Position numbers and translations under genes: made by a program. DNA of 59,444 nucleotides. It comes from Mycoplasmoidaceae bacterium. Lineage in GTDB: Bacteria; Bacillota_I; Bacilli_A; Mycoplasmatales; Mycoplasmoidaceae. The stretch spans positions 1 through 59,444 of the forward strand of contig JAZRVJ010000041.1 of the NCBI GenBank assembly GCA_045599065.1, read 5' to 3'. The notes below the pieces were generated by a model, which was not told where the DNA came from, did no database searches, and worked only from the letters and a program-made list of their open reading frames with translations. This document shows, one piece after another, positions 1 to 59,444 of this stretch. Positions within the stretch are counted from its first letter, which is position 1, and each line of letters starts with the position of its first letter.

Positions 1-797
1 TGGTAATTGTCGTTATTTCTATTGTTAATTTATCAATTAGTATTGGCTGTATGGCAGCAGGCACTGGAAATGTTAATGAATTGATCTCATTAATATTTGA
101 TGGTGACACACAAACAATTGGTTGCAAGATAGTAACATCGACTATGTCAATCTTTATCTTTGTTTGTATTGTTGGTGTTATTAATGGTTTAACATATACA
201 GGAATTAGTGCTTGCCAAACAGCATGTGAAACTAACTTACTGTTCAGAAGCAAATATTTAATGCACAAAAAACCAACAGGAAAACTATATGCTGGTACAG
301 CATACTTTGGTTTAACTAGTTTCTGTTGGTGAGCGATTCTGCTAATTCCATCAGCAATATTAAACACAGATGCGATAGCAGATGGATCATCTAACATACT
401 TGTTTCATTATTCTATTTATTCTATGGAACACTGCTTCTTTATGGGTTTATCAATAGATTTACTAAGAATATTGAAGTAAGAAAATTAAGAATCTTCCCA
501 GTAACGGCATTGTTTGGTGTAATTGCTTGCTACTTTGTCTTCATTTATTGTGCCTTCTACCAATACTTAGCATTGCCAATTATGCATCCTGATTGAATTA
601 ATGCTAGCGCAAGTTGAGGATTATTCAAATCAACAGATTTGCCTAACTGACAAACAGCAATCATCTTCTGAATATTAGCTGCTGGCATGGTAGGTGTAAT
701 ATTCCTTAACGATATATTTATTAAAAATCACGATAAACAATATGGTTTACCATTAATTTGACAAGGTAAAAAACACCTTAACCACGAGATTTTATAG
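1..797 (+). CDS. polytopic membrane protein, 5' end outside the window (partial)
   Basis: The frame is open from the window edge. ORF-track piece 51..332 continues through in-frame TGA codons to TAG at 795-797. Several hydrophobic helices are present (IFIFVCIVGVINGL, LFYLFYGTLLLYGFI, FGVIACYFVFIYCAFY). Confidence 0.6.
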
Positions 798-799
798 TT

Positions 800-1324
800 A
801 TGAAAATATATTTGTTAGATTTTAATATAAACTTAACAAATGCATGGAATGCTAAGTTTAAAGATTTTGAAAATGTCGAAGTTATTAATGATGAATTCGA
901 TCATTTTGTTAAATCTCATAAAGACTTAGAATGTATTGTTAGTCCAGGTAATTCCTTTGGAATTATGACTGGTGGTTATGATGGAGCTATTACAAAATAC
1001 TTTGGTGTTATGCTAATGGCAGTTGTACAAGATTACATTAAGAAACACTATGATGGATGCCAACCAGTTTCAACTGCATTTATAGTTAAAATCCCAAATA
1101 CCAAAATGCATTTGATACATTGTCCAACTATGGCTATACCTAGTGTGATTAAAGATCCAACTGTAGTATATGATTGCACAAAAGCTGTATTAAAAGTTGC
1201 TAAGGAAAACAAAATTAAGTCAATTGTTTTACCAGCGTTTGGTGGTTTAACTGGTGGCTTAGAACCAGAAGATATTGCTTCGCAAATGTTTAAAGCAATT
1301 AATGAAATGAAAAAAGATGCGTAG
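800..1324 (+). CDS. macro domain protein (ADP-ribose binding/hydrolase fold)
   Basis: Intact 174 aa ORF. It has macro-like motifs: CIVSPGNSFGIMTGGYDGAI (cf. IVNAAN..GGGVDGAI) and SIVLPAFGGLTGG (cf. siAfPaIstGiyG). The ATG lies 2 nt after the upstream stop. Confidence 0.65.
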   Translation: MKIYLLDFNINLTNAWNAKFKDFENVEVINDEFDHFVKSHKDLECIVSPGNSFGIMTGGYDGAITKYFGVMLMAVVQDYIKKHYDGCQPVSTAFIVKIPNTKMHLIHCPTMAIPSVIKDPTVVYDCTKAVLKVAKENKIKSIVLPAFGGLTGGLEPEDIASQMFKAINEMKKDA

Positions 1325-1340
1325 CATCTTTTTATTTTTA
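1313..1340 (+). terminator. rho-independent terminator after the macro-domain gene
   Basis: Hairpin AAAGATGC-GTA-GCATCTTT followed by a T-run. The stop codon sits in the loop. Confidence 0.6.
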
Positions 1341-1364
1341 TAATATAGGTGAAAAGAGGTCTAT

Positions 1365-3074
1365 ATGAAAAAGAGACTAATTGCTCCTATTATTTCTACA
1401 ACACTTTTATCAGTTAGCCCATTAATGGCTGCTGTTAGTTGTTCTCAAAATAATTTAGTAGACGATTTACTTAATGAAACAATAAAACAATTTGTTGGTA
1501 ATGATTATAAACACGGGATTTGTGCAATTCCACACGCTTCAAAAGAAACAGAAGCTATTAGGAATTATTTAATAGATGTAATAACATCAGCCGGGATTGA
1601 AGAAGTAATGGTTGATTCATATGGTAACATATGATATGATATCCCACCATCAGAAGGTTGCCTAGAATGAAAACCATTGGTTCTGCAAGCTCATATGGAT
1701 ATGGTATGAAAAACGGTTGAAGGTGTCACATGGGATCATCCGATTCCAGTTTTGGACTATACAAGCGATGGACAACCAATTATTCACACAGAAAATAAGA
1801 AGACTTCATTAGGCGCTGATAATGGTGCTGGTTTAGCGTTTATTCTTGCTTTAACAATCAATAAAAAATATAAACATGGACCAATTAGATGCATTTTTAC
1901 CAATGATGAAGAGCTAGGACAAATCGGCGCTGCTGAATTAGGAAAAATGGACGGTGGGTACATAAATCCATTATCGAGTGTAGATGGTTTTAATTATCTA
2001 ATTAATCTTGATGCTGAAGACGAAGGACAAATTTTTGCTTCATGTGCTGGTGGTTATAGCGCTAATTATCCAGTTGAATCTTTTCAAACTGAAAACTTTA
2101 ACAAAGATGCACATATACTATTTGAAATTAATATAACAGGTGGAATGGGCGGACATTCTGGTGTTAATATGATTAATGACCCAATAAATGCACCAATTCT
2201 TGGCGCCAGAATTCTTTCAGCCATTGACTCTACATTAGGTATTGATGTATATAACATAGTTGATATTCAATCAAATGAAACCCTAGGCAATGTTATCCCA
2301 GGGAGTGCAAAATATATTATTGCTTTGCCCATTACCGAAAGAATGAAAAAAAATAATTGAGAGGCGCTTTTGAAGATTTTTGCTAATGGTGTATTAGATG
2401 ATTGCAAAGAACTAAATCCTATGGAAAAAAATCTTGCAATTCAAGTAATCCCAAGAGATGATAGCGATGATTATGATGGCAAACCTATGTTAACTGCAAA
2501 TGACTCATCAGTAATACAGGTACTATTAAACTCTTTAAAATTTGGTGCACAAGAGACTGAAATTATTGAGGGTAAAAAACGTTTGGTGTCAAGTTCAAAC
2601 GTTTGTCCTGTTGAGTTACATTTAACTAATACATTTTTTAAGGGTGAATTTAAAAACCAATTTAATTTCATGATCTTTGATCGTTCAGATAGCGACACTT
2701 ACTTAGAAAGGGAATACATTAATTACACTAGAGATTTATTCAATTTAGCTAAAACACTATGAACCACTGGTGCAAAGGTTAAAGATATAGATGTTGTTTC
2801 TCATTATCCTGCCTTTAAATATAGCGAGAACGATAAAATTCGTAATTTAGTTTGCAAAGAATATGAAAAAATAGGGGTGAACTACACAATTGAAAGAACT
2901 CACGGAGGCATTGAAAATGGTTGGTGATATAAATACAATAATAACATTCAACAAACTTCAATTGGCCCGACAATCAAGGATGTGCACGATCCAAAAGAAA
3001 CACTTTATATAAACACATATAAATCGCTAATCAAAGTCATATTAGGCATCATAAGCCAAATGGGTACAATATAA
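1365..3074 (+). CDS. pepD: lipoprotein, aminoacyl-histidine dipeptidase (PepD / M20 family)-like
   Basis: Three ORF-track pieces (1365, 1752, 2370) share one frame and are joined only by TGA. I traced the tail to TAA at 3072-3074. The N-terminus MKKRLIAPIISTTLLSVSPLMAAVSC is a signal peptide plus lipobox. The body has M20/PepD-like motifs (HMDMV, SLGADNGAG, NLDAEDEG, GGHSG). Confidence 0.75.
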
Positions 3075-3097
3075 AAAGGATGCTTTGCATCCTTTTT
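3074..3097. terminator. bidirectional terminator between pepD and galK
   Basis: 10-bp stem AAAAGGATGC-TTT-GCATCCTTTT flanked by A and T runs, between convergent genes. Confidence 0.7.
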
Positions 3098-3098
3098 C

Positions 3099-4274
3099 TT
3101 ATCTAAGTTTTTCTTCGTGCGCACCTTTAGGGTTAATACTTACAATGTGAACATTAGCTGCTTTGTATTGCTTGCACATTGTCTTATAGAATTTATTGAA
3201 TTCCTTAGGAGAAACAAAGTGCAATGTTGTTCCAGCAAATCCACCGCCATGAATACGGTGAGCTGATTTTGGAGCAATCTTTCTAGCTAGCTTCAAACAT
3301 CTTTCTGGGGAAGTCTTTGCGTTTTCTTTTCCAGGAACACATGTGTTCTTTAATAGTTTAGATGAGCTTAGTCCAGAACCATTAACAGCTGCTAAGAAAG
3401 CTTTAAGGTCTTTTTTCTTACATGCATTAAATGCTTTCTTAACTCTTAAACATTCTTCAAAGAAGTGAACTGCACGGTTTTGTGCTGACTTAGGTAAAGC
3501 TCTTGGATTTTTCTTAATTAAAGCTTTGTAGTTAGCATAGCTAACATCTCTTAAGTGAGTTTTCTTGAAAGCTTTAGATACTTTCTTCATATCTCCAATG
3601 ATAGAAGCATATAAAGGTGTTAAGTTAGAGTGATCGCCGCCACTATTAATTAACACAATCTTGTAATTAGTAAATGGGAACTTAGTGTTAATTACTTTTG
3701 GATTGGATAAGTTGTTGAAGTCAACATAACTAATTCCACCATAACATGCACCAGTTTGGTCTAATAAACCACAAGGTTTATTAAAATATAAGTTCTCAGC
3801 TTTTTGTGCAATCTTAACCATTTCCATTTTAGGTAGTTTGCCTTTGTTATATAAAACATTTAGGATTTCACAAACTAACATTTCAAATGCAGCAGATGAT
3901 GAAACACCACCACCAACTATTACTTGCGATACACAAGCAGCATCAAAACCACCAATCTTGTATCCTTTTTTAGCAAAGCCTGATACAATACCTTTAACTA
4001 AAGCAATGAACTTTCCAAATTCTTTTTTGTTTGGTTTAGTAGCTTTAGCTACAAAACTACATTTTCCTATTCCTTTAGAAGCAATAGTTACTTTGTTGTT
4101 TTTAGTTTTGTTTACTAATGCTTCTACTAATAATGAAGCACCGGCAACTAGAGCAAGGCCTCTATTGTGGTCTGTGTGGTTACCAACGATTTCATATCTA
4201 CCAGGAGAGATGAAATATCTAGTTGGTTTTGTTTTGAAATTTTGTTTTCAATAATTCTTTAATAATTTATTCAT
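3099..4274 (-). CDS. galK: galactokinase
   Basis: Fragment 3099..3881 extends in frame via TGA to ATG at 4274, with GGAGA 5 nt upstream. Motifs include SPGRYEIVGNHTDHNRG and the GHMP motif GGGVSSSAA. It sits next to galT and galM. Confidence 0.9.
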
Positions 4275-4290
4275 ATTTTCTCCAATCAAA

Positions 4291-5787
4291 TTATATCTTT
4301 ATAGATTTGATAAATCTTTTGAAATGTTTATTGCCTAAAGCATCTTTTTTAAATACTGCAGTATTAATCAAAATTGCTTTACATACATCATTGATGTATT
4401 CTTGAGCAGCCATATCGTGTCTACTCATATATCTAATCATTCTGTCAAAGCCCTCTAACTTAGGATACTTCTTTAAGAATAATTTTTTAGTTACTAGGCC
4501 TTGCTTGACTGCTTGAGTTGCCATTTCCATTTGTTCTTTTAATCTACCAGGTAAAATGAATCTACCCATAGCTTCTATTGCACCAATGTTTTCTTTCTTA
4601 ATGTGGAAATATTGAGTATGAGCATGGAAGATACCATTAGGATATTTAGTTGATTTTCTATTATTTCTTAAAATAAGGATAGCTTCATACTTCTTATCAT
4701 TCCTAATTCTAAAGACAGGTGTAATTGTATTATGTCTAGTTTGTCCGGTGTGAGACACAATATTAACTTCTGGTGCATTAAAATTGATTCATTTGTTTAA
4801 AATTTCATCGCAGCACTCAACAATATGAGTTGGGTTATCAGACACTAGTCTGATAGCTGAGTTATAGAAATTAACAATCGATGCCTTAACATCTTTATAT
4901 TTCTTTGTTGGTATTTTATGCAAATCAGGAGCCTTTTGAATAGGAAAGACATGATCACCGCATTGGAAATGTTCATGATTCAAAATAGAACCACCAACAA
5001 TAGGCAAGTCGCCATTACTTGAAATAATATAGAATGGGAATTCTTTCAATGCCGCCATCATTATTATGAAAATTCTTGGTGTAATTTCCATATTAGCATG
5101 TTTCATAGCAATTAAAATCATATGCTCATTAAAATAGCCAAATGGTGAGTATTGCATAAATCATCTTTCACCACACAAACTAAATGGAACTATTCTTAAT
5201 GTTTGTCTTTGCGGACGCTTTGAGTCACCAAAGAAGCCTAAGTTTTCAATACATAAAGGACACTTAGGGTAGTTTGCGCTTTGCGGCAATTCAATTAAAC
5301 TAGCAATTTCAGCAGTTGTTTTCTCAGGTTTTGAAAGATTAATAGTAACTTCAATATCTTGCCTGTGGTCAAAGTGTGCTGTCCACTCAATATTTTGTTT
5401 TACAGCTCTTAAGTGAATATAGTGGTTGTTTACACCTAAATTGTACAGATAAGTTGCTGCTCTTCTTTTAGAGACTCTTGCAAAACGATAATATCTCTTA
5501 ATTACATCTGATGGGGATGGAGAAATAATATCAAATAATCTAGCTAATTTAATTCTGCTAGTGATTAAGTCTCACTTTTTATGCCTAAATAATTCATTGA
5601 AATTAGCTACAAAGTAGTCAACATCATATATTTTTGTTGGTTGTTTGTATTTGTAGTAGGCGTTAGGATACATTCCTAATTCGTAATAAATTTTATTTCT
5701 AGCTTCAATTGCATCATATGGAAACAGACCAAGAACCTTCTCTCCATAGTAAATGAAATCTTCCACTAGTCTGATAGTGTTCTTCAT
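4291..5787 (-). CDS. galT: galactose-1-phosphate uridylyltransferase (type 2, ~498 aa)
   Basis: Three ORF pieces (4291, 4789, 5572) share one frame and are joined by TGA. The length and the GGSILNHEHFQ region fit Firmicutes-type GalT. The gene lies in the gal cluster. Confidence 0.85.
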
Positions 5788-5859
5788 ACAATTAAATTAT
5801 ATATATTAAACTATAAAAATAAAAAGCTTTAGCTTTTTATCCATATATAATTTTTGTGT

Positions 5860-6855
5860 ATGGAAAATTTAGTTAAAAATAAACAAACAATAGAAGGAAT
5901 TGATTTCTTCTCAATTAAGAACAATAAAGATTTGGAAATTGAATTTTGTCAACTAGGTGCGTCAATATATTCAGTTAAATACAAAAATAAAGTAATAACT
6001 TACCACCCTGTTGATAGAAAAGTATTTCTAACTACTGGTAAGTATTCTGGCAAGATTGTTGGAAGAACATGCGGTAGATTAGCTGATGGCATCATTAAAG
6101 TTGATGATAAAACATACCAAATTCAAATTAACGAGCCAGGAAAACATAACTGTTTACATGGTGGAAAAGATGGAATTTCTTTTAAGAAATTTAATTATTC
6201 AGTAACTGAAGACGATAAAACAATTAATGTTATCTTCAAATACACATCATCTAATAATGAGGCAGGTTTTCCTGCAAAGGTTGATTTTGTAGTTACTTAT
6301 GTAATTGAAAAAGATACTAACACATTTACAATCAAGATGTTGGCAACTCCTGACGCTAAGACAGTATTAAATATGACAACTCATATCTATTGAAGATTGG
6401 GTGGTAATGATGTTTTAGACCACACATTATTTGTAGATGCTGGAAAAAGAATGATAGGGCATCCTGAAAGAATGTTCAATATGCAAGAAGCTACAGTTGA
6501 AAATTGATTCAACTTTCAAAAACCAAAAAAAGTTGGGCAAGATATTGCTGAAGTAGCTAAAGCTAGTCCAAATGCTACTAGAGGATATGACCATGCGTGA
6601 ATTTTCAATAATCCTACCTTAGGAAAAGTGACTTTGTCCTATGAAGGTACAACATTAGATGTTACAACAAACTTTAGCATGGCAAATATCTATGCTGACT
6701 GTTGAAATGATCCGATTGAAATGTTATCATATGGTTTAGACAAGCAATATGGAGCTATAGCTATTGAACCACAATTAAAATACACAACATACAGTGATTT
6801 ATATTGTGAAGCTGGCAAAGCATTTGACCATTACATTAAATTTGAATTGAAATAA
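5860..6855 (+). CDS. galM: aldose 1-epimerase (galactose mutarotase)
   Basis: The 5854 ORF continues through TGA codons to TAA at 6853-6855. ATG at 5860 is the likely start. Epimerase-like features include GKYSGKIVGRTCGRLADG and LHGG. It is divergent from galT. Confidence 0.8.
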
Positions 6856-6860
6856 AAAAT

Positions 6861-6889
6861 AAAAATCAAACCAATCGGTTTGATTTTTT
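6861..6889. terminator. bidirectional terminator between galM and rpsD
   Basis: Hairpin AAATCAAACC-AATC-GGTTTGATTT with flanking A and T runs. Confidence 0.7.
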
Positions 6890-6890
6890 A

Positions 6891-7499
6891 TTAAGCGAAT
6901 TTGTTGAACCATTCAACAACGTAAGTTTCATTAATTTCTTGATTAAGTTCTTCACGTTGAGGGAATCTAACATATTCACCTGTGGCATTAGCCTTATCAA
7001 CTTTAACAAATTCAAGTGGTTTAGCTAATTCAGTATCTTTAACTACTGGTAAAGCTCTAGATTTTTCTTTAATAGAAATCTTATCACCAACTTTGCAGAT
7101 TGTTGAAGCGATTGAACACTTTTTACCATTTAGTAATACATGTCCATGGTTAACTAATTGTCTAGATGCTCTTCTTGTTGGAGCAAATCCCATTCTAAAG
7201 ACTAAGTTATCAATTCTTGATTCAAGAATAATAAGTAAGTTTAGGGCATTAGAACCCTTCATTCTCTTGGCCATCTTGAATAGTCTTCTAAATTGACGGT
7301 CATTCATTCCATACATGAATTGCAATTTTTGTTTTTCTTGCAATTGTTCTGCATAACCAGACAATTTTCTTTTGTTAGTGCCGTGAGCTCCTGGAGCGTA
7401 TGTTCTTTTCTTTCCCTTAGAGAACTCTTTGTTGTTTTCTAATAGAGAAAAGCCATAACGTCTAGACTTACGGTTTATACTACCTGTATATCTTGACAT
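6891..7499 (-). CDS. rpsD: 30S ribosomal protein S4
   Basis: Intact 202 aa ORF beginning MSRYTGSINRKSRRYGFSL, with an S4 RNA-binding domain. Confidence 0.97.
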   Translation of the reverse strand: MSRYTGSINRKSRRYGFSLLENNKEFSKGKKRTYAPGAHGTNKRKLSGYAEQLQEKQKLQFMYGMNDRQFRRLFKMAKRMKGSNALNLLIILESRIDNLVFRMGFAPTRRASRQLVNHGHVLLNGKKCSIASTICKVGDKISIKEKSRALPVVKDTELAKPLEFVKVDKANATGEYVRFPQREELNQEINETYVVEWFNKFA

Positions 7500-7710
7500 A
7501 AATTCCTTTCAAAATTATTAACACAACAATAAAATAACACTTATTTATAGATTCAACACTAGTAATTTCAATTTTAACAGCTTATTTACTTTTAGAACTA
7601 AATCGTTGTTGACTAAAGTTAAATAATGTTATTTTGCTGAATGTGTATTTACTATTATATATATTATTTACCAATAAAAACAAAAAAATAACTAGGTTAT
7701 GCCTAGTTAA

Positions 7711-8709
7711 TTATTCATAGATACTTTCTTGTTTCACTTTTGGTTTAATTCTCTTGTCGAAGATAGTCAAGAAAACAGCTGCTAAACATAAAGCTATTTG
7801 TGGAGTGCATAAGCCGATTGTTGATTTTCAACTTCTATCCAATTGTCATATATCAAATACAAATGAATGAGAAATAACAAATAATACAAACAGCACAAAG
7901 AACAATGAACCATAAAGAATTATTTGTGGTAAATTATTTGATTCAAATAATTTTGTCTTCTTATAAATTTGTAAGAGGAATTCAACAAATAAACCAATGA
8001 AAGTCATTGCAAAGCACATGCCCATTGGTGCAGTCATAACTTGACCAATCAAATTATTGGTAGAATCTAAGATACTAACTGGTTGCACTAATCAAACCAT
8101 GAATGGGTAAAACAAAACAGATGCTAACCCAAAAATTCTAATATTTGATTTAATATCTTGTTCGATAAAACCAACACCAAAATTTTCGCTTTTTTCTCAT
8201 GTCATTAACATACTAAAACTACAAATAATGAATAAAGAAGAAATAAAATTCAAGAAATCAACATGAGTTAATTCTGATGCAATGTATATATCAAGTGACC
8301 AATCATATACTCACGTACATACGATTACATCATTTTTGATGTAATCTGCTGTGCAAATGATTGAAACCATTCCAGCTATTACTACTAATGAATTAATAAC
8401 AATACCATATACATTCTTTTCAACATCGGTTTTAAAATTAAAAACACGGTGAATCAAATATCCTAAGTTGCAGATAATAACTAAACTTCCAGAAGTAATG
8501 AAAACAATTGCTAAAATTTTAGAAGCGTTATACCATGACTCTGATCAATCAATATATGGTGGTTCAATCAAACCATGTAATCCTTTAGAAATGAATATGC
8601 AGTCAACGATTAACCACACAAAATACAAAACCATTGCTAACAATGTTGTATATTGCATCGCATAAATCATTTTTCTTCTTTTAGTTCATGGCTTTTTAGT
8701 TTGCTTCAT
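7711..8709 (-). CDS. polytopic membrane protein (unknown function)
   Basis: Runs from ATG 8709 to TAA 7711-7713 with only TGA interruptions (ends checked). About 8 hydrophobic segments are present. The ORF-track piece 7846..8088 is part of it. Confidence 0.6.
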
Positions 8710-8732
8710 AATGTACCTTAAATAAAGTTATA

Positions 8733-9134
8733 TTATAACTTAAGTTCCTTTGCAACTTTGTCAATATCTTCAACAACTATTTCTCCATGAGCCATTTTAT
8801 AACCTTGGTCTTTAGTATATTTTGGAATAACATGTAAATGAACATGGAATACTGCTTGACCAGCAATTTCACCCTGATTAGATAAATAATTAAAACCTCA
8901 AGGTTTATATTTGCTCTTTTCAAGTTTGTCGGCAACAATTTTGCTTAACTCAACCATATCCTTTAAAACATCTAATGGTGTATCTTGTCAATTTGGATAG
9001 TGTTTTTTAGAAATAATTACTGTATGACCATTAGCCAATGGTGAAATATCTAAAAATGCTAATGCATTTTCATTTTCAGCCACTTTTTTGCAAGGAATTT
9101 TTCCTGCAACAATATCACAAAATACGCAACTCAT
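8733..9134 (-). CDS. HIT family hydrolase
   Basis: Translation begins MSCVFCDIVAGKIPCKKV and contains the histidine triad HVHLHVIP. The 133 aa protein has TGA=Trp codons, so it is absent from the ORF track. Confidence 0.85.
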
Positions 9135-9136
9135 AA

Positions 9137-9970
9137 TTATCTAACTCTTCCTCTGATTCTTATTAAGAACATAATTACAAGTAATAAAACATTAACTAAG
9201 TCTGATAAAAGTCTAAAACCGCAATATCAAACTACAGCTGGTGCTTTTTCATCAACACCAGTATAAGAATTGAATTGGCTAATACCCATAATACTCTTAA
9301 CGTCTACAATAATGTAGAAGAATGTTGCTATTGCCATGAATATCAATACTATTCATGTAATAACATCAGCAGTAATAACAAAACCTTGGCCACCGCTACC
9401 AGTTAAACCAACAACAAGTACAGCAATCATGAATGAAAAGAACAACACCATCATTACTATAGAACAGATACCTACAATCTTACCATAAGTAATAACACCT
9501 CTAAGACTCATTATCTTAGCTACTAATGCAACTAATAAGAAGATTATGCCTGTTATAGCAAATGCAGCAGCTAAATAAGTAAACTTAAATCCTGTTGCTT
9601 CTTCATTGAATCATAAGAAATTAAATAAAGCACCAAATGCAACGGACATTGTAATGATATATAAGCTAAATACTAAAACCGTTAAACCTGTTGCTTTACC
9701 TTTTCATAATATTTTTGTTCATAGAATACTAATAACTATACTTAGAATAAGAAAACCAAAGGTTAAACCCATAACTAAACCAAAGTTATTGTATATTTCT
9801 ACAAAACTAAATGCTCATGCAAATAGTTCTGATAAACCGCAAATAAGCATAAAACCAATTCCAGCAATAAGCATAGATTTAGTTAATAATGATGTTTGTT
9901 GTTTACTAAATTGACCTCTTTTTGGCCCTTGACCAACATAGGTACTTTGATTGACATTAATTGTTTCCAT
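9137..9970 (-). CDS. BAX inhibitor-1/YccA family membrane protein
   Basis: Runs from ATG 9970 (METINVNQ...) to TAA 9137-9139. About 7 TM helices and a basic C-terminal tail (IRIRGRVR) fit the family. It contains many TGA codons. Confidence 0.65.
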
Positions 9971-10022
9971 AATGAGTTAATTATACTATAGTATAATTAA
10001 TTTCATATAGAAGCATAAAAAT

Positions 10023-10763
10023 ATGGCTATTAGATTAGATAAATTTTTAGCAAAACTTCATCCTAATTACTCAAGAAACAAAATTAGCAGTTTTATTAAA
10101 AGTGGTTTTGTTACAGTAAATAATAAGGTGATTATTGAACCATCTTTTTCTGTTAATGAAACAGATAAAACTGTTTTAAATGTTAAACCTGAAAATGATT
10201 TTGTTTCAAGAGCTGCATTTAAATTGCTAAAAGGTATAGAACACTTTAAGATAAATCTTAAAGATAAAGTATGTTTAGACATAGGCAGTTCTACTGGTGG
10301 TTTTAGTCAAGTTATGGCACAAAATCATGCTAAATTTATTTATGCGGTTGATGTTGGTAGCAAACAATTTGACCAAACACTATTGAATAAATATAGTGAA
10401 GTTATCAAATTAATGGAGCAAACAAACTTCTGCCATATGCAACAAAATCAATTTGATCAAAAAATAGATTTTATTGCTTGTGATGTTAGTTTCATATCAT
10501 CAAAGAAAATCTTGGATAGAATCAAATATTTATTTGATTACCCTTTAGAAATGATTCTTTTAATTAAACCTCAATTTGAATTAACAAAAGAAATATTAGA
10601 CAAATGTAAAGGATCTATTCCTGAAAAATATCATCAACAAGCAATTAGCAGTGTTTGTTCATATGCAAAGAAACTTGGTTTTAAAGTTTCAGAAGTTATT
10701 GAATCTCCTATATTAGGAGCTAAGGGATACAATAAAGAGTTTATTGTACATTTGGAGAGATAG
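10023..10763 (+). CDS. tlyA: TlyA-type rRNA 2'-O-methyltransferase (hemolysin A family)
   Basis: Intact 246 aa ORF. It has an N-terminal S4-like domain (RLDKFLAK) and a SAM-binding motif ([10 protein letters not shown]). Confidence 0.85.
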
Positions 10764-10764
10764 C

Positions 10765-11937
10765 ATGGCAAAGTTAATCTTTCATCTTGACTTAGATGCA
10801 TTCTTTGCTAGCTGTGAAGAAGCTGTAAACCCTAAATTAAGAAACAAACCAATTATTGTTAGTGGAAGAAACAAAAGATCAGTTGTTTCTGCCGCTAACT
10901 ATCTTGCAAGAAAATTTGGTGTTAAAGCTGCTATGCCAGTATGACAAGCAAGAAGATTATGTCCTCAAGCAACTATTTGTGCTGGTAACTACAAACTGTA
11001 TGAAGACATGAGTAATCTCTTTTTTGATTACATCAAAAAACATTTTACAAACATATGCGAAGAAATGTCTATTGACGAATGTTGAATTGATGTAACGAAT
11101 GTCGTTAAACATTACAATAATGATCCAATTAAGTTAGCTAAAAAAATCCAACAAGACATTTATAGAAATTTGAAACTTTCAGTTTCAATTGGTATTAGTT
11201 GAAATAAATTTTTAGCTAAGATGGCAACAGATTTGCATAAACCAAGAGGCATCACATCTATCTTAACTCAAAGTGACTTAGAAAAGAAAATTTGACCTTT
11301 ACCGATTGAAGAAATGTTCTTTGTTGGTCCGGCAAGTGCTAAAAAACTTAAAAGTATCAATATTAACACCATAGGTGATTTGGCTAAATATGATGATTTA
11401 AAACACCTAGAATGACTACTTGGTAGTTATTGATATGATGTGAGGGAAAATGCCCTAGGTAATGGTTCAGATTATGTTGATACAAGTAAGAACGATCCTA
11501 AATCACTTTCAGTGAGCCATACATTGCTTGATTCAACAAATGATCCAATAGAAATAGAAACAACATTTAAATATATTGCCGAAGAATTAGCTGATAAACT
11601 TGCATATTACAATATGGCAGGTTCAGTTGTGACTGTCATATATAAATATGACATCCATCATCAATACACTAAAAATGAAACACAAAGAAAATTAATTTAC
11701 CGTTATGAGGACCTATATAGCATAGCAACAAGAATGTTCTCTCAAGTCTATGATAGTTCAAGACTTATAAGACTAATTGGTATTGGTATAGGCAAACTAC
11801 AAAAGATTGAGGATGTCAAAGCGATTGATACCAAGCTTGTAAAGAAAAGAAAAAGTAAAGTCGATAAGATTGCTGAACAAGTAAATAAAAAACTAGGTAT
11901 TGACCTAGTCTTTGTGGCTAAAGATAAATTGAAATAA
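10765..11937 (+). CDS. dinB: DNA polymerase IV (Y-family)
   Basis: Begins [19 protein letters not shown] (Y-family catalytic motif), with GGAGAGA upstream. Pieces 10744 and 11440 share one frame via TGA. Confidence 0.85.
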
Positions 11938-11938
11938 T

Positions 11939-14653
<2,715 letters not shown>

Positions 14654-14680
14654 AATTGCTAATAATTATATAATTTTATT

Positions 14681-15550
14681 ATGAAAATATATTTAATTAA
14701 ACCCTATGCTTTTTGCCCTGGAGTGCAAAATACAATTAATAAAACATTGCTTATTATTAGAAATAATAAAAATGCTCACATTTATTTAGTTGGCAACATT
14801 ATTCATAATGATTTAGTTTGTAGACAAATCAAGCAATACAAGAATGTAAAAATCTTGGATGATACCAAAATAACAAGATTTGATCTTGTTAAATCCATTA
14901 AAACTAAGAATAATGTTTTGATCTTCTCTGCTCACGGGACAGACCCAAAAGCAATAAAACTTGCTAAGTCTAAGGGCTATAAAGTTTACGATCTTGTTTG
15001 CCCTTATGTAAATAAAATTTTGAAATTAATCCAAGTAAAAGTTAAGCAAGGATATTACATTGCTTACTATGGTTCAAAGAACCACCCAGAAGCTTTAGCA
15101 GCAAAAGCTTATGGTGGAAATAAACTATTTGTTTACAAAACAAAACATGACTTAAAACCTATTTTAAAGAAGAAAAAAGTTTGCGTTGTTTGTCAAACGA
15201 CTATGGATAATTTAGTTTATCAAAATACTAAAGTATTTTTCAAAAGCATTAAGCTATTAGAATTTAATGATCTAATTTGTGTCTCATCAAAAACAAGACA
15301 AGCAAAAGCTTTGCTTTCGAAAAAATTTGATTTAGTTTTTGTTTTAAGTGACAAAAAATCACACAACGGCAAATCATTATTTGAAGTTTTAAAAACAAGA
15401 CAAAAACACGTAGTGTTTGTTGATCCAAACAATTATGTTATCGACAAGAAATTATTAGCTAAGAAAAAAGACTGCGCTATTTTTAGTTCAAGCTCAGTCT
15501 CTGTTTCTCAAGTTAATGATTTTGTACAAGTTTTACAAAGATTAAAATAA
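14681..15550 (+). CDS. ispH: 4-hydroxy-3-methylbut-2-enyl diphosphate reductase (IspH/LytB)
   Basis: Intact 289 aa ORF. The three cluster-ligand Cys contexts are present (AFCPGV, LVCPYV, LICVSSKT), plus SAHG. Confidence 0.8.
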   Translation: MKIYLIKPYAFCPGVQNTINKTLLIIRNNKNAHIYLVGNIIHNDLVCRQIKQYKNVKILDDTKITRFDLVKSIKTKNNVLIFSAHGTDPKAIKLAKSKGYKVYDLVCPYVNKILKLIQVKVKQGYYIAYYGSKNHPEALAAKAYGGNKLFVYKTKHDLKPILKKKKVCVVCQTTMDNLVYQNTKVFFKSIKLLEFNDLICVSSKTRQAKALLSKKFDLVFVLSDKKSHNGKSLFEVLKTRQKHVVFVDPNNYVIDKKLLAKKKDCAIFSSSSVSVSQVNDFVQVLQRLK

Positions 15551-16591
15551 TTTTAATTGTCTATTAATTTCTTTATTAAAACATCTGCCATCTTTTGTGA
15601 TTAGAATGTCACTAAAGTCTTCAGTTTTATCTTCTGCCATTTGCATTAAATACTTAACTGATTTAGTTGAAATTATTTTGCTGCTATCAAAAGGATAAAG
15701 CTCGCTAATGTCAGCTACACAACTATAAGATGATTCACCAACTTTTTCTAGTTTGTCTTCAATAGGTGCAAACTTTTTTTGGAAATGGAATGCATATCCG
15801 TTTTCGCACGCTTCATCAACTAAGATGCTACCTTTAGCCATAGATTTAGCCATATCTTCAGTGATACGTGGTTTAGTTCTATTGAATGGATCAATACAAG
15901 TATTGATAAAACCATCATATGAACGGAATTCTTTAGCTAATGTTTCAAAACTAGCATCTTTGATATCTAGGTGTGTGTTGTGTGCTAAACATATTTTTTT
16001 AATTTCAGGCGTATTCTTTAGCTCACGACAATATTTAGAATCATTATCTAATAAGGTTACGTTCATATTGTGTGCAAGTAAGTAGGCAATAGCTTCATAC
16101 GAAGCTCATGTAGCATTAAGCACTAAAACTCTTGGTTTGTATTTTTTTGTTTTTAAAACTTCAACCACTTTCTTAGCTGCAAATTTTCCTTTAATCTTTT
16201 CAAGATCCTCAAAGAAAACATATTGACCATTATCAGTTAAGCTACCTCAAGCATAAGATTTAATGTTATTAGTTAACATTAGAAAAATCATTTCAACATT
16301 AGCTAGGTAGTTAGCCATTGTAACGGCAATTTTGCCAGACATTAAACCCAATTCTTTTTTATTAAAAACTTGTGGTTTGCAAATAATATCACTTGAAGTG
16401 ATAACCGCTTTGCTATCATTTAAAATTGTTGCTCCAGCAATTACATATTTGCTTTCATCAACGTTAACTGTTGCACCATAATTTTTAGGTAAGTTGACAG
16501 CAATACCTTTAGAAGTTAATTGTTTAACTTCATCAGGCAAAATAAAGACTTTTTTAGAATTTTTATCTAAGATAAATCCAAGTTTTTTCAT
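15542..16591 (-). CDS. alanine dehydrogenase/PNT-family protein (divergent)
   Basis: Pieces 15542..16066 and 16247..16591 share one frame. I translated the 16067..16246 gap and found only TGA codons. The N-terminal AlaDH/PNT-like fold is recognisable, but the dinucleotide-binding glycine motif is degenerate (VLVLNATWASYEA). Confidence 0.55.
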
Positions 16592-16728
16592 ATGTATTTT
16601 TTATGTTTATTTAATTATACTTTGTCTTACAAAGCATCAAACAAAATAATTTTAATTTATTTAGATATAAATATCAAAAATACTTATAATATATTACATT
16701 AAAAATATATTGGGAGTTTTTTACAAAT

Positions 16729-17058
16729 ATGGTAAAAATTAGATTAACAAGATTAGGTAGACATAAAACACCATTCTACCGTATCGTTGCAGTAGACTCT
16801 AGAAAAAGAAGAGATAGTGACTATCTTGCTCTTTTAGGTACTTTTGACCCAGTTAGAAAAGAACTTAAAAACTTCAAAGAAGAAGAAGTTTTAAAATATT
16901 TAAAATTAGGTGCTCAACCTGCTGAAACAGTTAAGAACATTCTTAAGAAAAAAGGCACATGAGCAAAGTTCCTTGCAACTAAAAAAACAAAAGCTAAAAA
17001 GGCAAGAAAAACTAAAAAAGTTGCAAAGCAACCTGCAGCTAAGAAAGAGGCTAAATAA
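16729..17058 (+). CDS. rpsP: 30S ribosomal protein S16 with Lys-rich C-terminal tail
   Basis: Begins MVKIRLTRLGRHKTPFYRIVAVDSR. It continues past the TGA at 16960 to TAA at 17056-17058. Confidence 0.95.
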
Positions 17059-17060
17059 TT

Positions 17061-17420
17061 ATGGCAAAAGTTAAAGCTGGCAAAATTTTAGATAAAATTG
17101 CTCGTGGTCAAATGAGGGATGATCTACCAGAATTTAGACCTGGAGATACTATTTCTGTAAGTTACAAAATTCTTGAAGGTAAGAAAGCAAGAATCCAAAC
17201 TTTCACTGGTGTATGCTTACGTATTAGAGGCAAAATGAATTCTAAATCATTCATTTTAAGAAAAGAAAATGGTGTCGAAAAAACTTTCCCATTACACAAT
17301 CCAACTATTGTAAAAATTGTTGTTAACAAAAAAGGCAAAGTAAGAAGAGCTTACATCTCATACATGAGAAAACGTTCTGGCAAATCAGCTAGAATTAAAC
17401 AACAAGAAATTAAGAAGTAA
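17061..17420 (+). CDS. rplS: 50S ribosomal protein L19
   Basis: Intact 119 aa ORF in the conserved rpsP-rplS-trmD neighbourhood. Confidence 0.93.
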   Translation: MAKVKAGKILDKIARGQMRDDLPEFRPGDTISVSYKILEGKKARIQTFTGVCLRIRGKMNSKSFILRKENGVEKTFPLHNPTIVKIVVNKKGKVRRAYISYMRKRSGKSARIKQQEIKK

Positions 17421-17442
17421 TAACTTCTTTTTTTATTAATTT

Positions 17443-18120
17443 ATGAAAAAAATTACAATTTTAACTTTATTCCCTGATGTCTTTGAAAACTTTAAAAAGT
17501 TTTCCATTATCAAAAGAGCAATCAAAGCTAAAAAATTAAAATTAACGGTTGTTGATTTTAGACAATTTTCTAAAGACAAACATAAAAAAGTTGATGACTA
17601 TCAATTTGGCGGTGGATCAGGTATGATCCTTAAACTTCAACCGATTGTTAAAGCTATCAAAAAATATAAAACAAGCAATAGTCTAGTTATTCTAGCTAGC
17701 CCTCAAGGTAGACTATTTAAACAATCAATGGCTAAAAAATTAGCTGATTGTAAAAAAGATTTAATCATTATTTGCGGACACTATGAAGGGTTTGATGCTA
17801 GACTTATCAACTATGTTGATATGGTAGTATCAGTTGGTGACTACATCCTAACTGGTGGTGAAATACCAGCTATGGCAATAACTGAAGCTGTTACTAGATT
17901 AGTAAAGGGTGTAATATCTGAAGGCTCATTAGAATCAGAAAGCTTCAGTACTAATCTATTAGATTATGATGCTTACACAAGACCATTAAATTTTGAAGGA
18001 CACAAGGTACCGTCTGTTCTAATCTCGGGTAACCATAAAAAGATTGCTGAATTTAGACAAAAGTCTAGACTAGCAAAAACTAAAAAATATCGTCCAGATT
18101 TGCTAAAAAATAAAAATTAA
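17443..18120 (+). CDS. trmD: tRNA (guanine37-N1)-methyltransferase
   Basis: Intact 225 aa ORF with TrmD motifs (ITILTLFPD, CGHYEGFDAR, GDYILTGGE). Confidence 0.95.
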   Translation: MKKITILTLFPDVFENFKKFSIIKRAIKAKKLKLTVVDFRQFSKDKHKKVDDYQFGGGSGMILKLQPIVKAIKKYKTSNSLVILASPQGRLFKQSMAKKLADCKKDLIIICGHYEGFDARLINYVDMVVSVGDYILTGGEIPAMAITEAVTRLVKGVISEGSLESESFSTNLLDYDAYTRPLNFEGHKVPSVLISGNHKKIAEFRQKSRLAKTKKYRPDLLKNKN

Positions 18121-18150
18121 CATATATATCTTTAGATATATATGTTTTTT
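18121..18150 (+). terminator. rho-independent terminator after trmD
   Basis: Hairpin CATATATATC-TTTA-GATATATATG followed by TTTTTT. Confidence 0.7.
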
Positions 18151-18209
18151 AAAAAGTCTGTAACTTTTTAATTTTCTTAAGTCAAGTACTATATAGGAGA
18201 GTTAAAATT

Positions 18210-18956
18210 ATGGACGAAATATTATTATGTCTTTGCCTTAAACATTACGGCGAATGAATGGCTATCTATGATAGCTTGCAAAAAAGAGAAGAATTAAAAG
18301 TTAAGGAAATTCAAGCCGCAGTCAAAGAAGTTGATTGTTCTTTCATTACCTTACTTGACAAAGATTATGTAGATAATCTTAAAAAGATTTATAAACCACC
18401 ATTTGGTTTATTTTGCTATGGTCAATATAATTTATTAAAAAATAAAACTATTACTGTGTATGCAGATATCAATGATGAGAAACAAAAACAATATATTGAA
18501 TACCTGCATAATAACAGAATAAATTTATTGTGAATTAATCTTTCAAACAAGGTAATGTTAGAAACATTAAATCAATATAAGATCGGCAATGTCTTTTACA
18601 TGGAAGAAATGAAAAATGCTGACAACAAAACATTTCAAAATGTTTTAGCAAACGAAGAAATAGTTACTAACAATGCTTTCATTTCAGAAATTTGACAAGT
18701 CAAAAAGGATGTTGACTATACAAGACAACTTCCTGAAAGAATATATTTAGGTTTAACAAGATCTGCTCTTGTTTTACAAAAGCTTAAAGCAAAACAAGCT
18801 CTAGCTTTGGCTAGTTATGCGCAAGAAGAAGACATTGGTATCATTATGCATGAATCATTAATTGATTCAAAAACTAAAAAATTGTTTTCTAAATGTAATT
18901 TACAAGTAGTTAAAACACCCGATGATTTAGGTAAAATCGTATTTGGAAAGAACTAA
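18210..18956 (+). CDS. DprA/Smf-like protein (divergent)
   Basis: Runs from ATG 18210 (GGAGAG upstream) to TAA 18954-18956 with TGA joins. It lies directly upstream of topA, the conserved smf-topA synteny. The C-terminal part resembles DprA (PERIYLGLTRSALVLQ), but the GxxGID..AH region is not recognisable. Confidence 0.45.
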
Positions 18957-18964
18957 AAATAATT

Positions 18965-18996
18965 TTATATATATGTAATATATATAAGATTTTTTC
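18965..18996 (+). terminator. terminator after the dprA-like gene
   Basis: Hairpin TTATATATA-TGTAA-TATATATAA followed by a T-run. Confidence 0.55.
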
Positions 18997-19039
18997 TTAC
19001 TATAACTAGAGATCATAATATATATAATCTATAAGCATT

Positions 19040-21091
19040 ATGGCACAAAACCTTGTAGTAATTGAATCTCCAAATAAGGAAAAAACTATTAAAAAGTATC
19101 TAGGCAATGATTTTGATATCATTGCTACAGTTGGTCATATTAGAGACATTCCTGCTTCAGGAAGTAAGTGCTTTGACCCTAAAACATTCCAACCCAACTG
19201 AAAAATTTCAGTTGATAAGAAATCTAGAAAATCTAAAAAAGAAGTAATTGAAAAGATCAGAAAGTTAGCAGCAAAAGCTAAGAAAGTTTACCTTGCAACC
19301 GACCCCGATCGTGAAGGTGAAGCTATAGCTTGACATGTTTATGAAGTATTAAACAAACCTGAACAAGCTAAATGTACAAGAATCACATTTAATGAAATTA
19401 CTAAAGATGCAATTGAGGAAGCAATCAAGCATGAAAGAAAAATTGAGCTTGAATGGGTGCATTCACAATTTGCTAGAAGAATTCTGGATAGAATTGTTGG
19501 TTATGACCTTTCTAAGTTTGTTAAAAACAAATTTAGAGGTTCGTCAGCTGGTAGAGTTCAATCGGTTGCTTTAAAGTTCATCTATGAACGTGAACAAGAA
19601 ATCTTAAAATTCAAACCAGTTACAACTTTTACATTAGATGTAACTTTAGAAAATGGTGATCCATTAATCCTAAGAGAGATCCCAAAAAATATCAAAGATA
19701 TTTTAACTGGTGATGAAGAAAAAACTGGTATTGACTTCAAAACTGAATCAGCTGCTAACAAAGTTAAAGATGGTTTAGAAACTAACTTCGAAGTATATTA
19801 CCCTAAGGGTAAAAAGGAAGAGACAGTTAGAAGAAGAAACCCAGCTGATCCTTTCAAGACTTCTACATTGCAACAAGTTGCAAGTAATAGATTTGGTTGA
19901 TCAATTTCTAAAATTACTAAAGTAATCCAAGATCTTTATGAAGGTATTAATATAGACGGTGAACACACAGCCCTAATTACATACCCACGTACTGATAGTA
20001 TAAGAATGTCTGACAGCTTTAAAAAGAGCGCTAGAGGCTTCATCAAAGCCGTTTATGGTGACGAATACCTTGGCTTTGGTGGCGAGGCTAAGAACGTGGC
20101 AAAACAAGCTAAAAAAGATAATGTGCAAGACGCTCATGAATGTATTAGAGCAATTAATCCAAGTCTTACTCCAACAAAACTTAAAGGCAAAATTAAAGAT
20201 GAGTACTTCAAAATGTATGAACTTATCTGAAGAAGATCTTTAGCTAGTTTAATGGCTCCTTGCAGATACATTCATAAAACTATTCGTTTTAAGAATGATG
20301 GATGTAAATTCTATACATACTCTAACGTAATAGATTTTGATGGGTACAAGCGTGTATATCACGATGAAGCCATGGAATCAAAAGGTACTAGTCATGACTA
20401 TAAAGCAGGCGATAAACTAAAGGCTAAAATTATAGAAGTAACCAAACACGTTTCTGAACCACCTGCTAGATATAACCAAGCTAGCTTGGTTAAGGCACTG
20501 GATGAAGCTGGTGTAGGTAGACCTTCAACATATAGAATGATGGTTGATGTTAACCCTGAAAGAGGTTATTGCGAAGTTAAACAAAGAGCTTTCTATATGA
20601 CTCAATTAGGTAATACCGTAATTGAAGGATTAATAACTAACTTTAACGATGTTATTGATAAGAACTTTACAAAGCAAATGGAAGAAAGATTGGATGCCAT
20701 TGCTGATAAAAAAGAACCTTGAAACAAATGACTTATATCATTTGTACCTGCCTTTGAAAAGAAGGTAGCTCAAAAGAATGCTTCAGTAGAAGCAAAGGTG
20801 CAATATGTAGAAGGCAGAGTTTGTCCTAAGTGTGGTAAACCACTTGTTTACAGATTTAGTCCAAAGACTAAAAAACAATTCATTGGTTGCTCAAACTATC
20901 CAGCATGTAAATATGCTGAATTCCCAGGAAGAAAAGACTTAGATGTTAAATGTCCACTTTGTGGGCACAACCTAAGACAAATGGTTAACAAAAGAGGACA
21001 AACATTCATTGGATGTTCTAACTACCCTAAATGTAAATTTATTGCAAGAAACTTAGATGAAGTTAATGCAAAAATAGAAGGAAAGAAATAA
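19040..21091 (+). CDS. topA: DNA topoisomerase I
   Basis: Five ORF pieces share one frame via TGA. It has an N-terminal Toprim domain ([19 protein letters not shown]) and C-terminal Zn-ribbon repeats ([32 protein letters not shown]). Confidence 0.95.
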
Positions 21092-21402
21092 TGATAAAAC
21101 AACTTATAAACAAAGATGACTTTGAAAAAGCCATTAGTTCAAACGACAAAGTAATTATTGACTTTTTTGCCACATGATGTGGTCCATGCAAAATGCTTGC
21201 ACCTATGTTAGAACAAACAGCAAATAAAAACCAAGCATGAACTATTTTAGAAGTAGACATTGACAAATTCAAAGATCTGGCAAGTAAATATAACATTCAA
21301 GCTGTCCCAACTTTGATATTCATCAAAAACAAAAAGATTATTGAAAAATCAATGGGTTTTAAACCTGCTGATGAAATCCAAAAAATAATAGATAAAATTT
21401 AG
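21091..21402 (+). CDS. trxA: thioredoxin
   Basis: The ATG overlaps the topA stop (TAATG). The WCGPC active site has its Trp encoded by TGA. The protein is 103 aa. Confidence 0.9.
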
Positions 21403-21438
21403 GTATAATATTTACACTATTTAGAAAGAGATATAAAT

Positions 21439-21600
21439 ATGGCTGTTAAAAGAAGTGTTAGATTAGAATGTAGTGTTTGTCACTCAATTAACTATTTAAC
21501 TTTTAGAAATCCAAAATCTACACCTGATAAACTAGAACTTAAAAAGTTCTGCCCAAAATGTAGAAAAGTAACTTTACACAAAGAAACAAAGAGAAAATAA
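21439..21600 (+). CDS. rpmG: 50S ribosomal protein L33 (Cys-containing paralog)
   Basis: 53 aa; sequence [21 protein letters not shown]...[18 protein letters not shown] read the codons one by one through to TAA. Confidence 0.85.
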
Positions 21601-21622
21601 TTGGCTAACCAATTATTTTTTT
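21599..21622 (+). terminator. terminator after the first rpmG
   Basis: Palindrome AATTGG-CTAA-CCAATT followed by a T-run. Confidence 0.55.
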
Positions 21623-21704
21623 ATTTTTATAAAAAATATATATAATATACAAGTTATATCTTAGAGGGCTTAAGCTCTCTTTTTTATAACAAAGATTAAC
21701 AATT

Positions 21705-21851
21705 ATGCGAAAAAAAGTTATTTTAGTTTGTGAAGAGTGTTTAAGTCGTAATTATCATATTACGAAGAATACGTTATCAACTGAACGTATCGTTTTAAAC
21801 AAATACTGTCCAAAGTGTAAAAAAGTTACAAAACATAAGGAAACAAGATAA
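21705..21851 (+). CDS. rpmG: 50S ribosomal protein L33 (second paralog)
   Basis: 48 aa; sequence [22 protein letters not shown]...[15 protein letters not shown]. Its stop overlaps the secE ATG (TAATG). Confidence 0.85.
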
Positions 21852-22267
21852 TGGCTGAAGAAATTAAAAAAAGTCCAAAGCAACTTGAAGCGGAAGCTAA
21901 AGCAGCAAAAGCTGCTGCTAAGCATGCGCAAAAGATTAATTCTAAAATTGTTAAGCTTGAAAACAAGAAAAAGGCTTTAGAAACAGAACTCAAAACAGTT
22001 TCTAATCCTAGAAAGAAAGCAGATCTTAGATCGCAAATCAATGATCTTGACGCTAAGCTTGAAAAGCTTAAAGATCCATCTAAGAATCGTTCTGCAAAAC
22101 TTGTTTTGCAAACTTGATCAAAAGGATTAGGCAAGGAAGCAAACAGAATTACATGAGAAAAGAAGAACCAAGTCTTAAAAGACTTTGTTACTATTGTAGT
22201 TGTTTGTGCTGTTCTAGCAATCGTATTCTTTGCAATCGATATGATCATCATCACAATTAGAAAGTAA
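21851..22267 (+). CDS. secE: preprotein translocase subunit SecE with long Lys/Ala-rich N-terminal extension
   Basis: Occupies the rpmG-secE-nusG position. It has a single C-terminal TM helix (FVTIVVVCAVLAIVFFAIDMIIITI). The ORF continues past TGA codons to TAA at 22265-22267. Confidence 0.8.
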
Positions 22268-22277
22268 GGAGTAAAGT

Positions 22278-23036
22278 ATGTCTATTATTAATAGAACTCA
22301 ATGATATGTCATTACTGCTATTGGTGGTAAAGAAGAATCTATTGCTGAAGCAATTAGAGAAAAAATGAATAACTTCGGTTATGCTAACTTCGTTAAACCA
22401 TCACAAAACGAAACATCAGCTATCATGCCTAATGGCGCTGAACCAAAGGTTAAAGAAGTAAGGGTTTTTATTAAACCTCAAATTAAAGAACAAATCTTTA
22501 ATAAAAATGACCCAGCCATGCCTAAGAGTTTGAAAAACTCTAAGACAGTTAAATGGGAAGCTTTACCTGATGGTAGATACAAAAAGATTAAAACTAAACG
22601 TGTAAACAGATTCCCAAGTTACATTTTCATTAATGCGAACTTGGAACCAGAAATCTGATATGCGATTAGAAATACCATGGGTATTCTAGGTTTCGTTGGT
22701 TCTACAGGAAAAGGTGCTTTACCTATTCCATGTGCTATGGATGAATATGAAAGACTAATAAACGAACAAGCAGCAGCTGAATATGCAAACAAAATTGCAC
22801 AAGCAGCTGAGGCTAAAGCCGAAGCTGAAAGAAAAGAGGCTAAGAAGCCAATCTTAACTGAAGCTCCTTTCAAAGTCGGCCAACAAGTTGTCGTTATCTC
22901 AGGTTCATTTGAAGGTATCCAATGTAACATTGTAGCTTTAAATTTAGAAAAACAAACTGCCACTGTCGAATATGATATATTCGGAAGAATGCAATCATTC
23001 GATGTTGGCTTTAATGATCTAAAGCTTGCTAAATAA
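22278..23036 (+). CDS. nusG: transcription termination/antitermination factor NusG
   Basis: Three pieces share one frame. It has an NGN start (WYVITAIGGKE), a C-terminal KOW domain (FKVGQQVVVISGSFEGIQ) and an internal insertion. Confidence 0.9.
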
Positions 23037-23063
23037 CTTAATTACAATTAAAGAGGAAAATAC

Positions 23064-24113
23064 ATGACTGAAAAAGTTGAAAAAGAAGTTAAAGCTGAAA
23101 AGCCAGTTACAAAAGCTGACAAACCAGTTAAAACTAAAAAGACTACTGTTAAAAAAACAGTAGCAAAAAAACCAGCAGCTAAGAAAATCACTAAAAAACC
23201 TGGTGAAAGACCTGCTATTAACAAAAAAGAAGAAATTCAAAAAAAGGTAAACGCTTTCTTTGATGCTAACAAAGATAATCCTGATTATAAGAAATTAATT
23301 AGTGCTGAAAAGTTAATGGAAGCTGGAGCTCATATTGGTTTAGCAAACAATATGTGAAACCCAAAAATGGCTCCTTTCATTTACCGTTCAAGAAACACAA
23401 AGAACCACACAATTGATATTCTTAAGATTCTAGTATTCTTAAATAGATCTTACAATTTCTTGAATGCTCTTGCAAAGCAAGATGGTAAGGTTCTATTTGT
23501 TGGCACGCACAATGATTCTGTTAAGAAGTTTGTTGCTGAACAAGCAAACAGAGTTGGTGCATTCTACATTAACCAACGTTGATTAGGTGGAACACTAACT
23601 AACTACAGAACTGTAGCTAACTCTATTAATAAACTTAATAGATTAACTAGTTTGGTAGCTTCTGACACAATTCAAAGATACACAAAGAAGCAACAATTAG
23701 ACATCAATAAACAAATCGCAAAACTTGAAAAGTTTATTGGTGGAATTAAGAATATGAAAGGTTTACCACAAGTTGTAATTGTTACTGATCCTATCGCTGA
23801 ACACAACGCAGTGAAGGAAGCAAGAGATTTGAAAATTCCTGTAATAGCTTTAGCTAATACAAATGCAAATCCAAATTTAATTGACTTCATTATTCCTGCT
23901 AATACACATTCAGTTAAAACAGAATGATTACTTCTTGCAACATTAGCCGATGCTATCGCATCTGCTAAAGGTGAAGCAACCGTTGTTGTTGACAAAGCTG
24001 ATGGCGAGATTGTTTTACCAGAAGTCGTTAAACAACAAAGAAAAATTGTTTTCACAAGAAAACAAGCTGACACTTTTGTTAAAGAAGACAAGAAAACTGA
24101 CTTAGCTAAATAG
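23064..24113 (+). CDS. rpsB: 30S ribosomal protein S2 with Lys-rich N- and C-terminal extensions
   Basis: The S2 core is recognisable (AGAHIGLANNMWNPKMAPFIY, RWLGGTLTN). Pieces 23064, 23367 and 23652 share one frame. The stop is TAG at 24111-24113. The true start could be internal. Confidence 0.9.
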
Positions 24114-24138
24114 TTAGTAGATTAATATCGAAAATAAA

Positions 24139-24168
24139 ATAGCACTAAAAAGTGCTATTTATTTTTTT
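24139..24168. terminator. bidirectional terminator (rpsB / parA-like)
   Basis: Hairpin ATAGCACT-AAAA-AGTGCTAT followed by a T-run. It overlaps the last codons of the minus-strand gene. Confidence 0.6.
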
Positions 24169-24786
24169 GTAAATTTCCAATCACGGATCAACATTTCTAA
24201 TTTCATCTAATGATTTGAAGTATGGTAATGAACTAATATTATCTAATATTAACCCTGATTTAGATAGTTGCTTTCTTAATGAAATGAATGACTTTTCGTT
24301 CTGAATATTTTTATCTTGATTAATAATATATAAATATATTTTTTTATTTTCAATCTTATGCAACATGAAGAAACTAAGCAAATTATTTGGTATGTGATCG
24401 CTTAATTTACTAAAGATAACAATTTCATCAGCCATCTTAAAGTAATCAGTATTCAAAAAATATTGACTAAAGCTTGTATTGATAATCAAAATTTCGTTTT
24501 TGTTAGCCAATGATCTAGCCAAATTTAATGCTTTTTCGCTGTTGTAGGCTTCGCCATCAATAAAGTTGTATGAAGTTATGTTAAAGACGTTTGCTGTCAA
24601 AATTTGCGCCTTTTCCTTAAACTTTAAATCTTTTATATATTTATTACTGGATAGGCTATTATGGTCCAAAATTGCAACAGAATCATACTTCTTTTCTAAT
24701 ATATTAGAAAACAAAAGTGTTTCTACATTTTGTTGGTTAAAATTATCAAAGTCACAAATAGCAATAATCTTATTTGCCATAATCAA
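24145..24786 (-). CDS. ParA/Soj-like protein with degenerate Walker A
   Basis: Lies downstream of mnmG-rsmG, the usual soj position. It shows ParA-like spacing (KIIAICDFDNFNQQN where KIIAIANQKGGVGKT is expected; EILIINTSFSQ..ADEIVIFS resembles the Walker B/switch region). I extended the ORF past the TGA at 24181 to TAG at 24145-24147. Confidence 0.5.
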
Positions 24787-25483
24787 ATCCTTTGATTATT
24801 TTCTTATAATCCCTTGGATACTTTGGATTAGTCTTACTAACTTTCTTAGCATAAATGGTATAGAAATCTATACCATCATCGTTTAAAACATCTACTGTAT
24901 CAAGATTAGCACCAAGTATTCTTAATTCTTTATTTAAATCAGTAACTTCTGTTAAGAAGTTTTTACTTTTTGGAACCACTATAGATCCACCAATTTTTGT
25001 AAATGGTACCAACATCTCTAAAATAGTTTCAACTGGAGCCACTGCTTTAGCAGTAGTTAAATCAAATTGTCTTTTTGTAGACGTTTGCTCAATACGTTGA
25101 CAAATAATTTCTACATTATTCAAATGTAAAAGTTCAACTAGTTGTTGCATAAAATTACACTTTTTATGGCTAGATTCAACAATAGTTAATTTAATGTTTG
25201 GAAAAAATAATTTAATAACTATTCCTGGAATCCCTGATCCTGAGCCAACATCTAACAATGTTTTAACTTGACTGAAGTCAACTAGGTGATAAACCATAAT
25301 TGATTGTCAGAAATATTTTGACCAAATAATATCATCACTATCTAATCTTGTTAAATTCATAGTTAGATTTTGTGTTTGTAAAAAATCTTTATAAGCATCT
25401 AATTGCATGCTTAGTTTTTCTTTGTTGCAATTTTTAATTGCAAATAAGTCTAAAGTTTTGTTAATAAACTCAGTTTTAGTCAT
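24770..25483 (-). CDS. rsmG: 16S rRNA (guanine527-N7)-methyltransferase
   Basis: Piece 24770..25297 extends in frame to ATG 25483 (MTKTEFINK...). It has the SAM motif LDVGSGSGIPG. The start overlaps the mnmG stop by 8 nt. Confidence 0.9.
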
Positions 25484-27329
25484 CTTTCTTCTTATTAATA
25501 ATATTTATATAGTTTTTTATGATTGCGATGTCAACTAAATTAATACCAGAGATTCTGCTTGCTTGTTCTAAATCCATTGGTTTAACTTTGTTAAGCTTGT
25601 CTCTTGCTTCCAAGGTTAAGTTAGGAACTTCTTTATAATCTTTTATACCTACAAGGGACACTTTTGCTAGGTTAGACAATTTCTTGATTGCTTTTAATTG
25701 GTTATTAATATAACCTTCAAATTTAACATTGATGTCTAATTTCTTACAAACAATTGGGTTAAGGTTTTTAACCTTACATGCATTTAAAATATCAAATGAT
25801 TTAACTTCCGGTCTTTTTAATAGCTTATACAAAGTGTTATTGCCCGCGCCATATTTTTTTAGTAGAGTTTTATTCTGATAGACTTGATGTGACTTCAAAT
25901 ATTTAATTTGTTTTTTAAATAATTCATCATTCTTTTTAAAATCTTCATACACTTCTTGTTTCACAAGACCAAGTTTATAACCATATTTAATTAAACGCTC
26001 TTGGGCATTATCATTTCTTAAATAAAGTCTATGTTCAGCTCTTGATGTTAATAACCTATAAGGTTCAGTGATACCTTTAGTCATAATATCGTCTGTTAGA
26101 ACACCTAAGTATGCTTCAGATCTTTTTAAAATGAAAGGTTTTTTCTTCTTAATGCTTAAATAAGTATTGATACCAGCAAGCAAGCCTTGCCCAGCGGCTT
26201 CTTCATAACCAGAAGTTCCATTTATTTGACCAGCACAAAATAAATTCTTTATTTGTTTTAATTCATAATTTAGTTTCAATTGTGTTGGATCAATAGCATC
26301 ATATTCTATCGCATACGCGTATTTTAGAAAAATTGCTTTTTCTAATCCTGCGACAGATCTAACTACAAGTTCTTGTGTCTTACGATCAAAACTTGTAGAT
26401 AGACCTTGTAAATACATACTATCTCATTGCATACTTTCAGGTTCAACAAAGACTTGATGTCTGTTCTTATCTGCAAATCTCATAACCTTGTCTTCTATGG
26501 AAGGACAATATCTTGGTCCAATAGAATGTATTCTTCCAGAATACATAGCTGACTTTTTGATATTGTCTCTAATAATCTTGTGAGTCTTTTCGTTAGTGTA
26601 AGTTAAATGACAAGGCACTTGTTTATCAAAAGGTAAAACAGTTGGATGGTAATGCTCAAATGATAGGACATCATTTGTTCCATTTTCAACTTGCATTTTA
26701 GAGAAGTCAATACTTGATTTTAAAATTCTTGGAGGTGTTCCAGTTTTTAACCTAATCAGTTTAATACCTTCTTTGACTAAACTATCTGAAAGATAGTTAG
26801 CAGATTGCTGACCAGATGGACCTTCATGTCTTTGTTCTTCACCACGATGGCAAATAGATTTCAAATATGTACCTGTAGTTAGAATAATAGCTTTAGCTAA
26901 GTATGTATTCTTGCCACACTTAACACCTTCAAATTTGTATTTCTTGATAATTAGTTCTTTTGCTTCATCAATAATTAGAGTCAAATTCTTTTGATTCTTG
27001 ATTGCTTTTATTCAGTAATCATGGTAAAGAACCTTATCGATTTGAGCTCTTAAAGCTCACACACCAGCACCTTTAGCTTGATTTAGAAGTTTCATTTGTA
27101 GTTGGCAAGCATCAGCAGCTTTAGCTTGCATCCCACCTAAAGCATCAATTTCTCTAACTACGTTGCCTTTAGCTGGTCCACCAACTGATGGATTGCAAGG
27201 TGTGTCACCTATGTGTTCTTCATTTAATGTAATTAAAGCAGTCCTAAGTTTTAAATTTGAAGTAGCAAATGCTGCTTCAAGTCCTGCATGTCCTGCACCA
27301 ATAACAATTACATCAAATGTTTTTGTCAT
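25476..27329 (-). CDS. mnmG: tRNA uridine 5-carboxymethylaminomethyl modification enzyme MnmG (GidA)
   Basis: Three pieces share one frame. The N-terminal FAD motif is [16 protein letters not shown]. The protein is 617 aa. Confidence 0.95.
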
Positions 27330-27370
27330 AATGTCTATATATTATAAATAAAAATAGAATGCAAAGCATT

Positions 27371-27517
27371 CTATTCTTTTCTAAAGATTAATGTGTGTCC
27401 AGCTGTTCCTGAATTAGATGCATGGCTAACTAACTCTCAGCCTTCACTTGTTCATTTATCTACAGTAGCTTGTAAATCTTTTAGAAATGGTTTTGATTTA
27501 ACAACTTTATATTTCAT
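27371..27517 (-). CDS. small hypothetical protein (48 aa, DUF4177-like look)
   Basis: My manual translation is MKYKVVKSKPFLKDLQATVDKWTSEGWELVSHASNSGTAGHTLIFRKE. It is too short for the ORF track. A hairpin terminator follows at 27353..27374. Confidence 0.4.
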
Positions 27518-27574
27518 AATTCTGCCTTTCTCATTGATTATACAAAAATAAAAATAGCACTTTAAAGTGCTATT

Positions 27575-27949
27575 CCCTATGCCTAACATAACCCATGTTC
27601 TGTTTAAGGTCAATCATTTATCTATAAAGCAATTTGGTGTCGTAAGGACATTTTTACAACTACTTTATCAACCTATTAATTCAATTCTTAATAGATCATT
27701 CCCTTACCATAATTTAGGTTTCTTGCTTGTGGGGTTTACCGCGTTTCATCTAATTATTTCTAATTAGCTCGTCTCTGTGGTACTATTAAAGTCTTGTCAT
27801 GGTATTTGCTACTTTAGACTAAACTTTCCGTCTTTTAGGAAGCTGTGGCTTATTTATTAACCACACACAATCACTACAAGGTTAGCACCTTGTGCAAGCA
27901 TGGAGTTTCCTCTATTGTTGCCAACAGCGATTGACTGTTAGGCCATAGT
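27575..27949 (-). ncRNA. rnpB: RNase P RNA (type B)
   Basis: The minus strand reads ...GGCCTAACAG..AGAGGAAACTCCATGCTTGCACAAGGTGCTAACCTTGTAGTG ... ACGGAAAGT ... ACAGAACATGGGTTATGTTAGGC. This closely parallels the conserved P4/P5 core of the Bacillus-type RNA (GAGGAAAGUCCAUGCUCGCACGGUGCUGAG; ACAAAACAUGGCUUAC). The P1 ends pair (GGCCTAACA / TGTTAGGC). A terminator hairpin lies at 27552..27574. The ends are accurate to about 10 nt. Confidence 0.85.
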
Positions 27950-27965
27950 ATTATATACTTATTTG

Positions 27966-30900
27966 CTAAAATAGTCTAATTTGTTCATCATCATCAAGAT
28001 GATCTAAGACATGTAAATCCTTCAATTTACCTACTAAGGTAGTAGATAATCTTGTTCTTCTTTCAAGATCCGCAATTGAAGCAAAAGGTCTAACTTTTCT
28101 TGCTTCAACAATTGATTTGGCAGCTTCAACGCCTAAACCATCAACTGCAATAAATGGAGGTAATACTGCGCCATCTTTTACTAAAAATCTAGTTGCATCT
28201 GATTTATTTAAATCAATGTTTAGCATATTGATTCCTCTTGCATACATTTCAAGAGCAACTTCATAAATAGGAATTAAGTTCTCTTGTTTAACTTCTAGTT
28301 TTCTACTTGGATCTCTAGTTTTAACCCTTGATTTGTAATCGTCAAAAATAGGCTTTATTACTTTAGCTCCTTTAGGAATGTTAACAATATCAAACGCTTC
28401 TAAAGTTCTAGCTGAGAATCATGCAGCATAGAAGTGGACTGGATAATAAATCTTAAACCAAGCAGTTCTTACGGCATCGATAACATAAGCAGTAGCGTGA
28501 GCTTTAGGGAAAAGATATTTAATCTTTTCACATGAAGAAATATATCATTGTGGGACATTGGCTGCCATCATTTTTGCTTCATGTTCAGCACTAACACCTT
28601 TATTCTTTCTAATTTTTTCCATAATATCAAAAGCTAAGGCAAATGGTAAACCTTGTCCTGTAAGATATTGAACAATATCTTCACGACAACAAATTAATTG
28701 GTTTAAGTGCGCACCATCAGTAATTAAATCTTCGGCGTTTCCTTGTCATACACCAGTACCGTGACTTAAACCAGATATCTTAATTAGATCGCCAACACAA
28801 GTTGGTTTAGTTTTAGATACAATCCTTCTTGTGTTATTTGTACCAAATTCAGGTAAGGCCATAGTTGCTAACTGATTAGCATCATAGTTCACATCAGTTA
28901 TTCCTAATGATTTGGAGTTAGCAAATAATTGCATAACCTTATCATCATGATAAGGAATAGTATCTAACTTAACACCTGTAATATCTTCAAGATGCTTTAG
29001 GATAGTAGGTTCATCATGTCCTAGAATATCAAATTTTAATAAGTTCTTATCAATTGAGTGGAAATCAAAGTGAGTGGTAAATCAATCTTTGTTCTTATCA
29101 TTTGATGGATAGTTATAAGGACAGAAATTCAAGATGGTATCATCTTGAGGAATAACAACAATACCTCCAGGGTGTTGCCCTGTTGTTCTTTTAATACCAA
29201 TACATTTTCTAGTTAAAACATCAACTAATGCTTTGCTTGGATTTGCATTTGGATCTTTTTGTTCAAAGTATGATTTAACATAACCGAATGCAGTTTTTTC
29301 CGCAACTGTACCTATGGTACCTGCACGAAATGCATGTGTTTCACCAAACATTTGTTTAATAAAGTCATGAGCTTTTGGCTGATATTCACCAGAGAAGTTT
29401 AAATCAATATCTGGTAATTTAGGTCTTGTAGCATCACCCAAGAATGCCTCAAATGGTATGTTATGGCCATCTTTGAACATACTTTCACCACAGACTGGGC
29501 ATTTCTTGCTCGGTAAGTCAAAACCATCTACAGTAACATCATCATATCATTCGATATGGTGACACTTTTTACAAATGTAATGAGGTGGAAGTGGGTTAAC
29601 TTCTGAAATGTTTGCTAAGTATGCAACTAATGATGATCCTACTGAACCTCTTGAACCAACTGGATAACCGTCTTCATTTGTTTTCTTCACTAGTAAGTGA
29701 CTAATTCAATAAATAACTGCATAGCCATTAGCAATAATCAAAGACATTTCTTTGTTAATTCTCTCAGCTATTTTTGGATCAAGCTTTTCACCGAATTTCA
29801 ATTTCGCATTTGTATTAACTAAATTAGTTAATTTAGATTCAGCATTTTCAATCTTTGGTGCATGTAGTTTTTCTGTGATAGGTACAACTTCACCAATTTG
29901 ATTAGCAAAATCTATTGTGTTTGTTATTACTATTTCATGAATTAATTCTTTGTCTTTTAAGAACTTAAAAGCATCAAGCATTTCTTGTGTAGTCATAAAG
30001 TGTTGATCAGGGACAAATGTTGTCTTGTCATGACGATACAATCTATGTCTTACACCACCAAGTTGTTTTGTATAAACAAGAATCTCGTGAATTAATCTTT
30101 CATGTTCATACAAATAGTATGCATCTGAAACAGCACAAACTTTCTTACCTAACTTTTTAGATGTTAAAACAATTTTTTGTAATGCTTTTAAAATATCGTT
30201 TGAATTAAGTTTTTCTTGTCTAACTTGATACTCAACATTCTTATCTGGTGCAACAAAAATGTAATCATACATTTTTATTTTGTTTTCAAAATCTTCTTGT
30301 CTATCGCTTAAAGCTGATTCTCAAATTTGACCATCATAAGGACTTGGGGCAATTAAGATATCATCTTTATATTGTTGCAAGTCTTCATAATGAATCTTAG
30401 GTAAACCATTTGTTAAACCTTTTTCCTCTTGGTCATCATCACGTTGATAAAGTTGTTTTGTTAAAGCTAAAGATATTAAAGTATAGATGGCCTTTAAACC
30501 TTTTCTATTCTTGGCATATACATCAACAAAGTATCCTCTTCTATTTGCTTTCAATGCAGAGTTTTGGAGACTATCATTGATTTGATCAATGGTGGCAACA
30601 TTTCTTTTTAATAATTGAGTTAAAAAATATTGCCAAACAGCTAACAAGTACTCGCTATCCTTATCAGCACGGTGAGCTTCAAGCTCATTGTAGTCTATTC
30701 TTAGCTTTCTTGTTAAAGTTCCAAGATTATGTCTACCCATATGTGTATTTAGAGAGTGAGAGATCTCTAATGTGTCTATTAATGTGTTTTTAATTGGTTC
30801 AACATTAAATCTTTCACACAATTTATTTAAGAAATTTAAGTCGAATCTAATGCCGTTGTGAGCAATTAAAACATCATTCTTGATTCATTCTTTAATTTTA

Positions 30901-32372
30901 ATTAAAGCTGATTTTTGATCCAAGCCATCTTCTACCATTTCGTTGGTAATGTGACTTAAGTTCATAGCTACAGACGTTAATGGTTTAGTTGGTTTAGCAA
31001 AGAAATCAATTCTTTCTACTATTTGTCCATTTTGTCATCTGATTGCACCAAATTCTAATAAGTCATCAAATTCAGGATACAAACCCGTTGTTTCTATATC
31101 AAATACAACATAGCTTGCTTGTTGAAGCGATATCTTGCTTGGATTAACAGCAGCAGGTATGTATTTTTCAATGATTTCAAATTCACAACCATAAATTGGT
31201 TTAATACCAGAATCTTTTTGCGAAGCAAAAATTGCAGGTACTGATTGAACGTTATTTCTTTCAAGAATAGCAATTGCTTGATATCCTTGTTTTTTAGCAA
31301 AGGAATAAATTTCACTTGGTTTTTTAATACCATCAAATGCAGACATGTTTGAGTGGCATAGTAATTCCACTCTTTTTTCTTTTGCATCATCCTTAACTAC
31401 AAACTCAGATGGTGTATCTATTGGATACATACGGTTAATCTTACCTTGTATTTCGTAGTTTGTATATTGGTTAGATTGAATTGTTATGTTGGCATTAACT
31501 CATTGTCCTTCTTTAAAACCGTCAACATAAGCGATTGGCATCATTAAATTTCTTTTTCTCTCACCAAATAATCTATTTAATGTTTTAAGACCGACAAAAC
31601 TTAACTTTAAGGCTCCGCCTTTGTAGTCATAAATTGTAAATTCATAAATGACAGCATTTTGATTTTTCTTAGCTGGTTTTTTAGATACAATAGCTAATTC
31701 ACCGCAAACATTAATTGTAGTTCCTAAAAATTCTTCATTTATATCACTAATAGGAGTAAATGGTCCTCTAACAACAAAACTATGTTTAAATTTATCTAGC
31801 GGTTTTTCAATAACCATTACTTGTTTTAAAGATTCTTCGACAACTTTACGCTTTTCTTGTTCAACAGCAATCATTGCATCACGTTTTTGTGTATCTAAGA
31901 TGTAATCAATTTTATTGATGTTAAAGTTTACTTTAGATAAGAATAAAAGTAACTCTTTTTCAACTGCAGTTACCGCATTCTTTTCTGCTTGAGTAACATA
32001 TTTGACTAATAATGTTTGATTTTCAATTTTGATGTTATCCTTGCTTAAAGCATCTTTTAAGGTATATGAATTAGGATGTGATGTTTTTAAAAATGATTGA
32101 ATATATTCATGAATTTGTTCATAGTTGGAACTAGGATTTTTAGAATTAACTACTATATCTAATTTAGATATAGTGTTGTTCATTAATTTATCATAGATCT
32201 TTTGAGGCAAAACCTCATCAGTAGTGATAGTTACAGTTACTTTGTCATGCTTCTCATCTGGCATTTCCAAAGAAAAATTACAGTAAGGGCTTATTAAATC
32301 AAATTCTTCTTCGCTTAAAATGTTAAATTTTTTATGAGTAAAAAACTCTTTGTAATCTTTCTTTGATACCAT
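27966..32372 (-). CDS. polC: DNA polymerase III alpha subunit, PolC type
   Basis: Seven ORF pieces share one frame via TGA, giving 1468 aa. An internal exonuclease domain is visible ([11 protein letters not shown]), followed by the PHP and polymerase core. Confidence 0.95.
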
Positions 32373-32424
32373 ATGGGTTGACCTCGATTAAAATGATTAT
32401 ACAAAAATAAATATATTTATATAT

Positions 32425-33489
32425 TTATTTTGTTAGTTGTTTTCTTACATATTTATCAAATGCTTTAACATCCGCAAATGATTTGATAGATCTAGGTTTA
32501 ATTTTCTTTATTGCCTTTTCAACAAAAGGTACAATTTGATCAAATCTAATCTTCTTTGCTTTGAATAATTTATGAGCTACTTCGTTAGCAGCGTTGATTG
32601 TAATACCAAGACTATAAGTTTTATCGTTGATTACATCATAAGCAAAAGAAATTGGTTTTACATGATTGATAAGCTGCAAAACATCTTCTTTTGGTTTAGC
32701 CGCATCTTTTTTAATGAATGAAGTTGGAGCTTTGAAATTATTGATTGCCCAAGTTATTGGTAGTGTCATATTAGGCAAACTATGCGAATAAAAGAACGAA
32801 CCATCATTTAATAAGATGGCACTATGAATTAATGATGTTTTATCTCATAAAACATTAATTCTTTTTGTTTTGAAATATCAATATGCTTCAATTACTTCAA
32901 AACATTTATTGATTAAGGTTCCTGAATCAATAGTGATTTTATTCCCCATTTTTCAATTACTGTGAGTAGTTGCTTGTTTATATGTAATCTTTTTTAATTC
33001 ACTAGGTTTGCAATTTAATATTTTTCCACCAGAACCAGTAATATAAATTTGATTTACATCAGATGTTTCTACATTCACCAATTGATAATACAAATTTGTG
33101 TGTTCTGAATCAATTGGAATAATCTTAATGTTATGCTTTTTAGCATAATCAAAAATAAATTTACCAGCAACTACAACTGATTCTTTATTAGCTAATGCAA
33201 TTGTTTTTTTACACTTTAGTGCTGTAATAGTCGCATCTAATCCGGCAAAGCCAACTAAGGCATTAACAACTATATCTGGTTTAGACTTTCTTATCAATGC
33301 TTCATAATTTGTATTTGCTTTTGTACAAATAGAATAAGGTATCCTATTCTCTTTAATTAATTTGGCAGCTAGTTTTTTATTTGAATGATATGAACAACCA
33401 ACAATTTTGTAACCTAATCGATTACAAATTTTAACTGTTTGTGTTCCAATTGAACCTGTTATGCCAAAGATTACTATCTTCATAGTCAT
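32425..33489 (-). CDS. dxr: 1-deoxy-D-xylulose 5-phosphate reductoisomerase
   Basis: Pieces 32425..32778 and 32953..33489 share one frame. Motifs GITGSIG, LANKES, IDSEH, SNWKMG.KITIDS and [11 protein letters not shown] are present. It sits in the conserved cdsA-dxr position. Confidence 0.8.
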
Positions 33490-34538
33490 GAGGCAAAATC
33501 AATACCTTTTGTCGTCATTTGACAAATTATTGTAACTAAATAATAAAAAATAAATATAAATGTTAGTGCATCAAGCCTATCTAATATTCCGCCATGGCCA
33601 GGCAAAAGATTTGAAAAATCTTTAATATTAAATCTACGCTTAATATAACTAAAGAAAAAATCACCAAATATACTTGTTGTTGCCAAAATAATAATTGCAG
33701 CTATATAAATGCCTCAAAAATATGGTTGAAGATTATCGATTTTACTTAATAATGACATTCATTGGCAGCCAACAAAAGTAGCTAATGTGTGATATTTTGA
33801 CTCAATTGGATTTATAAAGCAAATTCCAATTAAACCACATACTAATAAAATTGTTAATGCATATGAGCTAACTAAACCTTCTCATGATTTTTTAGGTGAA
33901 ATTTTGGGAGCAATTTTATGTTTGCCAAACTTAACACCCAATGCATAACCAAAAATATCTGACCCTATAGAAATGGCTAATAAAAATATTAGAGTTGTTC
34001 ATGAATGAATGACAGTTACATAAAAGAAGGAAAGAAAGAATAAAGTTATTCAAAACATTAAAAATGGATACCAAAAAAGACATTCTTTATTAACTTTATT
34101 TTGTTTCCTTAGGACACAAATAATTATTTGATTAATCAGGTAAGTAATTAATGAAATGCCAATAAAAAGTAGGTGAATCCCATAAAATATTCAAACATCA
34201 TCGCCAAAAATCTTTTGCCTATCTAGCAGAAAAATTAAACATGCTGAAAAAACAAATACAAAAAGAGAAATAGTTGTTCACAAAAACATTTTTCTCTTAA
34301 ATTTGAATAAGACACTTAATTCTCTAGATGCAAAATATAAAACAACAATAATCATTAATAAATTAATGAAATTTAAAATTATTCTTGTTGGTGTATCAGC
34401 AGCTATTTCAAACCAACGATAATTTGAGAAAAATAATAACAAAAGATAGAAAATAAAAAATGCACCAATGACTAAAGCTGTCTTTGCTCTAGTTCTTAGT
34501 GAGCTATCTTTTTGTAGTTTTTTTTGAGTGGTTTCCAT
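33486..34538 (-). CDS. cdsA: phosphatidate cytidylyltransferase
   Basis: I translated 33687..34277 by hand and found only TGA interruptions. The signature [27 protein letters not shown] is present. An ATGA overlap links it to dxr. Confidence 0.9.
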
Positions 34539-35092
34539 TATAAAGACATTAAATCTTTTTCTTTCTTAGCAAAGGCTTCTTCTAACTTAGCATTTGCAGC
34601 TTTAGTTACTTTATTAAGTTGATCCTCATAGTATCTGATGTCATCATCAGATATATCTTCAGCTTTTTTGTATTTAGCTTGAACTGTTTGTCTAACGCTT
34701 CTAATCTTTTCTTTTGCAGTATTAAAGTGTTCTTTTGCTTTTTTAACAGCTTCACGTCTAGTTTCTTCAGTTAAAGGAGCAAAAATGATTCTAATACAGT
34801 CAGGATTAACTTGAGGGTTAACACGATATTCAGATTCAGCTAATGCTTTAGCCACATCTTTAATAATGCTACGATCATAAGGCTTAATTAAAAGTTGTCT
34901 TGCATCAACTGCAGACACGTTTGCTAATTGAATTAGTGGCGTTCATTCACCATATGCTTGAACTTTTAAATTGTTAAACATGTTTGGATTAACTCTACCA
35001 GAGTTAATTTTTGCAAATTCATTTTGAAGTCATTCATATACTTCTAATGAACCTAATTCAAATTCATCATTTAAATCTTTTCAATCTACCAT
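34538..35092 (-). CDS. frr: ribosome recycling factor
   Basis: Piece 34538..34918 extends to ATG 35092, giving 184 aa. Its stop shares 1 nt with the cdsA start codon. Confidence 0.93.
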
Positions 35093-35100
35093 AGTTATTC

Positions 35101-35808
35101 CTATTTATGAATACGAGTAAACTTACCTTGACGTTTATAAGCTTTTAAAATACCGTTTTTAGCACTTACGCTAAAGACAATAGTGTCAATGTCATTATCT
35201 TGACATAAACTTAACGCTGTTGAATCCATAACTTTCAATTTCTTGTTAATAGCTTCAGCATAAGTTAGGTTCTTATAAAATTTAGCTTTTTTAGTCTTGT
35301 TAGGGTCAGCAGAGTAGACTCCGTCTACACCATCTTTTCCCATTAGGATTAAATTAGCATGCATATCGATTGCTCTAATTGCACATGCTGTATCAGTTGT
35401 GAAGTAAGGATGGCCTGTACCACCAACGAAGATTAATACTTTTCCTTTAGCTAAGTCATCATTCATTAATGTAATTGATAAAGGGAAAGTAATCTTTTCA
35501 ATTTCTAAAGAAGTATAGATTTCAGCCTTAACACCTAATCTGTGTAGTGTTTCTTTAAATGCTAAACCATTAATAACAGTTGACATCATTCCCATATAGT
35601 CAGCATTGGCCCTTCTGAATGAGTTTTTCCTAGTCATGTTACCTCTTCAGATGTTTCCACCACCAAGAACAACACCAACAGAGTTGGTTTTGTTAATTAA
35701 AGCTATTTGTTTACAAATATCTGTTAATTTCTTAACATCGAAAATATCTTTGTGAACGTTGTCTCTAATTGCTGCACCAGAAATTTTAATTAATATTCTT
35801 TTCTTCAT
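35101..35808 (-). CDS. pyrH: UMP kinase
   Basis: Extends in frame to ATG 35808 (MKKRILIKISGAA...), giving 235 aa. It lies in the tsf-pyrH-frr synteny. Confidence 0.93.
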
Positions 35809-35809
35809 C

Positions 35810-36703
35810 TTATTTACCCATTTGTTGTGCTACTTCAGCAGCAAAGTCTTGTTGTTTCTTTTCTATACCTTCACCAACTTCATATCTAACAAAAGAAATA
35901 ATCTTTAAACCTTTTTGTTTTAAAACTTGTCCTACTTTTGATCCAGGAACATAGTCAAAGTCTTGATCAACAATACAAACTTCGGCTAATTTCTTTTGTA
36001 ATTGTTTATCAACAATGTTCTTAACCATTTCTGCTGGTTTACCTTTGAATTTTTCATTTTCAAAAGCAGCTTTACTTAATAAATCCATTTCAAGTTTAAC
36101 AAATGCACCGTCAACTTGTGTTGAGTCAACAAATTTAGGGTTTAATGCAACAACATGCATTGCCATTTGTTTCTTAAGTTGGTCATCAGCTTTTTTATCA
36201 AACAAAACAATTGCACCATACTTTTTGTTATTGTGAAGATATATACCTATATCTTGTTCAGGAGTACATCTTACTCTTGAGAATCTTCTTAAAGCAACTT
36301 TTTCTCCAATTTTTCCTGTAAGAGCATTTGATGCATCCAATAATGTTTCACCAGTTGGTAGTTTTAATTGATTAATAATTTTAGGATCAGTTTCCTCTGT
36401 GTTTGCAAGCATGATCATAATGTCATCAACAAACTTAATAAAGTTTTCGTTTTTAGCAACGAAGTCAGTTTGTGAGTTGATTTCAGCAATAACTGCTCCA
36501 CCATTTTGGTGCTTAGCAATTGCAATTACACCTTCAGCAGCAATTGCTCCTGCTTTCTTAGCAGCTTTTGCCAATCCTTTTTCTCTTAATTCTTTTACGG
36601 CTGCATCTAGATTGTCATTATGCTTTTCAAGTGCATTTTTGCAATCCAAAAAACCAGCCTGAGTCATTTCTCTTAATTGTTTAATTAATTTAATGTCAGC
36701 CAT
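35810..36703 (-). CDS. tsf: elongation factor Ts
   Basis: Intact 297 aa ORF with an N-terminal UBA-like region (IKQLREMTQAGFLDCKNAL). Confidence 0.96.
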   Translation of the reverse strand: MADIKLIKQLREMTQAGFLDCKNALEKHNDNLDAAVKELREKGLAKAAKKAGAIAAEGVIAIAKHQNGGAVIAEINSQTDFVAKNENFIKFVDDIMIMLANTEETDPKIINQLKLPTGETLLDASNALTGKIGEKVALRRFSRVRCTPEQDIGIYLHNNKKYGAIVLFDKKADDQLKKQMAMHVVALNPKFVDSTQVDGAFVKLEMDLLSKAAFENEKFKGKPAEMVKNIVDKQLQKKLAEVCIVDQDFDYVPGSKVGQVLKQKGLKIISFVRYEVGEGIEKKQQDFAAEVAQQMGK

Positions 36704-36765
36704 TTTTGTTCCTCGTATATTTTAGTTTGTAATTATTATATAATTAAAATACAAAAAATAATAAT

Positions 36766-38313
36766 ATGAATAAGACAAAAATTTTTATCTCAGGTCTACT
36801 AGTATTTGTCTTAGCTGCGATAACTGCAGCTTCAATTGTTTGTTTTATTTATGTTGATATTATTTGACCTTTGATTCTAACAACTGTTTTATTAGTTCTT
36901 GCTGAATTAGCTATTAGTTTAAGAATTATTGTTTCTGGTAGATCGCCATATGCTAAGGCATGTTGAATTTTAGGCATTATTCTTCTTCCTATCATTGGAA
37001 TAATTGCTTTTTTAATCTTTGGTGTTAACCCATTAATCAAGAAACAAAGAAAAGAATATCTTGATAACCAAAAAGAATTTTTAAAAACAGAAGATAATTC
37101 TTTAAGTGAGCAGTTAAAAGACAACCATATATATGGTTGATTATTTGCTTATGGTTATAACAACATGTTAAAACCTGTAACAAAAGACAATCAAATTAAA
37201 GTAATTGAAGATAACACACAATTATTTGAAGAATCAATTAAATTAATTAGGTCCGCTAAAGAATTTATTAATGTCCAATCATTCATCTTTAAATATAAAG
37301 GTTTCTGAACAAGAATTTTCCTAGCTGAATTAATTAAAAAAGCAAACGAAGGTGTTAAAGTTAGAGTAATTTACGATTGACTAGGTTCTTGAAGAAGGGT
37401 GCAACCAAAAATATTTAATCAACTTAAAAAATATGGCGTGGAAGTTGTTTGCTTTAATCCAAAAGGTCTTACTGCATTTAAAGGATCGACAAACTACCGT
37501 TTACACTCTAAATTTATTATTGTAGATAATAAAGTTGCATTATATGGTGGATCGAATTTTGCTGACGAATATTTATCAATGGCTAAATATGAAAATCATT
37601 GAAAAGATTTAAACTTTTTAATAACTGGCCCAATTGTTAATTCGATGAATACAACTTTCATTAACTATTGACTAACATTTACTGGAAATACTATCTCAGA
37701 ATCCAGTAGACAAAATATTAGAAACGATGCAAAATTGCTTCTTAAGAAGCAAGAATTCAAATCAACAAATAGCTTGGCTCAATTATTAATTTTTGACCCA
37801 GATTTCAATGACTTTACCTTGGATAATGCATTGATTAATTGTTTTTTCAATGCTAAAAAATCAATCAAAATAATTTCTCCATATTTTTGTCCCACACCAA
37901 AAATAATTGAAGCATTAAGCTGATGCCATAGTCACAATATTGACATTAAAATTATTACTCATAGTAAAAATCAAAAATATGTGCAAATGATGAATAGGGA
38001 CAATCTGAAAAAAGTTGTTGACTTAGGCATTACTGCATATGAATATGATGGTTATTTGCATAGCAAATTAATCATTATTGATGATGAATATGTTTTAACA
38101 GGTTCATGTAATATTGACTATCGTTCTATCTACTTAGACTTTGAATCTGAATTAGTTATTTATGATAAAAACTTTACTGATAAGATGTTAAATTACTTTA
38201 AAAAGACACTTAAAAATTGCAACTTTTTAACAAGTCAAATTTTGAAAGATAAGTTAAATTTGTCTTCTAGAATTGCTTTAAAATTCTTAAATGTAGGAAA
38301 AAGTTTGTTCTAA
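36766..38313 (+). CDS. cls: cardiolipin synthase (PLD superfamily)
   Basis: Runs from ATG 36766 and joins four same-frame pieces. It has two N-terminal TM helices and two HKD motifs (HSKFIIVD, HSKLIIID). Confidence 0.85.
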
Positions 38314-38355
38314 AAATAAATTTTTATGTCAATAGTAATATGGAGGACATAAAAA

Positions 38356-38841
38356 ATGAACACAAACAAGGGAATGTACATCGAACAATTGGTTGATCGT
38401 ACAATTTTGTATTACCAGTTTAATAATTTAGGTTTTTTGGAAAAAAGACAAATACCAATTAAAGTTTTAAAACACATTAATGAAACAACAATAGTTGCTA
38501 AGTTAGTAGCTAAAGCTAAGGTTGACTATTTTGGCTATCTAAATCAACAATATATTGAAATTGAATGTAAACAAACAATTCATGAATATTTTGATTTAGC
38601 ATTAATTAAAAATCATCAACTGCAATATCTGAAAACAGTTAGTAAAATGAAGGCTTTAAGTTATGTTTTTATATACTTTGAAAAATATAACACAATCATG
38701 GCAATTAGCTATGATAATCTAATGTTAGCTAAATTAGAAAATAAGAAAAATGCCTTACCTTTTGAATTGATTAAAAGGTATGGCATTCAAATTGATTTAG
38801 TTTATCCGGGAATTTTAAACTTAGCAGTTTTATTTAAGTAA
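38356..38841 (+). CDS. recU: Holliday junction resolvase RecU
   Basis: Intact 161 aa ORF with a RecU-like core (DYFGY...IEIECKQT...HQLQYL). Confidence 0.75.
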   Translation: MNTNKGMYIEQLVDRTILYYQFNNLGFLEKRQIPIKVLKHINETTIVAKLVAKAKVDYFGYLNQQYIEIECKQTIHEYFDLALIKNHQLQYLKTVSKMKALSYVFIYFEKYNTIMAISYDNLMLAKLENKKNALPFELIKRYGIQIDLVYPGILNLAVLFK

Positions 38842-39741
38842 GAATGGAACTTTAAGTCCTGATTCTAATTTTATTTTCTTAAATTTTGCTTTATCGTAAT
38901 TAAAACCTAGAAGGTTAATTTTTGGATATTTTTGATTTTCTTTTGTCCTTAAAAAAGCATCAACAGTTTTGCATGCATTATTAAAGCCAGTAAATCTTGC
39001 ACCCATAGCAAGAACGTTTGCGCCATATTTGCTTCTTGCTAATTTTGCTGCTTTAGCATTGTTGCAAACGCAAGCATTCAAACCTTTAAATTTGTTAACT
39101 GTATTGGATATTCCAATACCCGTTCCACAAATTACAATACCACACTTAGCTCAGTTTGAACACAGTCCTAAAGCTATAGCGAACATAGAGTAGATTGTTG
39201 ATTGATCAGAGTCTGTACCAACATCAAGAACATCATAACCAAGAGATAGCAAGTAAGAAATGATGGATTGTTTTAGGGCAAATCCAGGATGGTCTGAAGC
39301 AATAACAATTCTTTTGTTTTTAACAAACTTCATTGCTTTAGTTGCTTTTGTTCAAGGTTCTTGCATAATTTGAAGTCTTGGAATGTGTCTGCCACCTTCA
39401 AATGTAGCCTTTAAAAAATTTTCAATGTAAATATTAACTTCATCTTGTTTAATAAAGTCTAATGGCAAAATCATAATAGGAGCATTATTATGCTCGATTG
39501 ATAATTTAGCTATTTCTTTGTCCAAGGTGTATGCGCAACAAATGTTTTGTATCTTAGAAAAATATAAATATGGTAAAAAACCATTTTTGTCAAAGACAAT
39601 AACTTTTGTTTTAGAAAGTAATTTAGCTACTTTCTTAAAAACTAAATAAGGGTTATTTTCATTAAAATAAATGACTTCGAAACCTTTTGTTCAAGTTTGA
39701 ATATTTTTAAGTTTGTTATTAACAAGAGCTATTGTTTTCAT
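38830..39741 (-). CDS. rpiB: ribose-5-phosphate isomerase B, tandem-domain form (degenerate N-terminal RpiB-like domain plus canonical C-terminal domain)
   Basis: The C-terminal domain is canonical (VIASDHPGF, CGTGIGISNTVNK). I translated 39334..39741 by hand; the frame stays open (TGA only) back to ATG 39741. That part encodes a second RpiB-like domain ending FEGGRHIPRL. An alternative start at ATG 39333 would give a 167 aa protein. Confidence 0.7.
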
Positions 39742-39824
39742 GTCTATATTATAAAAATAAAAATAAATTAATTGTTATATGTTAATGAAAAAATGTAAAA
39801 TCTAATATATAACAGGAGTCCAAT

Positions 39825-41324
39825 ATGTCAAAAATCTTAGATAAAGTATCACATACATTTAACGAATATTTATTAATTCCAAACTATAGTGATAGTAAAA
39901 ATATTCCTAGTAATGTTGTTTTAAAAACAACATTAACTAAATTTAAAAGAGGTTCAAAACCAAGAATTTCTATGAACATTCCAATGGTTAGTGCCATTAT
40001 GCAATCAGTTTCAGGTGATAAGCTAGCTATTGCTTTAGCAAAAGAAGGTGGTGTATCATTCATCTTTGGTGCACAATCAATTGCTAACGAAGCACAAATG
40101 GTTAAGAATGTTAAGGACCACAAAGCTGGTTTTGTAATTAGTGATTCAAATTTAAAAGAATCAGCTACTTTAGCTGATGTAATCGCTCTAAAAAGAAAAA
40201 CAGGACACTCAACTATTGCTATTACTTCTGATGGAACTTCTAATGGTAAATTATTGGGACTAGTTACATCAAAGGACTATCGTCCTAACCGTATGGCTAA
40301 AACAGCCAAGGTTAAAACATTCATGACACCTTTAAAGAACTTAGTTACTGCTAAAAATGGTATTTCGTTAGAAAAAGCTAATGACTTAATTTGAGAAAGC
40401 AAAATTAACCAATTACCTATTTTGGATAAAAAAGGTAACCTTAAATATTTGGTCTTTAGAAAAGACTATGACCAACACGAAATGTATCCTAATGAATTAT
40501 TGGATGCTAAAAAGAGATATATTGTTGGTGCTGGTATAAACACTAGAGACTATAAAGAACGTGTTCCTGCATTGGTTAAAGCTGGTGTAGACATTGTATG
40601 TCTTGATAGCTCAGATGGTTTTACACAATGACAAGCTGATGCAATAAAATGAATTAAAAAGCATTATCCATCATTACCTGTGGGTGCAGGAAATGTTGTT
40701 GATGGTAAAGGCTTTAGATTCCTAGCTAAAGCTGGTGCTGACTTTGTCAAAGTTGGTATTGGTGGTGGATCAATTTGCATTACACGTGAAACAAAAGGTA
40801 TTGGTCGTGGACAAGCCTCATCTGTAATAGATGTTTGTAAAGAAAGAGACAAATATCTAAAACAAACTGGAATTTATGTTCCAATCTGTTCAGATGGTGG
40901 TATTGTTTTAGACCATCACATTACTCTTGCTTTAGCAATGGGTGCTGACTTTGTAATGTTAGGTAGATACTTTGCAAGATTCGACGAATCTCCAAGTAAC
41001 AAGGTTAATATCAATGGTACATTCTATAAAGAATACTGAGGTGAGGGTTCAGCTAGAGCCAGAAACTGACAACGTTACGATTTAGGTGGCGATGAAAAAC
41101 TTAAATTCGAAGAAGGCGTAGATAGTTATGTACCTTATGCTGGCCACTTAAGTGATAACGTTAGATTATCTCTTGAAAAAGTTAGATCAACTATGTGCAA
41201 CTGTGGAGCTTTAAGTATTAAAGAATTGCAAAAGAATACTACCCTAACATTAGTTAGTGCAACTTCAATTGTTGAAGGTGGAGCACACGACGTTGTCTTG
41301 AAGGACAAAGTAAATATAAAATAA
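39825..41324 (+). CDS. guaB: IMP dehydrogenase
   Basis: Pieces 39825, 40422 and 40680 share one frame. It has the catalytic loop [11 protein letters not shown] and a CBS-type insert. The stop is TAA at 41322-41324. Confidence 0.9.
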
Positions 41325-41347
41325 GAGCTTTTAGCTCTTATTTTTTA
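41322..41347. terminator. bidirectional terminator between guaB and guaA
   Basis: Hairpin TAAGAGCT-TTT-AGCTCTTA followed by a T-run, between convergent genes. Confidence 0.6.
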
Positions 41348-42295
41348 TTCTCATTCAATTGTGCCAGGGGGTTTTGATGTTACATCATAACCTACACGAT
41401 TTATTCCATCAACCTCATCAGTTATACGTTTAGATATCTTGGCTAACACACTGTAAGGTAGTTGAGCAAACTTAGCTGTCATAGCATCTTTTGATTCTAC
41501 AGCACGAATGACAACGAAGTTGTCATATGAGCGTTTACCACATTTAATGCCTGTTGATTTAACGTTTGGTAAAACGACAAAGTATTGCCATAGTTTTTTG
41601 TTTAAGCCGGCTTTTTCAATTTCATATCTAACAATGGCATCAGCTTCTTGTAGAATTTTAACTTTAGCAGGTGTTAGTTCACCAAGAACTCTAACACCCA
41701 AACCAGGACCAGGGAATGGTTGTCTAATCAAGAATGAACTTGGTAAACCAAGTTGTTTACCAACTTCTCTAACTTGTGGTTTGTATAACATTTTCAATGG
41801 TTCAACCAAACCAAGTTTTAAGTTTTTAGGTAAACCACCAACATTGTGGTGAGACTTAATAACATTAGATTTTTTAGATTCAATAATATCAGGATAAATT
41901 GTTCCTTGTGCTAATCACTTTAAACCTTTAACACTTTTAATTGTTGAAGCAAAAACATCTATAAATGTTTTTCCGATAATTTTTCTTTTTCTTTCAGGAT
42001 CAATTACACCTTTTAAATTTTTAAAGAAAGTATTTTGTGCATCAACATATTTGAAGTTAATTTTAGGGAAAGCTTTTTTAAAGCTTGCCTTAACTTGTTT
42101 ACCTTCATCTTTACGCATTAGGCCAGTATCAACAAAGACACATGTCAATTGTTTACCAATTGCTTTGTAGACAATTGCAGCGGTAACGGCAGAGTCTACT
42201 CCGCCAGATAATGCACAGATAACTTTTTCTTTTCCTACTTGTTTTCTAATAGCTTTAATTTGTTTGTTAACAAATTGTTTAATATTTAGTTTCAT
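41345..42295 (-). CDS. guaA: GMP synthase, ATP-pyrophosphatase/dimerisation part only (no glutamine amidotransferase domain)
   Basis: Starts at [21 protein letters not shown] followed by the PP-loop SGGVDSAV. The C-terminus ends KPPGTIEWE. The protein is 316 aa. Only 75 nt of non-coding DNA separates its start from tuf. Confidence 0.85.
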
Positions 42296-42370
42296 ATTTA
42301 TACCTATGTTTATATTTTAATATAAAAAATAAAAAGAGGCTCGCGAACCCCTTTTTATAATTGAGAAAAA

Positions 42371-43555
42371 TTAAGCAATAATTTCAGTTACGTTTCCAGC
42401 ACCTACTGTGTGTCCACCTTCTCTAATAGAGAATTTTGAACCTTTTTCAATTGCTACTGGGGCAATTAATTCAACAGTAATTTCAGCGTTGTCACCAGGC
42501 ATGATCATGTCAACACCTTGTGCAAGTTGAATTGAACCTGTAACGTCAGTTGTTCTAAAGTAGAATTGAGGTCTATAACCTTGATGGAATGCAGTGTGAC
42601 GTCCACCTTCTTCTTTCTTTAGAGCATAGATTTGAGCTTTAAATTTCTTGTAAGGTTTAATTGAACCTGATTTAGCTAATACTTGACCACGTTCAACATC
42701 TTCACGGTTTACACCACGAAGTAAGATACCTGCGTTGTCACCAGCAATAGCTGAGTCTAGAGTTTTTCTAAACATTTCAATACCAGTTACAACAACTTTT
42801 CTTGTTGGTCTTAAACCAACGATTTCAACTTCGTCGTTCATCTTAACTTCACCACGTTCAACACGTCCTGTTACAACAGTACCACGACCTGTAATAGTGA
42901 AGATGTCTTCGATTGGAAGTAAGAATGGCTTGTCAGTTTCTCTTACTGGGTTAGGAATGTATGTATCAACTGCATCCATTAATTTTTGAATTTCAGCTTC
43001 TCATTCAGGTTTACCTTGCAAAGCACCTAGAGCTGATCCAAAAATCATTGGAACGTTGTCACCATCAAATCCATAACTTGTTAGCAAGTCTCTGATGTCC
43101 ATTTCAACTAGTTCCTTAACTTCTTTATCTGTTACAACGTCACATTTGTTAACAAATACTACGATTTTAGGAACTCCTACTTGTCTAGCAAGTAAGATGT
43201 GTTCTCTTGTTTGAGGCATAGCACCGTCAGATGCTGCAACTACCAGAATTGCTCCATCCATTTGAGCTGCACCAGTAATCATGTTCTTTACATAGTCAGC
43301 GTGTCCTGGACAGTCTACGTGTGCATAGTGTCGCTTAGCTGTTTGGTATTCTACGTGTGCTGTGTTAATAGTAATACCACGAGCTTTTTCTTCAGGCGCA
43401 CTATCAATTTGTGCGTAATCCTTCTTTTCGGCTAAACCTTTTTTAGATAAATAAGTACAGATTGCGGCAGTTAATGTTGTTTTACCGTGGTCAATGTGAC
43501 CAATTGTACCGATATTAACATGGGGTTTAGAACGATCAAATTTTCCAATTGCCAT
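42371..43555 (-). CDS. tuf: elongation factor Tu
   Basis: Two pieces share one frame, giving 394 aa. GHIDHGKTT and DCPGHADY are present. Confidence 0.98.
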
Positions 43556-43635
43556 ATTTTTTCTCCTTTATGTTTTTTTCAATTGTGTATATATTATATA
43601 TAGTAAATATCTTTTTTTACATATAAATTTTATAC

Positions 43636-43662
43636 AAAAGCATTGGTTTATAACCAATGCCT
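43636..43662 (-). terminator. hairpin downstream of clpB
   Basis: Hairpin GCATTGGTT-TAT-AACCAATGC. The minus-strand U-tract is short (TTTTG). Confidence 0.45.
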
Positions 43663-43669
43663 TTATTTT

Positions 43670-45805
43670 TTAACTGCCTTGTGGAAAGACAGAAACTTTT
43701 TTAGTCTTAAGATCGAAACTTAAATTGTATTTTGTATTTTTCTTTAGACTTCCAGAGATTATTTCATTAGCCAAAATATTTTCAATATTTCTTTGGATGA
43801 ATCTCTTGATTGGCCTTGCACCGTAGTTTGGATCATAAGCTTCTTTTGCTACAAAGTTGATGATTTTATCATCAAATTCAACTAAATAATCTTGTTCAGT
43901 TAAACGCTTAGATACATCTTGTAATTGCGTTTTAACAATTTCATGAATGTGTTTTTCATCTAATGCATTAAAGACAATGATTTCATCAATTCTATTAATG
44001 AATTCTGGTTTTAATCTTGCTTTAACTGCTTCTAAGACTTTGTCTTTTTTATTTTCAAGCACGTACTCGCCACCTATGTTACTAGTCATTATGATAATTG
44101 AATTCTTAAAGTTAACATAGCGTCCGTGGCTGTCTTTAAGTTGACCATCGTCAAGCACTTGTAATAAAATGTTTAAAACATCAACGTGAGCTTTTTCGAT
44201 TTCATCGAATAAGATAACTGAATATGGTTTTGTTCTAACTGCTTCAGTTAATAAACCACCTTGATCAAATCCAACATATCCTGGAGGTGCACCAATTAGT
44301 TTTGCAACTGAATGTTTTTCCATATATTCAGACATATCAAATCTAATCATTTGTTTTTCCGAATCAAACATATTTAAAGCTAATGCTTTAGCTAGTTGTG
44401 TTTTACCTACACCAGTTGGTCCAAGAAATAAGAAAGAACCAATTGGTTTATTAGGATCATTTATACCTGCTCTACCTCTTAAAACCGCATTAGCAACTAA
44501 GTCAACCGCTTCATCTTGACCTTTAACCATTAGTTTAATATCTTGTCCTAAATTATTCAATTTAGTTTGTTCAGATTGAAGCAATTTATTTAATGGAATA
44601 TTTGTTGTTGCGGAAATAACCTCAGCTACTTCATTAACAGTTACACTATCTGAGAAGTTGTGACCAGCAGAAGTTTTCTCAAAAACTTCTTCTAGTTCTT
44701 TAAGTTGTTTTTGCTTTTCAGGAATTTCTACATAAAGCAATTTAGAAGCTTTTTCAAATTCACCGTCAGCTTGTAATCTTTCTGCTTCAAGTTTTTTATT
44801 TTCAATAAAAGATTTAAGATCATTAATCTTTTTATGTTCTTCTTTATTTTTATTTCATTCGGCTAATTCTTTATCTTGAACTTTTTTAAGTTCATCTAAT
44901 TGTCCTGTAATTTCTTCTAACGACTTTTTAGATTTTTCATCTTCTTCTTTACTCAAAGCAGCTTTAGCTGTTTCAAGATAAATGATTTGTCTGTTTCTTT
45001 TATCAAGTTCAGGAGGTAATGAATGGAACTGAGTTTTAACTTTAGCAGCAGCTTCATCAATTAAATCAATAGATTTATCTGGTAAATATCTATCAGAAAT
45101 ATATCTATCAGATAAATTAACTGCTGCAACTAAAGCTGAGTCATGAATCTTAACTTGGTGGAATAATTCTCATCTTTCTTTTAGACCACGCATGATTGTT
45201 AATGCTTCTTCTTTAGTAGGTTCTACTACTAAAATCTTTTGCATTCTTCTTTCTAGTGCTGCATCTTTTTCAATATATTGTCTATATTCATTAATAGTTG
45301 TAGCACCAATGACTTTTATTTCCCCGCGAGCCATCATTGGTTTTAAAATATTAGCGGCATCCATAGCAGAACCACCCGAGGTTCTACCTGCACCAACCAA
45401 TTGATGAATCTCATCAATAAATAGAATAATGTTGCCATTAGATTCTTTAATTTGTTTCACAACATTATTTAATCTTTGTTCAAATTGACCTTGGAAGCTT
45501 GCACCCGAAATTAAACTAGCTAAGGATAGTTCCCAGACCTCTTTACCAATTAAGTTGTTTGGAACGTCTTTTGCTACTATTCTAGCAGCAAAGCCCTCAA
45601 CAATAGCAGTCTTACCTACTCCAGGTTCGCCGATTAATACTGGATTATTTTTAGTTTTCCTAGAAATAATTTCGATTAATCTTCTTATTTCTTTTTCACG
45701 ACCAATAATAGGGTCAACTTTGTTGTCCCTAACATCTTGGGTAATATTACGCCCAAATTGTCTTAGGGCATTTTCATCATCTGGTTTTTGATAACTAAAT
45801 TCCAT
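43670..45805 (-). CDS. clpB: ATP-dependent chaperone ClpB (short form lacking the N-domain)
   Basis: Pieces 43670..44740 and 45170..45805 share one frame, giving 711 aa. It has two AAA+ modules ([16 protein letters not shown]) with a coiled-coil between them. Confidence 0.93.
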
Positions 45806-45843
45806 AATTTATTTACCTCGATCTATACCATTATACAACAAAA

Positions 45844-45870
45844 TTAGCACTCTCACCAATAAAGTGCTAA
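45844..45870. promoter_or_regulatory. CIRCE operator (HrcA binding site) upstream of clpB
   Basis: TTAGCACTC-TCACCAATA-AAGTGCTAA matches the consensus TTAGCACTC-N9-GAGTGCTAA. It lies 39 nt upstream of the clpB ATG. Confidence 0.85.
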
Positions 45871-45932
45871 TTATATTTTGTTGAGTTTTATTATATATAT
45901 ATATATAATAAAAGTGAGGGAATTAAAAAAAT

Positions 45933-47132
45933 ATGAAAAAAATTAACAAGTTAATGCCATTTTTGGGTGTTGGTATAGCTGGTGTGTCTCTTGCTCCAGT
46001 TATAACATTAACTTCATGTGGCGAAAAAGTTCGAGAGGTAAAAAACGCAGCTGAATTACGTACTGCTCTTCAAGACACAACAATAGGTGCTATTAGTCTA
46101 AAAAACAGTATACGGATTACAGATCTTGCTGATACTGAGAATGCTTCAGCATTTACAATTAATAGGCCTGTTAAAATTTATGGTAATGGTAATATAATTG
46201 ACGTAAGCGATGAGACTAGAATATGCACTAGCAAAAATAGATCTGTGTTTAATATTGACGTAAGTAAAGAAAAACGAGGTAATATTGTCTTTGACAATCT
46301 TAAAATCTATCTAGAGGCTTCATCTATAGTGTCATCAACAATTATTGCTAATAATATTCAAGGTAGTCATTTAAAATTTAATAAATGCACTGTTAAATCA
46401 AATTGGCAACAAGGTGGAACATGGAAAAGATATTATGCACTCAGAATTGAGCGACATAACATTGAAGAGAGCACTATTACGATCGAAAACGAATCCGATT
46501 TTGAAGGATGAGCAGCTATTTACAATCTTGGTAGTAAGGTTCGTTTAACAGCGAGAAATTCTAAATTTATTGGTGTTAATGATTATGAGTTTAGTGCAGA
46601 TGCTGAATTTGGTACAATTATAGCGTCTGATCATCCTGTTTATATGCCAGGATGATCTGGCTTGGATGCTCACTGCTTTAGTGCTGATAATGATTTTAAA
46701 TTTACATCATGCACAATCGAAGCTCAAACTACATATTATGCCGCTGGGGCGGAAGTAAATCCAATGTATCAATTACTTGTTGCAAATAGATCTGCCGCAA
46801 ACAACACAGTAACTGTTGATGAAAGTTGCACATGCACAAGAAATTTGAAAGCTTCTAGTCCTTTCTTTGATACTTGGTTTGCTACGATTGATCCTAATCG
46901 ATGCACTAGTTATGATAGTACAATTACAGTGGATTTAATTAACAATTATAGTGGTTCTGATAAACCTAGTGATTTTCCTGAAAATATAACTAGTGTTGCT
47001 GATGATTATTTTGGTTACTACGCAACAAGAGACAAACTATCTAAAATAATTGTTCCAGATAAATGGGGCAAAACAAGACATAATGGCCTTCATGGAATAA
47101 ATAGTGATCTTGTATTCATTCCACACGAATAA
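45933..47132 (+). CDS. lipoprotein with predicted right-handed beta-helix-like repeats (unknown function)
   Basis: Pieces 45933 and 46662 share one frame (TGA joins). It has a signal peptide plus lipobox (VITLTSCGEK). The N-terminal pattern AAELRTALQD..ISLKNSIRI..INRPVKIYGNGNIIDV and recurring short beta-strand-like segments fit a beta-helix. Confidence 0.6.
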
Positions 47133-47146
47133 TGTTAATTTAATAT

Positions 47147-47177
47147 TAAAAAAGAGGACCTAGAAGGTTCTCTTTTT
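47147..47177. terminator. bidirectional terminator (lipoprotein gene / tRNA-Arg)
   Basis: Hairpin AGAGGACC-TAGAA-GGTTCTCT with an A-run before it and a T-run after it. Confidence 0.65.
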
Positions 47178-47184
47178 GATTTAA

Positions 47185-47261
47185 TGGCGCGCCAGAGAGG
47201 ATTCGAACCTCCGACCACGCGCTTAGAAGGCGCGTACTCTATCCAACTGAGCTACTGGCAC
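47185..47261 (-). tRNA. tRNA-Arg (anticodon UCU)
   Basis: The reverse complement is GTGCCAGTAGCTCAGTTGGATAGAGTACGCGCCTTCTAAGCGCGTGGTCGGAGGTTCGAATCCTCTCTGGCGCGCCA. It folds as a cloverleaf with a 7-bp acceptor stem, anticodon loop CTTCTAA, T-loop TTCGAAT and an encoded CCA. Confidence 0.9.
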
Positions 47262-47306
47262 ATTTGCTTATATATTATATATTTTAGTGAATTTTATTTT
47301 TACAAA

Positions 47307-47315
47307 TGTTATAAT
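47307..47315 (+). promoter_or_regulatory. extended -10 promoter element (TGTTATAAT)
   Basis: TGnTATAAT match lying 7 nt upstream of the base of the 47322..47377 hairpin. Confidence 0.4.
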
Positions 47316-47321
47316 TTATTC

Positions 47322-47385
47322 GTTAAGGGTAGGATTCGCACGGTCGCGTTTTGCAAAAGAGTACTCACACCCTTAACTTTTTTAT
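47322..47385 (+). terminator. long hairpin plus U-tract upstream of tig (attenuator or small RNA)
   Basis: GTTAAGGGT...(38 nt)...ACCCTTAAC followed by TTTTTT. It lies 60 nt upstream of the tig ATG. Confidence 0.45.
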
Positions 47386-47445
47386 TAAACTTTTTATTAT
47401 TTTTATACTTTATAATTAAATAACTTTACTAAGAGGTAAGAAAAG

Positions 47446-48798
47446 ATGAAAATTTTATCAACAAAAATAAAAGATAATAGTCAAGTTTTTGAAATCGAAG
47501 TAGATGCTTCTTTTTGAAAAGAAGAATTTGCTAAAACAAAGAAGAACATAGCTAAAAATATCTCTGTTCAAGGCTTTAGAAAAGGACATGTTCCTGCTAA
47601 TATTATTGATGAAAGAGTTAGTCCTGAGCAAGTTGCTTATCAAACACTTGATAAGAATCAAAATGCAATTATCACAGATATCATTCATTCTAAAGAATTT
47701 GAAAAATCAAATTGTTTAGATGCAGTTAATAAACTTGAAGTTATTAAACTGTCTGGTGACAAAGCTCCAGTTTTAAAAGTTAGCTTTGATCTTGTACCAA
47801 AGGTAGAAGGTTTTAAAAAAGAAGATCTTAAAAAGATCTCTATTCCTCCTTATAAAGCTAAACCACTTGCTCAAAGTTTAATTGATCAACAAATAAAAAT
47901 GATGATTAAACCAGATGCTATGGTTAGTGTTAAAAAAGGTGTTATAGCAAAAGGTGATATTGCAGTAATTGACTTTACTGGTTTTAAAGATGGCAAAGAA
48001 TTTGCTGGTGGTAAAGCCAAAGATTATGAATTAGAAATTGGTTCAAAATCATTTATTGATAACTTTGAAGACCAATTGATTGGTCTTAAAAAAGGTGATA
48101 AGAAAGATGTCAAGGTTTCTTTCCCTAAAAATTATCATGTTAAAGATTTAGCTGGTGCCCCAGTTAAATTTGAAGTAGTTATTAAGGATGTTAAATCTAT
48201 TGAATATCCAGAGATTAACAAACAATATTTAACTAAATTTAAAATTGATGCAAAGGATAAAAAAGGTCTAGAAGATTATTTAAAGAATTTATTTGATCAA
48301 GAAAATCAAATGCAATATCAAGAAGCTTCTATGCGTATTATCCAAGCAGAAATTGGTAAGAAAGCAAAGCTTAACTACTATCCTGCTAGCTTAATTGCTA
48401 TGCATAAAAGGCAAGTTTTAGCTAACTATGAACAAGAAGCTAAAAATCGTGGTTTTAAAACTTTAGCTACTTACAAAAAAGCTTTAGGTTTAAAAGATGA
48501 TGCTTTTGATTTAATTGTTAACAATTCAGCTAAAAGCTTATTAGATGTTTCTATGGTGTTTGAAAAGCTTATAGAAGAATTCAAGCTTAAAGTAGAAGAA
48601 GATGATAAAAAAGAACAATTATCTAGATTAGCTAGATACTTAGGTGATGAAGCTAAAGCAAAAGAGGCTTATGACAGAAACAAAGATTATATGGATTCAG
48701 TCATTATTAGAGAAAAGCTTTTCAAGAAATTAATTGCTGAAGTTAAAAAAGAAGAACCTAAACCAGCTAAAAAAGAGCAAAAAGCTGCAAAGAAATAA
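47446..48798 (+). CDS. tig: trigger factor
   Basis: ATG 47446 is preceded by AAGAGG. It begins MKILSTKIKDNSQVFEIEVD and joins the 47899 piece in frame. A central FKBP-type PPIase region is visible (GDIAVIDFTGFKDGKEFAGG). The protein is 450 aa. Confidence 0.92.
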
Positions 48799-48805
48799 AA
48801 ATTAA

Positions 48806-48830
48806 ACATATATCAAGATATATGTTTTTT
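48806..48830 (+). terminator. terminator after tig
   Basis: Hairpin CATATAT-CAAG-ATATATG followed by TTTTTT. Confidence 0.65.
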
Positions 48831-48891
48831 AAATATTTTTGCTCATTTACATTTTTATAAATCAAGTAGTATATGGAGAATATATTATTTT

Positions 48892-49164
48892 ATGAATTGT
48901 TTAAAGGACATTGCAAAGCAATGAGAAAATATCAGCTTTAAGCAATTATCAAACATTTATAATAACTTTAAGATAGTTAAACCAAAAGATATGGTTAAAC
49001 TATCAAATAGTAAGATTGCTAAAGACGAGATATTAATTATGGCAGTTAAAAAACATAAAGGTCCAGATAAATTAGATCTAATCATTGAACGATTAGATAG
49101 AATTGAAAATAGACTAACTTCAGTTATCAAAGCCAACAATCTTATTGATCCTACTCAAAAGTAG
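48892..49164 (+). CDS. hypothetical protein (90 aa)
   Basis: ATG 48892 has GGAGA 13 nt upstream. There is one internal TGA. My translation is MNCLKDIAKQWENISFKQL...RLDRIENRLTSVIKANNLIDPTQK, with a coiled-coil-like C-terminus. Confidence 0.45.
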
Positions 49165-49234
49165 TCCTATTTACCTATAAATTGACCTATGATAAAGCAT
49201 TTTAGAAATGCTTTATATTAAAAATATAAAAAAA

Positions 49235-49261
49235 TTAGCACTCTCACCAATAATGTGCTAA
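49235..49261. promoter_or_regulatory. CIRCE operator upstream of lon
   Basis: TTAGCACTC-TCACCAATA-ATGTGCTAA. It ends 25 nt before the lon ATG. Confidence 0.85.
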
Positions 49262-49285
49262 AATGTATATGTTGGAGGTTTTAAT

Positions 49286-51652
49286 ATGAAAAACCAAACT
49301 AATAAAAATTTATTAATCACTAGAGGAGTGATTTGCTACCCTAATGTTGCTAAGACAATAGAGATAGCAAGAGATATTTCTTTAAAAACAGTCCATGATG
49401 CTTATGATCATGGTAAAGAGATATTGATTACTGCGCAAATCAATCCTAAGCTAGATGAAGTTAAAAAGATCGATGAAATCTATAACATCGGTGTTTTAGC
49501 TAAAATTGAAAAGATCGAACTTAAAGGTAATGAAATGGCTTTGACAATTATGCCAAAGTCAAGAGTCTTACTAAATGCTATCTATATAGATAGCAACAAG
49601 AAACTAATTAAGGCTGACTATACCTTAATTAATGACTCTCAACTATACAAAATAGACGAATCAAAAGAATTTGACACTTTATTAGAATTACTAGTTAGGT
49701 ATGACAACAAGTTAGCAGCAAGAATCAAAAACATTGTTGTAGATCATGAAAAACAAGGTAAAACAGTAGACTTCATAGACTTAGTCTATGAAATAGCTAA
49801 TGCTTTACCTGTTCACTTTGATCAAAAGCAACAAATTCTTGCCTTGAATACTTTGCCTTTAAAGATTGATGCTTTAAATGGTATGTTATCTAATCCTAAT
49901 GATTTATCTAAAGTAGAAAAAGAAGTTAACCGTAAGCTTAATGAAAGCTTAAATAAACAACAAAGAGAGTTCTATCTAAGAGAAAAGATGAGAACAATTA
50001 AGGAGGAATTAGGTGAAATTTCTTCTACAGCTAATGATTCAACAAAGTTTAGAGCAAAATTAAGATCTAATCCTTATCCTAAAAATATTAAGGAAAAGCT
50101 TGAATCAGAAATTAACCATCTAGAATCTTCTAACCCTCAAGAAAGTTCAATGATTAGAACTTATATTGAATGATTATTAAATCTTCCTTGATGACAAGAA
50201 AATAAAGACAATGATGACTTTAGTAAGGTTAAAAAGACTTTAGATGCATCCCACTATGGATTAACTAAAGTTAAAGAAAGAATTATTGAATACTTAGCAG
50301 TGAGAGCTAAATCAAAAAACACTAAAGCACCAATTATCTGTTTAGTTGGTCCTCCTGGTGTTGGTAAATCATCATTAGCTAAATCTATTGCTGATGCTTT
50401 AAATAAACCATTTGTAAAGATGGCTTTAGGGGGTGTTAAAGATGAAGCTGAAATTAGAGGTCATAGAAGAACCTATTTAGGTTCTATGCCAGGTAGAATT
50501 ATAAAAGCAATGAAAAAAGCTGGTGTAGTTAACCCGCTATTCTTGCTTGATGAAGTAGACAAGATGTCTTCTGATCAAAGAGGTGATCCTGCTTCAGCTA
50601 TGCTTGAAGTTCTTGATCCAGAACAAAACTCAAGATTTAGCGATAACTATATTGAAGAAGATTATGACTTATCTAAAGTTATGTTCGTAGCTACTGCAAA
50701 CTATGCAGAACAAATTCCTGCTGCATTGTATGATAGATTAGAAATTATTGAACTTACAAGCTATACAGAACTTGAAAAATTAGCTATTGCTAAACAATAT
50801 CTAATTCCTAAAGTTTTAAAAGATTGTGGTTTAAGCAAGAAAGATCTAACTTTCAAAGATGATGCTTTAATGTTTATGATTAGACACTATACATTAGAAG
50901 CAGGCGTCAGAGAACTTGAAAGAATCATTAGAAAGATAGCAAGAAAGTTTGTAGTTGAACAACTATCTAATAAAAAGATTCAACCAAAGACTATAGATAT
51001 CAAGGAAGCTAAGTTCTATCTTGACAAGGAAATTTATGAATATACCTTAAAAGATAAAGAAGGTATTCCAGGTGTAGTTAATGGTATGGCATATACTTCA
51101 GCAGGTGGTGACTTACTTCAAATTGAAGTAACTCACTTCAAAGGTAAAGGTAATGTTAAGATTACTGGTAACCTAAAAGAAACTATGAAGGAATCAGCTG
51201 AAGTTGCTTTAGGTTTTGTTAAAGCTAATGCAAAGAAATTTGGTTTAGATAAAGTAGACTTTAGTAAAACCGATATTCATATCCATGTTCCAACAGGGGG
51301 TATACCTAAAGATGGTCCATCAGCTGGTGTAACATTGACAACCGCTATTATCTCCGCTTTAAGTAATAGACCTGTTAAAGCTACATTATCTATGACAGGT
51401 GAAATTACCTTAAGAGGTAAAGTCTTAATCATTGGTGGAGTAAAAGAAAAGACTATCTCTGCTCACAGAGGTGGAGTAAACACAATCATTATTCCTGCAA
51501 GAGATGAAAGATTTTTAAAAGATGTACCTAATGAAGTCTTAGACAACATTACAGTACATCTAGTTGAAGACTACGAAGAAATCTATTCAATTGTCTTCTT
51601 AAACAAAGTCTTGAAAAAGACAAGAACAATTGTTGGCAAAAACTCTAAATAG
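49286..51652 (+). CDS. lon: ATP-dependent Lon protease
   Basis: Pieces 49286 and 50300 share one frame, giving 788 aa. It has Walker A (GPPGVGKSS) and the protease Ser motif (PKDGPSAGV). Confidence 0.96.
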
Positions 51653-52205
51653 CTTTTGCACACACAGTAAAGGTATAGGTGTTACCACCTATGCCTTTTT
51701 GACATTCATAGGTATCTTTACCATCTGTGTAAGCTAAGTTATTTTTTACTTCAATAAGTTTTCAATTATTAAAATCTGGTGCTTTACCATATTCATTGAA
51801 ATAACACTTATAAAAGCTTTCTTTGCTTACTCATAGTAATAGAAAGAACAAAGGATCTTGATGGGTTTCAAATCAAGCTCTTTCTGAGCTAGAAAAGTGT
51901 TTAGAAGCTATCTCTTTATAGTTTGTAGGTACATCACTGTTAGCTTGAGCATCTATACCTACAAATCATTTAGCAATAAAGATCATGGTGCTTCCTCTTG
52001 GATGAGTTACAGAGAAGTATCATTTTTGTTTATCTGTAACAATTTGATTGTTACAAATAATAGCATTTTGTAAGTTAAATGATTTGATAAAGTTAGATAG
52101 TAATTCATTCTTACTATCAGTTTGTACTTTTCTTTTTTCTGTCCCTATAAGATTCTTATCATAATCTTTATGAACTAATCTACAATCTAAAAAACTTCTT
52201 CCCAT
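51645..52205 (-). CDS. 4'-phosphopantetheinyl transferase, Sfp-type (divergent)
   Basis: I extended piece 52020..52205 by hand through 5 TGA codons to TAG at 51645-51647, giving 186 aa. Motifs YFSVTHP, VGIDAQ and WVSKESFYK fit (V/I)G(I/V)D ...~40 aa... W(S/C/T)xKE(S/A)xxK. It has its own TATAAT and a GGAG 6 nt upstream of the ATG. Confidence 0.6.
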
Positions 52206-52231
52206 ATTGACTCCGATATATTTATTATAGG

Positions 52232-52258
52232 AAAATAAAAAAGCCGCTAAAGCGGCTT
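52232..52258 (-). terminator. rho-independent terminator ending the LRR surface-protein operon
   Basis: The minus strand reads AAGCCGC-TTTA-GCGGCTT followed by TTTTTTATTTT. It begins 3 nt after the gene A stop. Confidence 0.75.
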
Positions 52259-52261
52259 AAT

Positions 52262-54373
52262 TTATTGGGGGTCGTTATATCCTCATTTGTGTTGGTTAAA
52301 GTATCAATCTGCTGGACCACCGCTACCTATAGATGTTTTTGTCTCTTGGAATACACGTTCAAAAGCACCCTCAGCAACATTCGATAATGCAGTTGGGTCA
52401 ATTATTAAATGTTGATATGGGCCAGCTCAAGGTGTATCTTCGCTAGGATCTCCTGTTTGTGTTGTATCATCCCTAATATCCAAGTTCACACAACCATTAA
52501 ATAAATAAGCACACGCATATTTTCCATATTGAACATCTGACACAGTTGGGAATGTATCTAATATTATTGGATCAGTAGAAATAATTCCCTCACAACCAGA
52601 ATACATATATGCATAACAATAGTCAGCTGCAACATTAGTTGGTAGCATATGTGCCACGGTTAATGCCACACAATCTTGATACATATTTCTACAACAGCTA
52701 TCAGCTAATGTAACATTTCCACTATCGGGAAAAGATGGTGCTGTTGTCATTGCTTCGCAGCCCTGAAACATACCATAATAACAATAAGGGGCAAGGGTAT
52801 GCGCACCAAGCCATGAAGTGGATAATGCATCTTCAATGCCAAGTTTTTCACAAAAGGCAAACATTTTGTAATAACATCCTGTAGCCAATACATCAACACT
52901 AAGTTGAGGAATTTCAGTTAAAGTTATACAATGATAAAACATATATCTAAAACAATATGGTTGTAACGAAGTTGCACCAATTGTAGGTAAACCTTCATCC
53001 GTAAGTGCTTCGCAATTATAAAACATTGATTCGTAACAACTAGTTGCCGTTGTAGTTGATGGAAGATTTGGGGCTTTCTCAAGGTTTTTGCAACCATAAA
53101 ACATTTCTTGATAGCAATTATATGCTTCTGTAGTAGCATCTCCAATATTAGCATTTAATTCTAAATTAGATGCATCAACAAGTGCATTACATACAGAAAA
53201 CATATTTGCATAACAAAGTGGTGCTAATTTAGTTGCAGGTAATAGTGCATCGCCTAATATTTTCAAATTTGAACAATTTGAAAACATTGCACAATAACAC
53301 CCATAAGCCAATGTATCTGCTTTATCAAATATTCCACTATCTAATTCAACAATACCAGAACATCCTTCAAACATTCCGTAATAACAATACATTGAAAGTT
53401 TAGAAGCGTTCAGCAAGTTTTTAGGGACTGTTTTAAGGCCATGGCAACCCATGAACATTCCTGCATAGCAACATGTACACCCTACCCCAGGTTCAGAACT
53501 TCCAACAAATAAATCTTGCGCTGGTAGTAATGATTTTGGGAAGTCGGTTAATCTTGTACAATCCGAAAACATATATGCGTAGCAATATTTTTTCAAAGTC
53601 GTTGCTGGTAGGAAATTAGATGAAATAGAAACTATTCCGGAACATCCTTCAAACAATTTATAGAAACAATAATCGCTTGGAATCTCGGTCATTTTTCCTT
53701 TACCATCATCAAGTAATGTCATTACATTACCTGTTAAACTAACAGATCCACCAATCGAGAATGACGTGTAATCAGTTTCGGAAGTACTAAAAACATATTT
53801 TCCAGTCTCCTCATTGAAATTGTTACCTCTAAAATATAACACTGACCCTGATGAAATGTTAAGTACTTGACCTTCTTCGTATGGTGTTCAAGTAATTCCA
53901 TTAGTTGAAAATGATATATTAGGAACAGTAGTACCATGGTTGACAATAGATACTGTAGAATTTTCAATTGCTGATAAACCTACGCAGTCACCTAGTTCAA
54001 TATCATTTTCAAAATATGGGTACACTTCCATCCCATCATCAGGAATAATATAGTCATCCTCAATCCTAACAAATTTACCTGCCGATATTTTTCTCATTCA
54101 ATAAGTGACTACATATTGGTTTTTATATGCTAAAGGTGTGGACACAGTGCAAAATTGTCTTCCTGCCTTCGCTCTTACGGTTGTTGAACCAGACCAAGTA
54201 ATTTTTTGAGCTTCTTCTTCGTCTTTTGGTAAGAATTTGATAGTGACATATGAAGCAGTTTTAGGATCTGATGATTTTTCGTTTGATTTATAGCTATTGC
54301 ATGAGGAAACAGTAGCTAAAGTTGTGGTAGCTAACGGTGCTAATAGTATGGAAATTAATATTTTTCTTTTCAT
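52262..54373 (-). CDS. lipoprotein A: Cys-rich LRR-type repeat surface protein (703 aa)
   Basis: ORF-track pieces 54098..54373, 53888..54097 and 52427..53842 share one frame and are joined by TGA. I extended the 3' end through 3 more TGA codons to TAA at 52262-52264. It has a signal peptide plus lipobox (LATVSSC). It carries 14 copies of C-[YF]-x-x-[ML]-[FY]-x-x-C. Confidence 0.8.
52490..53668 (-). repeat. protein-level tandem array of 14 Cys-rich repeats of about 23-30 aa inside gene A
   Basis: Motifs in order: CFYKLFEGC, CYAYMFSDC, CYAGMFMGC, CYYGMFEGC, CYCAMFSNC, CYANMFSVC, CYQEMFYGC, CYESMFYNC, CFRYMFYHC, CYYKMFAFC, CYYGMFQGC, CRNMYQDC, CYAYMYSGC, CAYLFNGC. Many are preceded by LPA(T)xL. 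Confidence 0.85.
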
Positions 54374-54382
54374 TATAAACTC

Positions 54383-56707
54383 CTAATTGCAATAAACATA
54401 ATATTGAGATGTTGGTGTGACAAATGCAGTTGTAAGAGCATCATCATAAGTAAACATGTTGTAAACATAATAATGTGTTGGTTGATCTTTATCATCAACA
54501 TATTGTGGGCATCGTCAGAAATATTTTGATGGTCTGGTTCGACTCTCGCCAAATTTTTGTCTTGTTCTACTAGCAACACTAGCAAATGTTTGAAAACAAC
54601 ACCAATCTGCAAGTGTAGTCAATCCAATTGTACCAATTGAAGTAATGCTTTTGCAATTTTGAAACATTGAGTAATAGCACCCTTTCGCAGCTTCAGTTGC
54701 TGGCAAGCTAGGTGAGGCAGTTAAGGTTGTACATCCCGAAAACATATGTTGGTAACAAAATTCACCTAAAACATTTGCTTCTAATGTGGGTGTTTGAATC
54801 AAAGAAGCACAGCCAGAAAACATACTTTGATAACAATAATTTGTCAAAGTTTTTGCCGGAAGTTTAGGTGCTTTAGTAAGGCTTGAACATTCACTAAATA
54901 AACTAGCATAGCATCCTTTTTTTAGATTTGATGATGGCAAATAATCATCGCTAATAGAAGTAATATATTCATTACCGCTAAACACTTTATTAAAGCAATA
55001 ATCTGTTGGTATATTAGTCATTATGCCTCTACCATCATCTACTAAACTCATAATCGTTCCACCCAATGTGACACTAAGGTTCCCACCAGAAGTTTTTGGT
55101 TTAAAGGTAATATGAGCGTAAGCATCATTTGTTGGTGCACTTAATCCATTAGGATTATTGCCTTTGATGTAATATGTTGTAGATCCTGTTGTCGATCCTA
55201 TATCAATATCTGCGCCTGGTCACATTTTTAATCATGCTTTTCCATCAGTAGAATATTTTAATTCAGGAATGTTTCCTTCCCCTACATAATTTCAACTTAA
55301 AACTGCTGGAGAATCTACTGTTACTTTAGTACATTTATCCAAACTAATTGCTTTTATTTCAATTTGTTTTTCAGCCTTGACACCTGACCCATCTGTGGCA
55401 AGACATGTAATTGTAATTTTTTGTCCTGCGGCTGTTGGTGCAACACCTGTCACAATACCTGTGTCGGGGTTAACTTGTGCAAATCTTGCATCAGAAGATG
55501 TCCATGTTACTCGTTGAGAGTGCCCCTCAGCAATAACTGCATTAAATTTATAAGGATGGTTAACTACACATCCATTAGCAACACTTTCATCTGTGGTAAT
55601 AGTAATGCCGCCTTCAGGGGTAGGAGCATCAATGTTTCAATCATTAGGAATTGAACTAGGCCCTCTTGATCCTGGTGCTGTTCCATTATAAACTATTTCC
55701 CCCGTTGTAGAAACACCCGCTAACCAATTTTCAAAACAATTATCATTAAATGCTTCAGCGCCTAACTTAACAAGATTTAATGATGAACACCCATTAAACA
55801 TGTTAGCATAGCAACCACCAGCAGCATTTGTCGGACTTACCTCTTTTGTTGGAAGGGTAGGGGCTGTCATTAATGATGTACATCCTCCAAACATTCCATC
55901 ATAGCAATGCGGTTGTAGTGTAGTCGCTGGTAAAAATGTATCAGAGATATATTTGATTGCACTGCCACCCGAAAATAAGTGATAAAAGCAATATTCAGAA
56001 CCATTAGGTATTTGTTTGATTGTTCCTTCAGCATTATCGAGCAAACCCATGATATTACCACCTACGTTTACAGCTGCATCAGGTTCTGTGAATGTAAAGT
56101 GTGTGTACTTTGTTGTACTTTCACTGAAACCTAATTCATTATCACCTCGGAAGAATACATTACCACCTGGATTTAAATGAACTGAAGGAGTAACACCTGG
56201 ATCACTAATCTTCGTTCAATGTTCACCGTAGTCAGTTGTTCAACCAATATCTGCGTCGTCACCGCCTTCTTGCACAATATTAATTGTGGTTTCTTCAATT
56301 GCTGCAAAACCAACACAATTGCTTAAAGTAAGAATATTTTCAAAGATTGGATAAACTGTTAATCCATCTGCAGGGATTAAGAAATCATCAGTAAGATCAA
56401 CTTGTTTTCCAGTACCGTCTATATATACTCATTTAGAAAACTTTTGACCTAGCCTTGTTGCTTTTGGTGCTTTTATACTACAAAATTGTCTCCCAACTTT
56501 TGCTCTAACTCTAGTTGCACCCTCAAATACAACATCTGAATCAAGACCTTGAAATAAAACTATTGTATAAGCAGAATTGTCTTGACTATCGTCAACATCT
56601 ACTTTTTGAGTACAGGATGTTAATGTTGCAAGAACAGGAATAGATGCTACAACTAGCGATGTTGTTGCAAGAGAGACAAGTAATTGTTTTAATTTATTTC
56701 TTTTCAT
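54383..56707 (-). CDS. lipoprotein B: two-module Cys-rich LRR-type surface protein with a central Ig-like domain (774 aa)
   Basis: I translated 56051..56428, 55067..55636 and 54383..54514 by hand. All interruptions are TGA (8 in total), with no TAA or TAG until TAG at 54383-54385. The lipobox is LATLTSC. A Big_2-like segment is present (VTWTSSDARFAQVNPDTGIVTGV...ITITCLATDGSG). Confidence 0.8.
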
Positions 56708-56717
56708 GCTTTATCTC

Positions 56718-59423
56718 CTAAATACTCCCATCAATTAAATGTCTTCAGTTATGGCTTGTACCAGGTATATCTTTAAAGTATTCTGTTACATCATCAAAAT
56801 CACCAGCTGAATAAATAATTTTTAAACCATTAGTATAGACAGCAGGTTGTGTTTCGCTATGAACTGAGAATGATAATGCAGTTCGACCATAATAAACGAA
56901 TGTGTCCATAACAACATTAATAGTAATTGTTGCTGTCATGCCTAAACAACCTTGGAAGAAGCCATCACCACCAATATAATTAACACTTGCAGGAATAGCA
57001 AATGGTTTATCAAATGTTAAACAGTTCATTAAGAATCCATCACCTATTGTTCTTAATGAAGTAGGCATATAGAATGAAGTTGTTGCTGTATCACCGTTGT
57101 TAAATAGGGAACAATTTTCCATAAAGTCTTCACCAATATCTCTAATTGTTGATGGAAGTTTTAATTCTTTATTAAAGTTTGAACATCCAGACATAAATGA
57201 ATTACCGATTTGAATACAATGAACTACGTCAGTAGCAAGTGTTGTTGGATCTTCGGCTCCAAATGTTACATTTTGATTAAATCTGATGCATCCAGCCATG
57301 AAATCATCATCAATAAATGAAACTTTAGTTCCAATGTAAACTGGATAATTGAAACCAGTAGTTGCATCTGTTCTAGATATATATTGTGTTGATTGAGATG
57401 AGTTAACTGGTACTAGTTCTACAGTTCCTTCATGACCAGTTGCTTGGCTGTTTCATGATGTAACTGTATATCAACCAGTGTTTTCTCCACTAGTAATATT
57501 GACACATATTTGATCACTATATAAATCAGATTCTCATGGTTCAAGAATTGAAACAGATAAGGTGTTAGATGTTATTTTTGTTGCACCATATGAAGCTGTA
57601 GCAGTAATTGTAACAACACCATGTTTTGCATTAGCAGGGACAGTTAATTGACATTGCGAACCACTTTTTGTAATTTGTACACCTGTACCTGCAGGGTCAG
57701 AAAGATTCCAATCAATAGTATATGCAGTTGTTGCTGGTGTGACTTCAGCAGTAAATGGTAATATTTCTGCTCCAGAACCTATTACATATTCATCTATTCC
57801 ACCAGAAATAACAATTTCTTCTGGATCAACTATCTTAAAGTGAGGATAAATAGTAGGTATAGTTTGAACTTTTGTATTTGCAGGAATTTCTGTTGCAGTT
57901 TGACTATCAGTAGATGTTCAGAAATCAAATTCATATTCAGGATGACCTGTAACATGAATATTTTGTGACAATGGTAAATCGCCTTCGATTTCACTAAATG
58001 TTTTATCATAATCTACAGTAAGTGGTTTAACACCATCAATTACAATAGTACCACTTCATTGTGTAGATGCAGCAGATGGAGTTACTGTAGCTGTCTTTTG
58101 TGTAACAACCATGTTAACTTCAACAGGTTCAACATCAAAGTCAGTAACATCTACATTAAATTTATAGTTACCTGCCTCAGCATTTGTTCAACTTAAAAGA
58201 CCTTCATCGCCCGTTTGAACATCACCAATATGCAACCAAGCAGGAAGTGTCGCTGGTTCAATTGGTGTTAAAACCCAATTAGCATCAGTAGAAACAATTT
58301 GATCAAACTGATTGTAAATTTCTCACCTATCGCTATCATAAGCTGTCTCGGCATTATTACTTTCAGTATTTATGTATGTTGATCCATCATGAATATGATA
58401 TTCTAATTCTGTGTCTTTTCATTTTGGAATTATGACTGTGTTTTTTGTGAATACATCATTATCTTGTGGCTCTGTTCCTGGTTCACCTTCGGCGTTAGGA
58501 TATGTCCAACAATCAAATTCTCTATGAGAAGATTCAGCTGCTGGAATAATTTCAGCAACAGGAGCATATGGTTTTAAATCAGCTCATGTTGTTACTTTTT
58601 GTGCTTCATTTGCTGATTCATCACCCATAATTACAGTAAATTCAGTTTGACCTAAAAGTGTAACAATATCATCATCATCTTCTTTATAAGGCTCAAAATT
58701 AACTTTTACTGTTGCTTGTGCAACAACTAAATCTAGAGTTGTTGAAGCAGAAACTGTTTTGCCTTCAACCGTAGCTGTACCTGTAATAGTAATCTTGTAT
58801 GGATCATCACTATAAGGCACATTTGCTTCACATGTAACAACACCTGTAGCAGAATCAATTTTAAAATATGTTTCAAGGCCTTCTCTTGTTCATGTAACAC
58901 CTTGTGTAATTGGAATTTCATTAACTACTAAGTGGAATGGATCATCGCTAAAAGTTGTTCTAGCTTGATGGTCAGTTAAAGTTATTAATGATAAACCGCC
59001 AGTCACCTTAGTTTCTGTCTTTAATTCATACACAGCAGTTATAGGAACTGCTGGGTCAACTTCATGACTTGGATCAACATCCCCATTACTTGTTACTCAT
59101 TTTTGAAAATTATAACCGTCCTTGATAGGTCTAGGAAGTTCACCATATGTTGTTCCTTGTTTAACAACTAGTTCAGTTGCGGGAGATGTTTGTCCTTCGA
59201 TGTGTCCACCATTTAAGTCAACAGTAATAGTAACTGTTCCTTGTCCGTGTGGCATCATTGCAAAATAAATTGCAACACCAGAAGCACCAGCTGTAGCAGC
59301 TAGACCTCCTGCTAAAGCAGGAATTCATGCTTTTGATGGTCCTGATAATATTTGTAATTTATATTTTGTCTTATTTAATAAGTTAAAGTACTTTTCAAGG
59401 TCTTTTAGATAGTACTTATCCAT
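56718..59423 (-). CDS. surface protein C: signal-anchored protein with Listeria-Bacteroides-type repeats, Ig-like domains and a C-terminal BspA-type LRR (at least 901 aa)
   Basis: I translated 57300..58583 and 58821..59423 by hand. There are 13 in-frame TGA codons and no TAA or TAG until TAG at 56718-56720. ATG 59423 gives MDKYYLKDLEKYF... with a TM helix (WIPALAGGLAATAGASGVAIYFAMM). The frame is still open upstream to the window edge, so the true start may lie outside. Confidence 0.75.
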
Positions 59424-59444
59424 TTTTCTTTTTTGACTAGCTTT

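What the first reader, a model, noticed from the sequence alone, without database searches (positions are those of the whole stretch)
52232..59444. Hidden three-gene operon of large Cys-rich LRR-type surface proteins (best candidate for a novel system)
The standard-code ORF track shows about 10 disconnected scraps plus alternative-frame noise here. Read with TGA=Trp, the minus strand is continuously coding for three consecutive genes:
- C: 56718..59423 or beyond, at least 901 aa, signal-anchored
- B: 54383..56707, 774 aa, lipoprotein
- A: 52262..54373, 703 aa, lipoprotein

The unit ends at a strong terminator. I translated the unlisted gaps by hand and found 13, 8 and at least 5 in-frame TGA codons and no TAA or TAG. 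These are therefore native table-4 genes, not pseudogenes.

A and B share the same building blocks: a Listeria-Bacteroides-repeat-like head, a beta-rich module, then arrays of an unusual Cys-pair repeat. C shares the Listeria-Bacteroides-type repeats and Ig-like domains but ends in a BspA-type LRR instead. Spot counts give about 38-45% G+C, against roughly 27-37% for many neighbouring lines. No enzyme, transporter or mobile-element gene is interleaved. I cannot match the set to the classical mycoplasma adhesin, Vsp/Vlp, MIB-MIP or DUF285 families from sequence alone.

A three-component, translationally coupled surface complex for host or ligand binding is the simplest hypothesis.
Basis: partly seen in the sequence, partly recalled or inferred. 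Interest (0 to 1): 0.85.

Follow-up and report, generated by a model that had tools for sequence, protein, structure and literature searches.

The report
BspA-type LRR surface-protein operon, gut mycoplasma
The three hidden genes are real and form a conserved operon in an uncultured gut mycoplasma, but they encode membrane-anchored surface proteins of the widespread BspA/TpLRR leucine-rich-repeat type, so this is a new member of a known class of likely adhesins and not a new kind of system.

Summary
Observation confirmed. With TGA read as Trp, the minus strand of 52262..59444 holds three back-to-back genes: C (at least 901 aa), B (774 aa) and A (703 aa). They carry 13, 8 and 5 in-frame TGA codons and no TAA or TAG. 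TGA codons align with Trp residues conserved in standard-code homologues. The stop codons overlap ribosome-binding sites (TAGGAG), and a strong terminator follows A. C is probably cut at its 5' end by the contig end.

Interpretation partly supported. The "unusual Cys-pair repeat" is the 26-residue unit LPATTLAxxCYxxMFxGCTSLTxAP. It belongs to a very large family annotated as "leucine-rich repeat protein", with at least 1790 hits. The members that carry names are Bacteroidales, Paludibacter and Prevotella. Family members match Pfam LRR_5 and the solved structures 4fs7, 4gt6 and TpLRR. C's LRR domain has 8131 relatives.

The C-B-A cassette is conserved in at least seven lineages that use TGA as Trp, those named being gut Mycoplasmoidaceae MAGs. 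It is absent from the same ackA|lon site in CP185406 and Ca. Hennigella equi. The extra G+C (35.3%, not 38-45%) comes from amino-acid composition, not foreign codon usage.

Most likely function is accessory, fast-evolving surface ligand-binding or adhesin proteins. A three-protein complex is untested. Novelty: new member of a known kind. Interest about 0.35.

The parts
56718..59444 (-). Gene C. At least 901 aa from the first ATG at 59423, and the frame stays open to the contig end, so the gene is probably 5'-truncated. It encodes an N-terminally anchored surface protein with a C-terminal BspA-type LRR.
   Evidence: Table-4 ORF with 13 TGA codons and stop TAG. The alignment to the CP185407 orthologue runs upstream of the first ATG. 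Pfam gives Flg_new at 27.8 bits and LRR_5 at 27.3 bits.
59253..59327 (-). Hydrophobic transmembrane anchor of C, sequence WIPALAGGLAATAGASGVAIYFAMM (residues 33-57).
   Evidence: Read from the sequence. The segment is conserved in the CP185407 orthologue as WIPALLGGLATTGGATGAAVYFA. The L066 C-like protein has the same kind of anchor. No topology predictor was run.
59085..59231 (-). Listeria-Bacteroides repeat (Flg_new) in C, residues 65-113.
   Evidence: Pfam PF09479, E 2.8e-6, 27.8 bits against a gathering score of 27. The TGA at residue 109 sits at the Trp of GYNFQKW; that this is the conserved Trp of the repeat is from my own knowledge of the family.
56748..57452 (-). C-terminal LRR domain of C (residues 658-892). 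It is the only part of C conserved among the C-like proteins.
   Evidence: phmmer against 1.84 billion representatives gives 8131 hits at E<=1e-3. The top hits match LRR_5 at E 1e-23 to 1e-50. PDB 4fs7 matches at E 6.7e-9. Orthologues are 30-44% identical in this part only.
56708..56720 (-). C/B junction, TAGGAGATAAAGC then ATG. The stop codon of C overlaps an AGGAG ribosome-binding site, and 10 nt separate the genes.
   Evidence: Sequence read. A Shine-Dalgarno-like GGAG lies in each C/B spacer of the orthologous loci, but there it does not overlap the stop codon.
54383..56707 (-). Gene B, a 774-aa lipoprotein. Layout: Flg_new-like head (47-124), beta-sandwich (132-217), LRR array 1 with C-cap (about 236-360), Ig-like Big_2 (368-449), second beta-sandwich (460-550), LRR array 2 (565-705), low-confidence tail (709-774).
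   Evidence: Table-4 ORF with 8 TGA codons. AF2 model has pLDDT 81.7 and pTM 0.63. Big_2 scores E 3.1e-4. Foldseek matches Big_2-CBM56 7quz at E 2e-5 and the InlB B-repeat 2y5p. Orthologues are 39-42% identical over the full length.
54374..54385 (-). B/A junction, TAGGAGTTTATA then ATG. The stop codon of B overlaps an AGGAG ribosome-binding site, and 9 nt separate the genes.
   Evidence: Sequence read. Orthologous junctions read TAGGAGATAAACTATG (L001) and TAGGAGATAGAGTATG (L004); in L003 the two genes are only 2 nt apart.
52262..54373 (-). Gene A, a 703-aa lipoprotein. Layout: Flg_new-like head (about 42-120), Asp-box beta-sandwich (131-215), then a 13-unit LRR solenoid.
   Evidence: Table-4 ORF with 5 TGA codons and stop TAA. 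AF2 model has pLDDT 85.9 and pTM 0.81. Orthologues are 44-46% identical. At least 1790 homologues were found.
52454..53668 (-). LRR array of A (residues 236-640): 13 copies of C[YF]xxMFxxC spaced 26-37 residues apart.
   Evidence: Motif scan. Family consensus is LPATTLAxxCYxxMFxGCTSLTxAP, with the Cys, Tyr, Met and Phe columns at least 90% conserved. A profile of the family matches PDB 4fs7, 4gt6 and 6mlx TpLRR.
52231..52258 (-). Intrinsic terminator ending the operon: 7-bp stem with 5 G-C pairs, 4-nt loop, then a T-rich tail.

Best explanation
The locus is an accessory three-gene operon, in the order C, B, A, of an uncultured gut mollicute. The organism belongs to Mycoplasmoidaceae and is related to Candidatus Hennigella.

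**What the proteins are**
The operon encodes three surface proteins anchored in the membrane by their N-termini. A and B are lipoproteins. C has a signal-anchor helix. Each displays a BspA/TpLRR-type (Pfam LRR_5-like) leucine-rich-repeat solenoid on small beta-rich stalk domains: a Flg_new-like head, an Asp-box beta-sandwich and a Big_2 Ig-like domain.

The repeat in A and B is a 26-residue LRR_5 variant. In it the canonical Ile of LRR_5 is replaced by a second Cys. My inference is that the two Cys per repeat stack inside the solenoid core as cysteine ladders and do not form disulfides.

**Expression**
The orthologous loci show an ackA terminator and then an AT-rich stretch upstream of C, in which I infer the cassette's own promoter. 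In this window that stretch lies beyond the contig end. B and A have ribosome-binding sites that overlap the preceding stop codon. The unit ends at a strong terminator.

**Function (inferred, not shown)**
The LRR surfaces probably bind host or microbial ligands such as glycoproteins, glycans or matrix, as shown for BspA of Tannerella forsythia. The proteins would then act as adhesins or colonisation factors. They evolve fast and are gained or lost between related species.

**Origin (inferred)**
The LRR and beta-sandwich module is shared with a very large family whose named members are gut Bacteroidales. It was probably acquired from that family long ago and has since been fully adapted to mollicute codon usage.
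For: **Genes are real and use table 4:**

**Operon anatomy:** the 9-10 nt spacers, the TAGGAG overlaps and the terminator. The orthologues have an ackA terminator followed by an AT-rich stretch (my reading: the promoter region) in front of C.

**Family**
- A has at least 1790 homologues. The full-length ones, 40-46% identical, include NCBI Mycoplasmoidaceae MAG proteins; the other close ones come from unnamed metagenome assemblies. The remainder are 1000-1200 aa proteins with PF13306. Those that carry names are 'leucine-rich repeat protein' of Paludibacteraceae, Bacteroidales or Prevotella.
- Homologues pass the LRR_5 gathering score: P0002 at 77.9 bits and the orthologue P0005 at 28.7 bits. 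One has a weak, sub-threshold match to the T9SS sorting tail.
- A profile of the family matches 4fs7, 4gt6 and TpLRR 6mlx in the PDB. The first Cys aligns to the Ile of LRR_5.
- C's LRR has 8131 relatives, and the top ones are strongly LRR_5.

**Structure**
- The AF2 models are confident, with pLDDT 85.9 for A and 81.7 for B.
- Foldseek gives LRR proteins for A, but only weakly. For B it gives Big_2-CBM56 and the InlB B-repeat.

**Conserved cassette**
- C-like, B-like and A-like genes appear in the same order in CP185407, JAZLIQ01, JAZRUX01, L065, L066/L067 and L068. All have many TGA codons and no internal stops. At least three different sets of flanking genes are seen.

**Accessory status**
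- At the same site in CP185406, lon and ackA are about 25 nt apart. In Ca. Hennigella equi the site holds only an unrelated 215-aa lipoprotein.

**Fast evolution**
- A and B orthologues are 39-46% identical, while Lon is 83-84% and AckA 90-94% identical.

**Native codon usage**
- GC3 is 0.17 in the trio and 0.20 elsewhere. GC2 is 0.44 against 0.32.

**Known functions of the class**
- BspA binds TLR2 and gp340 and mediates attachment, invasion and coaggregation. Ca. M. girerdii carries 26 BspA-like proteins (PMC4206474).
Against: - No expression, localisation or ligand data exist for any member of this cassette or for the Bacteroidales subfamily.
- A and B themselves do not reach Pfam's LRR_5 threshold. 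Membership rests on homologues and a profile search.
- The whole-chain Foldseek search for A found no PDB match at E<=0.001.
- Lipoprotein status was read from the lipobox only. Two A-like orthologues (L004, L066) lack the Cys.
- The promoter is not in the window.
- The direction of horizontal transfer is inferred from family size and distribution, not from a phylogeny.
Confidence: 0.7

Rival explanations
1. One reading: A, B and C assemble into one three-component surface complex. Their stoichiometry would be set by translational coupling, and the complex would be the functional binding unit.
For: - Strict C-B-A order is conserved in at least seven lineages and at least three different genomic contexts.
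- A and B are kept as distinct orthologue lines. A orthologues score far better against A than against B.
- The B and A ribosome-binding sites overlap the preceding stop codons.
Against: - No interaction evidence of any kind exists, and no multimer prediction tool was available.
- C-like proteins share only their LRR domain, at 30-44% identity. They switch between lipoprotein and signal-anchor forms.
- L065 carries an extra fourth gene.
- The nearest relative, L005, has shuffled hybrid genes that combine an A-type head with a C-type LRR. This fits modular, independently acting adhesins better than a fixed complex.
Confidence: 0.2
2. The proteins capture glycans or nutrients and do not act as host adhesins. 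In this view the Asp-box beta-sandwiches act as carbohydrate-binding modules, inherited from Bacteroidales surface glycan-binding proteins.
For: - The B model matches the Big_2-CBM56 tandem 7quz at E 2e-5.
- The sandwich carries a BNR/Asp-box-like YSxDGxxW motif. Bacteroidales homologues give BNR and CHB_HEX_C hits at the same place.
- The homologues that carry names come from polysaccharide-degrading Bacteroidales.
Against: - The Foldseek match has a target-normalised TM-score of only 0.39-0.40 and an rmsd of about 11.6 A, and it may be driven by the Big_2 half.
- No transporter or glycosidase gene is linked to the cassette in any of the loci.
- The Pfam hits on the sandwich have no individually significant stretch.
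Confidence: 0.12
3. The locus is a PARCEL/DUF285-type mobile repeat element, or a phase-variable antigen family, whose main role is antigenic variation.
For: - NCBIfam TIGR02167 (PARCEL repeat) scores 30.2 bits against a cutoff of 30 for A. DUF285 scores E 0.09.
- The cassette shows presence/absence variation and fast divergence.
Against: - The PARCEL consensus W[DN]TSNV..M..MF...FNQDIS (PMC2996958) is not the repeat found here.
- TIGR02167 has no individually significant stretch. B scores 13.1 bits and C scores nothing.
- There is no DNA dyad symmetry and there are no near-identical DNA repeats. The repeat units are only 60-79% alike, and Tandem Repeats Finder found only three tiny arrays.
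- There are no paralogues elsewhere in the window and no mobile-element genes nearby.
Confidence: 0.05

Closest known systems
BspA of Tannerella forsythia and the TpLRR / Pfam LRR_5 (PF13306) class, including the solved structures 4fs7, 4gt6 and 6mlx
   Same: - Repeat core aFxgCxxL.
- Surface display, combined with Big_2 Ig-like domains.
- C's LRR and the A/B family profile match LRR_5 proteins and these PDB entries.
   Different: - The A/B repeat is 26 residues long, with a second conserved Cys where LRR_5 has Ile.
- It has an Asp-box beta-sandwich N-cap and a GIPxGW C-cap.
- Anchoring is by an N-terminal lipid or helix. BspA instead has a T9SS C-terminal domain (from my own knowledge).
- Three such genes are arranged in one operon.
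- A and B themselves fall below the Pfam threshold.
Uncharacterised Bacteroidales 'leucine-rich repeat protein' family (for example NLK48507.1, and Paludibacteraceae and Prevotella MAG proteins)
   Same: - Closest sequence relatives outside the Mollicutes, 30-41% identical over 50-76% of A or B.
- Same sandwich, repeat and cap modules. The two-module layout of B is also found in this family.
   Different: - They are larger, at 1000-1350 aa, and use the standard genetic code.
- One scanned member has a weak, sub-threshold match to the T9SS sorting tail.
- Most lack the Flg_new-like head: 33 of 50 have a gap at A residue W92.
- I found no functional study of this family.
BspA-like TpLRR family of Candidatus Mycoplasma girerdii (PMC4206474)
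   Same: LRR_5/TpLRR surface proteins in a host-associated, uncultured member of the same mollicute group. That paper proposes host interaction through TLR2.
   Different: - The girerdii family has 26 dispersed members, mostly with C-terminal transmembrane anchors.
- Here there is a single three-gene cassette with N-terminal anchors.
PARCEL / DUF285 lipoproteins (LppQ of Mycoplasma mycoides; PMC2996958)
   Same: Mollicute surface lipoproteins with tandem repeats of about 25 residues that contain an MF motif, and a patchy distribution suggesting horizontal transfer. A gives borderline hits to TIGR02167 and DUF285.
   Different: The repeat consensus differs (no WDTSNV or FNQDIS motif), the DNA shows no dyad symmetry, and there is no link to mobile elements.
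Listeria internalins (the InlB B-repeat; the InlJ cysteine-ladder LRR)
   Same: - An LRR binding domain plus Flg_new/B-repeat stalk domains. The B model matches InlB B-repeat 2y5p with a target-normalised TM-score of 0.70.
- A Cys occupies a core LRR position, as in InlJ. This is an analogy from my own knowledge, with the reference listed in PMC9525666.
   Different: The LRR class is different (TpLRR, not the internalin type), the order of domains is different, the cell anchoring is different, and there is no significant sequence similarity.

Membership tests
Pfam LRR_5 / BspA-type (TpLRR class) leucine-rich repeat | Match to PF13306 at or above the gathering score of 27.7 bits | tested here: inconclusive
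   - C scores 27.3 bits (E 3.8e-6), just below the threshold. A and B give no hit at E<=1.
- The orthologue P0005 scores 28.7 bits, and the homologues P0002 and P0042 score 77.9 and 53.3 bits.
- The top relatives of C's LRR score 82-170 bits.
Pfam LRR_5 / BspA-type (TpLRR class) leucine-rich repeat | Sequence homology to solved LRR_5/TpLRR structures | tested here: met
   The profile of alignment A1 matches 4fs7 (E 3.6e-10), 4gt6 (7.3e-7) and 6mlx TpLRR (1.9e-3). C alone matches 4fs7 at E 6.7e-9.
Pfam LRR_5 / BspA-type (TpLRR class) leucine-rich repeat | Solenoid fold of stacked short repeats | tested here: inconclusive
   The AF2 model of A is confident over residues 236-640, and its best Foldseek matches are LRR proteins (Nogo receptor, TLR9, SDS22, LRRTM2). 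However, all have E>=0.04. Model coordinates could not be inspected.
PARCEL / DUF285 / TIGR02167 | 25-residue repeat with the W[DN]TSNV..M..MF...FNQDIS consensus, recognised by DUF285 and TIGR02167 | tested here: not met
   - DUF285 scores 13 bits against a cutoff of 25.
- TIGR02167 scores 30.2 against 30 for A with no significant single stretch, 13.1 for B, and nothing for C.
- The repeat consensus differs from the published one.
PARCEL / DUF285 / TIGR02167 | Dyad symmetry of the repeat-coding DNA | tested here: not met
   Only short inverted repeats of 18-37 nt and 70-89% complementarity were found, scattered across the region and not in register with the repeats.
Bacterial lipoprotein (A and B) | N-terminal signal peptide ending in a lipobox Cys | tested here: inconclusive
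   - A ends in ...LATVSSC and B in ...LATLTSC. Most orthologues keep the Cys.
- The NCBIfam lipoprotein signal model reaches only 13.2 bits against 19.3.
- No dedicated predictor was available.
- Two A-like orthologues (L004, L066) lack the Cys.
Flg_new (Listeria-Bacteroides repeat, PF09479) | Match to PF09479 at or above the gathering score of 27 bits | tested here: met
   C residues 65-113 score 27.8 bits. The A and B heads get no Pfam hit. A custom profile of the heads hits the Flg_new repeats of P0121, C and the L066 C-like protein, and the B model matches InlB B-repeat 2y5p.
Big_2 (PF02368) Ig-like domain | Match to PF02368 at or above the gathering score of 22.8 bits | tested here: inconclusive
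   - B scores 21.1 bits (E 3.1e-4).
- B orthologues carry precomputed PF02368 hits.
- Foldseek matches Big_2-CBM56 at E 2e-5.
Operon (single transcription unit) | Co-orientation, short spacers with ribosome-binding sites, a single terminator, and conserved gene order | tested here: met
   Whether there is a single transcript cannot be tested with these tools.
Classical mycoplasma surface systems (MIB-MIP, Vsp/Vlp, P1-type adhesins) | Match to the corresponding Pfam or NCBIfam models | tested here: not met
   No such family appears at E<=1 in Pfam or NCBIfam for A, B or C.

The most novel reading that the evidence does not exclude
The C-B-A cassette may be a dedicated three-component surface apparatus specific to gut Mycoplasmoidaceae. 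In this reading a signal-anchored Flg_new/LRR protein (C) partners with two paralogous double-Cys LRR lipoproteins (A and B). The parts would have been assembled from Bacteroidales-derived modules and kept together as a unit wherever the cassette moves, because the three proteins physically cooperate in binding a host or microbial ligand.
Probability: 0.2. Interest if true: 0.55.

Novelty: new member of a known kind. Interest (0 to 1): 0.35.

Why it matters
These gut mollicutes are known only from metagenomes, and nothing is known about their surfaces. The cassette is a concrete candidate colonisation factor for them. It is conserved yet dispensable, and it evolves far faster than its housekeeping neighbours.

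It also ties a mollicute surface-protein family to a very large, uncharacterised family of Bacteroidales leucine-rich-repeat proteins. Any functional result for one group would therefore inform the other. It adds a case of probable old cross-phylum gene sharing within the gut.

As a practical point, the locus shows how standard-code gene calling breaks such genes into fragments.

None of this changes current understanding. BspA-like LRR proteins, and horizontally spread repeat lipoproteins, are already described in mollicutes.

Tried and rejected
1. **Pseudogenes or chance ORFs.** Rejected by the shuffles and by orthologues free of internal stops.
2. **Recent foreign origin, judged from raised G+C.** Rejected. 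GC3 is native and the excess is at codon position 2.
3. **PARCEL/DUF285 membership.** Rejected.
4. **Slipped-strand or phase variation inside the genes.** No DNA-level repeats were found. The promoter lies outside the window, so variation there could not be checked.
5. **Word-index homology search with C.** It found only one Flg_new protein and not even C's orthologues.
6. **Full-length C as a query.** I used the TGA-free fragment 658-892 instead. C could not be modelled.
7. **Whole-chain Foldseek of the A model.** It gave only weak LRR matches.
8. **A and B heads.** BLASTP of the A head against C's Flg_new repeat, and Pfam scans of the isolated heads and the sandwich, gave nothing. A custom profile was needed.
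9. **The 215-aa lipoprotein at the empty site in Ca. Hennigella equi.** It is not a remnant of the cassette.
10. **Other copies.** No paralogues of A, B or C exist elsewhere in the window.
11. **Cluster look-up for names.** It returned names for only one cluster.

Full report
**1.

The window is 59,444 bp with 31.3% G+C. Read with table 4, it is densely coding on both strands. On the minus strand of 52262..59444 there are three consecutive frames free of TAA and TAG, of 706, 775 and 908 codons.

| Gene | Coordinates (minus strand) | Length from first ATG | In-frame TGA | Stop |
|---|---|---|---|---|
| A | 52262..54373 | 703 aa | 5 | TAA |
| B | 54383..56707 | 774 aa | 8 | TAG |
| C | 56718..59423 or beyond | at least 901 aa | 13 | TAG |

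- Shuffles of the region never gave a table-4 ORF longer than 242 codons. The chance of 703 codons without a stop is about 7.5e-18.
- That TGA encodes Trp is shown directly. The TGA at A residue 162 lies in the motif YSxDGxxW, where 49 of 50 homologues from outside the A-like mollicute group have Trp. The TGA at A residue 690 aligns with Trp in 45 of 50.
- The TGA codons at C residues 109 and 502 sit at the Trp of the motifs GYNFQKW and YEFDFW. That these correspond to the conserved Trp of the Listeria-Bacteroides repeat is from my own knowledge of that family.
- TGA:TGG usage in the trio (26:9) resembles the rest of the window (133:26).

**2. Operon anatomy**

- C's stop codon and B's start read TAGGAGATAAAGCATG. 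B's stop and A's start read TAGGAGTTTATAATG. In both, an AGGAG ribosome-binding site overlaps the preceding stop codon, with spacers of 10 and 9 nt. At the B/A junction, L001 and L004 show the same stop-overlapping TAGGAG and L003 has a 2-nt gap. At the C/B junction the orthologues keep a GGAG in the spacer, but it does not overlap the stop.
- Directly after A's TAA comes a 7-bp G+C-rich hairpin with a T-tract, at 52258..52231.
- The next minus-strand gene (52204..51646) is a separate 4'-phosphopantetheinyl transferase (PF01648, E 5e-12). Next comes the convergent lon gene (49262..51649).
- In the orthologous loci, ackA ends in its own terminator hairpin. An AT-rich stretch, which I read as the promoter region, then precedes the C-like gene. 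The cassette would therefore be its own transcription unit. In this window that region lies beyond position 59444.
- Similarity between C and its CP185407 orthologue continues upstream of C's first ATG (SQKRK aligned with SQKKK). That orthologue has about 64 more residues. C is therefore most likely cut by the contig end.

**3. What the proteins are**

*A and B are paralogues.* They are 37% identical over the first 340 residues, and B contains the module twice.

*Family of A.* A homology search with A returned at least 1790 significant proteins out of 8000 scored.
- The best full-length matches (40-46% identity, 650-740 aa) include three NCBI Mycoplasmoidaceae MAG proteins. The other close ones are from unnamed metagenome assemblies, and every locus I fetched for them uses TGA as Trp.
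- The rest are 1000-1200 aa proteins carrying Pfam LRR_5. Where they have names, these are 'leucine-rich repeat protein' from Paludibacteraceae, Bacteroidales or Paludibacter.
- B gives the same picture, with Prevotella proteins that share its two-module layout.

*Family consensus.* The consensus has three parts. The first is a beta-sandwich N-cap carrying an Asp-box-like motif, YSxDGxxW. The second is a run of 26-residue repeats, LPATTLAxxCYxxMFxGCTSLTxAP. The third is a C-cap, W..GV..TGTF...GIPxGWTV. The Cys, Tyr, Met and Phe columns are at least 90% conserved.

*Link to LRR_5.*
- Homologues pass the LRR_5 gathering score. One scanned Bacteroidales member also has a weak, sub-threshold match to the T9SS sorting tail.
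- A profile of the family matches the solved LRR_5/TpLRR structures 4fs7, 4gt6 and 6mlx.
- In that alignment the second Cys is the canonical LRR_5 Cys of aFxgCxxL. The first Cys replaces the conserved Ile of LRR_5.
- The repeat is thus a variant of a known LRR class, not a new repeat.

*Protein C.*
- The word-index search found no relatives for C.
- A full HMMER scan with its TGA-free C-terminal fragment found 8131 relatives, whose top members are strongly LRR_5.
- C itself matches 4fs7 at E 6.7e-9, LRR_5 at 27.3 bits and Flg_new at 27.8 bits.

**4. Structure models**

| | A | B |
|---|---|---|
| pLDDT / pTM | 85.9 / 0.81 | 81.7 / 0.63 |
| Head | about 42-120 | 47-124 |
| Beta-sandwich | 131-215 | 132-217 |
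| LRR | long solenoid, 236-640 | short LRR plus cap, about 236-360 |
| Ig-like domain | none | 368-449 |
| Second sandwich | none | 460-550 |
| Second LRR | none | 565-705 |
| Tail | | low confidence, 709-774 |

- Foldseek with A gave only weak LRR matches: Nogo receptor, TLR9 and SDS22, all at E 0.04 or worse.
- Foldseek with B matched a Big_2-CBM56 tandem (7quz, E 2e-5). It also matched the InlB B-repeat, which to my knowledge is the prototype of Flg_new (2y5p, target-normalised TM-score 0.70).
- Pfam does not call the A and B heads. A profile built from 17 heads does hit the Flg_new repeats of P0121, of C (residues 97-129, 238-334, 496-530) and of the L066 C-like protein.
The 'Ig-like domains' in C remain unconfirmed.

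**5. Who carries it, and where**

- The window's Lon protein is 92% identical to that of a Mycoplasmoidaceae MAG (L005). It is 83-84% identical to those of CP185407, CP185406, two further MAGs and Candidatus Hennigella equi, a horse-gut MAG (PMC8957277). It is 67-76% identical to those of rumen 'Ureaplasma' MAGs.
- The same order, C-like (792-934 aa), B-like (782-794 aa, Big_2) and A-like (672-726 aa), lies between ackA and the convergent lon in CP185407, JAZLIQ01 and JAZRUX01.
- It also appears in other contexts. In L065 it follows ackA but includes an extra 664-aa lipoprotein gene and is followed by a thioesterase gene. In L066/L067 it has neither ackA nor lon next to it and is followed by an amidohydrolase gene. 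It is also present in L068.
- Every copy has many TGA codons and no internal stops.
- In the complete genome CP185406, lon and ackA are about 25 nt apart with nothing between them. In Ca. Hennigella equi the site holds only an unrelated 215-aa lipoprotein.
- The closest relative, L005, is rearranged around lon. Instead of the cassette it has two hybrid genes that combine an A-type head or Flg_new repeat with a C-type LRR.
- The cassette is therefore conserved as a unit but dispensable, and its modules shuffle.
- A and B orthologues are only 39-46% identical, and C-like proteins share only the LRR. By contrast, Lon is 83-84% and AckA 90-94% identical. This is the pattern expected for exposed surface proteins.

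**6. Composition**

- The region has 35.3% G+C against 30.7% for the rest of the window.
- The excess lies at codon position 2 (0.44 against 0.32). GC3 is at or below the genome mean (0.17 against 0.20).
- It therefore reflects amino-acid composition (my reading: richness in Thr, Ala, Gly, Ser and Cys), not recent import.
- If the module came from Bacteroidales, as its distribution suggests, the transfer is old. The genes have since been fully adapted, including the change of Trp codons to TGA.

**7. What it is not**

- *Not PARCEL/DUF285.* The consensus differs (PMC2996958), the model scores are sub-threshold or borderline, and the DNA shows no dyad symmetry.
- *No sign of slippage-based variation.* The repeat-coding units are only 60-79% alike, and Tandem Repeats Finder found only trivial arrays.
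- *No other surface system.* There is no match to any other classical mycoplasma surface family at E<=1.
- *No other copies.* There are no paralogues elsewhere in the window.

**8. How it most likely works**

*Shown:*
- Three co-oriented, tightly spaced genes with one terminator.
- N-terminal hydrophobic or lipobox leaders.
- LRR_5-class repeat domains on beta-rich stalk domains.
- Conservation as a cassette, presence/absence between species, and fast divergence.

*Inferred:*
- The proteins are displayed on the cell surface.
- Their LRR faces bind host or microbial ligands. BspA of T. forsythia binds TLR2 and gp340 and mediates attachment, invasion and coaggregation. BspA-like families are proposed to do the same in Ca. 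M. girerdii and Trichomonas (PMC4206474).
- The two Cys per repeat probably stack in the solenoid core. The InlJ cysteine ladder is an analogy from my own knowledge.
- The resemblance of the sandwich to a carbohydrate-binding module keeps glycan binding open as a rival.
- A physical three-protein complex is possible, given the conserved order, but it is untested.

**9. Verdict**

The finding is a good catch of genes hidden by the genetic code, and the description of their anatomy is largely right. The locus is a new member of a known kind: BspA/TpLRR-type surface proteins of host-associated microbes, already known in mollicutes. The conserved three-gene layout and the link to Bacteroidales are modestly interesting. 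Interest is 0.35.

Noticed in passing
window 51646-52204 (-): A separate 186-aa gene for a 4'-phosphopantetheinyl transferase (PF01648 ACPS, E 5e-12) lies between the operon terminator and lon. In the orthologous loci A-like and lon are only about 26 nt apart, so this gene is an extra insertion at the same junction.
   Followed up: partly
window 45927-47129 (+): Another predicted lipoprotein (399 aa, leader ...ITLTSC) carries a 'putative pectate lyase-like adhesive domain' (PF20585, E 5.5e-11). It lies between clpB and tRNA-Arg/tig. Relatives have nothing (L003) or a metallophosphatase gene (L004) at this site, so it looks like a second variable surface-protein site.
   Followed up: partly
window 27585-27942 (-) and 47185-47261 (-): RNase P RNA class B (221.6 bits) and a single tRNA-Arg(TCT) are the only RNA genes detected in the window.
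   Followed up: yes
L005 6653-8656 (-) and 8776-9891 (-): The closest species representative (Lon 92% identical) is rearranged around lon. Instead of the cassette it carries two hybrid genes: a 668-aa protein with an A/B-type leader and head plus a C-type LRR, and a 372-aa protein with a Flg_new-like start plus a C-type LRR. This suggests domain shuffling within the family.
   Followed up: partly
L001 5065-5214; L003 4622-4790; L004 4870-4970: The promoter regions upstream of the C-like genes contain TA-rich, partly palindromic tracts, for example GATTATATATATTTATATATAATC. Whether their length varies between strains, which could allow phase variation, was not examined. The equivalent region lies outside the window.
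   Followed up: no
window 54383-54580 (-), B residues 709-774: The C-terminal 66 residues of B are rich in Arg, Tyr and Cys. They replace the canonical GIPxGW cap and are modelled with pLDDT below 50. Alignment to B orthologues stops near residue 735.
   Followed up: no
L065 2559-4553 (+): One lineage has a four-gene version of the cassette, with an extra 664-aa lipoprotein gene between ackA and the C-like gene. Its C-terminus is weakly similar to C's LRR (E 2e-10).
   Followed up: partly
L001 528-1385 (+); L003 18409-18954 (-): Genes for the abortive-infection or toxin domains AbiEii and ToxN lie within about 10 kb of the cassette in two related genomes.
   Followed up: no
window 57349-57846 (+): A 166-codon table-4 ORF lies antisense to gene C. 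It is probably a by-product of the composition of the coding strand and was not examined further.
   Followed up: no

What the first reader, a model, noticed from the sequence alone, without database searches (positions are those of the whole stretch)
52490..53668. Unusual repeat family: LPA(T)xL-x3-C-[YF]-x-x-[ML]-[FY]-x-x-C, 14 tandem copies in gene A
Each unit of about 23-30 aa carries two invariant Cys residues 8 residues apart around an aromatic/Met core (CYYGMFEGC, CYANMFSVC, CYESMFYNC and so on). That makes 28 repeat cysteines in an extracellular mycoplasma lipoprotein, which is striking for a lineage whose surface proteins are usually Cys-poor.

The periodicity and the Leu/Pro pattern indicate an LRR-like solenoid. 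The motif differs from DUF285 (W-D-vs-V..mF) and from the BspA LRR_5 repeat seen in gene C. From memory, similar CY..MF.GC..L...P.LPATTL repeats occur in uncharacterised LRR proteins of Bacteroidales and their phages. That is a recollection, not a search result.

If it holds, it points to inter-phylum exchange in a shared mucosal niche. The high TGA usage shows the genes have resided for a long time in a table-4 host.
Basis: partly seen in the sequence, partly recalled or inferred. Interest (0 to 1): 0.7.

Follow-up and report, generated by a model that had tools for sequence, protein, structure and literature searches.

The report
Double-cysteine BspA-type LRR surface lipoprotein
The cysteine-rich repeats are real, but they are a divergent copy of a very common leucine-rich-repeat surface module found in rumen and gut Bacteroidales, other code-4 Mollicutes, a Clostridia genome and a phage, so the finding is a sound observation of an ordinary, largely auto-annotated protein family.

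Summary
Gene A (window 52262-54373, minus strand, genetic code 4) is a 703-aa lipoprotein. It has 13 strict C[YF]xx[ML][FY]xxC units and one degenerate unit, exactly at 52490-53668. Shuffles predict 0.004 units. The cysteines are conserved in 12 orthologs.

The repeat is not a new kind of repeat. More than 49,000 cluster representatives match the profile. Canonical members carry perfect 26-aa units (AP-E-LPATTLA-xx-CY-xx-MF-x-GC-TSLT). They pass Pfam LRR_5 (BspA type) at 50-78 bits and hit the solved LRR_5 structure 4fs7. Gene A misses LRR_5 and only just passes NCBIfam TIGR02167 (the "26-residue/PARCEL" repeat).

The second Cys is the canonical LRR_5 ladder Cys. The first replaces the conserved Ile of "IG..AF..C". 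Single-Cys losses to A/S/G or S/N/D/T are common, so buried packing ladders are more likely than obligate disulfides or metal sites. This could not be measured.

The recollection about Bacteroidales and phages holds: rumen Paludibacteraceae MAGs and one real tailed phage carry the module. The C-B-A cluster is syntenic beside lon-tig in three further Mycoplasmoidaceae genomes. Its codon usage matches the host, and a conserved Trp is encoded by TGA. This points to an old transfer between phyla. The protein is probably an adhesin. Interest is low to moderate.

The parts
52262..54373 (-). Gene A CDS (703 aa plus stop; code 4; 5 TGA-Trp codons), identical to P0001
   Evidence: Table-4 ORF call and translation. 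The identical protein is in the database as P0001.
54299..54373 (-). Signal peptide and lipobox (MKRKILISILLAPLATTTLATVSS-C25)
   Evidence: Direct reading. There is a weak sub-threshold match to NF045726, the Vmc-like lipoprotein signal peptide (13.2 bits against a cutoff of 19.3). Orthologs have the same SC/SSC lipobox.
54005..54250 (-). N-terminal beta domain (aa 42-123), resembling a Listeria-Bacteroides repeat
   Evidence: AF2 strands at aa 42-120 with pLDDT 80-90. No Pfam hit in A. The neighbouring gene C has Flg_new at 27.8 bits. The resemblance is an inference.
53669..53992 (-). Beta-sandwich 'N-cap' module with an Asp-box-like S-x-N-G-x-T-W motif (aa 128-235). It always precedes the LRR block in this family.
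   Evidence: AF2 strands at aa 131-214 with pLDDT around 88-93. An HMM of this module finds 233 copies in 119 family proteins. W162 is conserved and encoded by TGA.
52490..53668 (-). Array of 14 double-Cys LRR units (aa 236-628): 13 strict C[YF]xx[ML][FY]xxC units and 1 degenerate
   Evidence: pLDDT is 85-98 in the repeat cores. The Cys are invariant or nearly invariant in 12 orthologs.
52265..52489 (-). C-terminal tail (aa 629-703), poorly conserved and modelled with low confidence
   Evidence: pLDDT is below 50 for aa 637-654 and 684-703. The alignment is variable there.
52241..52258 (-). Terminator-like hairpin (AAGCCGC-TTTA-GCGGCTT followed by TTTTATTTT), 3 nt after the stop codon of gene A
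   Evidence: The number of such sites in the region is no higher than in shuffles, so function is inferred from position only.
54383..56707 (-). Gene B CDS (774 aa lipoprotein), a paralog of A with two [N-cap + double-Cys LRR] modules. Block 1 is about 55787-55990, followed by a C-cap at about 55631-55738. A Big_2-like domain lies at about 55388-55520. Block 2 is about 54575-54997.
   Evidence: Big_2 scores 21.1 bits, below threshold. Orthologs sit in syntenic positions in L002-L004.
56718..59423 (-). Gene C (at least 901 aa; the frame is open to the window end). It has an N-terminal TM segment, Flg_new (59085-59231) and classical LRR_5-type repeats with Ile at the position of the first Cys (56937-57215).

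Best explanation
Gene A encodes a surface-anchored lipoprotein of an uncultured code-4 Mycoplasmoidaceae bacterium.

Architecture:
- signal peptide and lipobox
- a small beta domain
- a beta-sandwich 'N-cap' with an Asp-box-like motif
- a 14-turn leucine-rich-repeat solenoid

The solenoid is a divergent member of a very large sub-family of BspA-type (Pfam LRR_5) / 26-residue-repeat (TIGR02167, DUF285, 'PARCEL') surface repeats. The canonical unit of this sub-family is AP-E-LPATTLA-xx-CY-xx-MF-x-GC-TSLT, 26 aa long.

In each turn the second Cys is the classical LRR_5 ladder Cys. The first Cys occupies the position of the conserved core Ile of the LRR_5 'IG..AF..C' motif.

Inferred, not shown:
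- Both Cys form stacked, buried, small-residue ladders that pack the solenoid core. They are not obligate disulfides or metal sites.
- The hypervariable x positions flanking them form the ligand-binding face.
- The protein acts as an adhesin or binding protein on the cell surface.

The module was exchanged between rumen or gut Bacteroidales and Mollicutes long ago, possibly by phage. The Bacteroidales, where the family is richest, are the more likely donors. The module then duplicated into paralogs A and B before the four known Mycoplasmoidaceae carriers diverged.
For: Real repeat with conserved Cys.

Size of the family and its regular 26-aa unit:
- At least 1,790 hits in the first protein search.
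- 49,707, 29,135 and 10,690 cluster representatives at E<=1e-3, 1e-10 and 1e-30.
- 2,056 units from 115 proteins, with 26-aa spacing in about 85% and the first Cys present in 90%.
- The top representatives carry 5-70 double-Cys units.

Relationship to LRR_5:
- Canonical members score 53-78 bits against the 27.7 cutoff, and orthologs P0005 and P0007 score 28.7 and 27.9.
- 5 of 13 orthologs match at E<=0.01.
- P0058 repeats hit the solved structures 4fs7 (5e-8) and 4gt6 (3.5e-5), with the first Cys aligned to the Ile of 'RIGGSLFYNC' and 'FIGEEAFESC'.

Relationship to TIGR02167: gene A scores 30.2 against a cutoff of 30, and 12 of 13 orthologs match, the best at 3e-15.

Fold:
- AF2 pLDDT 78.7, with repeat cores at 85-98.
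- The top PDB Foldseek hits are all LRR proteins.
- There are 12 significant BFVD hits, led by '26-residue repeat', 'Leucine rich repeat 5' and 'BspA family' phage proteins, down to 8.5e-11.

Cys as packing residues: of 124 units that lack a Cys, 115 lack only one. The first Cys is replaced by A, S or G. The second is replaced by S, N, D, A or T, the usual alternatives at an LRR ladder position.

Adhesin role: family members are fused to the fimbrillin-like Mfa_like_1 domain of type V pili (P0058 49.5 bits, P0065 70.7 bits). BspA-like proteins are known adhesins and TLR2 ligands (PMC4206474, PMC5476646).

Transfer and age:
- The genome scan finds 3 Mycoplasmoidaceae MAGs, about 18 rumen Paludibacteraceae/Bacteroidales loci and 1 Anaerovoracaceae locus.
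- A phage (L001) carries a three-module copy between its portal and protease-capsid genes.
- C-B-A beside lon-tig is syntenic in L002-L004. Lon is 83-84% identical while A is 44-46%.
- GC3 of A is 0.21, within the housekeeping range of 0.17-0.22, and 5 of 7 Trp codons are TGA, including the conserved W162.
- All Mollicutes copies form one clade in an N-cap tree.
Against: Gene A itself gets no Pfam LRR_5 hit at E<=1 and only 13 bits for DUF285. Its TIGR02167 score passes by 0.2 bits with no individually significant stretch.

The A1 profile does not reach any solved LRR_5 structure. Foldseek against the PDB gives no hit with E<=1e-3, and TM-scores are 0.13-0.30.

The confident AF2 model shows almost no DSSP strands in the repeats. 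A single-sequence model of the LRR domain was poor, with pLDDT 51.9.

Burial of the Cys and the absence of S-S bonds are inferred from alignment and substitution patterns only. Loss of the two Cys is moderately associated (odds ratio 6.4, p=7e-5), which a pairing interaction would also predict.

The adhesin function is inferred from relatives. The direction of transfer rests on diversity and a midpoint-rooted NJ tree.
Confidence: 0.72

Rival explanations
1. The paired cysteines are functional as pairs. Each turn would carry an intramolecular disulfide staple, or a stacked thiolate metal site, giving a ladder that stabilises or redox-switches an extracellular solenoid.
For: Both Cys are about 90% conserved across more than 2,000 units and invariant in most positions of 12 orthologs. 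Loss of the two is positively associated, with odds ratio 6.4. The spacing is a constant C-x7-C.
Against: 93% of the units that lack a Cys lack only one (115 of 124). The replacements are small or ladder-type residues (A/S/G; S/N/D/T), as expected for packing positions. The second Cys is the ordinary LRR_5 Cys and the first aligns with a buried Ile. The carriers identified by name are mostly rumen anaerobes. From general knowledge, the rumen is strongly reducing and Mollicutes have no known Dsb-type oxidation pathway. Intracellular CC-type LRRs such as FBXL2 also have two buried Cys per 26-aa unit without disulfides; this is only an analogy, as the match is weak (E=0.24).
Confidence: 0.13
2. 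The array is a PARCEL element in the sense of Roske et al. 2010. That would make it a palindromic, mobile, repeat-coding DNA element that spreads as DNA and was inserted into a lipoprotein gene.
For: NCBIfam TIGR02167 ('PARCEL repeat-containing surface protein') matches gene A at its cutoff and 12 of 13 orthologs. The distribution is patchy and horizontal, and includes phage. PARCELs were described as horizontally distributed and linked to mobile elements (PMC2996958).
Against: No periodic dyad symmetry and no DNA-level tandem array was found in A or B. The units are only 60-79% identical over 40-54 nt. There is no long ORF on the opposite strand. The repeat always travels as part of a complete module (N-cap plus LRR, with or without a C-cap) rather than as a bare repeat. 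The locus is syntenic and matches the host in codon usage in four genomes. The DUF285 signature is absent (Pfam 13 bits).
Confidence: 0.08
3. There was no transfer between phyla. The similarity between the Mollicutes and Bacteroidales proteins would reflect convergence of simple repeats, or vertical descent from an ancient common LRR protein.
For: Repeat proteins can converge and inflate scores. The NJ tree has no outgroup.
Against: The similarity (33-39% identity, E down to 1e-77) extends over the non-repetitive N-cap beta-sandwich as well as the repeats, covering residues about 128-640. The same three-part module occurs in Bacteroidales, Mollicutes, an Anaerovoracaceae MAG and a phage. The genome scan found only three Mycoplasmoidaceae species, and two other code-4 lineages carry it.
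Confidence: 0.05

Closest known systems
BspA-type / TpLRR leucine-rich repeats (Pfam LRR_5, PF13306; solved examples 4fs7 and 4gt6; prototype Tannerella forsythia BspA)
   Same: Both have the 'aF-x-G/x-C-x-s-L-t' core and a Pro after the strand, and both are extracellular surface proteins of gut and oral anaerobes. Canonical members of this sub-family pass the Pfam threshold and align to 4fs7 and 4gt6. Function is probably binding or adhesion.
   Different: The period is 26 aa (26-28 in gene A) rather than about 23. The 'IG' of LRR_5 is replaced by 'CY', giving a second Cys ladder and a Tyr ladder. There is a conserved LPATTL segment. The array is flanked by an obligatory N-cap beta-sandwich and, in canonical members, a C-cap. 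Gene A itself falls below the Pfam threshold.
26-residue surface-protein repeat / DUF285 / PARCEL (TIGR02167, PF03382; for example Mycoplasma mycoides LppQ; PMC2996958)
   Same: The period is the same (25-26 aa) and both share the 'MF-x-G-C-x-s-L' half-unit. Both occur in mycoplasma lipoproteins and in phages and are distributed horizontally. TIGR02167 matches A at its cutoff and 12 of 13 orthologs. The best Foldseek matches are viral '26-residue repeat' proteins.
   Different: The other half of the unit differs: LPATTLAxxCY here, against the W/D-TS-V-t-M signature of DUF285. The first Cys is absent from that family; the PARCEL paper never mentions cysteine. No DNA palindromy was seen here. 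Pfam DUF285 scores only 13 bits.
BspA-like surface protein family of 'Candidatus Mycoplasma girerdii' (26-28 copies; PMC4206474, PMC5476646)
   Same: [quoted passage not shown] They were discussed as host-adaptation and adhesion factors. They set a precedent for this kind of protein in mycoplasmas.
   Different: Those proteins were found with the LRR_5 model and described as classical TpLRR proteins, mostly with C-terminal TM anchors, and some are phase-variable through dinucleotide repeats. Here there are two or three syntenic lipoprotein genes of the double-Cys 26-aa subtype, and no simple-sequence switch was seen.
Cysteine-containing (CC-type) LRRs of F-box proteins (FBXL2, PDB 6o60)
   Same: Both have a 26-aa unit with two conserved Cys per unit. 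In FBXL2 the protein is cytosolic, so those Cys would not be disulfide-bonded (general knowledge). It is the only PDB sequence hit of the A1 profile.
   Different: The hit is not significant (E=0.24). Those proteins are eukaryotic and intracellular and have a different consensus. This is an analogy, not demonstrated homology.

Membership tests
Pfam LRR_5 (PF13306, BspA type) | The protein scores at or above the gathering threshold (27.7 bits) | tested here: not met
   Gene A has no LRR_5 hit at E<=1 or at E<=0.01. Gene C scores 27.3 bits.
Pfam LRR_5 (PF13306, BspA type) | Significant homology to proteins that do pass the threshold (transitive membership) | tested here: met
   Gene A hits P0002, P0009, P0042, P0058 and others at E of 1e-96 to 1e-160. 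These score 53-78 bits on LRR_5. Orthologs P0005 and P0007 score 28.7 and 27.9. Five of 13 orthologs match at E<=0.01.
Pfam LRR_5 (PF13306, BspA type) | Sequence similarity to solved LRR_5 structures | tested here: inconclusive
   Canonical relative P0058 hits 4fs7 (5e-8) and 4gt6 (3.5e-5). Gene A's repeat region and the A1 profile do not reach them.
Pfam LRR_5 (PF13306, BspA type) | A unit of about 23 residues with 'IG..AF..C..L..I.IP' | tested here: not met
   The unit is 26 aa (26-28 in A), with CY in place of IG and an inserted LPATTL segment.
NCBIfam TIGR02167 (Liste_lipo_26, 'PARCEL repeat-containing surface protein') | Score at or above the curated cutoff (30 bits) | tested here: met
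   Gene A scores 30.2 bits (E=2.7e-7), a marginal pass with no individually significant stretch. Twelve of 13 orthologs match at E<=0.01, the best at 3e-15. Gene B scores 13.1 bits and does not pass.
Pfam DUF285 (PF03382) | Score at or above the gathering threshold (25 bits) | tested here: not met
   Gene A scores 13 bits, E=0.09. Some distant family members pass, for example P0065 at 27.7 bits.
PARCEL (Roske et al. 2010) | Repeat-coding DNA with periodic dyad symmetry, often with an overlapping ORF on the opposite strand | tested here: not met
   There are no periodic inverted repeats in 52262-56710, no tandem DNA array and no long antisense ORF. The method differs from the MEME palindrome search used in the paper, so the test is weaker than theirs.
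LRR solenoid fold | The predicted structure is a repetitive solenoid that matches LRR structures | tested here: met
   The AF2 model has periodic pLDDT of 85-98. The top PDB hits are all LRR proteins, but they are weak (E>=0.012; TM 0.13-0.30). BFVD hits to LRR_5, BspA and 26-residue-repeat proteins are significant, down to 8.5e-11.
Bacterial (mycoplasma) lipoprotein | N-terminal signal peptide ending in a lipobox Cys | tested here: inconclusive
   Reading the sequence gives MKRKILISILLAPLATTTLATVSS-C25, and orthologs have the same pattern. The only model hit, NF045726, is below its cutoff (13.2 against 19.3). No dedicated lipoprotein predictor was available.
Disulfide- or metal-ladder repeat proteins | The Cys pairs are geometrically able to bond and are lost or kept together | tested here: inconclusive
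   Geometry could not be tested because no model coordinates are accessible. In co-variation, 115 of 124 units lacking a Cys have lost only one, although the association is positive (odds ratio 6.4).

The most novel reading that the evidence does not exclude
The double-Cys 26-residue unit defines a distinct LRR class, an 'LPATTL-CY-MF-GC' solenoid with its own N-cap and C-cap. Its two stacked thiol ladders would be functional, for example as redox-sensitive staples, metal or thiol-reactive sites, or Cys-Tyr chemistry. The module would circulate as a phage-borne binding cassette among Bacteroidales, Clostridia and Mollicutes of the herbivore gut.
Probability: 0.1. Interest if true: 0.6.

Novelty: new variant of a known kind. 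Interest (0 to 1): 0.3.

Why it matters
The result explains a striking-looking cysteine-rich repeat as a sub-type of the BspA/LRR_5 and 26-residue-repeat superfamily. That sub-type is extremely abundant in gut and rumen metagenomes, yet no paper in the searchable library describes it.

Three points have modest value:
- The sub-family has a clean 26-aa consensus, an obligatory N-cap and C-cap, and tens of thousands of members. It is only patchily detected by the LRR_5, DUF285 and TIGR02167 models, so a dedicated model would improve annotation.
- It is a well-documented old gene transfer between phyla into a code-4 Mollicutes lineage. The gene now matches the host in codon usage, is syntenic in four genomes, and encodes a conserved Trp with TGA. 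A phage carrying the same module is a plausible vehicle.
- It gives candidate adhesins for uncultured Mycoplasmoidaceae.

None of this overturns current understanding.

Tried and rejected
- Sequence search of gene A's repeat region against the PDB found only a chance-level GPCR hit. The A1 profile against the PDB gave only FBXL2 at E=0.24.
- Foldseek of the full-length model against the PDB gave no hit with E<=1e-3. It supports only the general LRR fold.
- A second AF2 run on the LRR domain alone, without an alignment, reached pLDDT 51.9. It was judged unreliable and was not submitted to fold search.
- Model coordinates are not exposed in /data, so S-S distances could not be measured.
- The listing of cluster members returned almost no names or organisms.
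- tblastn against the cultured-phage collection found only remote hits (23-29% identity) to tail proteins of Klebsiella, E. coli and Listeria phages. There were no Bacteroidales phages and no double-Cys copies.
- Searching the literature for the motif strings (LPATTL and others) found nothing relevant.
- Searching for the habitat of the Mycoplasmoidaceae MAGs was not conclusive.
- TRF and repeat scans found no DNA-level arrays or palindromes. On that basis the 'PARCEL as DNA element' reading was rejected.
- Chance or low-complexity origin was rejected by the shuffle test.
Full report
**1. Observation**

The window is read with genetic code 4. Table-4 ORFs of 150 aa or more sum to 20,061 aa, against 10,082 aa with table 11.

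Gene A lies on the minus strand at 52262-54373 and encodes 703 aa starting MKRKIL. It carries 13 strict copies of C[FYC]xx[ML][FY]xxC, spaced 26-37 aa apart. A 14th, degenerate copy, CAYLFNGC, lies at 52490-52513. The finding's coordinates, 52490-53668, run exactly from the first Cys codon of unit 1 to the last Cys codon of unit 14.

In 20,000 shuffles of the protein the motif occurs 0.0036 times on average and never more than once. In all six frames of the window it occurs 20 times: 13 in A, 6 in B and one stray.

Gene A is 4.96% Cys, the highest of all ORFs of 250 aa or more. The other such ORFs outside A, B and C average 1.6%.

At the DNA level the units are only 60-79% identical, and there is no tandem array or periodic inverted repeat. 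The repeat is therefore old and kept at the protein level.

**2. Conservation**

Twelve full-length orthologs (39-48% identity, 653-741 aa) align over the whole protein. Nearly every repeat Cys is invariant or at least 90% conserved. The refutation criterion 'cysteines not conserved in orthologs' is not met.

**3. What the repeat is**

Pfam finds nothing significant in gene A; DUF285 scores 13 bits, E=0.09. NCBIfam TIGR02167 ('Liste_lipo_26 / PARCEL repeat-containing surface protein') scores 30.2 bits against a cutoff of 30. It matches 12 of the 13 orthologs at E<=0.01, the best at 3e-15. LRR_5 matches 5 of the 13.

A search of 5.8 billion proteins returned at least 1,790 relatives. A profile search of 1.84 billion cluster representatives returned 49,707 at E<=1e-3, 29,135 at E<=1e-10 and 10,690 at E<=1e-30.

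Most relatives are proteins of 850-6,000 aa with strikingly regular 26-aa units. From 2,056 units the consensus is AP-E-LPATTLA-xx-CY-xx-MF-x-GC-TSLT. Spacing is 26 aa in about 85% of cases and the first Cys is present in 90%. The 137 best new representatives carry 5-70 double-Cys units each, with a median of 24 units and a median Cys content of 4.3%. The Cys richness is a family trait.

Canonical members pass Pfam LRR_5 (BspA type) clearly. P0002 scores 77.9, P0050 77.4, P0058 60.3, P0009 55.2 and P0042 53.3 bits, against a cutoff of 27.7. The Mycoplasmoidaceae orthologs P0005 and P0007 only just pass, at 28.7 and 27.9. Some members also pass DUF285.

The repeats of P0058 hit the solved LRR_5 structures 4fs7 (E=5e-8) and 4gt6 (3.5e-5). 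In those alignments the second Cys falls on the canonical LRR_5 Cys, and the first Cys falls on the Ile of 'RIGGSLFYNC' and 'FIGEEAFESC'. The neighbouring gene C has classical units with Ile at that position (DIGEDFMENC, TIGDGFLMNC) and scores 27.3 bits on LRR_5.

The repeat is thus a 26-residue, double-Cys sub-type. It sits between LRR_5, with which it shares the core and the fold, and the 26-residue DUF285/TIGR02167 repeat, with which it shares the period and the MF-x-GC-x-x-L half-unit.

**4. Structure**

An AF2 model built on the 13-sequence alignment has mean pLDDT 78.7 and pTM 0.74. The repeat cores reach 85-98. There are two N-terminal beta domains, at aa 42-120 and aa 131-214, and the tail has low confidence.

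Foldseek against the PDB gives only weak hits (E>=0.012, TM 0.13-0.30), but the top ones are all LRR proteins: LGR5, TLR9, SHOC2 and the Nogo receptor. Against predicted viral structures there are 12 significant hits. They are led by 'Bacterial surface protein 26-residue repeat' (8.5e-11 and 9.7e-9), 'Leucine rich repeat 5' (2.3e-8) and 'BspA family leucine-rich repeat surface protein' from uncultured tailed phages.

The LRR-solenoid reading is supported. A single-sequence model of the LRR domain alone was unreliable, with pLDDT 51.9, and was not used.

**5. What the cysteines do (inference)**

I identified units by flanking hydrophobic positions that do not include either Cys. In the non-Mollicutes proteins, 1,643 units have both Cys, 89 lack only the first, 26 lack only the second and 9 lack both.

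The first Cys is replaced by A, S or G. The second is replaced by S, N, D, A or T, the usual alternatives at an LRR ladder position. So 93% of losses are single, although the association between the two losses is positive (odds ratio 6.4).

Three further points bear on this. The first Cys is equivalent to a core Ile. The named carriers are mostly rumen anaerobes. Cytosolic CC-type LRRs offer an analogy, but only a weak one, because FBXL2 is the only PDB hit of the profile and its E-value is 0.24.

Taken together, the most likely role is two stacked, buried small-residue ladders that pack the solenoid core. A disulfide or metal ladder is less likely but not excluded.

**6. Architecture, context and probable function**

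Gene A reads, in order:
- a signal peptide with lipobox (VSS-C25)
- a small beta domain
- a beta-sandwich 'N-cap' with an Asp-box-like S-x-N-G-x-T-W motif
- 14 LRR units
- a variable tail

A terminator-like hairpin follows the stop codon.

Gene B (54383-56707) is a paralogous lipoprotein with two [N-cap + LRR] modules. It also has the canonical C-cap (CFENWLAGVSTTGE...IPNDWNI) and a sub-threshold Big_2 domain. Gene C (56718-59423 or beyond) has Flg_new and classical LRR_5-type units.

An HMM of the N-cap finds 233 copies in 119 family proteins. The unit of inheritance is therefore the whole module, not the bare repeat.

Several Bacteroidales members fuse the module to the fimbrillin-like Mfa_like_1 domain of type V pili (P0058, P0065). 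BspA-like proteins are known adhesins and TLR2 ligands, and 'Ca. Mycoplasma girerdii' has 26-28 of them (PMC4206474, PMC5476646).

I therefore propose that A, and also B and C, are surface adhesins or binding proteins. The hypervariable x positions around CY-xx-MF-x-GC would form the binding face. This is an inference.

**7. Distribution and transfer**

A scan of one genome per GTDB species found full-length orthologs in three Mycoplasmoidaceae MAGs, at 43-45% identity. It also found about 18 loci in rumen Paludibacteraceae and Bacteroidales MAGs from sheep, goat, yak, buffalo and cattle. These are 33-39% identical over residues of about 128-640, which includes the non-repetitive N-cap. One locus is in an Anaerovoracaceae MAG and carries 13 units.

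NCBI names for cluster members are 'leucine-rich repeat protein [Paludibacteraceae / Bacteroidales bacterium]'.

IMG/VR contig L001 is a real tailed phage. It encodes a terminase large subunit, a portal, a protease-capsid fusion, a tail terminator and a major tail protein by PHROGs. Between the portal and capsid genes it encodes a 964-aa protein with three modules and 11 strict units.

In all three Mycoplasmoidaceae MAGs the order C-like, B-like, A-like, then convergent lon and tig, is the same as in the window. Lon is 83-84% identical, Tig 57-61%, A 44-46% and B 39-42%. A and B are therefore fast-evolving paralogs that were already present in the common ancestor.

GC3 of A (0.209) and B (0.182) lies within the housekeeping range of 0.17-0.22. 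Five of the 7 Trp codons in A are TGA, and 8 of 11 in B. These include the conserved W162 of the N-cap. This can only have arisen after the gene settled in a code-4 host.

In an NJ tree of the N-cap, all A and B copies cluster in one clade of 29 tips with three further proteins, P0023, P0031 and P0064. P0023 and P0064 are encoded in other code-4 genomes: they have 12 and 8 in-frame TGA codons, and the ClpB beside P0023 is 58% identical to the window's.

The simplest reading is a single old transfer between Bacteroidales and Mollicutes, followed by diversification. The Bacteroidales are the richer pool and so the more likely donor. Phage is a plausible vehicle. The direction is inferred, not shown.

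**8. Comparison with known families, and novelty**

Gene A works like a BspA-type LRR adhesin. It is homologous to LRR_5 and to the TIGR02167/DUF285 repeat. It fails the LRR_5 and DUF285 thresholds itself and passes TIGR02167 by 0.2 bits.

It differs from LRR_5 in four ways:
- the period is 26 aa rather than about 23
- CY replaces IG
- there is an LPATTL segment
- the array has obligatory caps

It differs from DUF285/PARCEL in half of the unit and in lacking DNA palindromy. The PARCEL paper never mentions cysteine.

I found no paper that describes this sub-type, but its members are routinely auto-annotated as leucine-rich repeat proteins. I therefore rate it a new variant of a known kind, and gene A a divergent member of it.

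The finding is a correct observation whose 'unusual family' interpretation does not hold. Interest is low to moderate.

Noticed in passing
L001:3916-6810 (IMG/VR UViG_3300045988_074285): A tailed phage encodes a 964-aa protein with three complete [N-cap + double-Cys LRR + C-cap] modules. The gene sits between the portal gene and the protease-major-capsid fusion gene. That is an unusual place for an adhesin-like protein, and its only PHROG match (phrog_9915) has unknown function.
   Followed up: partly
window 54383-56707 (-): Gene B is a two-module paralog of A. It keeps the canonical C-cap of the Bacteroidales and phage modules (CFENWLAGVSTTGE...IPNDWNI) and has a sub-threshold Big_2 domain between the modules. 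The first unit of each block has lost the second Cys (CFYHLFSGG, CFNKVFSGN).
   Followed up: partly
window 56718-59444 (-): Gene C appears to have an N-terminal TM segment rather than a lipobox. It has Flg_new (27.8 bits) and classical LRR_5-type units (27.3 bits, just under the cutoff). The reading frame is open to the window end, so the true start is uncertain.
   Followed up: partly
window 45927-47132 (+): Another predicted lipoprotein carries a Pectate_lyase_5 'putative pectate lyase-like adhesive domain' (43.1 bits). It is a second candidate adhesin in the window, with 8 Cys in 400 aa.
   Followed up: no
window 51645-52256 (-): The small ORF immediately downstream of gene A is a 4'-phosphopantetheinyl transferase (ACPS, 46.3 bits). 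It is absent from the equivalent position (A, then convergent lon) in the three syntenic MAG loci L002-L004.
   Followed up: partly
L006:3820-6384 (Anaerovoracaceae MAG JAZQQK010000050.1): A Clostridia-class MAG (locus GC 42%, table 11) encodes an 854-aa secreted protein with 13 strict double-Cys units. The module is therefore present in a third phylum-level lineage.
   Followed up: no
L025 and L027 (ENA ERZ920188, ERZ27280567, ERZ27279875): Two further code-4 (Mollicutes-type) genomes, with locus GC of 28% and 33%, carry multi-module copies with near-perfect 26-aa repeats (P0064, P0023). L027 has two such genes flanking the rpsL-rpsG-fusA genes.
   Followed up: partly
search hits P0129-P0144: Giant family members of 2,500-6,000 aa carry up to 70 double-Cys units, that is 140 repeat cysteines in one protein. 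Their organisms and genomic context were not examined.
   Followed up: no
window 45453-45479 (+): A single stray match to the motif (CFTTLFNLC) lies in a frame antisense to the ClpB-like gene. It is isolated and looks like chance.
   Followed up: yes
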